This document shows, one piece after another, positions 1 to 64,000 of a DNA stretch of 64,000 bases. Within the stretch, counting starts at the first letter, position 1; each line of letters starts with the position of its first letter. The stretch lies in NCBI GenBank assembly GCA_951406725.2, contig OX597829.1, forward strand, positions 51,212,001 through 51,276,000. Direction: 5' to 3'. The stretch is from Octopus vulgaris (taxonomy: Eukaryota). The notes beneath the pieces were generated by a model. It worked only from the letters and a program-made list of their open reading frames with translations, was not told the origin of the DNA and made no database searches. Position numbers and translations under genes: made by a program.

Positions 1-353
1 TGTGTGTGTGTGTGTGTGTATTTTTCTTTTCTTTGAGTTTTATTTAAGTTCTTCTTGAATGAGCTCGCTAAAAAAGTGATGAGGCTTTTTTGAATTCTGA
101 GAATTCCTTGTGTTTTTAAATATGTGGTTGAGTTGGCGTGTTGGTTGAATTGTCGATGCCAACACCCAAACGTGTGCATCCATCTATTCACCTAACAAAT
201 TTCAGATGAAAGATCTTTGGAATGTTTTACAAATCTTCACTGTACCACACTAATAGATTGGATTTGGAAAATCTGCATCAGTTTCTTTTGCTTTTTCTTA
301 AAAAAAACCCAGTATTTCTAGATTTTATGTAAATTTATAGGTACATAGCTTAA

Positions 354-572
354 CCCTTTAGTGTTCAGATTATTCTATCAAACATAATGCCTATTGATTC
401 ACGTTGATTTGAATTAATCATGCATTATCTCATATCTTCAAGATCTTGATGGTGTAATTACTTCATGTAGAATAACATTGTAGGGTAGGTGTGAGAGCCT
501 GGATCTGGTCAGTTTGAACATAAAACAGATTAAATATTTTGGCCAGATATGGCCAGTTTAAATACTAAAGGG
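354..572. mobile_element. piggyBac-like non-autonomous MITE
   Basis: TTAA on both sides (350-353, 573-576). Termini CCCTTTAGTGTT...AATACTAAAGGG are inverted repeats. Related ends occur near 19924, 47662 and 48470. Confidence 0.75.
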
Positions 573-574
573 TT

Positions 575-1190
575 AATGCACCTATGACAATAAGTACAAA
601 CAAGAATTTATAGCCAAGGTTACAAGAGCTTTGAGTTGCACATTAATTCACCATAAATGTTCTCTTCCTGAATTTTTGGTTGTACATTCACATCCACTGG
701 GCAGCTGACCCCTACAACAGTGCATGACTTTTCTTCCCTGTCCCACAGAACAATATCAGGTCTGTTATATTTGCACTGAATTAATGTTTTTATTGAGGTG
801 TTCCACCAGTATTCCTTGTTTTTAAAGGTGTGAATACCTGCTGGTTCTGGCATGCCTTTGATATATACGTCAGGACAATCCATTTTGTGGATAGCATTGT
901 ACATACTCTTCGCAACTATATAATGCCTCAGGGGTAGATAGTATCTTGTAGACATTTTGTGGCAGCTGCTTATGATGTGGTTGATATCTTCCACACTGGT
1001 AGAGCAGAACCGATGTTTTTTTTATTACAGTGTTGAGATTTGGTGGTATCTTTGTCCCTCTTGGTTTTCAAGTATTTAGTAGCTATCGCCTGTTCCTGGA
1101 TAGCGAAGGCATATCCTTCAGGGTGGAATGTAATGTGTCTATCACGCTTAGACATCACATGATAGTTGCAAACAAATGTCACCATTATGT
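575..1190 (-). mobile_element. Decayed R4/Dong-clade non-LTR retrotransposon, C-terminal zinc knuckle plus restriction-like endonuclease
   Basis: ORFs 970-1293 and 620-994 give EGYAFAIQEQAIATKY, then a frameshifted CCHC region (EDINHIISSC), RH, and NRPDIVLWDREEK. This is the motif order of R4-type RLE elements. Confidence 0.75.
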
Positions 1191-1402
1191 AAATGGTACC
1201 CTTTGTCTCCAGTCTTCTGTGGAAACTTGTCTTAGTCATGGAAAAAAATATTACCTTACTCGGAAACAGGTGATAGGAAGGGCATCCAGCCATAGAAACT
1301 CTGCCTCAATAAATTCTGTCTGACCCATGCAAAATGGACATTAAAACTACGATGATGATGATGATACACTCACCATTCAATTCTACATAGGTCAACCATC
1401 CA

Positions 1403-1820
1403 ACATCATCATCATTTAACATCCGTTGTACATACTGGCAATGGCTAGATGGGTCGACCAGGGCTGGTAAGCTGAGGGTCTGCCCCAGGCTCCAGTCTGA
1501 TTCAGCATGGTTTCTACAGCTGGATGCCCTTCCTAATGCCAACCACTCCAAGAGTGTAATGGGTGCCTTTTACATGCCACTGGTTTTGGTGCCAGTTACA
1601 GGACACCAGCATCGGCCACAACCATGATTTGACTTGGCTTGACGGATCTTCTCAAGCACAGCATATTACCAGAGGTTTCGGTCACTAGGCATTACCTCCA
1701 TGAGGCCCAATATTCAAAGATCATGCTTCGCCACCTCCTCCCATGTCTTCCTGGGTCTACCTCTTCCACAGGTCCCCTCCACAGTTAGATATCAGCTCTT
1801 CCTTACACAACTGTCCTCAA
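1403..1820 (-). mobile_element. 5'-truncated RTE LINE 3' end with (GAT)n tail
   Basis: The minus strand encodes a decayed GRGRPRKTW..VAKHDL C-terminus matching 52986-53207. It continues into the GGAAGGGCATCCAGCTGTAGAAAC 3' UTR and a GAT-repeat tail. Confidence 0.8.
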
Positions 1821-3643
1821 TTTGATAAATCATCATTAGTTTGGTGTTTTACTTTTCCATGCTTGCATGTATCAGATGGAATTTTACTAAGATGGCCTTT
1901 CTATGATTGGACATCAACCCTCACCTATTTCCAAGAAATAGATGGTACTTCTCTATAACCAGGCATGTTTTTCACAGAAGACTGCAAAACAAAGGATACC
2001 GCTTGCACAACAGTTACATTTCTTTCCAACTATTCTCGCAGAATACTGGAAATGAACGATACTGCTCCCATGACAATCGTTTTTCAACTATCATGCAATG
2101 TCAAAAAAAGGGGGGGGGACACAAACGCGCGTATATTACTTGATTCTTTCAGTTTCCGTCTAATAAATCCATTCAAAAGGCTTTGGTCAGCCCTGGGCTA
2201 GAATAGAATATACTTGCCTAAGATGCTACACGGTGGGACTGAACCCAAGATCATGTGGTTGGGAAGCAAACTTCTTAACCACACAACCACTCCTGCGCCA
2301 ATAAATGCTTTATTTGAAAGAAGAAAAAAAACGAAAGTGTATAAAAGAAATACAACTGCACACTGATTAAACAATTTGTTGATTTTTTTTCCCCCCTTCT
2401 CTTTTGCAATAAAAGAGATAATCTTTAATTTAATTATTAATAACGGACAATACAAACGGGATTAGAAACACTGCCCTTATATAAAAGGGTACATCTGCGC
2501 ACTTCTAAATAATGAATTGTTCAAGGGAGGTAACTACGTGCTTCCTAAATCGAGAAGTTTTCAGTAGAATTGTTATTTCATGCCAAATTATACTTGAAAT
2601 ATCCTATTTACACTGTTTGAGCAAGGATTCGTATAAAAATTACCAATTTTCTAAAGCTTAGTGCTTTAGCTTTGGTTATATGCGTGTTGAATGTTAGCTG
2701 TGACAATGAGTCGTATATAAAACGTTGGTATTTTGGCTTAAGGTATTACTGACTAGGAAAAAAAAAGTTTTTTTCAAAATTATATTTTTAGATAATTTGA
2801 TATCGTTTCAGATAAAAAATTTTAACTGAATTTCTTCTTCAGAGAGTTTTAAGAGTGAATTGATTCGTTTTATATTTATTTAGTTTATCTATATATTTTG
2901 TTGGGTGAGATTCTTAAAAAAATATATCTTATTATATGTAGTAATTATTCAGAAAAGAAGAGCAAATTTTGTAAAGGAATCGTTTTTGTAAACGAATTTT
3001 ATAAGATTCCTTTTCATGCAGAAAATCCAAAAGGAAATTGGTAAAAAAAAAAAAAAGACTTTCAGATATTTCATAATTTCATCTGAAAAAATAACAAATG
3101 TCACGGTTTTTTTATGCCAAATTATATAAGTTGATAGCGTCAATGTGTTGCTTCATTAAATATTTTTAAGTAGAGTGTTTGAATTTAGATATAATTAACT
3201 CGTTGGCTCTTCCTTCGTGTTGTTGAAATAAAATTCTAACACGAGGCCAGCAATTTCGTGGGAGAGTAGTAAGTCCTATTACATCGAGCCCAGTGCATAA
3301 CTGGTACTTATTTCAATCAACCCAGAAAGGACAAGTCGGCCCCAGCCGAATTTGAACTCAGAATATAAAATTGGATAAAATGCCACTAAACATCTTACCT
3401 GGTATGTTAACAGTTCTGCCAGCTCGCCACCTAAATATTAATAATAATAAAAAAAAAAAAAGAAGAATGCTAATGATTTCATTTATTTGCCACCAGGGCA
3501 AAGGATACGGGGACACAATACAAAACAGACATAAAATATGGGTTTACATGTAATGACATGATAAAATAAATTTTTTTAAATAAGTATACATGGTATAGAA
3601 TGAAAAAGAAGGGAAATATACATAATATACAAAGGTAATAATA

Positions 3644-3810
3644 CTGTATTCTAATGTGTATAAGGGACCCCCTAATTTTAGGGGCTTAAAATTTGGAAAA
3701 AAGGTTTTGTAAGGGATTATAATGCTATCCATGTATAAAAAACTCCCATATTTTTTTAACCTAATTTTTGACCAAAAAAAAAAGGTTTCCTTATACACGT
3801 TAAAATACGG
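3644..3810. mobile_element. Tc2/pogo-like MITE
   Basis: TA-flanked ~22-bp terminal inverted repeats CTGTATTCTAATGTGTATAAGG / CCTTATACACGTTAAAATACGG with 3 mismatches. Confidence 0.7.
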
Positions 3811-4030
3811 TAATAATGATAATGGTTTCAAATTATGGGGCAGGGGCTAAAACGATTTAAATTGACTCTAGTGATCAGCTGGTGCTTATTTTATCATCCC
3901 CAAAAGGAAGAAAGAGAAAGTCAACCCCAGCTGCATTTGAACCTAAAACGTAAAAGACGGACCAGCCATGGCACCACCTCTGCATTTCAATGAGGTGAAT
4001 CTGAGGTGTGGTTGGGTTATTGCTAGTTGA

Positions 4031-4064
<34 letters not shown>

Positions 4065-4610
4065 TTGATGCAGTACCAGACAGTGGCTCTCATGGCTTCT
4101 GATCTTAACTGATTGGAAGTGTTATCATGTACGTTGTTTTGTCTTGGTATAAAAGATGGGCTACAGCAAATATTTTGCTCAATACCACAGATTTGCTTGT
4201 CAGTTGTTTGACCTTAACCAGTTGACCATGTCCCTTGGTGGCTGACGATATGTGCATCTCTGATCACGAGCAGAAGTAGTGGGGGAGCATCATAGCCATG
4301 TGTTGAGAGGGATTCTTTGGGGTTTGAATAATTCACCTCTGGAAACATGGGTGTTTCGTTCAACATCCTTAAACAACCCTTATTCAGGGACCTTTTGAGC
4401 GGGTTGGGTTACTCGACCAGAAGAAAATTCAAAGGTCATGTGCTGTTTATCTTGATATGAGATCACCATGTCGCGCACATATGGTTGTGATGCATGTGCC
4501 TGGTGTACCCTTAACAGACGGGTAGTCATGATGGGTATATTGGGCTTCGTATATTTTACCCCAGTGTCACTTTGATGGCATGCACTGCTCTCTCACTCAA
4601 TAATAATAAT
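4065..4610 (+). mobile_element. ~545-bp non-coding retro-element with (AAT)n tail, copy 1
   Basis: Near-identical reverse complement at 5581-6140 and a partial copy at 9385-9540. Embedded in (AAT)n on both sides. Strand inferred from the tail. Confidence 0.75.
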
Positions 4611-5580
4611 AAATGCCCTGATGCAGTACCAGGCAGTGGGCCCTCGTGGCTGCTGATAACAATAAAAGAATACAGGAGCCCTTTCAACTTAACAATAGAG
4701 TAGTTTTAGGGATAATCAACAATTATTTGAATATTGCACTAACTAGCTGTCTCTTGTGTACTTGCCAAAATAGCTGAAAAGATATTTAGTCATTTTGTTA
4801 TTTGTGTGTGTGTGTGTGTTTTGTCTTTTCCTCTCTATTCAATTATTTCTAATTATTTTTCAATACTGTTTCGTTTTTTATTTTGCCTAAGATGTTTTGT
4901 TGTGAACTCGAGTGTTGAAACAAACCTTGCTGTGTTTTTGAGAGGGTCATTATGCCAATGATAAACACATGCACTGGTTGCATATTACTTTATTTTCTAT
5001 TTGTCATTTGATTAATTATCTAACCAATTAACTCGTCAAATGTTTGATTATTTAACCAATTAACTAATCGAATGTTTATATTATGGTTTAGTCAATCAAT
5101 CAATCAAATCACTTAAGTTTCTCAAAGTCCACTTCCATTAAATATATTTACACAGGTTTAACTATCGCTTTTTCTGCAGATGGCATCTCTGAGTTCCTTT
5201 TTTCATCATCATCATCATCATCATCGTCATCATTATTATTATATTTCACATTCTGAGTCCAAATGCTGCCACGGTCGACTTTGCCTTTCATCCTTTCGGG
5301 ATCAATAAAATAAGTACCAGTTGAGTATTGGGGTCAATGAAATCAACTTATCTTGTCCCCACCAAAATTTCAGACCTTGTGCCTAAAGAAGAAAAGATTA
5401 TTATGTTCTGTCTTTATGTTCTGAGTTCAAATTCTGGCGAGGTCGACTTTGCCTTTCAGCCCCTCAGGGTCGATAAAATAAGTACAAATGAAACACTGGG
5501 GTCGATGTAATCGGCTAGTCTCCTCCCCACAAAATTTCAGGCCATGTGCCTATAGTAGAGAGGATTATTATTATTATTAT

Positions 5581-6138
5581 TATTGAGTGAGAGAGCAGTG
5601 CATGCCATCAAAGTGACACTGGGGTAAAATATACGAAGCCCAATATACCCATCATGACTACCCGTCTGATAAGGGTACACCAGGCACATGCATCACAACC
5701 ATATGTTTGCGATATGGTGATCTCATATCAAGATAAACAGCACATGACCTTGCAGGTGGGGCCCAGTTAGAATTTTCTTCAGGTTGAGTAGCCCATCCAG
5801 CTCAAAAGGTCCCTGATTAAGGGTTGTTTAAGGATGTTGAACGAAACACCCATGTTTCCAGGGGTGAATTATTCAAACCCTAAAGAATTCCCCTCGATAC
5901 ATGGCTATGATGCTCCCCCACTACTTCTGCTCATGATCAGAGATGCACATATCGTCAGCCACTAAGGGACATGCTCAAATGGTTAAGGTCAAACAACTGA
6001 CAAGCAAATCTGTGGTATTGAGCAGAATATTTGCTGTAGCCCATCTTTTATACCAAGATAAAACAATGTACATGATAACACTTCCAATCAGTTAAGATCA
6101 GAAGCCATGAGAGCCATTGCCTGGTACTGCATCAGGGC

Positions 6139-6140
<2 letters not shown>
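5581..6140 (-). mobile_element. ~545-bp non-coding retro-element with (AAT)n tail, copy 2 (inverted)
   Basis: Reverse complement of 4065-4610, flanked by (ATT)n on both sides. Confidence 0.75.
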
Positions 6141-6199
<59 letters not shown>

Positions 6200-6764
6200 C
6201 ATTTAAACATAGACATGTGGCTGAGAAGCTGTTTTCATCCACAAAACTGTGTGTGTGTGAGCCTCACAGCTTGACAATTGATATTTGTTTATCATCATCA
6301 TCATCATCGATTAACGTCCGCTTTCCTTGCTGGCATGGGTTGGACGGTTTGACTGAGGACTGGCAAGGCAGGAGGCTGCACCAGACTCCATTCTGATCTG
6401 GCAGTGTTTCTACAGCTGGACGCCCTTCCTAATGCCAACCACACCGAGAGTGTAGTGAGTGCTTTTTACGTACCACTGGCATCGACCACACTTAAATGGT
6501 ACTTTTCACAGTTAGACAAAAGGTATCCAAATACATAAGTCCCAAACTTTAAATTAATGCTGGTGTCGATTTCCTTAACTTGATCTTTCCAAACAGTGCT
6601 GCAGTATGGCCACAACCCAGTGACTGAAACAAGTAAACAAATAAAAGAATCCAAGTTTTACTTCTTTTTATTTTGAATTAGCCCCTCCCCTTGCTTTTTT
6701 TTTAATCATTTAGAATTTGAGTGCTAATTATATTTTTCTCTTTACAATCATTTATTATTAATTA

Positions 6765-7057
6765 AGGCGGCGAGCTGGCAGAAACGTTAGCACGCCGAGC
6801 GAAATACTAAAGACGTCTGTGTTTACGTTCTGAGTTCAGATTCTGCCGAGGTCGACTTTGCCCTTTATCCTTTCGGGGTCGATAAATTAAGTACTAGTCG
6901 TGTACTGGGGTCGATCTAATCGGCTGATCCCCTCACCCAAAATTCCGCTACGGTCATCTTTACCTTTCTATGAAATAAGTATCAGTTTTCGGGGTCGATA
7001 TAATCAACTAGTCTCCTTCCTCCAAATTTTCATGGCTTTATACCTAGAGTAGAAATA
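6765..7057 (+). mobile_element. SINE family B (Meta-domain-like core)
   Basis: Head GGCGGCGAGCTGGCAGAA, B-box-like GAGTTCAGATTC, core GGTCGACTTTGCC..ATCCTTTCGGGGTCGATAAATTAAGTAC. More than 15 full or partial copies in the window. Confidence 0.8.
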
Positions 7058-7497
7058 TTATTTGGAATCATAAAAAAAAAAAATTGTCGAAATATTTTGT
7101 GTATTGTAGAATTATAACCAGTTTATTGCAGATAAATTTTATGAACCAAATCTTATATGGGTCGTGTTGGACCTCAGATGAGATCTACTGCCCTGGCCCT
7201 TTGCTGCCTGCATCTCTCCACCACAACTACCACCCCCACTCTGTTGGAAGACTTTAGACCAGGTCTCTGACCTGAAGATAACTTTATCCTCATTCTCCCC
7301 CCCCACACACACACACACACATTCAACTCCCTCCCTCCTACTACTCTTGATTTTTTTAAATTAATTTCTTTTAATTGCGTAAAATAAATTCTAAGTCATC
7401 AAGTAGTACTTTCCCTTTGACTGTGGGTTTTACTAAAGCATGGCTTTTACGTCCAGTTGTGGCCAGAGACAGCTGTTTATGGTAGGTAACGAGTAGA

Positions 7498-7967
7498 CAA
7501 GGAGTGGCTGCGTGGTAAGGGGTTTTCTTCTCAACCACATGGTTCCGGATTCGGTCCCACGGTGTGACACCTTCGGCAAGTGTCTACTACAATAGCATTG
7601 TGAGTGGATTTGGTACATAGAAACTGAAAGAACCCCGTATGTGTGTGTGTGTGTGTGTCTTTGTGTCTGTGTTTGTGTTTTTGTGTATGCGTGTGTCTTT
7701 GTGTTTTGTGTGTGTGTGTAAGGGGGTCTGTGTGTGTCTCTTTGTATCTGTGTTTGTGTGTGTCTCTGTTCGGACCCAACTACCACTTGACAACCGGTGT
7801 TGATGTGTTTACGTCCCCCGTAACTTCGTGGTTCAGTAAAATACACTGATAGAATAAGTACTTGGCTTTTTAAAAAATGTATTGGGGTCGATTCAATCAA
7901 CTAAAATTCCTCAAGGCAGTGCTCCAGCATGGCCACAGTCAAATGACCGAAACAAGGGAAAAGATAA
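7498..7967 (+). mobile_element. tRNA-derived SINE family A
   Basis: GGAGTGGCTGCGTGGTAAG head (A box), GGATTCGGTCCC B-box-like motif, internal (GT)n tract, 3' GCTCCAGCATGGCCACAGTCAAATGACCGAAACAAG. About 25 copies in the window. Confidence 0.85.
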
Positions 7968-8470
7968 ATTAAAAAAAAAAAACAAACAGAATAGTTATAT
8001 AGAGAAACAATAGGTGACCTGGGGGTTTATGGTACTTGCATGTCCATAACAATAATATAAACATGCACGCCTGAAAACGTTAACAAGCTACACTTCATTG
8101 CACAATCTGTCGTGTGTGAACATCTTACGTATCTCCTGTAGATCTATAGTTTCTTCCAGCATAACAGGCACGGTGACTGCACACAAAGCAGGGTGAATCA
8201 CCTCTTCTTGCTTTGCAGTCAGTAGTTAAATGAGCAGTTTATCTCTAGATAAAAGAAAAATAAATAGCACAGGATTATAAATGACGTCTCTTCCTCGCAT
8301 CTGGCAGAACACAAAAACACATCGAGGGTTTTTTTAAAAAAAGGGGGATGAAAAAACAAAAAAGACAAACACGTTCAGTTAGTTATAGAGAGTACCACCA
8401 CTAGCTGTCTTTGTGTGTCTTTTAAGTGCTACATCAAATTTGTGTGCTCGTTAAGCTGGCTTTGCAGCAT

Positions 8471-8483
8471 ATGAATATACGTG
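8471..8483 (+). CDS. Candidate first coding exon (MNIR + G, phase 1) of the ZNF541-like gene
   Basis: ATG AAT ATA CGT G|GTAAGA: a good donor in phase 1 that splices in frame to 14303 to give MNIRGNIGPAGNIRL. Upstream are TATAAA (8276), TGACGT (8282) and TCAGTT (8375). No homology support. Confidence 0.3.
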
Positions 8484-8989
8484 GTAAGATTCATTCAATC
8501 ATAAATGCTAGCAGTTTGAAAAGAATAAAATATGGACAGCATGTTAACTGGCACGAATGAGAAGCAAAAGCTGATGTATAATATATGTAATGCACTCGTG
8601 TAAATTAGTTAAATGTACTGTAACGATATTTAAACGTTTTGATTGGACGTTGCAGCCGGAATAGTTCAATTAATTATATACCAGAGTGTTTATAGACGCA
8701 GACATGTGTATTGTTTTTGATTCCATTGGGGGGGGGGGGTATTTTTTTTATTGTTGTTGTTGTTATATTTTGGGGTTTTTTTTGGTAAAAAGACTAGACT
8801 TTGTTTTTATTGGCAACATATTTTACAGGATGAGAAGAAAGAAAAAAAACAGTATAAAACCAAATTATCAAGAAAAACAACAACCCCATAACTACCTCAC
8901 CAAAGAAACAAACAAAAAAAAGAACGGGGTGGGGATTAAGCAACAGGAGATGGGACGGGGGGCAGGGAATAATGGATTGTACATCCCAA

Positions 8990-9260
8990 AATAAATGGCG
9001 TGTTTAAGCCGTACCTTGCAGACATGATTGCAAAGGTGTTGCCATGAAGAATGGCCAGCAACACTCTCTCCGGCAGCCACTCCACTTTGTGGAGCTTATT
9101 TCTCACACAGGCCATAGTTATCCTGATTTTCTGGAGGAAATCAGCAGTGCAAGGTCCGAGGACATCCGAGAACTTGACAATGACCAAACACATTATGTTC
9201 CTGTATTTCTCTATTTTTCTCTCCTCTGCGTTACAAACAGCAATACTTGACTTATATTTC
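8990..9260 (-). mobile_element. Decayed CRE-like non-LTR retrotransposon C-terminus
   Basis: ORF 8936-9289 reads NAEERKIEKY...LGPCTADFL...WLPERVLLAILHGNTFAI. This resembles the AE..K..KY / QRISIAIQRGNA end of CRE-clade RLE elements, recognised from memory. Confidence 0.55.
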
Positions 9261-10677
9261 AGGCAAATTCCATAGCATTCTCTCATCATACTTTTGTCTA
9301 CTAACTACTGTACTCTTTTATAAACCCTATAATTCACAATGGATTCTTCCAGCAAGAGAAACATCGATATAACAAAACTAATTGAAGGTCAAACAACTGA
9401 CAAGCAAATCTGTGGTATTGGTCAGAATATTTGTTGTAGCCCATCTTTTATACCAAGACAAAACAATGTACATGATAACACTTCCAATCAGTTAAGATCA
9501 GAAGCCATGAGAGCCACTGCCTGGTACTGCATCAGGGCATTTTCTTCTTCTTCTTCTCCTTCTCATCATCATCATCATTGTTATTTAGGCATTGAGGTGG
9601 CAGAGTCATTATCATGCTGTGGAAAAAATGCTTAGTAGCATTTCATCAATCTTTACATTCCTAGTTCAAATTCTGCCATGGTCAACTTTGTCTTTCATCC
9701 TTTCGGGTTTAATAAAATAAATTACCAACTGAACACTGAGTTCAGTGCAGTTGACATACCTGCTTCTTCCCCCCCAAATGCCAGTCTTGTACCAAAATTT
9801 GAAATCAAAATAATATCATTTATTTCTTGCTGCACAAACTGATTGCAATTCTGTACTTGGCAATGATAGTTTTCATGTGACAAACATGGTGAACTAACCA
9901 GCAAGCTACTGGATTTTTTTCTGGAATTTATTGCAGAAGTATAACTGCCATACAATACAAATTAGTGCTACGGTCATAATCAGGTCTATATTTAATCTTA
10001 AAATTCTTCATTTCAATCTGGGAATTATCACTAAAGCTGGAAAACCATTTCCTACAGGTGAAACCTTATTAAGATTAAGTATTTCAGCTTTTATAGAAAC
10101 TATTTTTGAAACCAAGATTATGCGTCCGTATGTAACCTTCTACTGAATAAGTAATATATTTTGGAGACACGTGGTTTAAATGCCATTTAATGTTAAGGTT
10201 CAACATGTTAATAAACATTGTAGCAGATATCTTTCTGTTCAATTTGATGAACTGACCGATATTAGCAGTGAATCACATTTTTCATGCATACATCTGATGT
10301 GTGAATGATGGCGAACTGGTTGAAGAGATGTTGTTTTGTGGAAAAAAAAATCTAGTAACAATGGTGTTTGCAATGAACATCTCTGATGTATTATTCAAGA
10401 AATAAATGTAACATGAAGCCAAACGGTTAAGAATTTCATTTTGCAACCATGAGGTTCCAGGTTTGATTCTACTGACATTTGGGCAAGTGCCTTGGGTCAG
10501 CCCAAGCCTTGTGAGCAACCATGGGTAGATGGAAACTGTACTGAAGCTTAATGAATGGATTCTTGTAACTGTAATTAAAAAATACAGCCATTTCACACGC
10601 TTTCTCACATTGATTCTGCCTGAATATAACGTTAAGAATACACATCTCCATGGTATACTCAACCACCTAATAATCAA

Positions 10678-11450
10678 CTTATTGTATATAGTGCTCAGGT
10701 GCATCAGAAAAAGTAAGCGAAACTGCATGAACTGCACAGAAAGTGAACTGTGAAAAAGTCTTCAAAAACAAACAAAATCAGAAGTGGGGTGCATGATGTG
10801 TACTGTTGGCAAATTTCAGGAAGCAGTGTCCTCACATTGGAGGCGCAGTGGACTTGCAGTCGTAGGATCACGGTTTCAATTCCCTGCTGTACTCTTTCAC
10901 CACAACTTTCTCTCACTCTTTCTTCCTGTTTCTGTTCTACCTGTATTTCAAAGGCCAGCCTTGTCACACTCCACGTTGTCTGTGGAGTACTCAGCCACTT
11001 GGATGTTAATTTCATGTGCAGGCTGTTCCGTTGATCGTATCTACTGGAACCCTCATCATCATAAACGACGGAGTGCCACAAAAAGTGTCCTGACAACTAA
11101 CAGCCAATGTGGGTAGTTTATTCCATGCTTCAACAATTCTGAGTGTGAAAAAAATATTTCTTGGTTGCTTTTATTTACTTTTGTAAGCATGTCAACAAGT
11201 ATTAGACACATAGAATTCAAAAAGGTGCCCATGGTTGTTATTGGAAAGACGGTGGATAATCTTGTGGTTGTCCACTAAGTTAGTTGCCAGTCATCAGAGC
11301 TTTAATGAGTCCATGCACAGGAAAGCAAGACATTCAGAGTATGGTAGATGCCTGATGGCAGGTAATCGTATGGTTGAACATATCTGAAGGTTTTGATAAT
11401 CACTGTCCTAGACTGTATCCAAAAGAAAACCATCTGGTTGATTGGCAAAT
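10678..11450 (-). mobile_element. Decayed CR1-type LINE 3' end interrupted by a family D SINE (~10840-11080, +)
   Basis: The 3' end TTATTGTATATAGTGCTCAGGTGCATCA matches 56490, with remnants of FFTLRIVEAWNKLP. The insert matches the reverse complement of 30137-30480. Confidence 0.65.
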
Positions 11451-13479
11451 ACTCACTTGCTAACACTCCAATACTTCCTACCCATGGGCATACTATCTCC
11501 TATCACTCTCCTACTTATCAGCTGTTAGTCTAGTATCTGTAGTCTATACTGTGTGAAATGACCTGATCTGGGTTCAAATTCAGTGTAGGGTTACAGTTCA
11601 ACTGCACAAAAAAAAAAATTTGTAGGTAGGTAGATAGATAGATAGACCACATGCTAAGTGGCACCATTTACTACAATGGTCTCTACTCTTGTGAACTAAC
11701 TAATTGATACCACATCCTGGTACCTTGGACTCTTTTAGCAGATTCCACTCTCTTGCAAATGATTCAGTTAGTAGCACGGTAGTAGTATTAACTAATATTA
11801 TTTTGTCTAATTTTGTTGTACTCTCTGTTATAATAAAGTATTTTAATAGCTTCTCGTCGTGAATGTACGGTCAACCAACTAGAAAGTATCATATTTATGT
11901 GTCTGATACAAACAAAAAAAAAAGTATTAATTGTCGATAACACCAACATTCTATAATGATTTGACTATTGGAGCGTTGTTAATAGCAATATGGAAACCAA
12001 AAGCGAATACAAAGCAATACAGAATATTTGAAATAAACGATGAAAGAAACCAAGCGTTAATCGTTTAAGCGCTTTTGAAAACGGCAATGACAATTTGTAC
12101 GTCACTTCCATGACCTTTTGCTGTCTACTACAAAACAACACACCACTAATCATCACCTCGATCTGAAGATGAGACCAAGAAAGACTAGAAAAGGCGCATG
12201 GAATTAGGAGCATTTTGTATTCTATGCTAAATATTAACATTTAGGAAATAGGCAAAATCTCCAATAGAAAGTAATTAAACTTCGTAGTTTCAATATAACA
12301 ACACACACACATACGTACGCACGCGCACACGCACGTATGTATGTACATCCCTATAGAATAGAATCGGAAATTATCTACTACTGCTCAGGAACCATAATTT
12401 CTTTCGATTTGCATGTTGTAAGTAGCAGCGTAGATTACGATCTTTTGCAAAACAAAATAAGTCGATACTGAAAAATTACATTAAAGGTGTTTTCTTCTTT
12501 CTTTCTTTCTTCTTTCTCCCCCTTTTTTTTTTTCTTTTTACTCTCTACGATCTTCAAACGTGCAGAGATCAGAAGAAATTATGGGCTTAAACGCATTTGA
12601 CAATTTCCGACTCTATTCTATAGGAATACAGAGAGAGAGAAAGAGAGAGAGTGTGTGTCTGTGTAGAGTAGAAGTGCGAGTAGCTAGATGTACGGACACT
12701 TGTTATCATTTACGTAGTGAGAGTGTATATGCGCATGTGTACAAATAAATATAGATAGAAATGTGTGTATGTGTGTGTGTGTATATACATCATGTGTGTT
12801 TGCTCTTATGTATGTATGTATGTGCGTGACTGCATTTTAATTTTATGGCCTCGCTGGATAAAAACGGAGCAACGATTATGTTATTTCTACCTAAATTTGC
12901 TAGACTAATCAGTTTATAGTAAATAACATCGTAATAGTTTTTGGTAAGTCATTTCATAGAAAGAGAGAAAGAAAGAGAGTAAGAGTCTAACGAAGTTGTT
13001 GTATGTGGGTTTTTTTGTTTTTTGTTGTTGTTTTTTTTGCTTTTTATTTATTAGAGTTTTTTTTTTAAAGAAGTAGGTCACATCACATAGCTGAGTTTAC
13101 CACTTTTACGCCTGCTTATATTTGCTTTCCAGTAACAACAAAATAGGGAAAAATATTACACGAAACTTTTCCCCTTAATATTATTATATACACTTGTTTT
13201 ACGTAATATAACATACACACACACGCCCTTTATATATACAATCGCGCGCATGCACCAATTAGTGCATGCATATATATATACATCGGATGCGTGCGATTTT
13301 TTGTACAGTAACGTATTTTCTTTTTTAATATAAAAATAACTTTTATCTGAAATAACACTTTGCAAAAATCTTGGCCAGTCAGTGTGTGTGTGTGTGTTTC
13401 ATTATTGGAATTATGGTAAATATTTGTTTTTGTTTATTTTCTTCTTTCCTCAACACACATTTGTTTACTCTCACGTGTG

Positions 13480-13533
<54 letters not shown>

Positions 13534-14302
13534 TATGTAGGTGAATCAGACGAGACTGGCTCGACCAAAATTGTATATATATATATGTGTGTGTGTGTAA
13601 TATGTATGCATGTCGTATGTCTTAATTTGAGATGTTGTAGTTCCCTCTCTTTGTAACTATGAAAACAAAAATAGAAAGTTTCTAACTTGATTAAGGTCGA
13701 AAAATACCCCCCACAAAACACGAAAGTAACCAGGTAACCTTGTTTTTTTTAATGATAAAACTTCTGGAGCAAATAAATAAAAAAAAAAGATGAGAGAAGG
13801 TAAAAAAAAAAAACACGTAGAAACGAAAGATAAATTTGACACAACTCTGTCCAGGAAGTAATTAAATTTTTTTTTTTTTTTAAAAAGACTGTCTAATTAC
13901 CGCAAAATGTATAGTTTTGCAACAGTTTATTTGTCTAACTTAGTAAGGTTTAACTGAATAAGCGTAAATAATAATAAGTAAAAGGAATGTTTCTGGACAA
14001 AACTTTCTAAGTGAAGCGGTTTTCTCTTACTTAAGTCGAGTATGTTTTTCCTTGGCACATTCCTGTTTGCATTTTTGGATTTACTAATCTCCTTTTAAAC
14101 TTTTATTTTTCGATTTTTATGTTTGATTTTATTCTTACAGGACCATATCTGTGCTTGTGTGTGTGTATGCATATATATATATATATTATATATAGATATA
14201 TACGCGTGCATGAGGACGAATTGATGTATATAAATTGCACTTTAAAAAGTTTTTACTTCCGACAGCAGTTAAACTTCCTTTTTTTTTTTTTTGTTAATCT
14301 AG

Positions 14303-14521
14303 GGAATATTGGTCCTGCTGGGAATATTAGGTTGGCTGAAAATCCAAATTCCTCAACGAACTTTGACCTTTTTGATGGTGAAGGCAATGTGAACGATTCT
14401 TACAATATAGAAGCATTGTCTCCACACGTTTCCCTTCAGGAAACCCATGGGAATTTTGGCACAAATATCAGTGAAACTAACGAAAGTGTAACTGCTGAAT
14501 CGGATACTGTTGGAAGTTCAG
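14303..14521 (+). CDS. Internal coding exon (phase 1-1), acidic/Ser-Asn-rich region, probably of the ZNF541-like gene
   Basis: Poly-T tract plus TAG acceptor (14301-14302), 219 nt open (GNIGPAGNIRLAENPNSSTNFDLFDGEG...ESDTVGSSG), donor G|GTAACT. Unique sequence, and phase-compatible with the exon at 61161. Confidence 0.7.
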
Positions 14522-14663
14522 GTAACTAATTAAAACCTTCTATTTTGATTGAACTGTTTTTGATTAACACCGTGTTTAGTAAACTGAAATTTTGTTATTG
14601 TAATTTTTTTAAAAAATAGATTAGACTACAAACTTAGGATATTATTATTAATAATAATAATAA

Positions 14664-15383
14664 TCCTTTCTAACACAGCCTCAAATTTCGTGGGAGGGAG
14701 TTTCTCAATTACATCAACCCCTCCCCATGCGATAGTACTCAACTAGAATTTAATTTATCGATCTCCGAAAAGATGAAAGGCAAAGTCGACCTCGGCGACA
14801 TTTGAACTCAGAACGTAAAGAACCGGAAAAAAATGCCGCTCAGTATTTTGTGCAACATGATAACGGTTCTGTCAGCTCGTCGCCTTAGTGATAATAATAA
14901 TAATCTTTTCTGCTCTAGTTTTTAAGTGGTTCTGGCACAGGTGCCTTTTACGTGCCTCTGGCAGGCCTGGAATTTGTGGGGAGGGGACTAGTCGATTACA
15001 TCGACCCAGTGTTTAACTGGTACTTAATTTATCGACCCCGAAAGGATGAAAAGCAAAGTTGACCGCGGTGGTATTTGAACTCAGAACGTGGTGACAGACG
15101 AAATGCCGTTAAGCAGTTTGTCCGGTATGCTTACGATTCTGCCAGTTCTTCGCCTTAAGAACAATAATAATCTTTTCTACTGTTGGAACAAGTACTGAAA
15201 TAGGCACAATACTTGGACTAATCGATTATATTGATCCCTGTGCTCAACAGGTTCGTATTTTATCGACTTCGAAAAGATAATGTGTGAAGTCAACTTTAGC
15301 GGAATTTGAACTTCGAACATAAAGCCGTAAGAAATGCTGTTAAACATTCTGTCCGGCATGATAATGATTCTGTCAACTTGCCA
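14664..15383 (-). mobile_element. Three tandem family B SINE copies
   Basis: Three repeats of GGATGAAAGGCAAAGTCGACC...TTTGAACTCAGAACG-like cores separated by (AAT)n. Confidence 0.75.
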
Positions 15384-15920
15384 CATCATCATCATCATCG
15401 TTTAGCGTCCGTTTTCCATGCTAGCACGGGTTGGATGGTTCGACTGGGGTCTGGGAAGCCAGGAGGCTGCATCAGGCTCCAGTCTGATCTGGCAGTGTTT
15501 CTACAGCTGGATGCCCTTCCTAACGCCAACCACTCCGTGAGTGTAGTGGGTGCTTTTTACGTGCCACTGGCACAGGTGCCAGGGGAGTCTGGCAGCAGCC
15601 ACAATCGGATTGGTGCTTTTTACGTGCCACCAGCATGGAAGCCAGTCAAGGCGGCGCTGGCATCAGCCACGTTCGGATGGTGCTTTTTACGTGCCACCAG
15701 CACAGAAGCCAGTCTAGGCGGTGCTGGCATCAGCCACGTTCGGATGGTGCTTTTTACGTGCCACCAGCACAGAAGCCAGTCAAGGCGGCGCTGGCATCGG
15801 CCACGTTCGGATGGTGCTTTTTACGTGCCACCGGCACAGGTATCACAACTACTATTTCCATTTGATATTTATTTCGATGTTGATGTACTTGACTCAATAG
15901 GTCTCCTCAAGCACAGCAGG
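15384..15920 (-). mobile_element. RTE 3' UTR copy with about 5 internal tandem units
   Basis: (CAT)n on the + strand, GGATGCCCTTCC motif, and repeated GGTGCTTTTTACGTGCCACC units. Confidence 0.8.
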
Positions 15921-15999
15921 TCTCCTCTAATAATAATAATAATAATCGTTTCTTTATTATCCACTAAAAGCTTACAAAAGGATGGAGGACATTACAGAA

Positions 16000-17070
16000 T
16001 GTGATACAATGCGGGATTGCTTGAAAGAGTATATAAACAGAAAAATAAAGAAGCAATAAATTATAACAATGGATAATTCCCCAAAAGAGAGGTTTCTAAG
16101 GTCTACTAGTGGAAACCTCACAAAACCTCAGTCAAGTACTGAAGCAAGTGCCTTGTTTCTGTTGTTCTCACATCTACAAGTGCATGCTCAGAGTTGGCCC
16201 ATTCACTCAAGTCATACTCACCATTCCACCTTTCAATGAATTTTCCAGAAAGCAGCACTTCCCTCTCCACCCTTCCTTTTCAAGTAAAACATGAGAAAGT
16301 TAACGAGGGTTTGGCTAAAGGGGGAGGTGTACATCTTCAGCTCTTTCAGTCTGGCCACCATGCAACCTCTTTTGTTAAGGCCAAACAAAAGCAACTGGAT
16401 GATGTTTATGGTGGGTTCAACAGATCTGTTCTACATGTAACAGCAGCTCTTCATCATAAACCTGTAAGTCAGTAATTTATTTCTTTATTGCCCACAGGGG
16501 GCTAAACATTGAGGGGACAAACAAGTTACAGACAGGGATTAAGTCGATTATATCGACCCCAGTGTGTAACTGGTACTTACTTAATCAACCCCGAAAGGAT
16601 GAAAGGCAAAGTCGACCTCAGCGGAATTTGAACTCAGAACGTAACGGCAGACTAAATACCGCTAAGCATTTCGCCCGGCATACTAACGATTCTGCCAGCT
16701 CACCGCCTTTTTAAATCAGTAATGCTCATCTACCGGACAGGTGAGTGCAGAAGGGCTGCATCACTCGGCATGCACATCAGGCAGGCCCAGTTTATGGCAC
16801 TTCCATACCTGTAGAGTTTATCTCAAACTGGCACTGCCAGGCAAAGGATTTCTAGAAATTATCCATGTTCCCCAGCCCAAAAGTCCTCCAGAATAGACCA
16901 GCCAGTTGATTTCCATCAATGCATGAAGTTTCCCCAAGAGCATTGTCACTCTTGCTCATCACTAATGCTCTGTAGATCACCATGATGAAACTTCCACTAA
17001 TCACACACAACCTGACTGTAAAGGGCTGTAAGCATTTGACAACATTCCAGATGACCCTCAACAGCCTTCC
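16000..17070 (-). mobile_element. Decayed Tx1/L1-type LINE 3' portion interrupted by a family B SINE (16478-16708)
   Basis: Minus-strand remnants LAGLFWRTFG..MDNF*KSFAWQC..DKLYRYGSAINWACLMC (zinc-knuckle-like) and a terminal FIERW..VNGPTLSMHL*. Many stops and frameshifts. Confidence 0.5.
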
Positions 17071-17954
17071 CTCTATAAATATGATACGTTTTTTTCTTTG
17101 TGATTTACTTTTTTGGTGCAGAGCCCCTAAAAGAAAATCCAGGTTTTGAATCTGGTCTGGATATCAAAAAGGTTGAGAACCACTGGTATAAACAGCACAG
17201 AATTCTACAGAATCACTACCAAGTAATACACTGTATTCCCTACACAATCATCATACAATGAAATAACCCACACCTTACATACTCTTCCACAGTCGACACC
17301 CAACACTATAAACATCATCAGTCTGCATTTTACACAGTTGTCACCTTATAATATAATTCAACCCACACAGCATTTATTTTAACACAATTGCCACCCAACA
17401 TTAAAACACACACTGCCAATTACACAGCAGAGAAGAAACACAAACAGAAGCCAATAACAACTCAATGCATATTCTTACATGATTGACACCCTGGTAGGGT
17501 AATACCAAGAACTCACACAGATGCGAAACCATGTAGTGAGTGAAGTTTGCTTATGAACCACATGGCTCTGGGTTCAGTCCTACCTTGAGCAAGTGTCTTC
17601 TACTATAGCCTCAGGCCAGCCAAAGCCTTGTGAGTGGATTTGGTAGACGGAAACTGAAAGAAGCCCATCATGTATTTGTGTGTGTGTGTGTCTTTGTGCC
17701 TGCATTTGTCATCCACCACCAATTGACAACTGGTGTTGGTGTGTTTATATCCCTGTAACTTAGCAGTTTGGCAAGAGAGACCAATAGAATAAGTATCAGG
17801 CTTAAAAAAATGAGGAGGCACTGGAGTCAATGCGTTCAACTAAAAATTCTTCTAGGTGGTGCCAAAGCATGGCCACAGCCAAATAAGTAAAAGTAACTCA
17901 CGTTCACCTCATAGGCATATTCTATTCAATCACTAAGCAGTGAAATGACATTTA

Positions 17955-18565
17955 TCATCATCGTTTAACGTCCGCTTTCCATGCTAGCATGGGTTGGACG
18001 GTTCAACTGGGGTCTGGGGAGCCCGAAGGCTGCAGATCTGGCAGTGTTTCTACAGCTTGATGCCCTTCCTAACACCAACCACTCCGTGAGTGTAGTGGGT
18101 GCTTTTTTTACGTGCCACCGACACAGGTGCCAGACGAGGCTGGCAAACGGTCACGCACGGGTGGTGTTTTTTACGTGCCACCAGCACGGAGGCCAGGCGA
18201 GGCTGGCACAGCCACGTTTGGATGGTGTTTGTTACGTGCCCACAGCACGGAGGCCAGTCGATGCGGTACTGGCTACGGCCACGTTCGGATGGTGTTTGTT
18301 ACGTGCCCACAGCACGGAGGCCAGTCGATGCGGTACTGGCTACGGCCACGTTCGGATGGTGTTTGTTACGTGCCCACAGCACGGAGGCCAGTCGATGCGG
18401 TACTGGCTACGGCCACGTTCGGATGGTGTTTGTTACGTGCCCACAGCACGGAGGCCAGTCGATGCGGTACTGGCTACGGCCACGTTCGGATGGTGTTTGT
18501 TACGTGCCCACAGCATGGAGGCCAGTCGATGCGGTACTGGCTACGGCCACGTTCGGATGGTTTTC
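17955..18565 (-). mobile_element. RTE 3' UTR copy with an expanded tandem array
   Basis: RTE tail followed by the tandem units described in the next feature. Confidence 0.8.
18241..18561. repeat. 67-bp minisatellite, about 4.8 near-perfect copies
   Basis: Unit CACAGCACGGAGGCCAGTCGATGCGGTACTGGCTACGGCCACGTTCGGATGGTGTTTGTTACGTGCC starts at 18241, 18308, 18375, 18442 and 18509. Confidence 0.95.
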
Positions 18566-19932
18566 TTATGTTAAACTCACATTACTGAGGAAATGGCAGT
18601 GGATCAGGAGATTTGCTGTAATTTATAAAACCACTGTCTTCCACACATACAGGTTTGTCCCTTCAGGTGCCAGTGCCACATAAAAGGCTCCTGTGCCAGT
18701 GCTGCATGAACGCACCCATGCCGATGGCACTTACAAAGCACCAGACACACTCTGTAAAGCGGTTGGTGTTAGGAAGAGCATCCAGCCATAGAAACCATGC
18801 CACAGCAGAGTGGAGTCTGGTGCAGCTCCATGTCAAGCTGTCCAACCCATGCCAGCATGGAAAGCAGATGTTAAATGATTATGATGATGATGATGATGAT
18901 GATGATCACAGCAGGAATTAATATTGAGGATGGTAGAAACATCTGGCCCAGAGTCACAAAGTCTGATTCAGCAAAGCTCATGCTGTCGTGTGAGAGTTTT
19001 CTTTTCGATTACATTGGTGGGCAACTCTGGTGTCATGGTGGAAGGGGCCAAAGCCCCTACAGAGCTGCTCCACCACCTGATGGAACATTGAAGATTACAT
19101 TCAGAAATGGAGTAAAACAGCACACTCAGTACACAGGTGTTTTGTTTTATTTTATTTATGCGCCCTTTTCAAGCCTAGACAGGCTCATGGCCCAGTTTCT
19201 GTGGCTGCAACGTGTCCCCCCCACCCACCCCAGCTGGACATTACCCAAAATGCAGGAAGAAAGAGTACAACAAGGGTCACCACCACCCCCTGCTGGAGCT
19301 TCATGGAGCTTTAGGTGTTTTCGCTCAATAAACACACATAACGCCCAGTCTGGGAATCGAAGCTGCAATCCTCCGACCGCGAGTCCGCTGCCCTAACCAT
19401 TGGACCATTGCACCTCCACACACAGGTGTTTACCCTAAATAATTACGCAACAGACGACACACTAAAATAACATAAGCATTAACAATATAAAATTCATCAT
19501 CATCTTTATCATCATTTTGCCTCCACTCTCCATGCTGGCATAGGTTAAGCAGAGTAACAAGATCTGACACATCAGCAGACCACATCATGTTCTACTGTAT
19601 TAGTTCTGGCTTGGTTTCTCTAGCTGGATGCCCTTTTTAGTGCCAACCACTTTACACAGTATACTGGATGCTCCTTTTGTGGTGCCAGCACTTGCAAAGT
19701 CATCTTAACTCTTTTGATATCAACCCACCTAAACTGCCCCAGGTTCTATGACGTAAACTTACTGTTCTAAAGTGGTCTAAATTACAATTTTCCATCAAAA
19801 TTTCCATGTTAATTTGCCCCAAACCCCAGCTTAATAACGAGAAAGTTATTTGATGAAATACTTCAAAACTTAATTGAAATAAAGGCAGCAAATGTTGAGC
19901 AAAATATGGTAACAAAAGGGTTAAAGCTTGCA

Positions 19933-20327
19933 AGGCGCAGGAGTGGCTGCGTGGTAAGTAGCTTGCTTACCAACCACATGGTTCTGGGTTCAGTCCCACT
20001 GTGTGGCACCTTGGGCAAGTGTCTTCTACTATAGCCTCGGGCCGACCAAAGCCTTGTGAGTGGATTTGGTAGACGGAAACTGAAAAAAGCTTGTTGTATA
20101 TATGTATATGTATATATGCGTGTGTGTGTTTGTCCCCCTAGCATTGCTTGACAACCGATGCTGGTGTGTTTATGTCCCCGTCACTTAGCGGTTCGGCAAA
20201 AGACACCGATAGAATAAGTACTGGGCTTACAAAAGAATAAGTCCCGGGTTTGAGTTGCTCGACTAAAGGCGGTGCTCCAGCATGGCCGCAGTCAACTGAC
20301 TGAAACAAGTAAAAGAGTAAAGAGTAA
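19933..20327 (+). mobile_element. tRNA-derived SINE family A, full length
   Basis: GGCGCAGGAGTGGCTGCGTGG head, GGTTCAGTCCC B box, and an AAAGAGT-repeat tail. Confidence 0.9.
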
Positions 20328-21719
20328 GTTTAACGAACTGAGAAAGTGCCTCTTTACTCACCAACTCGAATGAGAGAGAGAGAGAGAGAGAGAGAGAGTG
20401 ATTTTAGTTAAGGCAGGGTGGTGAGAGAAATGAAGGCTCATGGCTCAGTGGTTAGGGTGTTGGAATCGTGATTGTAAGATTGTGTGGTTTCATTTCCTGG
20501 ACCGGGCACGGCATTGTGTTCTTGAACAAAACACGTTGCTCCATTCCACTCATGTGGTAAAGATGAGTAATCCTGTGAAGGACTGAGGTCCTATCCAGGG
20601 AGGAATGTATACACCAGAGAAACCAGGAAACCAGCGCTTTGCTCCTTCAAGGAGTAATGTAGACTGATGAAGGTGATGAGAGAGGATAGAGTATGACGAG
20701 GGAAACAGATCATTGTGAGAGAGTAAGACAGTGTTGCTGTCTTTGTTGCCATACTCTGATGTGGTCTACACACAATTCTACTCCACTAATTATCCATATT
20801 GGGATTACACATGTGCATCTAATGGACTGGAAATTCATATAAACCTGTTGAAAATAGTGATAATATTTTGATGAAAACAACAATAATTTTTTCCTACTCG
20901 AGGCACAAGGCCTGAAATTTTTGGCAACAGGGTCAGTTAATTGTATCAACCCCAGTACACAACTGGTCCTTAATTTATCGAAAGGGTGAAAGGCAAAGTC
21001 AACCTCCGTGGAATTTGAACTCAGAACGTAAAAACAGACAAAATACTGATGCACATTTCACCGTAAACAACAATAATTATTCCTAACATAGACACACGGC
21101 TCGAAATTTGAAGGAAGAATACGTCAGTTCTATCAGACTTGATGGTACTTCCACACATGTTGAATTTATGAGGAATACAAACACCGCCTTTGATATCACT
21201 ACCAAGTCAAGTTCTGTGGAATAGTCTCTTCAGTTGATCTTTGATGAGTTTCAGAGTCTACTCAAGAATGTTGCTACTCTACCCCCCAGTAGCCCTCTAT
21301 AGAATACAAAGGCTGATGTACCACCATCTGCATTACCCTATCCCTAGAGCCTAGCTCCGCAACCCTTTTTCACTTGCAGTACAATTATACTCTTTTTGAA
21401 ATTTGGCAGCACACCTGAACTATAGTGGGGAAAATTATATTCAGATTACACTGCGCCACACCGAGCATTGTCTTGTGGTACACCGGTGTGTCCTGGCATG
21501 CCGGTTGCAGCGCGCTGCTGTAGAGAACTGTAAGTGCTAGGCAATGCTACAGATATCCAATCTTGCTTTTTGTTTGACACAGGATTGCAGCATCATCTCT
21601 TTGATGAAGCTGCAAGAAAACATGCCTCATACAACAACATCTCCTTGGTGTAGAAAACTCTGCAATGCCAACAGTCTCAGCACACACACACAGACATGCA
21701 ATTCATTATAATATTCAAT

Positions 21720-22184
21720 TGCACCCATGCCAAACCCCTTTGATTGTGAAGACCTGTTGGGGCAAGTGAAATCGAAATTGAACCAATCCTATGACTGGCC
21801 CCTGGACTGGTGGTACGTAAAAAGCACTATCCGAATCGTGGCCGATGCCAGCGCTGCCTCGACTGGCTTCCGTGCCGGTGGCACGTAAAAGGGAAAATCC
21901 GAATCGTGGCCGAAGCCAGTGCCGCCTCGACTGGCTTCCGTGCCGGTGGCACATAAAATGCACCAATCTGACCGTGGCCGATGCCAGCCTCGCCTGGCAC
22001 CTGTGCAGGTGGCACATAAAAAGCACCCACTACACTCAGAGTGGTTGGCGTTAGGAAGGGCATCCAGCTGTAGAAACACTGCCAGATAAGACTGGAGCCT
22101 TCTGGCTTCCCAGATCCCCAGTTGAACCGTCCAACCCATGCTAGCATGGAGAACGGACGTTAAACAATGATGATGATGATGATG
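21720..22184 (+). mobile_element. RTE 3' UTR copy with (GAT)n tail
   Basis: Matches the reverse complement of the 52338-52880 region. Four GTGGCACGTAAAA-type units. Confidence 0.8.
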
Positions 22185-22842
22185 AATTATAAAAATACAG
22201 TAGGATTATTTTTATAAAATAGGAATCAAGAGGGTCCATAGATCCATGTGTGGGGTGGTGGTCTTTGTGTCTGTGTTTGGCCCTCCCCTTCCTGCTTGAT
22301 GACTGGTGTTGGTCTGTTCATGTCCCCAATAACTTAGCAGTTTGGCAAAAAAGAATGATAGACAATAGAATAAGTGCCAAGCTTAAAAAGAAAATGGTGG
22401 GGTCAATTCAGTTGACTAAACATTCTTCAAGGTGGTGCACCAGCATGGCCACAGTCTAATGACTGAAAATGGTAATTAGTAAATCTGGTAAAATAACTTT
22501 GACAGTTTTAATAAGCTACGGTTTTATTCTTTTACTTGTTTCAGTCATTAGTAGAACAAATCAACCCCATGACTTGTTCTGTTGGTATTTTGCCAAACCA
22601 CTAAGTTACAGGAATGTAAACACAACAACATCAAATGGTGTCAAATGATGGTGAGGGGGTGGGGGCAAATACACACACACATACGAATATATACATGTAT
22701 GTTGTGGCATGGTTTCTATGGCTGGATGCTCTTCCTAAAGCCTACCACTTTACAGAGTGTGTTCGGTGCTTTGTAGGTGCCACCGGCATGGGTATATGTA
22801 TATATATATGTATGTATATATATATGTATGTATATATATATG

Positions 22843-22877
<35 letters not shown>

Positions 22878-23050
22878 TAGTGATGTATCATGGCAAAACC
22901 TATATATATATATATATATAGGCTTCTTTCAGTTTCCGTCTTCCAAATCCATTCACAAGGCTTTGTCATTCAGTGGAACTGAACTGGGAAGCAAGCTTCT
23001 TACCACACAGCCACTCCTGCACCTGAACATAAATTAACAATAAAATTTAA

Positions 23051-23260
23051 CTCTCTTTACTCTTTTACTCTTTTACTTGTTTCAGTCATTTGACTTCGGC
23101 CATGCTGGAGTACTGCCTTTAGTCGAGCAAATCGACCCCGGGACTTGTTCTTTGTAAGCCCAGTACTTATTCTATCGGTCTCTTTTGCCGAACCACTAAG
23201 TGACGGGGACGTAAACACACCAGCATCGGTTGTCAAGCAATGCTAGGGAAACAAACACAA

Positions 23261-23297
<37 letters not shown>

Positions 23298-23468
23298 CAT
23301 ATATACGATGGGCTTCTTTCAGTTTCCATCTACCAAATCCACTCACAAGGCATTGGTCGGCCCGGGGCTATAGCAGAAGACACTTGCCCAAGATGTCACA
23401 CAGTGGGACAGAATGTGGAACCATGTGGTTGGTTAGCAAGCTACTTACCACACAGCCACTCCTGCTCC
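23051..23468 (-). mobile_element. tRNA-derived SINE family A
   Basis: Reverse complement of 19933-20327. Confidence 0.9.
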
Positions 23469-24181
23469 TACTGTTGTAGTTTGTATCATAAAGATGACCA
23501 CCCATCCTTTCCCCACCCTCACCCCAGGTGGTTTGGAATGAATAGGGTCCGTCCCTTATGACTAGTAACCAGGGGCATACCACATGTTTATTTATAGATG
23601 TTCTCAGAGTTTATCATGGAATGTCCTTCTTTAAACGATGATGATGATGATATATGAAAACTTTTAACCTTAGCTATGGTTGAGGCTGTAAGTTGCAGTT
23701 TCCTTACCTATGAAATATGTTGTCCCTACAAGTAATTAATATGTATTTATTGTCATTTTCCTTGGTTTTTATTGCCCATTGCTTTTGTTTTCTTTTTTTT
23801 TCTTTCTCTCCTTTATTTCAATTTTCTTTCACTTTAATCCACTTCACCACCACCTTCTTCTTCCCTCACTGTCTCATTTGAATGACCTTTGACCAGAGCT
23901 GCTAATACATACACATTCCATTTCACTCAATTGTCCTCTCTTCCCCCCCCCTTCTCTCTCTCTCTCTCTCTTTGTCCCTACCTGCCCTGCTTTCTTTACA
24001 CACCTACATATTTCACAGTATTGACCAGCCCACATATATGCATTCACATACATACATACATTGACTTCCATTACTAGCTCTTAAAGGGCTGTCATCAATA
24101 TTTCTACTGTTTTATGCTGAATAATTTACCTTAAATTGTAGTTATCTCATTTAAAAGTATATATCACAGATCATATCATAT

Positions 24182-24224
<43 letters not shown>

Positions 24225-24501
24225 CCTTTGCATTTGATTTTTTAATGTCTTTACCCCCAAACTTTCGTGAGTTGAGTTGAGCAAACACTATATGAGAGAG
24301 GTTTTCTTTAAGTATTAGAAATAGTTTTAAAAAGGTTTTTTAGCTGCTATTTCTAATGAGTTCAGTATGCGGCAAAGTAATTTATTTTACTAAGCCCTTT
24401 TATATAATGTAATAATTTGAATTCGCCTTAAATGGTCCCTTTGCATACTGAACACTTGGTGAAATTGATTAATAATTAATTAATTTTACCCTCAATTGTT
24501 G

Positions 24502-24551
<50 letters not shown>

Positions 24552-24583
24552 TTTATTTAAAGCAGCAGAAAATTCAACAAAAC

Positions 24584-24620
24584 CTGTTACTCTGAGTTTC
24601 ACGTTCCGTTCGTTGGACAG
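24584..24620 (-). ncRNA. Degenerate type I hammerhead ribozyme motif in a (TA)n-flanked fragment
   Basis: Minus strand CUGU-CCAACGA-ACG(GAA)CGU-GAAA-CUC(A)GAG-UA-ACAG. Stems I, II and III all pair, but the core deviates at U4 and G5. Confidence 0.6.
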
Positions 24621-24626
24621 TTTTTG

Positions 24627-24658
<32 letters not shown>

Positions 24659-24660
<2 letters not shown>

Positions 24661-24932
24661 CAATTGCAGCGTGGAAGGTGTTTATAAGTCATTTAAGAAA
24701 CACACAAAAAACGTTAGATTCACTTCAACATTTTATTTTAATTTGTCAAAATATTTTCGTCACTTTCAGACCGCAACCTGTTCACTGACAAAATCCTGTG
24801 CTGCACGGAAGTGAATCTAACGGTTTTTGTGTGTTTCTTAAATGGCTTATAAACACCTTCCACGCTGCAATTGTTTTCATTCTAGCACATGATCTCAGAT
24901 CAGGTCACTTGCTATGCAAGTACATCTCTGTA
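24659..24932. mobile_element. (TA)n-flanked inverted-repeat element, Penelope pLTR/retrozyme-like
   Basis: 68-bp arms 24659-24726 and 24808-24875 are near-perfect reverse complements, with an unpaired extension to ~24932. A hammerhead lies in the loop. Confidence 0.65.
24742..24792 (-). ncRNA. Type I hammerhead ribozyme, G3-C8 variant core
   Basis: Minus strand UUUGUCA-GUGAACA-G-GUUGC(GGUCUGAAA)GUGAC-GAAA-AUAU-UU-UGACAAA: 7-bp stem I, 5-bp stem II, palindromic stem III. Confidence 0.7.
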
Positions 24933-25511
24933 ATATATATATATATGTATATAATAACAATAATTCTAGGATGGAATTTATAAATATTTAAATCATCACT
25001 ACGCATTTCCACAAATCAGATATGATTTTAATCCTTGGGATTAGTAAAGTATAGTCCATACTATCCATGGGCATCCAGTTGATAATCATCATTGATTCAT
25101 TTCATCAAGCAGTAATACTGCATTATTGTATGAATCTCAGAGGGATGTTTATCTCTTCTTGCCAGTATGGAGGGCAATCTAGCTATGTGGGTATTTCTGT
25201 TTGTATTTGGTTGGAGGAGGTAGGTGATGGGAGTAGAGGAAGGAAGGAATGGTAGTTATATGGGGATGGAGGTGTGTGTGGTGGTGTTGAATATATATAT
25301 ATACATGAATAAGTGAGTGCATGATTACACGAGGACGAAGAAAGAGAACCACTAATAGTAACTCCACAGATAAAAAGGTTAAAAAATAGTATCATGTGTA
25401 ACTGCAGATATAAAGGCAAATGCGGAGTCAACAACAACTGCATGGTAGGCATACAAATGTGAAGGTAAATATGCAGAAATATAATGGGACTTCACAGATA
25501 TGCAACATATA

Positions 25512-25890
25512 GGCGCAGGAGTGGCTGTGTGGTAAGTAGCTTGCTAACCAACCACATGGTTCCGGGTTCAGTCCCACTGCATGGCATCTTGGACAACTGT
25601 CTTCTACTATAGCCCTGGGCCGACCAATGCCTTGTGAGTGGATTTGGTAGACGGAAACTGAAAGAAACCTGTCGTATATATGTATATATATGTATGTGTG
25701 TTTGTCACCTTAGCATTGCTTGACAACCGATGCTGGTGTGTGTATGTCCCCGTTACTTAGCGGTTCAGCAAAAGAGACCAATAGAATAAGTACTGGGCTT
25801 ACAAAAAGAATAAGTCCCAGGGTCGAGTTGCTCGATTAAAGGCGGTGCTCCAGTATGGCCGCAGTCAAATGACTGAAACAAGTAAAAGAT
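25512..25890 (+). mobile_element. tRNA-derived SINE family A
   Basis: Full-length match to 19933-20327. Confidence 0.9.
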
Positions 25891-26667
25891 TATATGCCTT
25901 GAAGAAACCCTGGAAATAATTACATCCAGAGAAAACTTAATAAATAGACACTCTTAGATAGTTATATCATGTAACCATCATCATCAATGTTTTACGTTTA
26001 TTCTCCCTACTGGCATGGGTCAGACGGTTTGTCTGAAGTCTGGAGAGCCAGCAGCTACACCAGGCTGCATCAGGCTGCAGTCTGATCTGGCATTGTTTCT
26101 ACAGCTGGATGCCCTTCCTAACACCAACCATTCTGGGAGTGTAGAGGGTGCTTTTTACATGCCAAACGAAATATCATTCATGGAATTTGAAAAACATATT
26201 TTGAACTGAAGTAACAAATTATAGAACAGTGAAGGAACCCAAGTAAATAATCGAACATACGTATAGGTGCAAGTGTGACTGTGGTAGGAAGGTTCAGTCC
26301 CAGTGTGTGGCACCTTGGGCAAGTGTCTTCTACTATAGTCTTGGACCGACCAAAGCCTTCTGAGTGGACTTGGTAGATGGAAACTGAAAGAAGCCCGTCA
26401 TATATATGTTTGTGTTTGTCCCCACCACCATCTACACACACATGCAGATTATCACATCCATCCATTCACACACCTGTCACTATAGCTGCTAACCTCCCAG
26501 AACAACAGTTACCACCACACGTACACATGCTATTACACACATACACACATGCTGTTACTTCCACACACACACACATTACCATACATACATGTGCTGCCAC
26601 ACACGCACAAATGCATGCACACCAACCATCTTCACATCTGCCGTTCCAGAAAGTACTTTTCCTTCCA

Positions 26668-26700
26668 TTTCCAAAGAGGAGCTATGCTCAAAATGTAAAA
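26668..26700 (+). ncRNA. Decayed minimal hammerhead motif (same family as 28130 and 38984)
   Basis: TTT-CCAAAGA-GGAGC(TAT)GCTC-AAAATGT-AAAA. The downstream ~110 bp, ending in TA/TG repeats, is homologous to 28164-28270. Confidence 0.45.
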
Positions 26701-26819
26701 CAACTACTCTCTTCTTTTTCAGCATCTTATTAATACATCACTTGTGCTATGTCCTCATGTGTTTGTTTTTCCTTTTCCTGTGTTTTTCTTAATTGACTGT
26801 GTGTGTATATATATATATG

Positions 26820-27110
26820 TATCATGGCTGATGCCAGCGCCGCCTCGACTGGCTTCCGTGCCGGTGGCACGTAAAATGCACCAATCCGACTGTGGCCGTT
26901 GCCAGCCTCACCTGGCACCTGTGCAGGTGGCATGTAAAAAGCACCCTCTACACTCCCAGAATGGTTGGTGTTAGGAAGGGCATCCAGCTGTAGAAACATT
27001 GCCAGATCAGACTGGAGCCTTGTGCAGCCTTCTGGCTTCCCAGATCCCCAGTCGAACCATCCAACCCATGCTAGCATGGAGAACGGACGTTAAACGATGA
27101 TGATGATGAT
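26820..27110 (+). mobile_element. RTE 3' UTR copy
   Basis: GTGCCGGTGGCACGTAAAA units, GGAAGGGCATCCAGCTGTAG motif and a (GAT)n tail. Confidence 0.8.
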
Positions 27111-27247
27111 TATGTATGTATGTATGTATATATGTGTGTATATATGTATGTATGTATATATATGTGTGTATATATGTGATGTGTGTAGGAGATCAAAAGT
27201 GTACATACGCTACTATATGTATATATAAAAAGACAAAACAAAACAAA

Positions 27248-27486
27248 AATGTGGAACAAGAACATAACAGGCAACAACAAAACATCCGGACAGGAAAAAA
27301 CAAGGACGGATCATTCAGAATCGGGGCCGGCCAGATTGGAGCAGTCTCAAGTGTAACCAGCCGAAACTGCAGGGATTATCTGGAATTCGACTGATGATAG
27401 AAGGCTCTGAATGACCCGTCCATTATTTTTTTCCTAACCTTCTTTGTCTTGTCTAACTGTCCGGATGTTACGTTCTTGTTCCATTT
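27248..27486. mobile_element. Inverted-repeat element with hammerhead core motifs in its loop, copy 1
   Basis: Arm segments GGAACAAGAAC, AACATCCGGACAG and GACGGATCATTCAGA pair with TCTGAATGACCCGTC, CTGTCCGGATGTT and GTTCTTGTTCC. Homologous to 42862-43259. Confidence 0.65.
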
Positions 27487-27543
27487 CTTAGTTTTGTACC
27501 CATGCTAGCATGGAAAACAGACGCTAAACGATGATGATGATGA

Positions 27544-27592
<49 letters not shown>

Positions 27593-28129
27593 CATGGCCA
27601 TGTTGATAAACTTGCTTTACAACCACACGGTTGTGGAACACCTTGAGCAAGTACATTTTATTATGGCTTCAGGATTTGTGGAAATACACTGACAAAGCCT
27701 TGTCAGTGTATTTGAAAGGCAATAATTGTGTGGAAGCCTGTCCAAAAGCACCAACCGATCATGGCCATTTGCCAGCCTGCGCTGGCTCCTGTGCCGGTGG
27801 CATGTAAAAAACACCCACTACACTCATGGAGTGGTTGGCGTTAGGAAGGGCATCTAGCTATAGAAACAATGCCAAATCAGACTGGGCCTGATGCAGCCTC
27901 CATGGCTTACCAGACCCCGGTCGAACCGTCCAACTCATGCTAGCATGGAAAACGGACGTTAAATGATGATGATGATGATATTTACTGACGCACACACACG
28001 CACACACAGTCATACTGACCATTTTCTCTTTATTCCTACATCCGGTCACTTACTTCAAAACTGTAATCACACATGATTGTTAGTGATTTTTTTTTTTTCC
28101 TCCTTCATCTTGTACATCCCTGTTTCTTG

Positions 28130-28163
28130 TTTCCAAAGAAGAGCTATGCTTGAAATGTTAAAA
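28130..28163 (+). ncRNA. Decayed minimal hammerhead motif
   Basis: TTT-CCAAAGA-AGAGC(TAT)GCTT-GAAATGTT-AAAA. The differences from an inferred CCGAAGA...GCTCGAAACGTT all fall at CpG sites. Confidence 0.5.
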
Positions 28164-28285
28164 CTTCTACTCTTTTCCTTCTCTGTGCATCTTATTAATA
28201 CATTGCTTGTACCGTTTCCAAATGTGTATTGGTTTTTTTCTTTTTCTGCGTCTGTTTGAATTGTTTATATATATATGAGTGTGTG

Positions 28286-28457
28286 TAGGAGTAGCTGTGT
28301 GGTAAGAAGCTTGCTTCCCAACCACATGGTTCCAGGTTCAATCCCTCTGTGTGGCACCATGGGCGAGTGTCTTCTACTATAGCCTTGGGCCGACCAAAGC
28401 CTTGTGAGTGAATTTGGTTCACAGAAACTGAAAAGAAGTCCATTGTGTATGTATATG

Positions 28458-28495
<38 letters not shown>

Positions 28496-28767
28496 CATAC
28501 ACACATACAGATATATATATATATATATATTTATATATTTGTGTGTGTATGTATATATATGTGTGTCTCTGTTTGTTCCCTCACCATCGCTTGACAACCG
28601 ATGTTGGTGTGTTTACATTCCCGTAACTTAGCAGTTCGGCAAAAGAAACCAGTAGAATAAGTACTGGACTTACAAAGAATAAGTCCTGTGGTCGATTTGT
28701 TCAACTAAAGGCAGTGCTCCAGCATGGCCACAGTCAAATGACTGAAATGAGTAAAGGAAGAAAAGAA
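28286..28767 (+). mobile_element. tRNA-derived SINE family A
   Basis: Head, B box, expanded internal (TA)n and 3' tail as in other copies. Confidence 0.85.
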
Positions 28768-28777
28768 TATATATATG

Positions 28778-29073
28778 TGCCGGTGGCACATAAAAAGCAC
28801 CATCCGATCTTGGCCATTTCGAGCCTCGTCTGGCCTCCGTGCCGGTGGCATGTAAAAAGCACCATCCGTCCGTGGCCGTTTGCCAGCCTCGTCTGGTACG
28901 TAAAAAGCACCCACTACACTCATGGAGTGGTTGGCGTTAGGAAGGGCATCCAGCTGTAGAAACATTGCCAGATCAGACTGGGCCTGGTGCAGCCTTCTGG
29001 CTTCCCAGACCCCAGTTGTACCATCCAACCCATGCCAGCATGGAAAGCGGACGCTAAACGATGATGATGATGA
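28778..29073 (+). mobile_element. RTE 3' UTR copy
   Basis: Three tandem units followed by the RTE tail and (GAT)n. Confidence 0.8.
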
Positions 29074-29412
29074 TATATAGTAATAACAATAATCCTTATT
29101 TTAATGCATTTGCTACACGTGTTCCCACAAATCACATGCCTCTTAAGATCATGGTCAGTATTCCTGGGTTGTTTACAGCATAGTCCATCGTATCCGTGGG
29201 TATCAGGTAGATCATCTTTGAGTCATTTCTTCAGGTGATATAGCATTAATGGATGTTTAACTGAGGGTTGTTTATCACAGAATGAACCCCAAAATGTGGT
29301 TTACCAGTCAGCTTCATTAGGCCGTAGCTGGCGTAATGGGATAGGAGCTTTATTTTTTCTTGGTGTATTCAAAACGTTTCCCATTAACAAATTTAAAAGA
29401 CATATATATATA

Positions 29413-29823
29413 GGCGCAAGAGTGGCTGTGTGGTAAGTAGCTTGCTAACCAGCCACATGGTTCCGGGTTCAGTCCCACTGTGTGGCATCTTGGGCAAGTG
29501 TCTTCTGCTATAGCCCCGGGCCGACCAATGCCTTGTGAGTGGATTTGGTAGACGGAAACTGAAAGAAGCCTGTTGTATATATGTATATCTATATATATAT
29601 GTGTGTGTGTTTGTGTTTGTTCCCCTAGCATTGCTTGACAACCGATGCTGGTGTGTTTACGTCCCCGTCAGTTAGCGGTTCGGCAAAAAGAGACCAATAG
29701 AATAAGTACTGGGCTTATAAAAAGAATAAGTCCCGGGGTCGAGTTGCTCGACTAAAGGCGGTGCTCCAGCATGGCCGCAGTCAAATGACTGAAACAAGTA
29801 AAAGAGAAAAGAGTAAAAGAGTA
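29413..29823 (+). mobile_element. tRNA-derived SINE family A
   Basis: Full-length match to 19933-20327. Confidence 0.9.
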
Positions 29824-29946
29824 TATACACACACACATTTAAAATTAAATAATCAAGGTAAAATATTGATATTAATTAGATTAATATCAATTTAAACCTG
29901 TGGCCTAGCATATTGAAAAAAATCTGACGATTCAGAAAATTATATT

Positions 29947-30112
29947 ACATATAAGAGGAATGACCACTAGGTGGACTCCGAATATGCTAAATGTAGACCC
30001 CATATGGTCTGATTACTAAGAAAAATTAAGAACAATTTTTCTTAGTAGTCAGACTATTGGGTCTACATTTAGCATATTAGGAGTTCACCTAGTGGTCATT
30101 CCTTTTATATGT
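29947..30112. repeat. Long foldback hairpin (~80-bp arms, 6-nt loop)
   Basis: 29947-30027 is the near-perfect reverse complement of 30034-30112, with loop AAGAAC. Confidence 0.9.
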
Positions 30113-30136
30113 GTGTGTATGTATACGTATACATAT

Positions 30137-30480
30137 GGATGGAAGCACTCCGTCGGTTACGACGATGAGGGTTCCGGTTGATCCGAATCAACGGAACAGC
30201 TTGCTCGTGAAATTAACGTGTAAGTGGCTGAGCTGAGCACTCCACAGAGAGTGACAAGGCCGGCCCTTTGAAATACAGGTACAACAGAAACAGGAAGTAA
30301 GAGTGAGAGAAAGTTGTGGTGAAAGAGTACAGCAGGGATCACTACCATCCCCTGCCGGAGCCTCGTGGAGCTTTGGGTGTTTTCACTCAATAAACACTCA
30401 CAACGCCCAGTCTGGGAATCGAAACCGCGATCCTATGACCGCGAGTCCGCTGCCCTAACCACTGGGCCATTGCACCTCCT
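30137..30480 (-). mobile_element. tRNA-derived SINE family D
   Basis: Minus-strand head GGAGGTGCAATGGCCCAGTGGTTAGGG (A box) and GGTTTCGATTCCC (B box). Related copies at ~19150-19420 and ~10840-11080. Confidence 0.85.
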
Positions 30481-30816
30481 TAGATATATATATATATAAT
30501 TAGAAGTAACAGGAGCATTATTAATACCAAACGATAATCATTATGTCCAACATAAAGTGGATGTGTTATCTACTTTGGGAGGGTCTCTTATATGGATGCA
30601 TAGTGCATAAAAGCACACATATCATTGGCAGACTAGAATCATCTGGTATGGGCACCAGATCTTCCAGATCACATGATTTTCACCTGCCTTGTATCCTCAG
30701 TGGCAGACATCTGGCAGCAGTGTAACAGCTAAATTTCACTGCCAATGATATTTAGAATTTCAGTGTCTTTTTCAGTCACTGATGTCACAGGAGGATCATT
30801 AAAAAATAATTATTTA

Positions 30817-31199
30817 TGCCGGTGGCACGTAAAAAGCACCATCCGATCGTGGCCATTGCCAGCCTCGCCTGGCCCCCGTGCTGGTGGTGCGTAAAAAGCA
30901 CCATCTGTTCGTGGCCGTTGCCAGCCTCGCCTGGCCCTCGTGCCGGTGGCACGTAAAAAGCACCATCCGTTCGTGGCCATTTGCCAGCTCTGTCTGGCAC
31001 CTGTGCGGGTGGCACATAAAAAGCACCCACTACACTCACAGAGTGGTTGGTGTTAGGAAGGGCATCCAGCTGTAGAAACACTGCCAGATCAGACTGGGCC
31101 TGGTGTAGCCTTCTGACTTCCCAGACCCCAGTTGAACCGTCCAACCCATGCCAGCAAGGAAAGCAGACGCTAAACGATGATGATGATGATAATGATGAT
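30817..31199 (+). mobile_element. RTE 3' UTR copy with 4 tandem units
   Basis: Same units and (GAT)n tail as other copies. Confidence 0.8.
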
Positions 31200-32634
31200 A
31201 GAAGCAATATTAATAATGAAAGGCAATCTTTATGTCCAACTTAACTTGAATGTTTTGTTAGATCACTGCTTCTGGTACAATTTATTATTTATTAAACTTT
31301 TTCTTGCAAACTTACCAGCCTACTCAATCTATCCAAGTCTCTGTACCACTTATGTATCTCTTCCGTATAACTCGACGGTGCACTCCCAACATATCTTCGC
31401 TCTCTTCTCCCCCTCTTCCACCTGAAGTCGGCATCTATCTCCTCAGCTGCAAGGGCACCCGCTATGGTCCTTCTATCGTACTCTAACTCCTCGTCACTTT
31501 CATAATACTGCCCTATCCCCACACACATTCCTTAGTCTTGCAAGTTATTTGCTGACCTTTGCCTCGTGCCTGGTACCACATGAAAAAAAGCACCCAGTAC
31601 ACTCTGCAAAATGGTTAGCATTAGGAAGGGCATCCATCTGTAAAAACCACACCAAAACAAACAGTAGAACTTGGCACAGTCTTCTTGCTTGCCAGCTTTT
31701 GTCTAACCATCCAACCCACGCCAACATGGAAATGATATGTTAAATGGTGACGGTGATGATGATGATGGTGTTTGTGACATCAAATCTTAAGCAAGTTTGT
31801 TTTTTGTTTTTTTTTTTTGTTTGTTCCCCCTTTTCCGGTTTTCTGTGTGTGTTTTTTTTTTTTTTTTCTTTTTTCTACATTTTACTTTACAGTGCTTCAC
31901 TTCATCTTGGCTAGGGGCAGAATGTAGGTGAAAATATCAGACTCTCCATGGAAATGTCAATAAAGCTGATCACTTGCTGATACAAACTCGTTATATACAT
32001 ACTCGTGAAAAGGTCAATTAAGCTGATTAATTACCAATACTTACTTCTGGTCATGAAAGGTCAAGTTCATATACTTTATTGACTTCTATTTCTGCATGAA
32101 TGTGTGTGTGTGTGTGTGTGTGTGAAATGGTTTGATCACGGGATAACACATTGTGTCCATGGTCCTTGTAGACTCTCCAAGAGCCATAAAACAATGGTCT
32201 ATGTTTCCCTTGATCAAGCATAAAGAGTTGATGGCTACCGGAAAACCATGAGCATGGAAGGAGTTCCAAAGATATGATATTCCAGAGAGTTAAGGATTAA
32301 TTAGGTACAGTGCTAAGTGTGGCAGGCTGCGGATGGTAGAAGGGTGGAAATAAGGATACCATAAAGAGAAGAAGAGGTGGATCTGAGTTGAAACTCAGTT
32401 CCAGGTCATCCAGCTTTGTGTAAGGAGAAGGGGCCGTTGAAGTAACAATAGAAGAGGCAAAGCAAGAGGCCAGATTGCATGTAGGGCCACAGATTGATAC
32501 ATATGAGTGGTGGTGGTGGGGGCTGACTTCATGAAAATCAGCTAAATAGCATTGTTGTTGTTGTTGCTGTTTTTTTTATTATGTAGTCTATAATGTCTGT
32601 ATAATTAATAGCAGAAATATACTCTCTCTCTCTC

Positions 32635-33000
32635 TCTTTTACTCTTTTACTTGTTTCAGTCATTTGACTGCGGCCATGCTGGAGCACCGCCTTTTTTAGT
32701 CGAGCAAATCGACCCCAGGACTTATTCTTTGTAAGCCTAGTACTTATTCTATCGTTCTCTTTTGCCGAACCACTAAGTAACGGGGACGTAAACACACCAG
32801 CATTGGTTGTCAAGCGATGTTTTTTTTTTGGGGGGGGGCAAAGACAGACACACAAACACACACACATATATACATATATATATATATACAACGGGCTTCT
32901 TTCAGTTTCTGTCTACCAAATCCACTCACAAGGCTTTAGTCGGCCCGAGGTTACAGTAGAAGACACTTGCCCAAGGTGCCACACAGCCACTCCTGCGCCT
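32635..33000 (-). mobile_element. tRNA-derived SINE family A with an internal deletion in the head
   Basis: Reverse complement of family A. Confidence 0.85.
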
Positions 33001-33004
33001 ATAT

Positions 33005-33370
33005 CTATCCATCTTCTCCACACCCGTCTACTATTCCTGAGAGGGTCTTGGGGGTAGAGTCCTCAGGCACCTCCTCTACAGGGTCCTATCAAAATACTTC
33101 ACGATTGAGTTCCCAAGTGTGGCTAACAGAGACCATGGATGTTATCCACCCATCTTGTCTTTGGTCTGCTGCAAGGTTTCTTGCTGGTTTGGCTTAAAGA
33201 ATTTATCTTGTGAGTCTCTCAAGTGACATTCTAATCACATATCTGTCATACTGGAGTTGTGGCCTCTCAATGTGGAGAAGTCACCTTGAGAGACTTGCTT
33301 GATCTCTAAGTAATGTTACTCCGTAGATCCTGCAGTAGAATTCCATTTCAGCCACTTGTATTCACGACCA
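33005..33370 (-). mobile_element. Old decayed RTE-clade LINE C-terminal fragment
   Basis: Minus-strand remnants IQVAEMEF...LLHIERPQLQY..YVIRM...RPKTRWVDNI, typical of RTE C-termini. Confidence 0.55.
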
Positions 33371-33660
33371 TAGCATAGCTCAGTTAGTAGGACATCAGAC
33401 ATTTAATCCAAGGGTTGTAGGTTCACACACCACTGTGGGCAAAACAAGTATTTTTAATTGTGGTGCACCAGCATGGCCGGCCACAACTCTCAAGCTGAAA
33501 GGACAGGTATGCAAATTGAATTGATGTTAGCAGAAAGATGACAGGTAAAAACAACTCTGATTAAAACAGGGTGATTATTAAACCAATGTCTAATAAAGTT
33601 TTCTCTCCTATTAAACTACCATAAACCCCTTTTATAAATACATACCTTTTTTTTTTCACC

Positions 33661-33829
33661 AGCGTGGGTGGTAAGAAGCTTGCTTCCCAACCACGATTCT
33701 AGGTTCAGTCTCACTGTTCAGCACCTTGGGCAAGTGTCTTCTACTATAGTCTCAGGCCAACCGAGTCCTTTTCAGTGGATTTGGTGGATGGAAATTTATA
33801 GAAGCCCATCATGTATGTGTATGTATGTA

Positions 33830-33868
<39 letters not shown>

Positions 33869-33963
33869 GTGCGTGTGTGTGTGTATGTATATATGTGTGT
33901 GTGTGTATATATGTATGTATATATTCATGTGTGTGTGTATATATATGTATGTATATGTAAATA

Positions 33964-33995
<32 letters not shown>

Positions 33996-34670
33996 ATTAT
34001 GGATATATGTATGTATGCCATCATCATCATATATATGTATATATATGTATATATCAGGTGTCTTTGTGTTTGTCCCTCCACCCATGCCTATTACAGTTTG
34101 ACAACCAGTGTTGGTATGTTTACGTCCCGTAACTTAGCAGTTTGACAAAAGAGACCAATAGAATAAGTAATAGGCTTAAAAGAATAAGTCGATTTGTTCA
34201 ACTAAGAACTGTTCAAGGCGATGCTCCAGCATAGCCACAGTCAAATGACCGAAACAAGTAAAACAATTAGAAAAAAATGTGGAGTGGCTGTGTGGTAAGT
34301 AGCTTGCTTACCAGCCACATGGTTCCGGGTTCAGTCCCACTGCATTGCACCTTGGGCAAGTGTCTTCTACTATAGCCTCGGGCCGACCAAAGCCTTGTGA
34401 GTGGATTTGGTAGACAGAAACTGAAAGAAGCCCGTCGTATATATGTATATATATATATATGCGTGTGTGTGTTTGTCCCCCTAGCATTGCTTGACAACCG
34501 ATGCTGGTGTGTTTATGTCTCCGTAACTTAGTGGTTCGGCAAAAGAGACCGATAGAATAAGTACTGGGCTTACAAAGAATAAGTCCCGGGGTCGAGTTGC
34601 TCGACTAAAGGCGGTGCTCCATCATGGCCGCAGTCAAATGACTGAAACAAGTAAAAGAGAGAGTAAGAGT
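33661..34670 (+). mobile_element. Two tandem family A SINEs
   Basis: Copies at ~33661-34265 (large internal microsatellite) and ~34281-34670. Confidence 0.85.
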
Positions 34671-35273
34671 AGCATCTTTTGTTTTAATTTTCATTGTTCC
34701 TCCCGTCATCCGTTATTAGAGAAAAAAAAATACAATAAATGAATCATTTCTAATTATTTTCATCAAACATCAATATAGTTTATGCGTACGGTTTATATTC
34801 TGTTCTACTCTAGGCACAAGGCCTGGAATTTGGCAGTGGGGGAGGAGGGCAGTCGTTTAGATCGACCCCCGAAAGGATGAAAGACAAAGTTGACCTCAGC
34901 AGAATCTGAACTCATAACGTTAAAGAATTTATGGTCTGAGTTCATATTCTGCTGAGGTCGACTTTGCCTTTCATTCTTTCAGGGGCCGATAAATAAAGTA
35001 CCAGTTGTGTACTGGGTTTATTTATATTTGTCAGACTGTTGTCTTCATCTTGGTTGTTGCTTCTTTCGCTTCTAGTCTGCTCTTGTTATCAGAATTTCAA
35101 ACCAAACCCATTGTTTTGACCTACAGGGATTCATTGTTCTCATTCCGCTCTCTCTCTCTCTCTCTCTGTTTAATGACATTGAACTATTATGTGAATTACT
35201 TTGTGCCTTGGCAGGGATTGAACTCAGAACCTGTAGATGACTGCACTGCATTAATCAATATCTTTACTATGTT

Positions 35274-35542
35274 GACTGGCTTCCGTGCCGGTGGCACGTA
35301 AAATGCACCAATCCGACCGTGGCCGTTGCCAGCTTCGCCTGGCACCTGTGCAGGTGGCACGTAAAAAGCACCCACTACACTCACGGAGTGGTTGGCGTTA
35401 GGAAGGGCATCCAGCTGTAGAAATACTGCCAGATCAGACTGGAGCCTGGTGCAGCCTTCTGGCTTCCCAAACCCCAGTCGAACTGTCCAACCCATGCTAG
35501 CATGGAGAACGGACGTTAAACGATGATGATGATGATGATGAT
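35274..35542 (+). mobile_element. RTE 3' UTR copy
   Basis: Near-identical to 26845-27110. Confidence 0.8.
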
Positions 35543-37490
35543 AATGTTATGCTCAGAGCCAGCAGTTTGCAGGGTTGGAGGAGGTGCAGTCGATTAAATC
35601 AACCTTCTTGCTCAACTGGTTCTCATTTTATTGACCTTGAAATGATAATGATATTGATGACGATGGTAAGGATGAAGATGACGATGATAATGACAATGAT
35701 GGTGGTGATGATGATGATGGCAATGATAACGATGACAGTAAACAAGGACAATAATTTAACTGACAGTTCTTAGATAAAATTAGAAAGGAATGTTTTAATT
35801 TCAATATAAACACTTTAACCATTTACCAAATTTCTAGTGAAATATACATTCAATGTGAAACACGTGGCCTAGGTGGTCCAGTGGTCAGGATGATTCAGCT
35901 TGTGACGATAAGACCGTGGGTTCAATTCCTGACCCAGGTTAGAGCACAAGGTAGTCTCTGAACCCTTTCAAACTTCTCAACCCATGCTGGCATGGAACAT
36001 GGAAGCTAAATAAAAACATTGCATTACACAAAAGTCACAGAGTAAACCTTCTGGTATCCATCTGCATGATGTGGGTCTTCATTGAGTTTTTATACCCTTA
36101 TCCTAACCTGATAGTGTCAGGTGCCACAAAGAAGGCCACCATTTTGCAGAAAAGTAATTTCCTTGTGTATTTGCCATTAATTTTCCCTCTTCTGTCTACA
36201 TCCAATACATCTGAGTAAATTAATTAACCATGCTGTATTCACATTGATTAGGAATCGAGTAAGAAAGAATATTTGGTGAATCCAAATTAAATTATACTGA
36301 ATGCTTAATTAGCATCTATAGCTAGCTTTCTCTGTTATCTTTTACCTTTTTTCAGTCAAGCTGGGGCCATGCTGGAGTACTTACCTTGAAGGGTGTAATC
36401 AAACAAATTGATTCCAGTACCTTTCGTCTTTTTTTTTTCATTTAGCCAGGCACTTATTCTATCAGTCCCTTTTGCCAAACCACTAAGTTATGGAGGGTGT
36501 AAACAAACCAACTCTGATCATCAAGCATGTGGTGGGAGACAAATACACACATGCACACACAACAGGCTTCTTTCAGTTTCCTTCTACAAAATTCTCTCAT
36601 GTGGCTTTGATTGACCCAGGCTTGTAGTAATAGAAGACACTTGCCCAATGTATCACAGTGGAACCTTGATATACAGCTGTGTCTGCCACTTTAGCCTATT
36701 ATTCACTATTTTGCATTTATTCTTAAATGCTTTCATTTAGCAGGAACATACTTTTATTCTTTTGATCGGGGGACCACCTACTTTTGACAAAGAGATTTCC
36801 ATTTTCTATATGGAAGCACCGAAACATATTATAGTCAATAATGTTATCTTAATGTCTTTAATTTTTTTTATACGAACCCATCTTCAGTTCTATGGTACAA
36901 ACTTCCTGTTGAAAACTGATCTGAATTCAAATCAGCCATCAAAATCTTGTGTTAAATTATTTTGCAAAGATAACCTTGATAATGACACAGTTAATTTACT
37001 AAAGTTTTCATTAATTTCAAAATTAATCAAACCAAAAGTAGATTTTTTTTTTTTTTTTCAAGAAAATATAGTAACAAAAGGATAAATGGTTCAGTGGAAT
37101 GAACCAGAAACCATATCATTACAAAATGATGTTCTTAAAGATGCAACCATGACAACAGCTATATTAAGCTATATATATATATTTCATCTTAATTTAGTAA
37201 TATGTATCGGCGAAGTTGAGCAATATAAACCTCGTTTAGTTAGTTTTTATTTTTTTTTTTTTGTGGAGGTGAGAAAATCTCTTTAAAGTTGACTAAAAAC
37301 AAAAAGTTAATTTCAATGTTCTTTTAAAAATTAAGAAAATCCATTACATACCATAACTTTCCCATTTTTGACATTTCTGAATTAGATGCATTAAACATAC
37401 AATGCTGCAGGGGAAAAAAATCCAATGGAATAATTTAGAAAAGAAAAAAAAATGAGTTTGCAAATTTCTAAGATTAAACAATTCATAATC

Positions 37491-37491
<1 letters not shown>

Positions 37492-37522
<31 letters not shown>

Positions 37523-37790
37523 GTTTAGCGTCCGCTTTCCATGCTAGCATGGGTTGGACGGTTCAACTGGGGTCTGGGAAGCCAGAAGGCTGTACCAAGC
37601 TCCAGTCTGATCTGGCAGTGTTTCTACAGCTGGATGCTCTTCCTAACGCCAACCACTCCGTGAGTGTAGTGGGTGCTTTTTACGTGCCACCCACACAGGT
37701 GCCAGACGAGGCTGGCAAACGGCCACGATCGGATGGTGCTTTTTATGTGCCACCGGCACTGGGGCCAGGCGAGGCTGGCAACGGCCACGA
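37492..37790 (-). mobile_element. RTE 3' UTR copy
   Basis: (CAT)n on the + strand followed by the RTE tail and tandem units. Confidence 0.8.
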
Positions 37791-38983
37791 ATCTCCAGTG
37801 TTTAAAATAGAACTAAAAAAGAAGATTCTTAATAAGTTTTGTATCACAATCTGTATAAGGCACATGGCTCAGTGGTTAGGGTATCGGACTCACAATCATG
37901 AGGTAGTGAGTTTGATTCCCAGACTGGACTGTGTGTTGTGTTTTTCATATTGCTCCAGTTCACTCAGCTGTAGAAATGAGTTGTGACATCAGTGGTACCA
38001 TGCCGTATCAGTCTTTACTTTTCCTTTGGATAACATCGGTGGTGTGGAGAAGAGAGGGCTGGTATGCATGGGTGACTGCTGGTCTTCCATAAACAACTTG
38101 CTGGTGACATGTAAAATGTACCATTCAAGCATGGACATTGCCAGTGCTGCCGGACTGGTTTCTGTGCTGGTGGCACATAAAAAGCACCATTCAAGCATGG
38201 TCGATGCCATTACTGCCTGACTGGCCCTCGTGCCAGTGGCATGTAAAAAGAACCCATTACACTCTCAGAGTGGTTGGCATTAGGAAGGGCATCCAACTGT
38301 AGAAACTCTGCCAGATCAAGATTGGGAGCCTGGTGCAGCCATCTGGTTCGCCAGTCCTCAGTCAAACCATCCAACCCATGCCAGCATGGAAAGCGGACGT
38401 TAAATGACGACAATGATGATGATGGTGTGTGTGTGGCTGGATTTTCAAGACTGGAATGGCATTGTGCTATTTCCTTTCACAGTTAGTATAAAAATGAACA
38501 CTTATATCTTTTGCAAATGATAGACTCATTATGTTCAAAATAAGAAATTTACTCCTAATTACAACGATGATCATGTTATTTAGCTGCTTGCTGTATTTCC
38601 CTGGCAACACCAAGTATTCTAGTACCTATTCAAAAATTAAACATAATTTTCTATCAGGAGAATTAAGAAATTCAAGAGACTGTGAAATAATAATAATTTC
38701 ATGTTATTTCAGGTGAAAATAGTAATTTCTTCTTTTTTTTTTCTAAGAGGTTGAACTTTAAATAGACAAAACTTTAAATAATGGCAAGTAAATATTAAGT
38801 GAAAAAAAAAATCCTTTTAATTTAAAAAGTTGAAGGTTGCCTGTAGCATAAACAATATATGTGTATGTATGTTTATATATATATAAAGTTAATCCAAACA
38901 AGAAAACAAAAAAGACAACAACGCGAGGAGGTGGAACAATTAAAGTGTTATTAGGTGCTCAGGAAAAAAGGGAAGAAGGAGGG

Positions 38984-39017
38984 TATGACGTTTCGAGCGG
39001 AGCTCTTCGTCGAAAAC
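38984..39017 (-). ncRNA. Minimal hammerhead-like motif with a variant core
   Basis: Minus strand GUUU-UCGACGA-AGAGC(UCC)GCUC-GAAAC-GUC-AUA. It lies in an element ending at (TA)n near 38880 and is homologous to 26668 and 28130. Confidence 0.55.
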
Positions 39018-39299
39018 ATAGGAGAAGGAAAGATCCCGAGGTGGGAAGACAGAGGGAAAAAAAGTGCAAGTGGTCTTCACAAGGTCATTATATTAAATTA
39101 GAGATAAAACCACTACTAGGCAAATCAAACAGTGAAAATCATAAGCCAATACATAGAAATAAAATTAATTAAAAAATATATAAAAAAAATATAAAATATA
39201 AAAATCCAATTAAAATATTTAAATTAAAGTTAAAATTTTTAAAAATCATTTAAATTAATAATTTAAACTTATAAATTATAAATATATATATACTTTTAT

Positions 39300-39346
<47 letters not shown>

Positions 39347-39689
39347 GTTTAAATATTTGTTGTGCAAGATTTTTTTATGTGAAGTCGTGGCTAAACTGGC
39401 AATATGACCATTCCGAAATATAACAAAATATATATATATATATTATCGCTTAATATCCGCCTTCTATGCAGGCATGGGTGCAACAGTTTGACAGGAGCCA
39501 GCCAGGCCGAAATGTGCACTAGACTTCTGCAACTGTTTTGGCGGATTGTTTTACAGCTGGATGCCCTTCCTAATACCAATCACTCAGCAAAGTGGACTTA
39601 GTGCTTTTTATGTGGCACCTGCACTGACAGGGTCACCAAGTACTTGCAAGATAATGTATATATAAAATATATATATATATATATATATT

Positions 39690-39865
39690 CTTGCTTCAGT
39701 CATTTGACTGTGGCCATGCTGGAGCACCGTCTTTAATCGAGCAAATCAACCCCAGGACTTATTCTATCGGTCTCTTTTGCCGAACCGCTAAGTTACGGGG
39801 ACGTAAATACACCAGCATCGGTTGTCAAGTGATGGTGCGGGAACAAACACAGACACAAATAACAA

Positions 39866-39902
<37 letters not shown>

Positions 39903-40235
39903 CGGCAGGCTTCTTTCAGTTTCTGTCTACCAAATCTACTCACAAGGCTTTGGTTGGTCCAAGGCTATAGTAGAAGACACTCACCCAAGGTGCCATGCAG
40001 TGGAACTGAACCCGGAACCATGTGGTTGGTTAGCAAGCTACTAACCACACAGCCACTCATATAATATATTGCTTATGTAACAGGTGTGGCTGTGTGGTTA
40101 AGAGGTTTGCTTCCCAACCACATGGTTCCAGGTTCAGTTCCACTGCGTGGCACCTTGGGCAAGTGTCTTCTAATGTAATTTCTGGCCAACCAAACCTTTG
40201 TAAATGGATTTGGTAGATGGAAAATGAAAGAAGCC
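39690..40235. mobile_element. Head-to-head family A SINEs (39690-40060 -, 40080-40235 +)
   Basis: Inverted heads about 20 bp apart. Confidence 0.8.
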
Positions 40236-40619
40236 CAGGCACCCATGCCAGTGGCACATAAAAAGCACCGATTACACTCTTGGAGTGGTGACATTAGGAA
40301 GGGCATCCAGCCATAGAAACCAAGGCTGGAACCTGATGCAACTCTCCGACTTACCAGTTCCAGTCAAACAGTCTAACCCATGATGATGATAGGTATACAT
40401 GTACAGGTATGGAGGGGCGAGCGGGAAAAAATAGAACTCAAAACATGAGTATATGTATGTTTTTATGAATATTTAGCAGAAGCAATAGAGTGACTCAAAG
40501 TCCGAGAGTTTTGTGTGTAGCCACTTATCAAACTGTTTGGTAAGTGCCAATGCATGAAACTCTTGGACTTTGAATCACTGTTACTTTTGCTAAATATTAA
40601 TAAAAACGTATGTGTGTTT

Positions 40620-40994
40620 GAATCAGAATCAAAATCGAAATCGATCAACATCAATGGAAATTGTAGCTGTGATAACAGTGCCGGTGGCACGTAAGCAAAC
40701 CATCCGAACGTAGCTGTTGCCAGCCCCACCCCGACGGGCCCCCATGCCGGTGGCACGTAAAAAGCACCATCCGATCGTGGCCGTTTGCCAGCCCCATCTG
40801 GCACCCGTGTCGGTGGCACGTAAAAAGCACCCACTGCACTCACAGAGTGGTTGGCGTTAGGAAGGGCATCCAGCTGTAGAAACACTGCCAGATCAGATTG
40901 GAGCCTGGTGCAGCCTCCTGGCTTCCCAGACCCCGGTCGAACCGTCCAACACATGCTAGCATGGAAAGCGGACGCTAAATGATGATGATGATGA
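40620..40994 (+). mobile_element. RTE 3' UTR copy
   Basis: Three tandem units, the RTE tail and (GAT)n. Confidence 0.8.
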
Positions 40995-41479
40995 TATGTG
41001 TGTGTGTCTTTGTGTTTGTCCCTTGTGGTTTGTCACTTTGTGTTAATGTGTTTACATCCCCATAACTTAGCAGTCTGGCAAAAAAGACCAACAGAATAAG
41101 TACCAGGCTTTAGAAAATAAGAACTGGGGTTAATTCATTTGTCTAAAACTTTTCAAGGCCATGCCCCCCACCCACCCCACATGACTGCAGTTTAACTGAG
41201 ATCTCGTCAACACAACCAGTTATGTCGGCAATGCTAATTACACACACACACATACACATTTCTTTTAACTGTGAAACTCAAAAGTAGACAAAGCTATAAT
41301 AAAAAATAAAAAAAAAAAAGCTTGCAAATATTGGCTTAAAGTGAAAGGCTGCCCAGCTTTATCTACTTTGAGTCCAGCCTTAGAAAAAAGAAAAGAACAA
41401 AAGAAATTATAATTTTTGATCTTTTCTGTCGCAGCCTCTCCGATTTTGAAATTAAGTAAAAAATTTCAGATTTCAGTAT

Positions 41480-41691
41480 ACTCTTACTCTTTCACTTGTT
41501 TCAGTCCTTTGATTGCGGCCATGCTGGAGCACCGCCTTTAGTCGAGCAAATCGACCCCAGGACTTATTCCTTGTAAGCCTAGTACTTATTCTATCGGTCT
41601 CTTTTGCTGAACCGCTAAGTGACGGGGACATAAACACACCAGCATCGGTTGTCAAGCAATACTAGGGGGACAAACACAGACACACAAACAT

Positions 41692-41734
<43 letters not shown>

Positions 41735-41898
41735 CGATGGGCTTCTTTCAGTTTCCGTCTACCAAATCTACTCACAAGGCTTTGGTCGGCCCAAGGGTAT
41801 AGTAGAAGACACTTGCCCAAGATGCCACACAGTGGGACTGAACCCAGAACCATGTGGTTGGTAAGCAAGCTACTTACCACACAGCCACTCCTGCACCT
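41480..41898 (-). mobile_element. tRNA-derived SINE family A
   Basis: Full-length reverse copy. Confidence 0.9.
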
Positions 41899-42646
41899 AT
41901 ATTCGTGTAATTTTTCATGCTGAATCCGATTCTGTGATTCATTTATTCCAGAAAAGTTTTTAGAAAATTGGTACATTTTTTTTTTTTTTTAATAGAAAGC
42001 TGACAACAGATCCATAGTTTTCTGTAGAATTTTAACTTAATTTTATCATTATTAATACATCTAAGATACTGTCTACTATCATCTTGTCTCCTTTCGGTAT
42101 TTGCATATGTGTGCCTATTCAGACAGATAAGGAGTGGGGGGAAAAGCAGATTTTGTGATTACTTTTAATGTAGCAACAGGCCCAACTACAAAGTCGAACC
42201 GGAAGTTTATAATCCGTCTCCCTGAGTTAGCGAATGTCAATTACAAAACTAACATATGATGATGATGATGGTGGAGGCCTTGAAGAAAAAGAGAATGAGA
42301 TACCATCATCTGTTGTTGCCTGAGTATTTAACCATAAACTTAAAAGCAATGTGAGAAGTAGTCCGTATGAATTGTTTTATAATAAATACTCTGCTTAGTT
42401 ATTGAGTTATCTTTTCATAATTTAACCATGTCAATTTTGATGACATACATACAGTTGCACACATGCATGTATGTGTATGGCGCAGGCGTGGCTGTATGGT
42501 AATTAGCTTGCTTACCAACTACATGGTTCCAGGTTCAGTCCCACTGCATAAGCATCTTGGGGGAAGTGTCGTCTTCTTCTTTAGCCTCGGGATAACCAAA
42601 GTCTTGTGAGTGAGTTTGAGAGGCGGGACCTTAAAAGAAGCGTGTC

Positions 42647-42682
<36 letters not shown>

Positions 42683-42767
42683 GGTCCACTTGTTAGACTA
42701 AAAGCAGTGCTCCAGCATGGCCGCAGTCAAATGACTGAAACAAGTAAAAGAATATATATCGGACTTA

Positions 42768-42827
42768 AGAGTCCGGCGAGCCTTCTATAAAGTTAAGTGC
42801 ATATAGGTGCGAAACATTGGTCACTCT
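42768..42827 (+). ncRNA. Type I hammerhead-like motif with a mutated core, between (TA)n tracts
   Basis: AGAGU-CCGGCGA-GC..CUAUA..UAUAG..GC-GAAA-C(AUUG)G-UC-ACUCU: 5-bp stem I and a GUC triplet. The core deviates at U4 and A6. Confidence 0.55.
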
Positions 42828-42861
42828 CTGACCGGCCATATATATATATGTATGTATGTAT

Positions 42862-43060
42862 AAAAATACAAACTGGGACAAGAACGCAAAACATTTAGGA
42901 GACGATACAAAAAGCACGGACGGGACATTCGAAGCCTTCAATCTTCAGTCAAGAACCGGATCATCCTCGCAATTTCAGCTGATTAATCTTGATTTTATAT
43001 ATATATATATATATAATATATATATATATATATAATCTTGACTACCGAGTAATGTAACAT

Positions 43061-43115
<55 letters not shown>

Positions 43116-43253
43116 TATTAGTAGAAGACAGCTGCTTACCACCACACAGCCACTCCTGCGCCTTGTTTCGTTGTATCGTCCATCTGGATGTTTTGTTGTC
43201 CCTTTTTTGTATCACCTAACTGTCTGGATGTTTTGCGTTCTTGTCCCATTTTG

Positions 43254-43259
<6 letters not shown>
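42862..43259. mobile_element. Inverted-repeat element with hammerhead core motifs, copy 2, disrupted by (TA)n
   Basis: AAAATACAAACTGGGACAAGAACGCAAAACAT pairs with ATGTTTTGCGTTCTTGTCCCATTTTGTATTTT. 42918-42992 is the reverse-complement homologue of 27347-27421. Confidence 0.6.
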
Positions 43260-43309
<50 letters not shown>

Positions 43310-43337
43310 CGGCGTGCGTTCACTTTAGTCTCTTATA

Positions 43338-43632
43338 TCTTTATATATAAAAGAGGTTGTGTGTCTGTCTCCTTCGATTTAGATTCCTAACTACTCCCAC
43401 ATTTTGCGGTGCAGTTTAACCAAATTCGGGTATCTTATAGTCGTGATTCATATCGAGCCCTTCTGGGTATTAGCGCGCGTCTACGATGAGTCTACGATTT
43501 AAAAAAAAAATTTAACATCATTTTTTTCCATTTTTAATGCATTTTTTGCTATTTTTTTGGCTATAACTCTCTAAAAATGCTTTTATAGTTATTTCCCTTA
43601 CAAACCCAAGCAACGCCGGGCGATACTGCTAG
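43338..43632 (+). mobile_element. Non-autonomous Helitron, copy 1
   Basis: A|TC 5' end, subterminal GC hairpin CCCAAGCAACGCCGGG, CTAG|T 3' end, no TSD. Confidence 0.8.
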
Positions 43633-44436
43633 TGATAATATAAAGTGTGTCTAATAGTTTTATGCTACTTGAACAGGCATAAAATACGCCGTGTATCTAA
43701 AAGGATGTAAGATTGCTTTAATGTACATGGCGTATTTTATAAATACGCCTGTTCAAGTATCGTAAAACCATGGAATTATTAGCTCTTTCGGTTGTGTATT
43801 AAATTGGTATTTATCTATAACTGGAGTACCTTTTTTTTTATTCTATCTCTATTAGATCCATAATCTCTCTCTCTCTTTATATATATATAGAGGGTGAAAT
43901 ATAATTAATTTAATAAAATTAATAAATTTCACCTAGTAGTCTTTCGGTATGGAAAGGACCATAACCTATTTGGCTGCTATTTCTAATATTTTCGGTATGT
44001 GGTTTAAGCAACTTGTTGCAAATGACCCTTTATTATAATTGTGTGTGCGTGTGTGTATAAATATGGGCTTGATTTAATAATGCAGATAAAACAACAGGAT
44101 CCGCCGGGTACATGGAGATATTCTGCGTCAGCAAAACGTAATAATGCATAATTTTTGTCCCACCGTTTGAGCTCGTTTTTTAAACTAAATTTTATATCCG
44201 TAAAAACGCAACAAAGTCTGTTTTGTGTCTATTAAAAACATTCACAGCTGTCGAAAAAATAGTTTTTTGTTGTGCTATTTAAACAATACAAAGTATTTTT
44301 CGATTTCTTCTTGCTCAATATAAAGATGCGTTGTTTGGTAAAGTGGTGTTTTTTTTTAAATATAAATGCTGCCTTGTTTCAAATTCACACCGGTCCTTAT
44401 TGTTTAGCCCATGTTAATTCCGATTTTATTAACCTG

Positions 44437-44738
44437 CTAGCAGTATCGCCCGGCGTGCTCGGGTTTGTAAGGGAAATAACTATATAGGCATTTTCAGAGA
44501 GTTATAGCCAAAATATAGCAAAAAAAAAATGCATTAAAAATGGAAAACGGTAAATGATGGTAAATTTTTTTATAAATCGTAGACTCATCGTAGACGCGCG
44601 CTAATACCCAGAAGGGCTCGATATGAATCACGACTATAAGATACCCAGTTTTTGTTAAACTGCACCGCAAAATGTGGGAGTAGTTAGGAATCTAAATCGT
44701 AGGAGACAGACACACAACTTCACTTTTATATATAAAGA
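44437..44738 (-). mobile_element. Non-autonomous Helitron, copy 2 (inverted)
   Basis: Near-identical reverse complement of 43338-43632. Confidence 0.8.
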
Positions 44739-44948
44739 TATGTGAGATTTAGCTACGGTTTTTAGCAAGTCGAACGACTTCGTAGAGGCTCCATCGTTTC
44801 GCTCCCATAATGACCATTTATTAGTATTTAAGTACTAGATAATCATGGACTGTTCAGGAGACCCTTATTTTTATTTTGCCTTGCTTTAGGGGATTCAAGA
44901 TACGTCCAGACAAAAAACTTATAAACGTTTATACACGACCTCCTAGAT

Positions 44949-45546
44949 CAGTGGCTCTCAACCGGGGTCCATTTAAGATTTTGTTGTTAAAAATTTATCT
45001 GCAATAAACTTGTTACAATTTCTAAAAATATAATACTCTTTACTCTTCTACTTGTTTCAGTCATTTGACTGTGGCCATACTGGAGCACCGCCTTTAGTCG
45101 AGCAAATCGACCCCAGGACTTATTCTTTGTAAGCCCAGTACTTATTCTATCGGTCTCTTTTGCCGAATCGCTAAGTTACGGGTACGTAAACACACCAGCA
45201 TCGGTTGTCAAGCGATGTTGGGGGGACAAACACAGAGACACAAACATACACACACACACATATACATATATACGACAGGCTTCTTTCAGTTTCCGTCTAC
45301 CAAATCCACTCACAAGGCTTTGGTCGGCCCGAGGCTATAGTAGAAGACACTTGCCCAAGATGCCACGCAGTGGGACTGAACCCGGAACCATGTGGCTCGT
45401 AAGCAAGCTACTTACCACACAGTCACTCCTACGCCTATAATAGGAGTTTTTTTTTTTTTACACATCGAATAACTGTGGAGGTCCATCTGCGTAAAACAGG
45501 AATCAAAGAGGTCCGAGGGTTAAAAAGAAATGGTTGAGAAGCACTG
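44949..45546. mobile_element. hAT (Charlie-like) MITE carrying a family A SINE (45035-45437, -)
   Basis: TIRs CAGTGGCTCTCAACC / GGTTGAGAAGCACTG and an 8-bp TSD TCCTAGAT / GTCTAGAT. Confidence 0.8.
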
Positions 45547-45940
45547 GTCTAGATTGTAGCGGTTGAGCAACCGTTTGCTGTGTTTCTTAAGTTTCGGGTT
45601 TCAGTAAAACTTGATTGATTGACATTTTGCCTTATCAAGGCCCGTCACTCGCAATTGACTGCCCTGAAAAACAAACCCTACGACAATAGCAGTAACAAGT
45701 CTATGCAAGATGTATCAATTTTACGCCACAGTTTAAAAATACTGTTGCCATTGGTTACAAGTTTCTCAGCAGGTCAATCAATCTCTACTAGTTCATTGCA
45801 CTTCTAATGGCCAGAGTAAACACACACACACACAAACCATGGACAACGAATGGTGGGAAAGGTTTCGCTTTTAAAGGACTAGCTTTTTGGTTTGGTTTTC
45901 GACGATTGTATCTTTCATTAGAAGATAAGTGCAGTAGGGG

Positions 45941-46063
45941 GGATCTTTTCCGTTTAAACGGCACATGTCAACACAATTTCTAGTTAACTAAACACTTTAA
46001 AACTTCAAGTGTTTTAGTTAACTAGAAATTGTGTTGACACGTGCCGTTCAAAAGGAAAAGATC
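45941..46063. repeat. Foldback hairpin / collapsed MITE (~57-bp arms)
   Basis: GATCTTTTCC...CTAAACACTT is the near-perfect reverse complement of AAGTGTTTTAG...GGAAAAGATC. Confidence 0.85.
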
Positions 46064-46088
46064 TCAGTAGGGTCTTAAATATGTACCT

Positions 46089-46308
46089 ATTTCTTTATTA
46101 CCCACAAGGGGATAAACATAGAGGGGACAAACAAAGACAGACATAGGTATTAAGTCGATTGCATCGACCCCTGTGCGTAATTGGTACTTATTTAATCGAC
46201 CCCCGAAAGGATGAAAGGCAAAGTCGACCTCGGCGGAATTTGAACTCAGAACGTAGCGCCAGACGAAATACCGCTAAGCATTTCGCCCGGTGTGCTAACG
46301 TTTCTGCC
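46089..46308 (-). mobile_element. SINE family B
   Basis: Near-identical to 16478-16708 and 48873-49100. Confidence 0.85.
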
Positions 46309-46324
46309 ACACACGTGTGTTATA

Positions 46325-46744
46325 CAGTTCTGGACCAAATGTCCGGCAAGCTTTTAGACCGGAAGTGTCCCAGATTTCTGGGTTTTCCAATTCTTCTGAT
46401 GACAACCTAAATACATACTTTAAAATATATAAACTATGAAAAATAAAGAGCTAAATTGTAATTAATAGTTTCAAATTGATACGCTTCTAAAGCCGGATCC
46501 ATTTGATATTTATTATTTCACTTTAAATATACTTATACTGTACCATGTATACCCTTACTCTTTCTTTTACTCTTTTACTTGTTTCAGTCATTTGACTGCG
46601 GCCATGCTGGAGAACCACCTTTAATCGAGCAACTCGACCACAGGACTTGTTCTATCAGTCTCTTTTGCCGAACCGCTAAGTGACGGGGACATAAACACAC
46701 CAGCATCGGTTGTCAAGCAATGCTAGGGGGACAAACACAAACAC

Positions 46745-46788
<44 letters not shown>

Positions 46789-47230
46789 GACGGGCTTCTT
46801 TCAGTTTCCGTCTACCAAATCCACTCACAAGGCTTTGGTCGGCCCGAGGCTATAGTAGAAGACACTTGCCCAAGGTGCCACGCAGTGGGACTGAACCCGG
46901 AACCATGTGGTTGGTAAACAACCTACTTACCACACAGCCACTCCTGCGCCTACACACACTCATATATCATCATCTGTATAATGTTTTTAGGTGGAAAATT
47001 AAATGAAGAGAAGTAAAGAACATGACTTTAACAGAAACGGGTACAAATTAATACGCTTCTAAATCTTTATCAATTTACTTTTAAAAAAATGTAAAGAACA
47101 AAACTATTTTTAACATACTTCTTGCAAATTAACCAACTTCTAAAATGGAATGTTTACTTAATACAAGATAGACTATATTGCACAACATTGTACCGGATTT
47201 CGGGAAACCGGATAAGGGGTCCGTTACTTG
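46325..47230. mobile_element. Decayed Tigger/pogo-like MITE carrying a family A SINE (46553-46951, -)
   Basis: TA-flanked imperfect inverted ends CAGTTCTGGACC..TCCGG / CCGGATAAGGGGTCCGTTACTTG with CCGGA subterminal repeats. Confidence 0.45.
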
Positions 47231-47918
47231 TACTGGGAATTGTAAAACTTCGCCAAATTGAAAATATACAAGATGGAAGGAAGTTTTTGCCTACTAAATG
47301 CTTAGATAAATCTCAGTTGATTGGTTGTCAACTTCTGACATGTGTTTGACATGCAGAACGGTCTCTTCTGAATACATTTCCCTCACCTGTATCGTTTGAT
47401 ATTTACTGCAATTAGCGTCAGTCTATTTGTATATATGGTTGATGACTGACCCTTTCATTACTGTATTTATTTTGAGGTGCTCTGTGTTTCTTTCAATTAT
47501 TTAAAATATAACAAAGAATTTAGTAAAATAACTTAGTTGTCATTCAGCTAGTGTTGGGAACATAAATTGTGACTAAGGTTTGGTGGAATATTTTAATTCA
47601 AAACTTATGAAAACGAGACATTTTACCACTGAGCCAGAGCCGAGTTAGTAACAAAAGGGTTAATCTTATCAACTTCGTAGAATATGTTTCACTGAAAAAT
47701 CTGCGTAGTCCAAAACACTCATGAACAATCTGCGGTTCACGGTACCTTCTATACAGCACGCCCAACAACAACAAAAAAATGACCCTTAACTTTTTTAATA
47801 GTACCTAAGGATGAACCATGTTTCATGCGACCCGCTTCTCGAAAAAAAAACCCGTTACCCTGGTTCTGTCTAAAAATCCCGACTTTCTCATTGAAGTTAT
47901 CTCACTTGTTTAATCTTA

Positions 47919-48007
<89 letters not shown>

Positions 48008-48872
48008 GTGAAATTTCTTTCATTATTGTTTGAAATTGCAAAATCGATTTTTCATCTTTTTAATTCCTCTTTCTTCGCCCAAATATTTGACCAGCTTAAA
48101 CATTTGTAAAACCACCTAAACATGGTAATTTGTCCTTTTCAACTTTCATAGGAGCCCTTTCCCACCTATAAGAAATACTGCCGTAGAATATTGATCCTTA
48201 GACTCACAAGTACCAGTCCCGTCGGCTTCTCTCAACGCTACAAAAAACACATTAGAGAAATTTTGAGGATTCCCCACTCTTTATTAATTCTGTAGCATTT
48301 AAACCGGCTAAATCAGGCCCAGATATTCTACTTGCTTTATGTCCAAACAGGACATATCTGGTCACTCACACCTACCTTAAAGCTACAAGATAATCCATGA
48401 TTAATTGAAAACAATATTAATAATAAATGAGCGTTACGTTTGATAAGGTAACCAGAATACTAAAAGGTTAATTAATTGACAAAAGAACGACAAGCTGCTA
48501 GAATCATTAGCACATCGATAAAAATGTTTAGCGGTATTTCTTTTGGTCAACTTTACCTTTTATCCTTTTGGGGACAAGCACCAGTCAAGTATAAAATTTG
48601 ATGTAATTTGATTGTCCCGCCACCACTAAGAAGTACCTGAAGATTGCTAAAATTAGAACAAATGCAAAGATAAAATAGAGTTTGCATCAATGTAATTCTT
48701 ATCCGATAAGCTTAAGTAAGAAGGTTAAAACTCGTTGTTAAGTTAAATGTGTCTCCTTTTAAATATTCACAACACTCTTCAGTTTGAGCGAGATCTACAG
48801 GGTGCTTTTATATTCTAATTGCATGTATGATTTCACAGTTTATTGACATTTTCTTTTTGTCTTACATATATA

Positions 48873-49100
48873 TCTCTTCACTGCCCACAACGGGCTAAAC
48901 ATAGAGGGGACAAACAAGGACAGACAAAGGGATTAAGTCGATTACATCGACCCCAGTGCGAAACTGGTACTTAATTTATCGACCCCGAAAGGATGAAAGG
49001 CAGAGTCGACCTCGGCGGAATTTGAACTCGGAACGTAGCGCCAGATGAAATACGACTACGCATTTCGGCCGGCGTGCTAACGTTTCTGCCATCTCGCCTT
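48873..49100 (-). mobile_element. SINE family B
   Basis: Full-length reverse copy. Confidence 0.85.
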
Positions 49101-49222
49101 ACATATATTTAACCTTATTGTGTTTATATTTAAAAATGAAGAAAGCTTCCCTGAGATATTTTCTCTCGGCTTAAAGAGCCATGGGCAGCCGAAGTTAATG
49201 CAGCATTCAGTTGTTGTTTTGT

Positions 49223-49267
<45 letters not shown>

Positions 49268-49277
49268 GTGTGTGTGA

Positions 49278-49610
49278 AGAGCATGGCTCAGTGGTTAGAG
49301 CGTCGAGCTTACGATCGTGAGGTTGTGAGCTCGAATCCCGGACCGGGCTGCGTGTTGTGTTCTTGAGCAAGGCACTTTATTTCACGTTGCTCCAGTTCAC
49401 TCAACTGTAGAAATGAGTTGCGACGTCACTGGTGCCAAGCTGTATCGACCTTTGTCTTTCCCTTGGATAGCACTGGTGGCGTGGAGAGGGGAGGATGGTA
49501 TGCATGGGCGACTGCTGGTCTTCCATAAACAACCTTGCCCGGACTTGTGTCTAGGAGGGTAACTTTCTAGGTGCAATCCCATGGTCATTCATGACCGAAG
49601 GGGGTCTTTA
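49278..49610 (+). mobile_element. tRNA-derived SINE family C (CORE-like)
   Basis: TGGCTCAGTGG A box, GCTCGAATCCC B box, and CTTGAGCAAGGCACTT central motif. Related copies at ~20435, ~37858 and ~57075. Confidence 0.8.
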
Positions 49611-50340
49611 TATATATATATGCACACATCAAATCAACATGACGAAATGCATTCCACCCCTGACCATCTCGTCTCGGTACATTTAGGGCCAAATTGTACA
49701 ATTAGGATAAAGTTTGTGTTTATTGTGTTTAACGCTCTGATTTCCCGCCAAAGCATCGAAGCGAATGTCGGCAGCGAATCAAGATTGTTTACAAATGTGT
49801 AAATGCTTGTTGTTGAAGTGTCAGACGAGGTCGTTGTAAATGTGTTGTGTTAGATGTGTCAAGGGAAAGAACTCTATTTTGAACATTCAAGTGAGCTCCC
49901 TTGCGCTGTCTCTATGTGGTACATGTGTGTGTGTGTGTGTGTGTATTTTTGTTCGTTTTTTTTTTTTTAAGAAAAAAGAAAGACCCTTCTATTCTGTTCG
50001 GGTTTGGTGTAAAGAAAAATCTTTGTTCTCCAAGAGATGTGTTGGAAGAGAAAGGGCCAAGACGACATGAGGCGATGTACACTGAGCCTTACGATGGAGA
50101 GATCAGTGTCTCCGCAATAAAAATGGAATTCTAATACGAAGGTGCCATGTAGAAAGCACCCGGTACACTGTAGAATTGTTGGTGTTAGGAAGTGTATCGA
50201 GGTGTAGAAACCACGCCAAAAGAGACTATGGAATTTGGTGTGGCTCCTGTCAAGCCGTCGAACCCATGACATGGGAAACGGACGTTGAATGTAAATGATG
50301 GTGATGATAATTTGTCATGACTGTAGAAAAAGTAAAAGTA

Positions 50341-51420
50341 CAGGGTTTGGACAAAATAATGGAAATTATTTGGCAGTAATTACAGCTTGAATTCTATGAG
50401 GTATGGACTCGTACAAAGTTTGAATTGTTTCCAAAGGAATTTTTGTCCATTCTTCAGCTAAAACACTCTCCAGTTCTTGTAGTGATGATGGTGGAGGATA
50501 TCAACTCCTTACTTGTTTTTCTAAAATGCATCATAAATATTCAATGATATTGAGATCTGGGGACTGTGGTGGCCAGAGAAGATGTTCAGCTTCACTAGAA
50601 TGTTCCTTGTGCCATTCAGTAACAACTTTAGCTGTGTGAATTGGTGCATTATCATCCTGAAAGATTGTGTTTCCCTCCAGAAACAGTTCCACAACCATAA
50701 GATGAATTTGATCAGATAAAATTCTTAAATAGTCTTGACTATTAATTCTGCTCCACATTTAATAAGCAGTCTGGCTCAAATGCTTCTTTTGGCTGTCTCC
50801 ACATGTAGACTCAGCCAGCGGTCGGAAATAAGGCAAAGGATGACTCATCCAAGGAAATAACATTCTTCCACTGTTCTTGGGACCAATTCTGTAGGTTTTT
50901 ACTCCACTCTAAACACTTTGCAACATTTATTTTTGAAAGTAGTAGTTTTCTGATTGCAGGCCTCCCATGAAATCTGGCTTTGTGCTGCTCCTGGGTTCTC
51001 GAGGTGGTCATTAAGCTCTGCAGTAATTTTGGGAGCTGTACTTTCATGATCCTTTCTAACAATTCACGTAAGAGTCCGACAGTCCCTATCTTAGTTTTCT
51101 TAGTTTTCTTCTGGAGTTTTGTTTTGATGAGGAGGATCTCCCTCTTTCTCAAAGGCTGTCTTTACTTTCGAGACAGTTCTTCTTGATACACCAAACATTT
51201 CAGCTGTTTTCATTACAAGCACCAACAATTTGACCTCTTTGAAAGTCCATTAGATTACCTTTTTCTAATGATATCTAAAAGGGAACAGCAATTTTAGCAA
51301 AATATATTAAGCAACACTTATAATAAATCAAAAAACATAAAAGTAAACAAGCTTTTGATGGTTTTATAGATATTTCAAAATTATGATGCTAGGTGTTTCC
51401 ATTATTTTGTCCAATCTTTG
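50341..51420 (-). mobile_element. Tc1-like DNA transposon, defective, DD36E spacing
   Basis: TA TSD and 25-bp TIRs CAGGGTTTGGACAAAATAATGGAAA / TTTCCATTATTTTGTCCAATCTTTG. Transposase remnants WKNVISLDES and FQDDNAPIH...WPPQSPDLNIIE. Confidence 0.92.
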
Positions 51421-51679
51421 TACATCTTGAATTTGGTTTCAAGGTTGAAATTAGAAAATTAAAGTCTAGCAAGACTACATACTTTGGGTTATTAGAAGGC
51501 AGTGAGCTGGCAGTCACTAGCATGCCAAGCAAAATGCTTAACGGTATTCTGGTTTCAAATTCTACCAAGGTCGATGAATTAAGTACCAGTTGAAAACCGG
51601 GGTCAATGTAACCAACTTAAGCCCTATCCCAAAATTTCAAGCTTTGTGTCTTTAGTAGAAAACATTATTATTATTGTTA

Positions 51680-51880
51680 CTATTACCTCTGCCTTAGCAA
51701 ATGCGGAGGTATTGTTTTCAGTCGTGTTTGTTTCTTTGTCCATGGACAAGATATCTCAAGAACCACAGGATGGATTTGGATGAAACTTTCAGAGATGTTT
51801 GGCCTCATGACTGACGCGAAATGATTAGATTTTGGGATCATTGCAGTACCGGACAAGGCTTCTGAACTATTTGTTATATT
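51680..51880 (+). mobile_element. Helentron/DINE-1-like non-autonomous fragment
   Basis: TATTACCTCTGCC..GCGGAGGTATTG inverted motif, short TGTT microsatellite, then GGATTTGGATGAAACTT. Recognised from memory. Confidence 0.5.
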
Positions 51881-52337
51881 TACATTACTTTACATGAAGT
51901 ATTATGATCTTATGTTCACTTTCAAGTCTTTCTCTGATTATCTCCCTTGTAAGCACGCTTATAGTTTCTATGTAAGTTACGGTGGCATTGCTGTTTCCAA
52001 AGTTTTATTTTCGCTTCTCTATTATTTTACTCACGTCTCTATCTTAGTAGAAACTGATGGATAAAGAAATCAAACTACATAAGCAAACAGCAGCAAAACC
52101 GTTCAGAAATTAAATAACATTGAGATATTCTCTTTTACTCTTTTACTTGTTTCAGTCATTTGACTGTGGCCATGCTGGAGCACCACTTTTAGTTGACCAA
52201 ATCGACCCCAGGACTTATTCTTTGTAAGCCTAGTACTTATTCTATTGGTCTCTCTTGCTGAACTACTAAGTTACAGGGATGTAAACCCACCAGCATCAGT
52301 TGTCAAGCGATGTTGGGGTGACAGACACAGAAACATA

Positions 52338-55192
52338 ACATCCGTTCTCCATGCTAGCATGGGTTGGACAGTTCGACCGGGGATCTGGGAAGCCAGGAGG
52401 CTGCACCAGGCTCCAGTCTAATCTGGCAGTGTTTCTACAGCTGGATGCCCTTCCTAACCCCAACCACTCCGTGAGTGTAGTGGGTGCTTTTTATGTGCCA
52501 TCGGTACAGGTTCCAGGCGAGGCTGGCAACAGCCACGATCGGATTGGTGCTTTTTACATGCCACCGGCATGGAAGCCAGTCAAGGCAGCACTGGCATCGG
52601 CCAAGTTCGGATGGTGCTTTTTACGTGCCACCGGCCCAGGGATTACAACTACAGTTTCCATTGATTTTTGATGTTGGTGTACTTGACTCAGTAGATCTCC
52701 ACAAGCACAGGGTCGAAACGGTGTTTCTTTACTTGCCACCTGCACAGGAGTCCAGCGGCACTGGCAACTGCCAGGTGCACGTCATAGGATTGGTTCAATT
52801 TCGATTCCGGTTTCACTTGCCCCAACAGATCTTCACAAGCAGAGTTTAGTGTCCAATGAAGGGAGGTTGGCATGGGTGCCAGTCGTCATTGGAGGTTTGA
52901 TTTCAACTTCACTTCGCATGTCCAAGAAAGGAAAGGCATGCATAAGTGGGCTGGCGACATCCCTGGCAAGGGACACAGGATGGACTCACTTGTCCTGCCA
53001 GGTCTTCTCACGCACAGCATATTTCCAAAGGTCTCGGTCACTAGTCATTGCCTCGGTGAGGCCTAAAGTTCGAAGATCATGCTTCACTACCTCGTCCCAG
53101 GTTTTCCTGGGTCTACCTCTTCGATGGGTTCCCTCAACCGTTAGGGATTGGCACTTTTTCACACACCTATCTTCATCCATTCTCGCCACATGACCATACC
53201 AGCGCAATCATCTCTCTTGCACACCACAGCTGATGCTTCTTAGGTCCAACTTTTCTCTCAAGGTACCTACACTCTGTCGAGTATGTACACTGACATTACA
53301 CATCCATTGGATCATACTGGCCTAATTTCTCGTGAACTTACGCATGCCCTCAGCAGTCACGGCCCATGTTTCACTGCCATGTAGCATGGCTGTTCGTACA
53401 CATGCATCATACAGTCTGCCTTTTACTCTGAGCGAGGGACCTTTAGTCACCAGCAGAGGTAAGAGCTCCCTGAACTTTGCCCAGGCTATTCTTACTCTAG
53501 CAGTTACACTTTCAGCACACCCACCCCTGCTACTGACTTGGTCACCTAGATAATGGAAGCTATCAAATACTTCTAGTTTTTCCCCCTGGAAAGTGATGGA
53601 AGTTGTTTTCTGCAGATTTTCAGTGTTTATTGCTCCTGAGCATCTGCCACATACAAAAACTATCTTCCTAGTTAGCCTTCCTTTGACATTGCTGCACCTT
53701 TTATGTGTCCATAGCTTACACTGGGTACATCTTATCAAGTTTCTACCTACGCCTTGTCTACAGATCGAGCAGGGCTATCTACCTGAAGGCGCTTGTGGTT
53801 TGTCTACCTTCCTACTTATTAGGACTTTTGTTTTAGCTAGGTTGACTCTAAGGCCCTTCGATTCTAATCCTTGCTTCCACACCTGAAACTTTTCCAGTTC
53901 TGATAGTGACTCAGCAATTAGAACAAGGTCATCAGCATAGAGGAGCTCCCAAGGGCATCTTGTCTTGAATTCCTCCATAATTGCCTGGAGGACTATGATA
54001 AATAGGAGAGGGCTAAGGACTGAACCCTGGTGGACCCCAACCTCTACCTTGAATTCTTTGGTAAACACGTTGCCAACCCTTACCTTACTTACAGCGTTCC
54101 TGTACATGGCTTGCACATCATCTATCCCTAGTTTCCTCATTGACCACCAGATAAGGGATTGGGAGACCCTGTCGAAGGCTTTCTCCATGTCAACGAAAGC
54201 CAGGTACAGGGGCTTATCTTTGGCTAGGTATTTCTCCTGCAGCTGTCTCACCAGAAATATGGCATCAGTGGTGCTTTTCCCTGGCACGAAACCAAACTGC
54301 ATCTCATCCAAGCTGACTCTCCCTGATCAGTTGGGCTATGACCCTCTCCATAACCTTCATTACCCGATCCAACAGCTTGATACCTCTGTAATTATTTGTA
54401 TCTAGGGCGTCACCTTTACCTTTGTAGCAGTTAACTATTATGCTGCTACACCAGTCATTGGGTATGACTCCTTCGTGTATCACCTGGTTAACTCTACGGG
54501 TGACTAGGCTATAGCTGACACTACCAGATATTTTTAGCATCTCTGCAGTAATTCCTGATGGGCCTGGGGCTTTCCCTGTCTTCATGCTTCTAATTGCCTT
54601 AACTACCAGAGAACTATCAACTCGGATAGCTGGTCCCTCTGTTGGGTCAACATTCGGCAGACTCTCTTTATCCCATTCATTTTCTTTATTCAGCAACCTT
54701 TCATAGTGGCATCTCCAAACCTCTTGCTTTGCATCCTCATTTAGCGCAAGTGAACCATCATCCATGCGAACACATTTCTCTCCTACCACATCACGATTCT
54801 CTCTCACACACTGTCTTGCAACACGAAATACCTCAAGTCTTTGGTCCTCACGGTGCAGAACATTGGCAAATTTTTTCTTATCTGCTTCCCCTCTGGCTAA
54901 ATAAACCTGTCTCCTAGCTTCCCTTCTGGCAGTCTGATACAGTTCCCTGCTTCCACCGTTCTACCAGTCCTTCCAAGCCTGTTTCTTTTGTCTAATAGCC
55001 CTGTCAACCACCACGTTACCTTGGGTCAAGTGGGGACTTTGCACCAGCCACAGATCTGGTCAGTGGCTCTCAGCAGGTTGTCCCTTAGAAACGTCCAGCT
55101 GTCTTCCACATTATGTGGTTTCTATATCCCCTTTTATTTCATCAAAGGCTTCGAGTAATACGTTTCTAAATCTCTGCCCATTTGCAGGATCT
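52338..55192 (-). mobile_element. 5'-truncated RTE-clade LINE (RT pseudogene with PHD-type finger, plus 3' UTR)
   Basis: Broken ORFs give KAPGPSGI, YKGKGD..NYRGIKLL, QFGFVPGKSTTDAIF, AFVDMEKAFDRV, GVHQGSVLSPLLF, LLYADDL, LHGSETW and RWYGHVARM..RGRPRKTW. Stops and frameshifts are present. 52338-52712 may be a second, nested 3' end. Confidence 0.93.
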
Positions 55193-55440
55193 TATATATA
55201 TATATATATATATTCACAAGCAGAAACTGTTATAATTTTGAATATCTGTAATTTAATTTGTTCACTTTAATTTAGTTTATTAAATGAACTTTTTTTTTCA
55301 AGTCATTATTTGAGCTGCTGCTTCTGTTCATTTACATCAAACAAAAAGTTTCAATGTTTGAAGAATGCAGAGATGTGTAACAATTAAAGCTATTAAAGGG
55401 GTGCTTATCGTTTCATTTTGATTTTGATTCTTGGAGAATA

Positions 55441-55520
<80 letters not shown>

Positions 55521-56489
55521 CTATCTCTATCTCTCTATGCTACTGGTACATAATTTATCAACCCAGAGCATAAGACAGATGAAATACCCTTTTCTTTACC
55601 ATCCACAAGCGGATTAAGTCGATTATATCGACCCCAGTGCATAACTGGTACTTTATTTATCAACCCTGAAAGGATGAAAGGCAAAGTCGACCTCGGCAGA
55701 ATTTGAACTCAGAACGTAACAGCCAACGAAATACGGCTGCGCATTTCGCCCGGCATGCTAAAGTGTCTGTCAGCTCGCCGCCTTAAACAGCAGTTGATAT
55801 TAAATAAATATTAGGGTCAGTTTAATGTGACCAAGTAAAGCCATTGAAGGCAGTGTACAAGCATTCCTACAGTCCAGTGACTGAAGGGGATAAGAAAGTA
55901 AACATTCAAATTCTTCATGGTTTTCATGAGGAGGAAAGTGATGCACCTATAAAACTGATATCAGTCTCTTGTAGACTAACCTTGGTGAAGTTAGTTTTCA
56001 GCAATTGATACAACTTGGCACTGGTGCTGTTACAGATGAACTCAAAATGTCTGTCCAATGCTCTACCAGTCCACAGCCCTCCACTGGTGCTTTTTAAAAA
56101 AATTTTTTTTTTCTTTATCCTACCCTTGGGCAGAGCCCATTACAGCACAGGGAGGTGCTGTCTAAAGTATCTGTGTGTATGTGTAGTAGCAACATGACTG
56201 TCATGGCTGTGAGAGCACTATACTATTTGTAAGCTTCACCTGACATATGTGGAGGGTCAATAATTAATGGGAACTGAAGTATCTTGGGGCCCTGAAAAGA
56301 AACACCAGTTGTTCTGTATGTGCTTTTTGCTAAGAGGGATCCCCAGTAGTAGTAGTGAGGCCCAATATATATTTTTTTTTTAATGTATAGAATTTGTATG
56401 TTCTTACTGTTGAAAGGGAACAAGACTGGCGTATCTCCATCAGAGGATGCTTTCCAGTTCTTTGTTTTTATAATAATAATAATAATAAA

Positions 56490-56935
56490 ATTATTGTATA
56501 CAGTGCTCAGGTGCATCACAACTTGTCAGAAAGTGCGTATAAAGTATATACAGTAATGTACAAATGTCTGAGAAGTGTGTATGAGTCAGATACATGCTTG
56601 TGTGTGTATGGAGGGGAGAAAATCAGGTGTAGTGTTGGCGAATCTCAGGAAGCATGGAAGTTTTGAAGGATGCAGTGCTCCGACAACTCACAACTGATGC
56701 CGGCAGTTTGTTCCATGCTTCAGCTACTCTCAGCGTGAAAAAATGTTTCCTGAAGTCATGGGAGCTGTGCTGTTTTCTGACTTTGTAAATATGTCCACGG
56801 GTGTTAGACGGGTGGAGTTTGAAGAGGTGCTCAGAGTTATTGTTTGTACGATGGTTGATAATTTTATGGGTGTCTGCCAAGTCAGCTGCCAGGGTGACCA
56901 GACACTCAGTATGATCCTGGAATTGTTTGCCAAGT
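56490..56935 (-). mobile_element. CR1-clade LINE 3' fragment
   Basis: ORF 56623-56880 reads TRGHIYKVRK..RKHFFTLRVAEAWNKLPASVV..FK, the canonical CR1 C-terminal motif. Confidence 0.85.
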
Positions 56936-57995
56936 TTTGAATGTCTGTGTCTGTGTGGTAAGAAGTTTGCTTCCCAAACCCTAAAATCCCTACCCTGGTG
57001 TGGCCACAGTTCAGTGATTGAAACAAGTAAAAGATGTATTATATATAATTATTCAGATACATATTCAGTATGTGAAGGTACAGTGATTAGAGCGTCAGAC
57101 AGTGAGTTCAATTCCCAGAACGGGCTGTGTGTTGTGTTCTTGAGCAGGATATTTCATTTCACATCGCTTCAGTTCACTCGGCTGTAGAAATTAACTGTAA
57201 CATCAGTGGCATGGAGAAAGGAGGCTAGTATGCATGGACGACTGTTGGTCTTATATAACCAACCTTGCTGGACTTGTATGTCAGAGGGGAACTTTCTAGA
57301 TGCAGTCCCACGGTCATTCATGATTGGAGGAGGGTAGTTACCCTTCACCTTTTTACATATTCAGCTACATAAGGCAGTGAGCTGGCAGAACCATTGGCGC
57401 GTCATACAAAATGCTTAGCAGTATTTTATTCATCTTTACGTCCAGACCTCAAATTCCACAAAGGTTGACTTTGCCTTTCATCCTTTGGGGGAAGGGGGCT
57501 ATAAAATAACAGCTAGTTGAGTACTGGGGTTGATGTAATCAACTATCCCCCTCCCCTCAAAAACTGCTGACACTGCCAAAATTTGAAACCATTATTATTC
57601 AATTACATATATCTTTGAGTTGAGAAGGGAAACTGGGAAAACAAGCTTGTTGTAAGTTAATAAAATAAGTTTATTAAGTAGAGAGAGAGAGAGAGAGACC
57701 TTTCAAAAGCCTGAGGTCCATAAGAAAATTCATTTGAGTAAAATGGAGTTCTTGGTAGTGTAAAAATTTGGGAATTATTGTTAGATGGTAAAGCTTTGGC
57801 AATACAAGCATCGTAATATAACTCAAAACATGAGTGTGTATGCATTTTTAATCGACAGAAGTTACAGAGTAACTAACCAAAAGTTTTGTGTATCAGAACT
57901 CAGAAAACTCTCAGCCCGATTAAAAAATTATTTCAAATTCTGTATGGTATAAATAGGTTTGTAATAAAAACTGGAAAATAGAACTTGAATTATGA

Positions 57996-58036
<41 letters not shown>

Positions 58037-59083
58037 GTATATATATTTACTCATTATTAATTGGAATTGATAAGTTCCAATGCACAAAATTCTCAGTCCT
58101 TCAGTAATTATTCTGTAAACTGCCGCTTATTGAAAAAAAAAAAAACATGCTGTGTGATACAATTATTTGTGTGTCATTCTGACCCATAAAATCAAATTCG
58201 TTTAATGCCGGAGAAAATACTTTGCAGTATTTATACTCAGTCAAAAATCCTGTTGAGATCAACTTTGCCTTTTGTCTCCCTAGGGTCAGTAATGGAAAGT
58301 ATGAACCTAAGTATTGGGGTCAATTAAATCAACTGACTCCCTACATCCCCTAAAATTACTGATTTCATCTGTATTTAAACAATTTTTTTTTAAATGGCGT
58401 TTTCAATTTTTTTTTTTTTTTTTTTCTGAAGATGTGTTTAAAATTGTTTTTTCTTCAATATATAAGCTGTTTAGTTCTTTAGCTTTCGGCATTTAACCCT
58501 TTTTGTATGATAGCTTTAGAAACACTATAGGATAATCGTGAAAAATAATAGAAGAGTGTTCTGTTTTTTGGTGCTTATAATCATCCATAGTTTTGGTGCT
58601 TCATTGATAAACCCTTTATGTATTTAATTATGTCATCACCCAGTATTTAGCTTGACAGAACTATTAATTTTATCAATGAGGGTTCTAATGATGAAGAATC
58701 AATAAATGATCATGTAATTATATCAATCTATAGAAGGTTATTTTTGTTTTTTTAAGTGGGGTTTTGCCAGCTAATCAATTTTTTTTTTTTTTTTGTTCTG
58801 ATGTTATTGATTTACCTGGGTTTCAATTTCTATTAACTCTCTCTCTCTTTCTCTGTTTGTCTATCTCTCCCAACCTATCTGTTTATCTATCTATCTGTCT
58901 TTCTTTCTTTTCTGTTTGTGCCAATAAGATTATTAGAAACTGTATAATTTATCTGTGACTGAATGTTCCCTTTTTTTTTTTTTGTCTTAATGCCAAACAA
59001 ATGAAATCACCATCACCACCACCATCATCATCATCATCTATAAAAGCATTGAGCTGGTAGTGTTATTGAAGTATCAGATAAAA

Positions 59084-59521
59084 TGGAGTAAAGATTATTT
59101 GCCAACATAACATGCCAGTCCTGGCTTAGAGTAAATGTTGCTGTAATTTAGCCCCAGGAGACAGCGTCTCCAGCTGGCTATACGACACGATCTGTGTCCT
59201 TATATTTTTGAACAAGGGAATCTAGCACCCCCCACTCAGCTCACAACAATATCTGTGTATCGCGATTTCCAGATTATTTTCCTTCATCAGCACAGAATAA
59301 TTGCTTGGCTAGAGGTTGCGCTGCCAAATTACCATTCGAAATATATAGTATTCAAAGTGACAACTAGTCACTGATTTATAACTTAGGAAAATTATTATTC
59401 GAAATATTAAAAAATATAAAGACCCACATCGTGTCGTTATAGCCAGCTGGAGACGATGTCTGGTGGGGCTTCATCCTAAACCAGGACTGCCATGTTATGT
59501 TGGCAAATAATCTTTACTCCA
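59084..59521. mobile_element. Inverted-repeat element (~115-125-bp arms) enclosing a hammerhead ribozyme
   Basis: 59084-59209 pairs with 59410-59521, with one internal indel. No coding capacity and no clear TSD. Confidence 0.8.
59252..59296 (-). ncRNA. Type I minimal hammerhead ribozyme, canonical core
   Basis: Minus strand UCUGUG-CUGAUGA-AGGAAAAUAAUCUG-GAAA-UCGCGA-UA-CACAGA: perfect 6-bp stem I, palindromic stem III AUCGCGAU, weak stem II, AUA triplet. Confidence 0.82.
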
Positions 59522-59895
59522 AAGTACTGTTGCTGAATATCTCTCGTTGTGAGATTTACAAATCAGATAAAATGGTTTGCATCATTTGGTTCCAATATGG
59601 CGGTGAGCTGACAAAATTGTTAGCACGCCGGACAAAGTGCTTCATGACATTTCTTCTGGTATTAGGTTTTTTAGTTCAAATTCTGCTCTGGTCAACTTTA
59701 AATAAGTACCAGTCAAATACTAGGGGTCAATGTAATCGACTACTTCCTTCCCCCCAGATTTCAAGCTTTGTGCCTAAAGTAGAAAGGTTTATTTAGCTCC
59801 AGCTCTTTGTATTCTGAGTTCAAATCCAACTAAAGTCAACTTGGCTTTTACATCCCTCTGGGGGTACAGGTTGATAAATAAACTCCCCACTAGAT

Positions 59896-60112
59896 TTATT
59901 ATTTCTTTATTGCCCATGAAGGGCTAAACATAGAGAGGATAAACAAAGATAGACAAAGGGATTTAAGTCGATTACGTCGACCCCAGTGCATAACTGGTAC
60001 TTAATTTATTGGCCCCGAAAGGATGAAATGCAAAGCCAACCATGGCGGAATTTGAACTCAGCACGTAACGGCAGACAAGATTCCGCTAAGTAGTTCGCCC
60101 TGCATGCTAACA
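59896..60112 (-). mobile_element. SINE family B
   Basis: Reverse copy matching 48873-49100. Confidence 0.8.
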
Positions 60113-60947
60113 TCTCTCTCTCTCTCTCTTTTTTTTTTTTTTTGTGGCCAAAGCACACCGACCAGTCTAAGATGTGGACAGGGTAGGGGAACTAGATTTC
60201 TGGCCTTGAACCTATGATGTGGTATTCCACCCCCGACAAAATATTTGAAGCCATATTGTTCTGAATTCAAATGTTTATAGCTTCGGCTTAGCTCATAATT
60301 CCTCTTAAGTCTGTGATATTATTAGGGATTGATGCAATTTTCTTATTAGCACTGCATATATCTTCTATCTTTATCTTTTACTTGTTGCAGTCATTTGGCT
60401 GCAGGCCATGCTGGAACATTGTCTTGAAGGGTTTTTGTGAAACAAATCAACTTCTTTTTTTTTTTTTTTTTCTTAGTCTAGTACTTATTCTGTCAGTTTC
60501 TTTTGCCAGACCATTTAAGTTACAGGGACATAAACACACACACACACACATGGCAGGCTTCTTTCATTTTCCGTCTACCAAATCCACTCAAGGCTTTGGT
60601 TAATCTGAGGTTACAGTAGAAAACATATGCCCAAGGTGTACACAGTGGAATTGAACCTGGAACCATGTGATTGAGAAGCTAGCTTCTTACCACTCAGGCA
60701 CACCTATATATATATATGTGTGTGTGTGTACTATATTTAAATTGAATTGATTTTACTGTTATCAGTTTGAAAATATAGCCACAGAACACGTGTAGTCGTT
60801 TTACAAATTATATACTATTTATTTATTATTTTGTATTTTAATTATTAGTATATGTTTTATCATATATTTAATTTTTTTCTATATGGTATAATTTAATTAT
60901 ATCATTTTTCTTTCATTGTTGAATTGCTACATGGTGGTTATTCTCTA

Positions 60948-61003
<56 letters not shown>

Positions 61004-61160
61004 CAGGCTTCTTTCAGTTTTCATCTCAGAAGACTTTAGTAGGCCCAAGGCTATAGTAGAAGACACTTGTCTAAGGTGTCAAGATAATAGTAAATGAAAT
61101 TGTACCTTAATTTTGATTAATTTTTATATATATTTTTCTGTCTCCTTTTTATTTTAACAG

Positions 61161-61404
61161 GTGGGAATCGCGTTCCTGCTGAATCTGCATCTCTCCGTGG
61201 TGCTGGAGCTACTACCGCAGCTAGGGGTAAGATTCGGATGCCCAAAGGGCAAACCGTTATATCTCGCCAAGCTGTTCAGTGTCAAGTTTGTGCCAAAACC
61301 CTCAACAACCCCAGTGCCTTGGCAAAACACAAGCTCACCCACAGTGATGAAAGGAAATATGTCTGCCATATATGTTCAAAAGCTTTTAAAAGACAAGATC
61401 ATTT
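61161..61404 (+). CDS. ZNF541: Coding exon of a ZNF541/TRERF1-family C2H2 zinc-finger protein (first finger and half of the second)
   Basis: Pyrimidine tract plus CAG| acceptor and TT|GTAAGT donor. The phase-1 reading is GGNRVPAESASLRGAGATTAARGKIRMPKGQTVISRQAVQCQVCAKTLNNPSALAKHKLTHSDERKYVCHICSKAFKRQDHL. The L.KH.LTHS.ERK..C..CSKAFKRQDHL signature matches ZNF541 and its invertebrate homologues as recalled. The symbol is family-level only. Confidence 0.9.
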
Positions 61405-61829
61405 GTAAGTATTTTCCATCCCCAGCTGTTTATTTTATTGTGGTTGTTTGTTTCTTTTGGGGGTTTGGTTGGGGTTTGGTAATGACTCACATCATTATCA
61501 TCATTATTTAACATTCCTTTTTTCCATATCGAGGGACATAGATAGGATATAAGAACGGAGTGGTAGTAAGTGTGTGAAAAAGGTGTAACGGATGATTAGA
61601 GATGGGGATTGAGGCAGAGGCAGTGAAGAAAATAGGAGTGAGTCAGGGAGGAGGAGGAGGTGGTGGTAGTGGTAAGGGACAGTAATAGGGATACCAGTGT
61701 TATGCATTGGCAATAAAGGTTGTCATTAATGGTCCTTGAATGAGAGTAGTAACACAGTCAGGGATGGCTGTTGTGGGGTAAGGCTTACAGGGTCTTGTTT
61801 TTGCACAGACAGATGGGGTTTTTTTCATA

Positions 61830-62229
61830 CTCTTTACTCTTTACTCTTTTACTTGTTTTAGTCATTTGACCGCAGCCATGCTGGAGCACCGCCTTTAATT
61901 GAGCAAATCGACCCCGGGACTTATTCTTTTGTAAGCCCAGTACTTATTCTATCGGTCTCTTTTGCTGAACCGCTAAGTAACGGGGACATAAACGCACCAG
62001 CATCGGTTGTCAAGCAATGCTAGGGGGACAAACACAGACACGCATATATATATATATATATACAACAGGCTTCTTTCAGTTTCCGTCTACCAAATCCACT
62101 CACAAGGCATTGGTCGGCCCGAGGCTATAGCAGAAGACACTTGCCCAAGGTGCCACGCAGTGGGACTGAACCCGGAACCATGTGGTTGGTAGACAAGCTA
62201 CTTACCACACAGTCTCACTCCTGCGCCTA
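61830..62229 (-). mobile_element. tRNA-derived SINE family A
   Basis: Full-length reverse copy. Confidence 0.9.
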
Positions 62230-64000
62230 TAACTTTTATTGTATAACTTTTATTAACGCATGTATCGTTGATGTAGAAAAACACATGGCATCAGGTAGCC
62301 ACCATAAATTCTGGTTCTTCTTGCTCTCCATGTTGCTACATGTACATGTGTTTGTATTGTATTCCAATAGAGCCATAAATGCAACAGTGCTGTGACTATG
62401 GAACACAGGAACAGCTGCTTACATTTTAACAGTTTGGGGGAAGTGAAAGAGTGGGCCTGGGGGAGATAAGGGTCAGCCGGTCAAGGTGGCCAAGGCAAGG
62501 ACTGGACAAATTGCCAGCACAAGCATAACGCTTGGGCTCTCTCTCTCGCTTAAATGGACAGCAGTGGCCATGAGGCTTTGATATGCAATAGCACTTGGTA
62601 ATAATAAGTAGACACTTTTAACAATTTGGCAAAAACCAGGCAAAACCTGTTCAGTTTTGTTGTTCTCTAGTCCATTATACAAAAAGAGTTTGTAGTTTAA
62701 CTGTTGAGCCTATTTATTAACTAAGGCTAAATTTACGTGCATTAAAAAGTAAGCTTGCACACTTGATTTCCACTTTAATCACATTCACTATTTCAGTTGA
62801 GTTACAGTTTTTTTTTTACCTTTTGAAGAGTTAGCTAAAGGGAAGTAATAAAGTATACTTTCTGTTTTTTAGTGTTGCACATTTTACATACATGTGAATA
62901 TTTTGTTCTTTGGTTAAGTTTTACCTTTTCACTTTCTCACAGATGTGTAATTTATTTTGATTAGATTTTAATCTAACCGAAATATGCAAGAGTTCTCAAT
63001 ATGCAAAATTGTTTTTTAAATATAATTTGATTAGGTTTAAAAATGCATTGTTCTTTCCTGCCGTGTCCTTGCTAATTTCTGCATTCATTTTCCTTATTTA
63101 AAAAAGATAAATACAAAATACTAAATATATGAATCCTATATATAAGGATTGCATTGAAACGAATTCATATTAAAATCCATACATAAAATTTCTTTCAACA
63201 ATTGATATTTCAAATTTCTTTTTTATATATATAGGTCAGCATAACCTATAATTTCTACTACATACAATTCTATTTATATACGGGGGAGCAATTTCATCTA
63301 AGACTGTTTTGAAACAAGAATTATTACAGTATAGAAGACACATGTTGGCCATTCAAAATCTATTAACTGTACTTAAATATTTATTTTTATCTTTGAAGTG
63401 ACAAAAATTTTGACACTGTTTTGCAAGCAATAATTTGATTAAGTGAAGTTAACCATCTTTGTGTGTTTATGAATGGCTGATATATGCCTTCCACACTAAC
63501 CATATCAACATGTTTAACTTTACAACTTAATTTCTGGGGTAGGATGGCCAAAAAGATGCACAGTCAGCCAACAGCTTTATGTATCAAGTAATCCAACTAC
63601 AGCAGCTTATTTTCTTTTAGACAGAATTCTTAATTCTACATTACTTATTTGTAAAATGTTTGCCTCTTAATTTACAACAAAGTGCATATCATCATCAATC
63701 ACAAATTGGGTACCTTCCCTGTATCTGGGGTTCGGTTTGCCACGCCCTTTATTTTTTTATATCATCAGTCTTTAATGGCCTCTTACCTTCACACTTCCTG
63801 CCAGAATGATCTTGGGCAATGAATCTTAACTCGTTGTATTCTCAAAATGTGATTGCTTTGTTGATTTGATTCTCTACAATAGATATTTTCAGACTTTCCG
63901 CTTTTCTAGTACTGCAGCATTTGCTATTCTGCCTTCTTTTCCATTACTCTAATTGTCCAAATTTCTGCCCCATACCAGACAATTAGAACAAATACATGCA

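Follow-up and report, generated by a model that had tools for sequence, protein, structure and literature searches.

We assign a probability of about 0.82 to the following reading of the motif at position 27341 of the window, by which we mean the whole analyzed stretch of 64,000 nucleotides of Octopus vulgaris DNA: the locus is a truncated and mismatched copy of a high-copy Penelope-like repeat, and the intact members of this repeat form a predicted self-cleaving hammerhead ribozyme with the order cut site, GAAA, CUGANGA. An earlier note on this sequence had proposed a hammerhead core whose blocks follow a pseudoknotted, non-circular order; this central claim was upheld.

All blocks of the motif were found with the letters and at the positions given there, namely GCAG (27341-27344), UC (27345-27346), UCAAGU (27347-27352), GAAA (27363-27366), CUGC (27367-27370), AUUCGA (27385-27390) and CUGAUGA (27391-27397), and the block order at this locus is UH, GAAA, CUGANGA. 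The mismatch named as a weak point of stem I is present as well. The parts of the window copy, as assigned in our analysis, are listed in Table 1.

Table 1. Parts of the repeat copy at 27341 and of its neighbors and relatives in the window (window positions)
Feature	Position	Strand	Basis or remark
5'-truncated copy of the 3' end of the same element, in the inverted orientation known from Penelope-like elements	27238..27319	-	Self-BLAST
Subfamily A repeat copy, 5'-truncated, without the P4 5' strand; hairpin P5 reduced to its last GG	27323..27497	+	
Stem II 10.x strand, G10.1 = 27325	27325..27330	+	Partner 27357-27362; one C-A mismatch
Helix J 5' strand (equals the stem I-II interaction helix of type SGC)	27331..27338	+	Partner 27376-27383; 7/8 pairs
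GA, predicted non-bulged strand of a k-turn	27339..27340	+	General k-turn consensus
Stem III 16.x strand, last base U16.1	27341..27345	+	5/5 pairs; covariation
C17 and predicted cleavage site, between 27346 and 27347	27346..27347	+	Analogy to the hammerhead core; pile-up of subfamily B 5' ends
Stem I 1.x strand	27347..27352	+	Partner 27385-27390; one A-C mismatch, one G-U
Stem II 11.x strand, C11.1 = 27362	27357..27362	+	Separated from stem I by the short linker
G12-A13-A14-A15.1 and stem III 15.x strand	27363..27370	+	
3-nt bulge and GA, predicted bulged strand of a k-turn	27371..27375	+	GA constant, bulge letters variable among subfamilies
Helix J 3' strand	27376..27383	+	
Stem I 2.x strand and CUGAUGA core (C3-A9)	27385..27397	+	
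P4 3' strand, immediately after A9	27398..27413	+	Upstream partner of the family missing in this copy
Young subfamily B copy beginning exactly at the predicted cleavage site, adjoining (TA)n	42858..42992	-	

Within the 64-kb window, 27341 was the only site matching a relaxed descriptor, but the same descriptor gave 0.13 matches per shuffled window (60 shuffles), and a strict descriptor with a 5-bp stem I did not pick up the site. The locus by itself is not beyond chance. A scan of the window against Rfam returned 72 matches up to E = 5, none of them a hammerhead and all of them microsatellite hairpins. Since stems I, II and J contain mismatches and P4a and P5 are lost, the window copy is probably weak or dead.

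The homologue described at 42933-42992 is real. However, it is a minus-strand copy that starts precisely at the predicted cut, so that the UH block is absent. Further along, the plus strand carries the 3' end and tail of a related element at 43163-43330, divergent from the copy at 42858-42992. Microsatellites of the types (TA)n, (ATG)n and (CT)n are dense in the window, as are short interspersed repeats (e.g. at 26825-27110 and 27769-27979), and the element copy at 27323 sits amid them. The window also contains an inverted repeat pair (4031-4433 and 5767-6169; 403 nt, 93% complementary, 1,333 nt apart) and two arrays of a 67-nt tandem unit (15544-15904 and 18156-18583).

In the 2.8-Gb genome a core pattern gave 14,323 matches compared to 176 for its reversed control. 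A second core pattern, whose matches overlap this set, gave 3,377 compared to 33. The motif family is far beyond chance. The subfamilies found by these searches are here named A (which includes the window copy), B, C, D, E, F and G, in addition to minor groups. Subfamily B was represented by 1,617 exact matches of a 35-mer. A pattern with a pyrimidine before CUGANGA yielded 2,252 matches against 1,744 in the control, mostly chance hits and an unrelated reverse-transcriptase-like repeat, and was set aside; it supplied the seed of subfamily E. Three matches to a subfamily A-C pattern in a metagenome scan lacked the stems in every case and were dismissed as chance. Two more repeat families, with hammerhead motifs of ordinary type I order beside (TA)n, were seen in L262, L272 and L277 around 1400-1600, often as inverted pairs.

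Roughly 100 nt separate the motif from the 3' end of the repeat. The repeat is usually flanked by (TA)n, occurs as head-to-tail units and as truncated copies in inverted orientation, and has a short tail. Partial tandems, inverted 5'-truncated copies, a short 3' tail and (TA)n targets are traits of Penelope-like elements and the Naiad clade, and the accessible part of PMC8557442 lists the same traits as hallmarks of Penelope-like elements. The subfamily B unit is 769 nt in size and non-coding, the longest open frame having 117 codons; units of subfamilies D and G are approximately 820-930 nt. The subfamilies other than B and F are likely to be non-coding as well, and the non-coding subfamilies are likely moved in trans by some Penelope-like enzyme.

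An intact core together with perfect stems I to III was present in 25/47 copies of subfamily B, 12/19 of B2, 9/17 of D and 5/7 of G, and in 6/24 copies of C, 2/31 of A, 2/8 of F and 1/28 of E. A look through public sequencing runs listed 20 carriers under four organism labels, all of them contigs and none with certainty an RNA run. Among the 40 of 52 subfamily B variants listed for four public runs with four organism labels, GAAA, UC and CUGAAGA were free of changes; the variants affected the linker, the bulge, helices J, P4 and P5, and a few positions within the stems.

Covariation was analyzed in nine subfamily majorities, each built from 7-47 near-complete copies, with pairwise identities of 49-90% among the eight compared. 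The seed groups C2, F2, H and I (2-3 copies each) were excluded from the counts. D2 is a mixed group with a P4/P5 register misplaced by the script, and was omitted from both the folding and the five-lineage test. Across the nine subfamilies stems I and III paired in 45/45 and 27/27 positions, both with many double changes. A stem II with its 10.x strand upstream of the cut site paired in 45/45, all Watson-Crick and with G10.1-C11.1 fixed, helix J in 43/45, hairpin P5 in 32/36, and P4, formed by the strand after A9 and a far-upstream strand, in 45/54. The corresponding label-permuted means were 28.6, 15.4, 27.2, 21.9, 20.4 and 38.7, in the same order. When each lineage was represented by a single subfamily (A, C, D, E and F), every helix ranked first or second of 120 permutations. 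All these permutation values overstate independence, because the subfamilies are related and best fits decided the registers chosen for stem II, J, P4 and P5. In a best-of-window control for stem II, the own upstream window gave 5/5 pairs in all nine subfamilies and the windows of other families a mean of 3.15 of 5. In 3/9 subfamilies a U-U takes the place of the first P4 pair.

The earlier assignment of stems I and III and the predicted position of the cut site agree with this covariation, as does the short linker between stems I and II, which is 2-7 nt long. According to the same data the order of the motif is 5'-[P4a][hairpin P5][stem II 10.x][helix J][stem III 16.x]-UH-cut-[stem I 1.x]-linker-[stem II 11.x]-GAAA-[stem III 15.x]-bulge-[helix J][stem I 2.x]-CUGANGA-[P4b]-3'. 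Single-strand folding of eight subfamilies recovered P4 in six (not in D and F), P5 in five and the upstream stem II in three, with a stem I probability of at most 0.54, by a program that cannot form crossing helices.

The hammerhead core (C3 U4 G5 A6 N7 G8 A9, G12 A13 A14 A15.1, U16.1 and H17) was found in 9/9 majorities, with N7 variable among subfamilies. GAAA and CUGANGA belonged to the patterns that found subfamilies D to G; U16.1 and H17 did not. Outside the search patterns, and yet in all nine, were U16.1, a position 17 that is C, U or A and never G, and the pair G10.1-C11.1, of which C11.1 alone was contained in the pattern giving 3,377 matches.

Where P5 fills the gap between P4 and stem II there are no unpaired bases, which suggests a four-way junction at A9/10.1. 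Judged from sequence, this junction likely stands in place of the backbone link from A9 to G10.1. Stems I and II would then cross the J/III hairpin as a double pseudoknot. The joint of stem III and J deserves a further remark. A k-turn consists of a 3-nt bulge followed by tandem G-A/A-G pairs between two helices. A 3-nt bulge with tandem GA/GA was present at this joint in 6/9 subfamilies (A, B, B2, C, E and F); it was shifted by 2 nt in D and D2 and absent in G and in the coral Naiad. The GA of the bulged strand was itself part of the search pattern giving 14,323 matches. The k-turn or bulge would bend stem III and let helix J reach the outer ends of stems I and II.

If the motif cuts where predicted, truncated genomic copies might be expected to carry a trace of it, and 5' ends of subfamily B copies do pile up next to the site. 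Copies were selected by a word 35 nt downstream of the predicted cut (a 35-mer), and 92 were taken from the first of the 1,617 matches after one duplicate was dropped. At +0 to +12 we counted 5' ends in 25/884 copy-positions, compared to 3/705 at -13 to -1 (P = 1.7e-4) and 11/1,919 at +13 to +34 (P = 4e-6). The best change point is at -4 to 0 relative to the predicted cut. The pile-up spans 13 nt, with only 3/92 ends at exactly +0, and TA microhomology may add junctions at +5 to +9. It is consistent with templates that have their end at the predicted cut and lose a few bases on joining. A replication with 68 copies of other subfamilies gave 8/825 against 14/3,465 (P = 0.054; with +0 to +10, P = 0.13); these came from 100 matches listed of the 3,377-match search, 30 being dropped as unassignable and two as subfamily B. 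We regard the pile-up as an indirect genomic footprint of the predicted cutting, with weak replication in the other subfamilies.

The same observations could be explained by a conserved fold that is not cleaved in vivo and that serves reverse transcriptase recognition or packaging, the pile-up then resulting from template structure or TA microhomology. That 56/92 copies read through the site and that replication was weak would suit such a structure, as would the poor in vitro cleavage of minimal Penelope hammerheads reported in the accessible part of PMC4209133. Nevertheless, we consider it improbable, because the catalytic positions and the NUH rule are kept across lineages of approximately 50% identity, 5' ends fall off steeply upstream of the predicted cut, and some of them lie at positions without TA microhomology.

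A plain type SGC hammerhead of 66 nt, with AGCC/GGCU as stem II after a 5-nt insertion behind A9, was the fold originally put forward for 27341, and it has very little probability left. The four AGCC/GGCU pairs do form in the window copy as well as in B and B2, and the competing P4 partner is lost from the window copy. However, this stem paired in only 19/36 positions across the nine majorities (null 18.2) and in 8/20 across five lineages, where 88/120 permutations were as good, and a contiguous stem II register reached 14/36 (null 13.0). In addition, PMC10085705 reports, in the part accessible to us, no insertions of more than 1-2 nt after A9. Covariation among genomic copies, which the earlier note had suggested as a check, thus favored its stems I and III and spoke against its stem II. 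The conserved partner of the strand preceding GAAA lies upstream (27325-27330) and not after A9; the supposed insertion belongs to a strand that pairs far upstream as P4; the 14-nt linker from stem III to stem I resolves into a bulge and helix J; and the full motif extends over approximately 140 nt.

Highly unlikely, too, is the formation of the same helices between neighboring units of a tandem transcript (a strand-swapped dimer): head-to-tail units occur, Penelope and amphibian hammerheads are reported, in the accessible literature, to act in dimers, and stem I is not favored in single-strand folding, but stem III is a stable helix of 4-5 bp extended by J and has no palindromic loop, the units are about 770-930 nt apart, and single SGC RNAs cleave in cis (PMC10085705, accessible part).

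For the double-pseudoknotted motif within one unit we propose the following course. The intact motif would act in cis as a self-cleaving hammerhead on the element RNA, and cutting would turn tandem transcripts into RNA of unit length. Reverse transcription would begin at the 3' end of the element, at a nicked (TA)n site, and would be stopped by the cut 5' end of the RNA. Uncut or re-ligated, possibly circular, templates would lead to read-through and head-to-tail copies, as may be deduced from work on retrozymes.

The link to a named clade comes from subfamily F. According to the accessible part of Craig et al. 2021 (PMC8557442), Naiads are without canonical hammerheads and have (TA)n as insertion sites; in eight of them a 'half core' is separated from its other half by 35-50 nt, and the cephalopod Naiads are described as long inactive. 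Subfamily F and the 3' end of the published Naiad_Obim consensus correspond throughout the predicted ribozyme region (DNA read by eye). In the genomic copy L411 the end of the Naiad frame, the UTR and the motif follow each other continuously. A remnant of the Naiad frame was contiguous with the motif in 2/6 F copies that were extended and in 0/2 F2-type copies. In Naiads the frame upstream of the 3' UTR has GIY-YIG at its N-terminus and reverse transcriptase at its C-terminus; the frame end upstream of the F motif matched Naiad_Obim by eye, and Pfam gave no match on the fragments. Peptide look-ups in the accessible part of the PMC8557442 supplement found nothing, so that the Naiad link rests on DNA read by eye. 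On these sequence matches, subfamily F is probably the 3' UTR of an autonomous octopus Naiad element.

Of the 54 listed Naiad consensus sequences, 32 were surveyed by eye and without computation over their 3'-terminal 360-600 nt. The split form, in which the stem II arm is separated from CUGANGA, was present in 8/32 of these 3' ends: Obim, Ovul, Esco, Amil, Chem-3, Movir-2, Bfor and Plae. Their hosts are two octopuses, a squid, a coral, a hydrozoan, a box jellyfish, a ctenophore and an acanthocephalan. Here, Esco is degenerate, stem I of Bfor has only 2-3 bp, and P4/P5 of Plae are outside the part in view. The order CSG with full stems I, II, III and J was found in 7/32 (Parc, Nbra-1, -2 and -3, Hpol, Hcon and Smim; six nematode hosts and one spider). 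In total, one of the two forms was recognized by eye in 15/32 Naiad ends from six animal phyla, and neither in the other 17/32 within the part viewed. Among the half-core Naiads, six of the seven viewed resolve into complete non-circular hammerheads. Since SGC and CSG are circular permutations of each other, a single non-circular ancestor is the simplest reading. It seems fairly probable that a large part of the Naiads, in at least six phyla, carries active non-circular hammerheads, of the CSG form and of a split SGC form that combines a four-way junction with a bulge or k-turn.

Other structures were seen in the accessible Naiad 3' ends. Naiad-1_Movir and Naiad-4_Chem (PMC8557442 File S5) contain motifs resembling the general twister consensus, and no hammerhead was seen in the parts viewed; some Naiads may swap the ribozyme class. 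Naiad_CGi, Tgra, Pfla-1, Scon and Mmer share conserved, structured-looking elements common to bivalve and hemichordate Naiads.

A GIY-YIG search yielded a candidate for an autonomous partner of the non-coding units, which was rejected: it carries a type-I-like motif and has no similarity to the unit beyond a short tail word. This candidate (L211-L215, e.g. L212:1166-5550) is a young Penelope-like element with many near-identical copies. It has two overlapping frames of about 480 and 781 codons, with reverse transcriptase followed by GIY-YIG, and a type-I-like hammerhead variant near the 3' end. At L041:1640-1670 the A/B tail after (TA)n begins with a word resembling the post-cut word of the L212 element, possibly an enzyme signal common to both, possibly chance.

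The earlier note knew of no description of this topology. However, the order UH, GAAA, CUGANGA equals type SGC of Eckert et al. 2023 (HRIMA-1 and variants), which was validated in vitro (PMC10085705). As far as the accessible text of that work goes, type SGC and type CSG RNAs cleave in vitro. For type SGC, cleavage was shown at the predicted site and four helices were validated, one of them joining the outer ends of stems I and II. SGC was found only in metatranscriptomes and in no genome of a known organism, and the non-circular hammerheads came from anonymous metatranscriptome or metagenome contigs and one bacterial candidate, without a biological setting. The SGC model assumes that CUGANGA is contiguous with the stem II arm. 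The split form breaks this assumption, and current descriptors therefore miss it.

The block order was already known; the setting in animal chromosomes, the link to Naiads and the split form with its four-way junction were not found in the openly available literature that was searched, and they are not mentioned in the accessible parts of a 2026 retrozyme preprint and of PMC13725137. If Naiads do carry active non-circular hammerheads, these would be the first non-circular hammerheads in animal chromosomes, with over ten thousand copies in one genome. It would also explain the 'missing' Naiad hammerhead and supply a predicted ribozyme to elements reported without one. Such hammerheads are placed here at a specific point within an identified clade of retroelements, and sequences from several phyla provide natural covariation. 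This makes it testable whether RNA processing in Naiads resembles that of other Penelope-like elements, and likewise how helix J connects to stem III. Eckert et al. raised the puzzle, within the accessible text (PMC10085705), that the extra helix and stem III can be linked directly despite the large distance between them in the crystal structure, and a k-turn offers a concrete solution.

Compared with known systems, the octopus motif differs from hammerhead types I, II and III, as their cyclic order CUGANGA, GAAA, UH with nested stems was not found in it. With metazoan non-LTR retrozymes (PMC7229834; bioRxiv 10.64898/2026.07.22.740005; both in their accessible parts), which were proposed to be non-autonomous Penelope derivatives, it shares non-coding tandem units with one hammerhead each. 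Retrozymes are approximately 170-400 nt long, carry type I hammerheads and have been shown to form circular RNAs, whereas the octopus units measure about 770-930 nt, carry a non-circular hammerhead and are known from DNA.

The minimal and canonical type I hammerheads in Penelope pseudo-LTRs (Cervera and de la Pena 2014, PMC4209133, accessible part) resemble the octopus motif in their position in the 3' repeat, the fixed pair G10.1-C11.1, the tolerance of extra sequence between A9 and 10.1 and the many covarying families per genome. In contrast, their order is circular, stem III is weak and they depend on dimers, whereas the octopus motif is non-circular with a full stem III. The likeness to Naiads, as described in the accessible part of PMC8557442, is closer: in addition to subfamily F probably being the 3' UTR of an octopus Naiad, (TA)n insertion, partial tandems, inverted truncated copies and the short tail are shared. 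Subfamily B differs from the published Naiads in that it is non-coding and young copies exist.

With type SGC, in the accessible description of PMC10085705, the octopus motif shares the block order, the core nucleotides, stems I to III, the short linker between stems I and II and the helix at their outer ends (J). It differs in two respects. The stem II arm is located upstream, with the P4/P5 four-way junction in its place, so the unbroken block C of SGC is not present, and a bulge or k-turn connects helix J with stem III on both strands. We would therefore expect the octopus motif, with its predicted self-cleavage, to work like SGC but would not file it as a standard member of that type.
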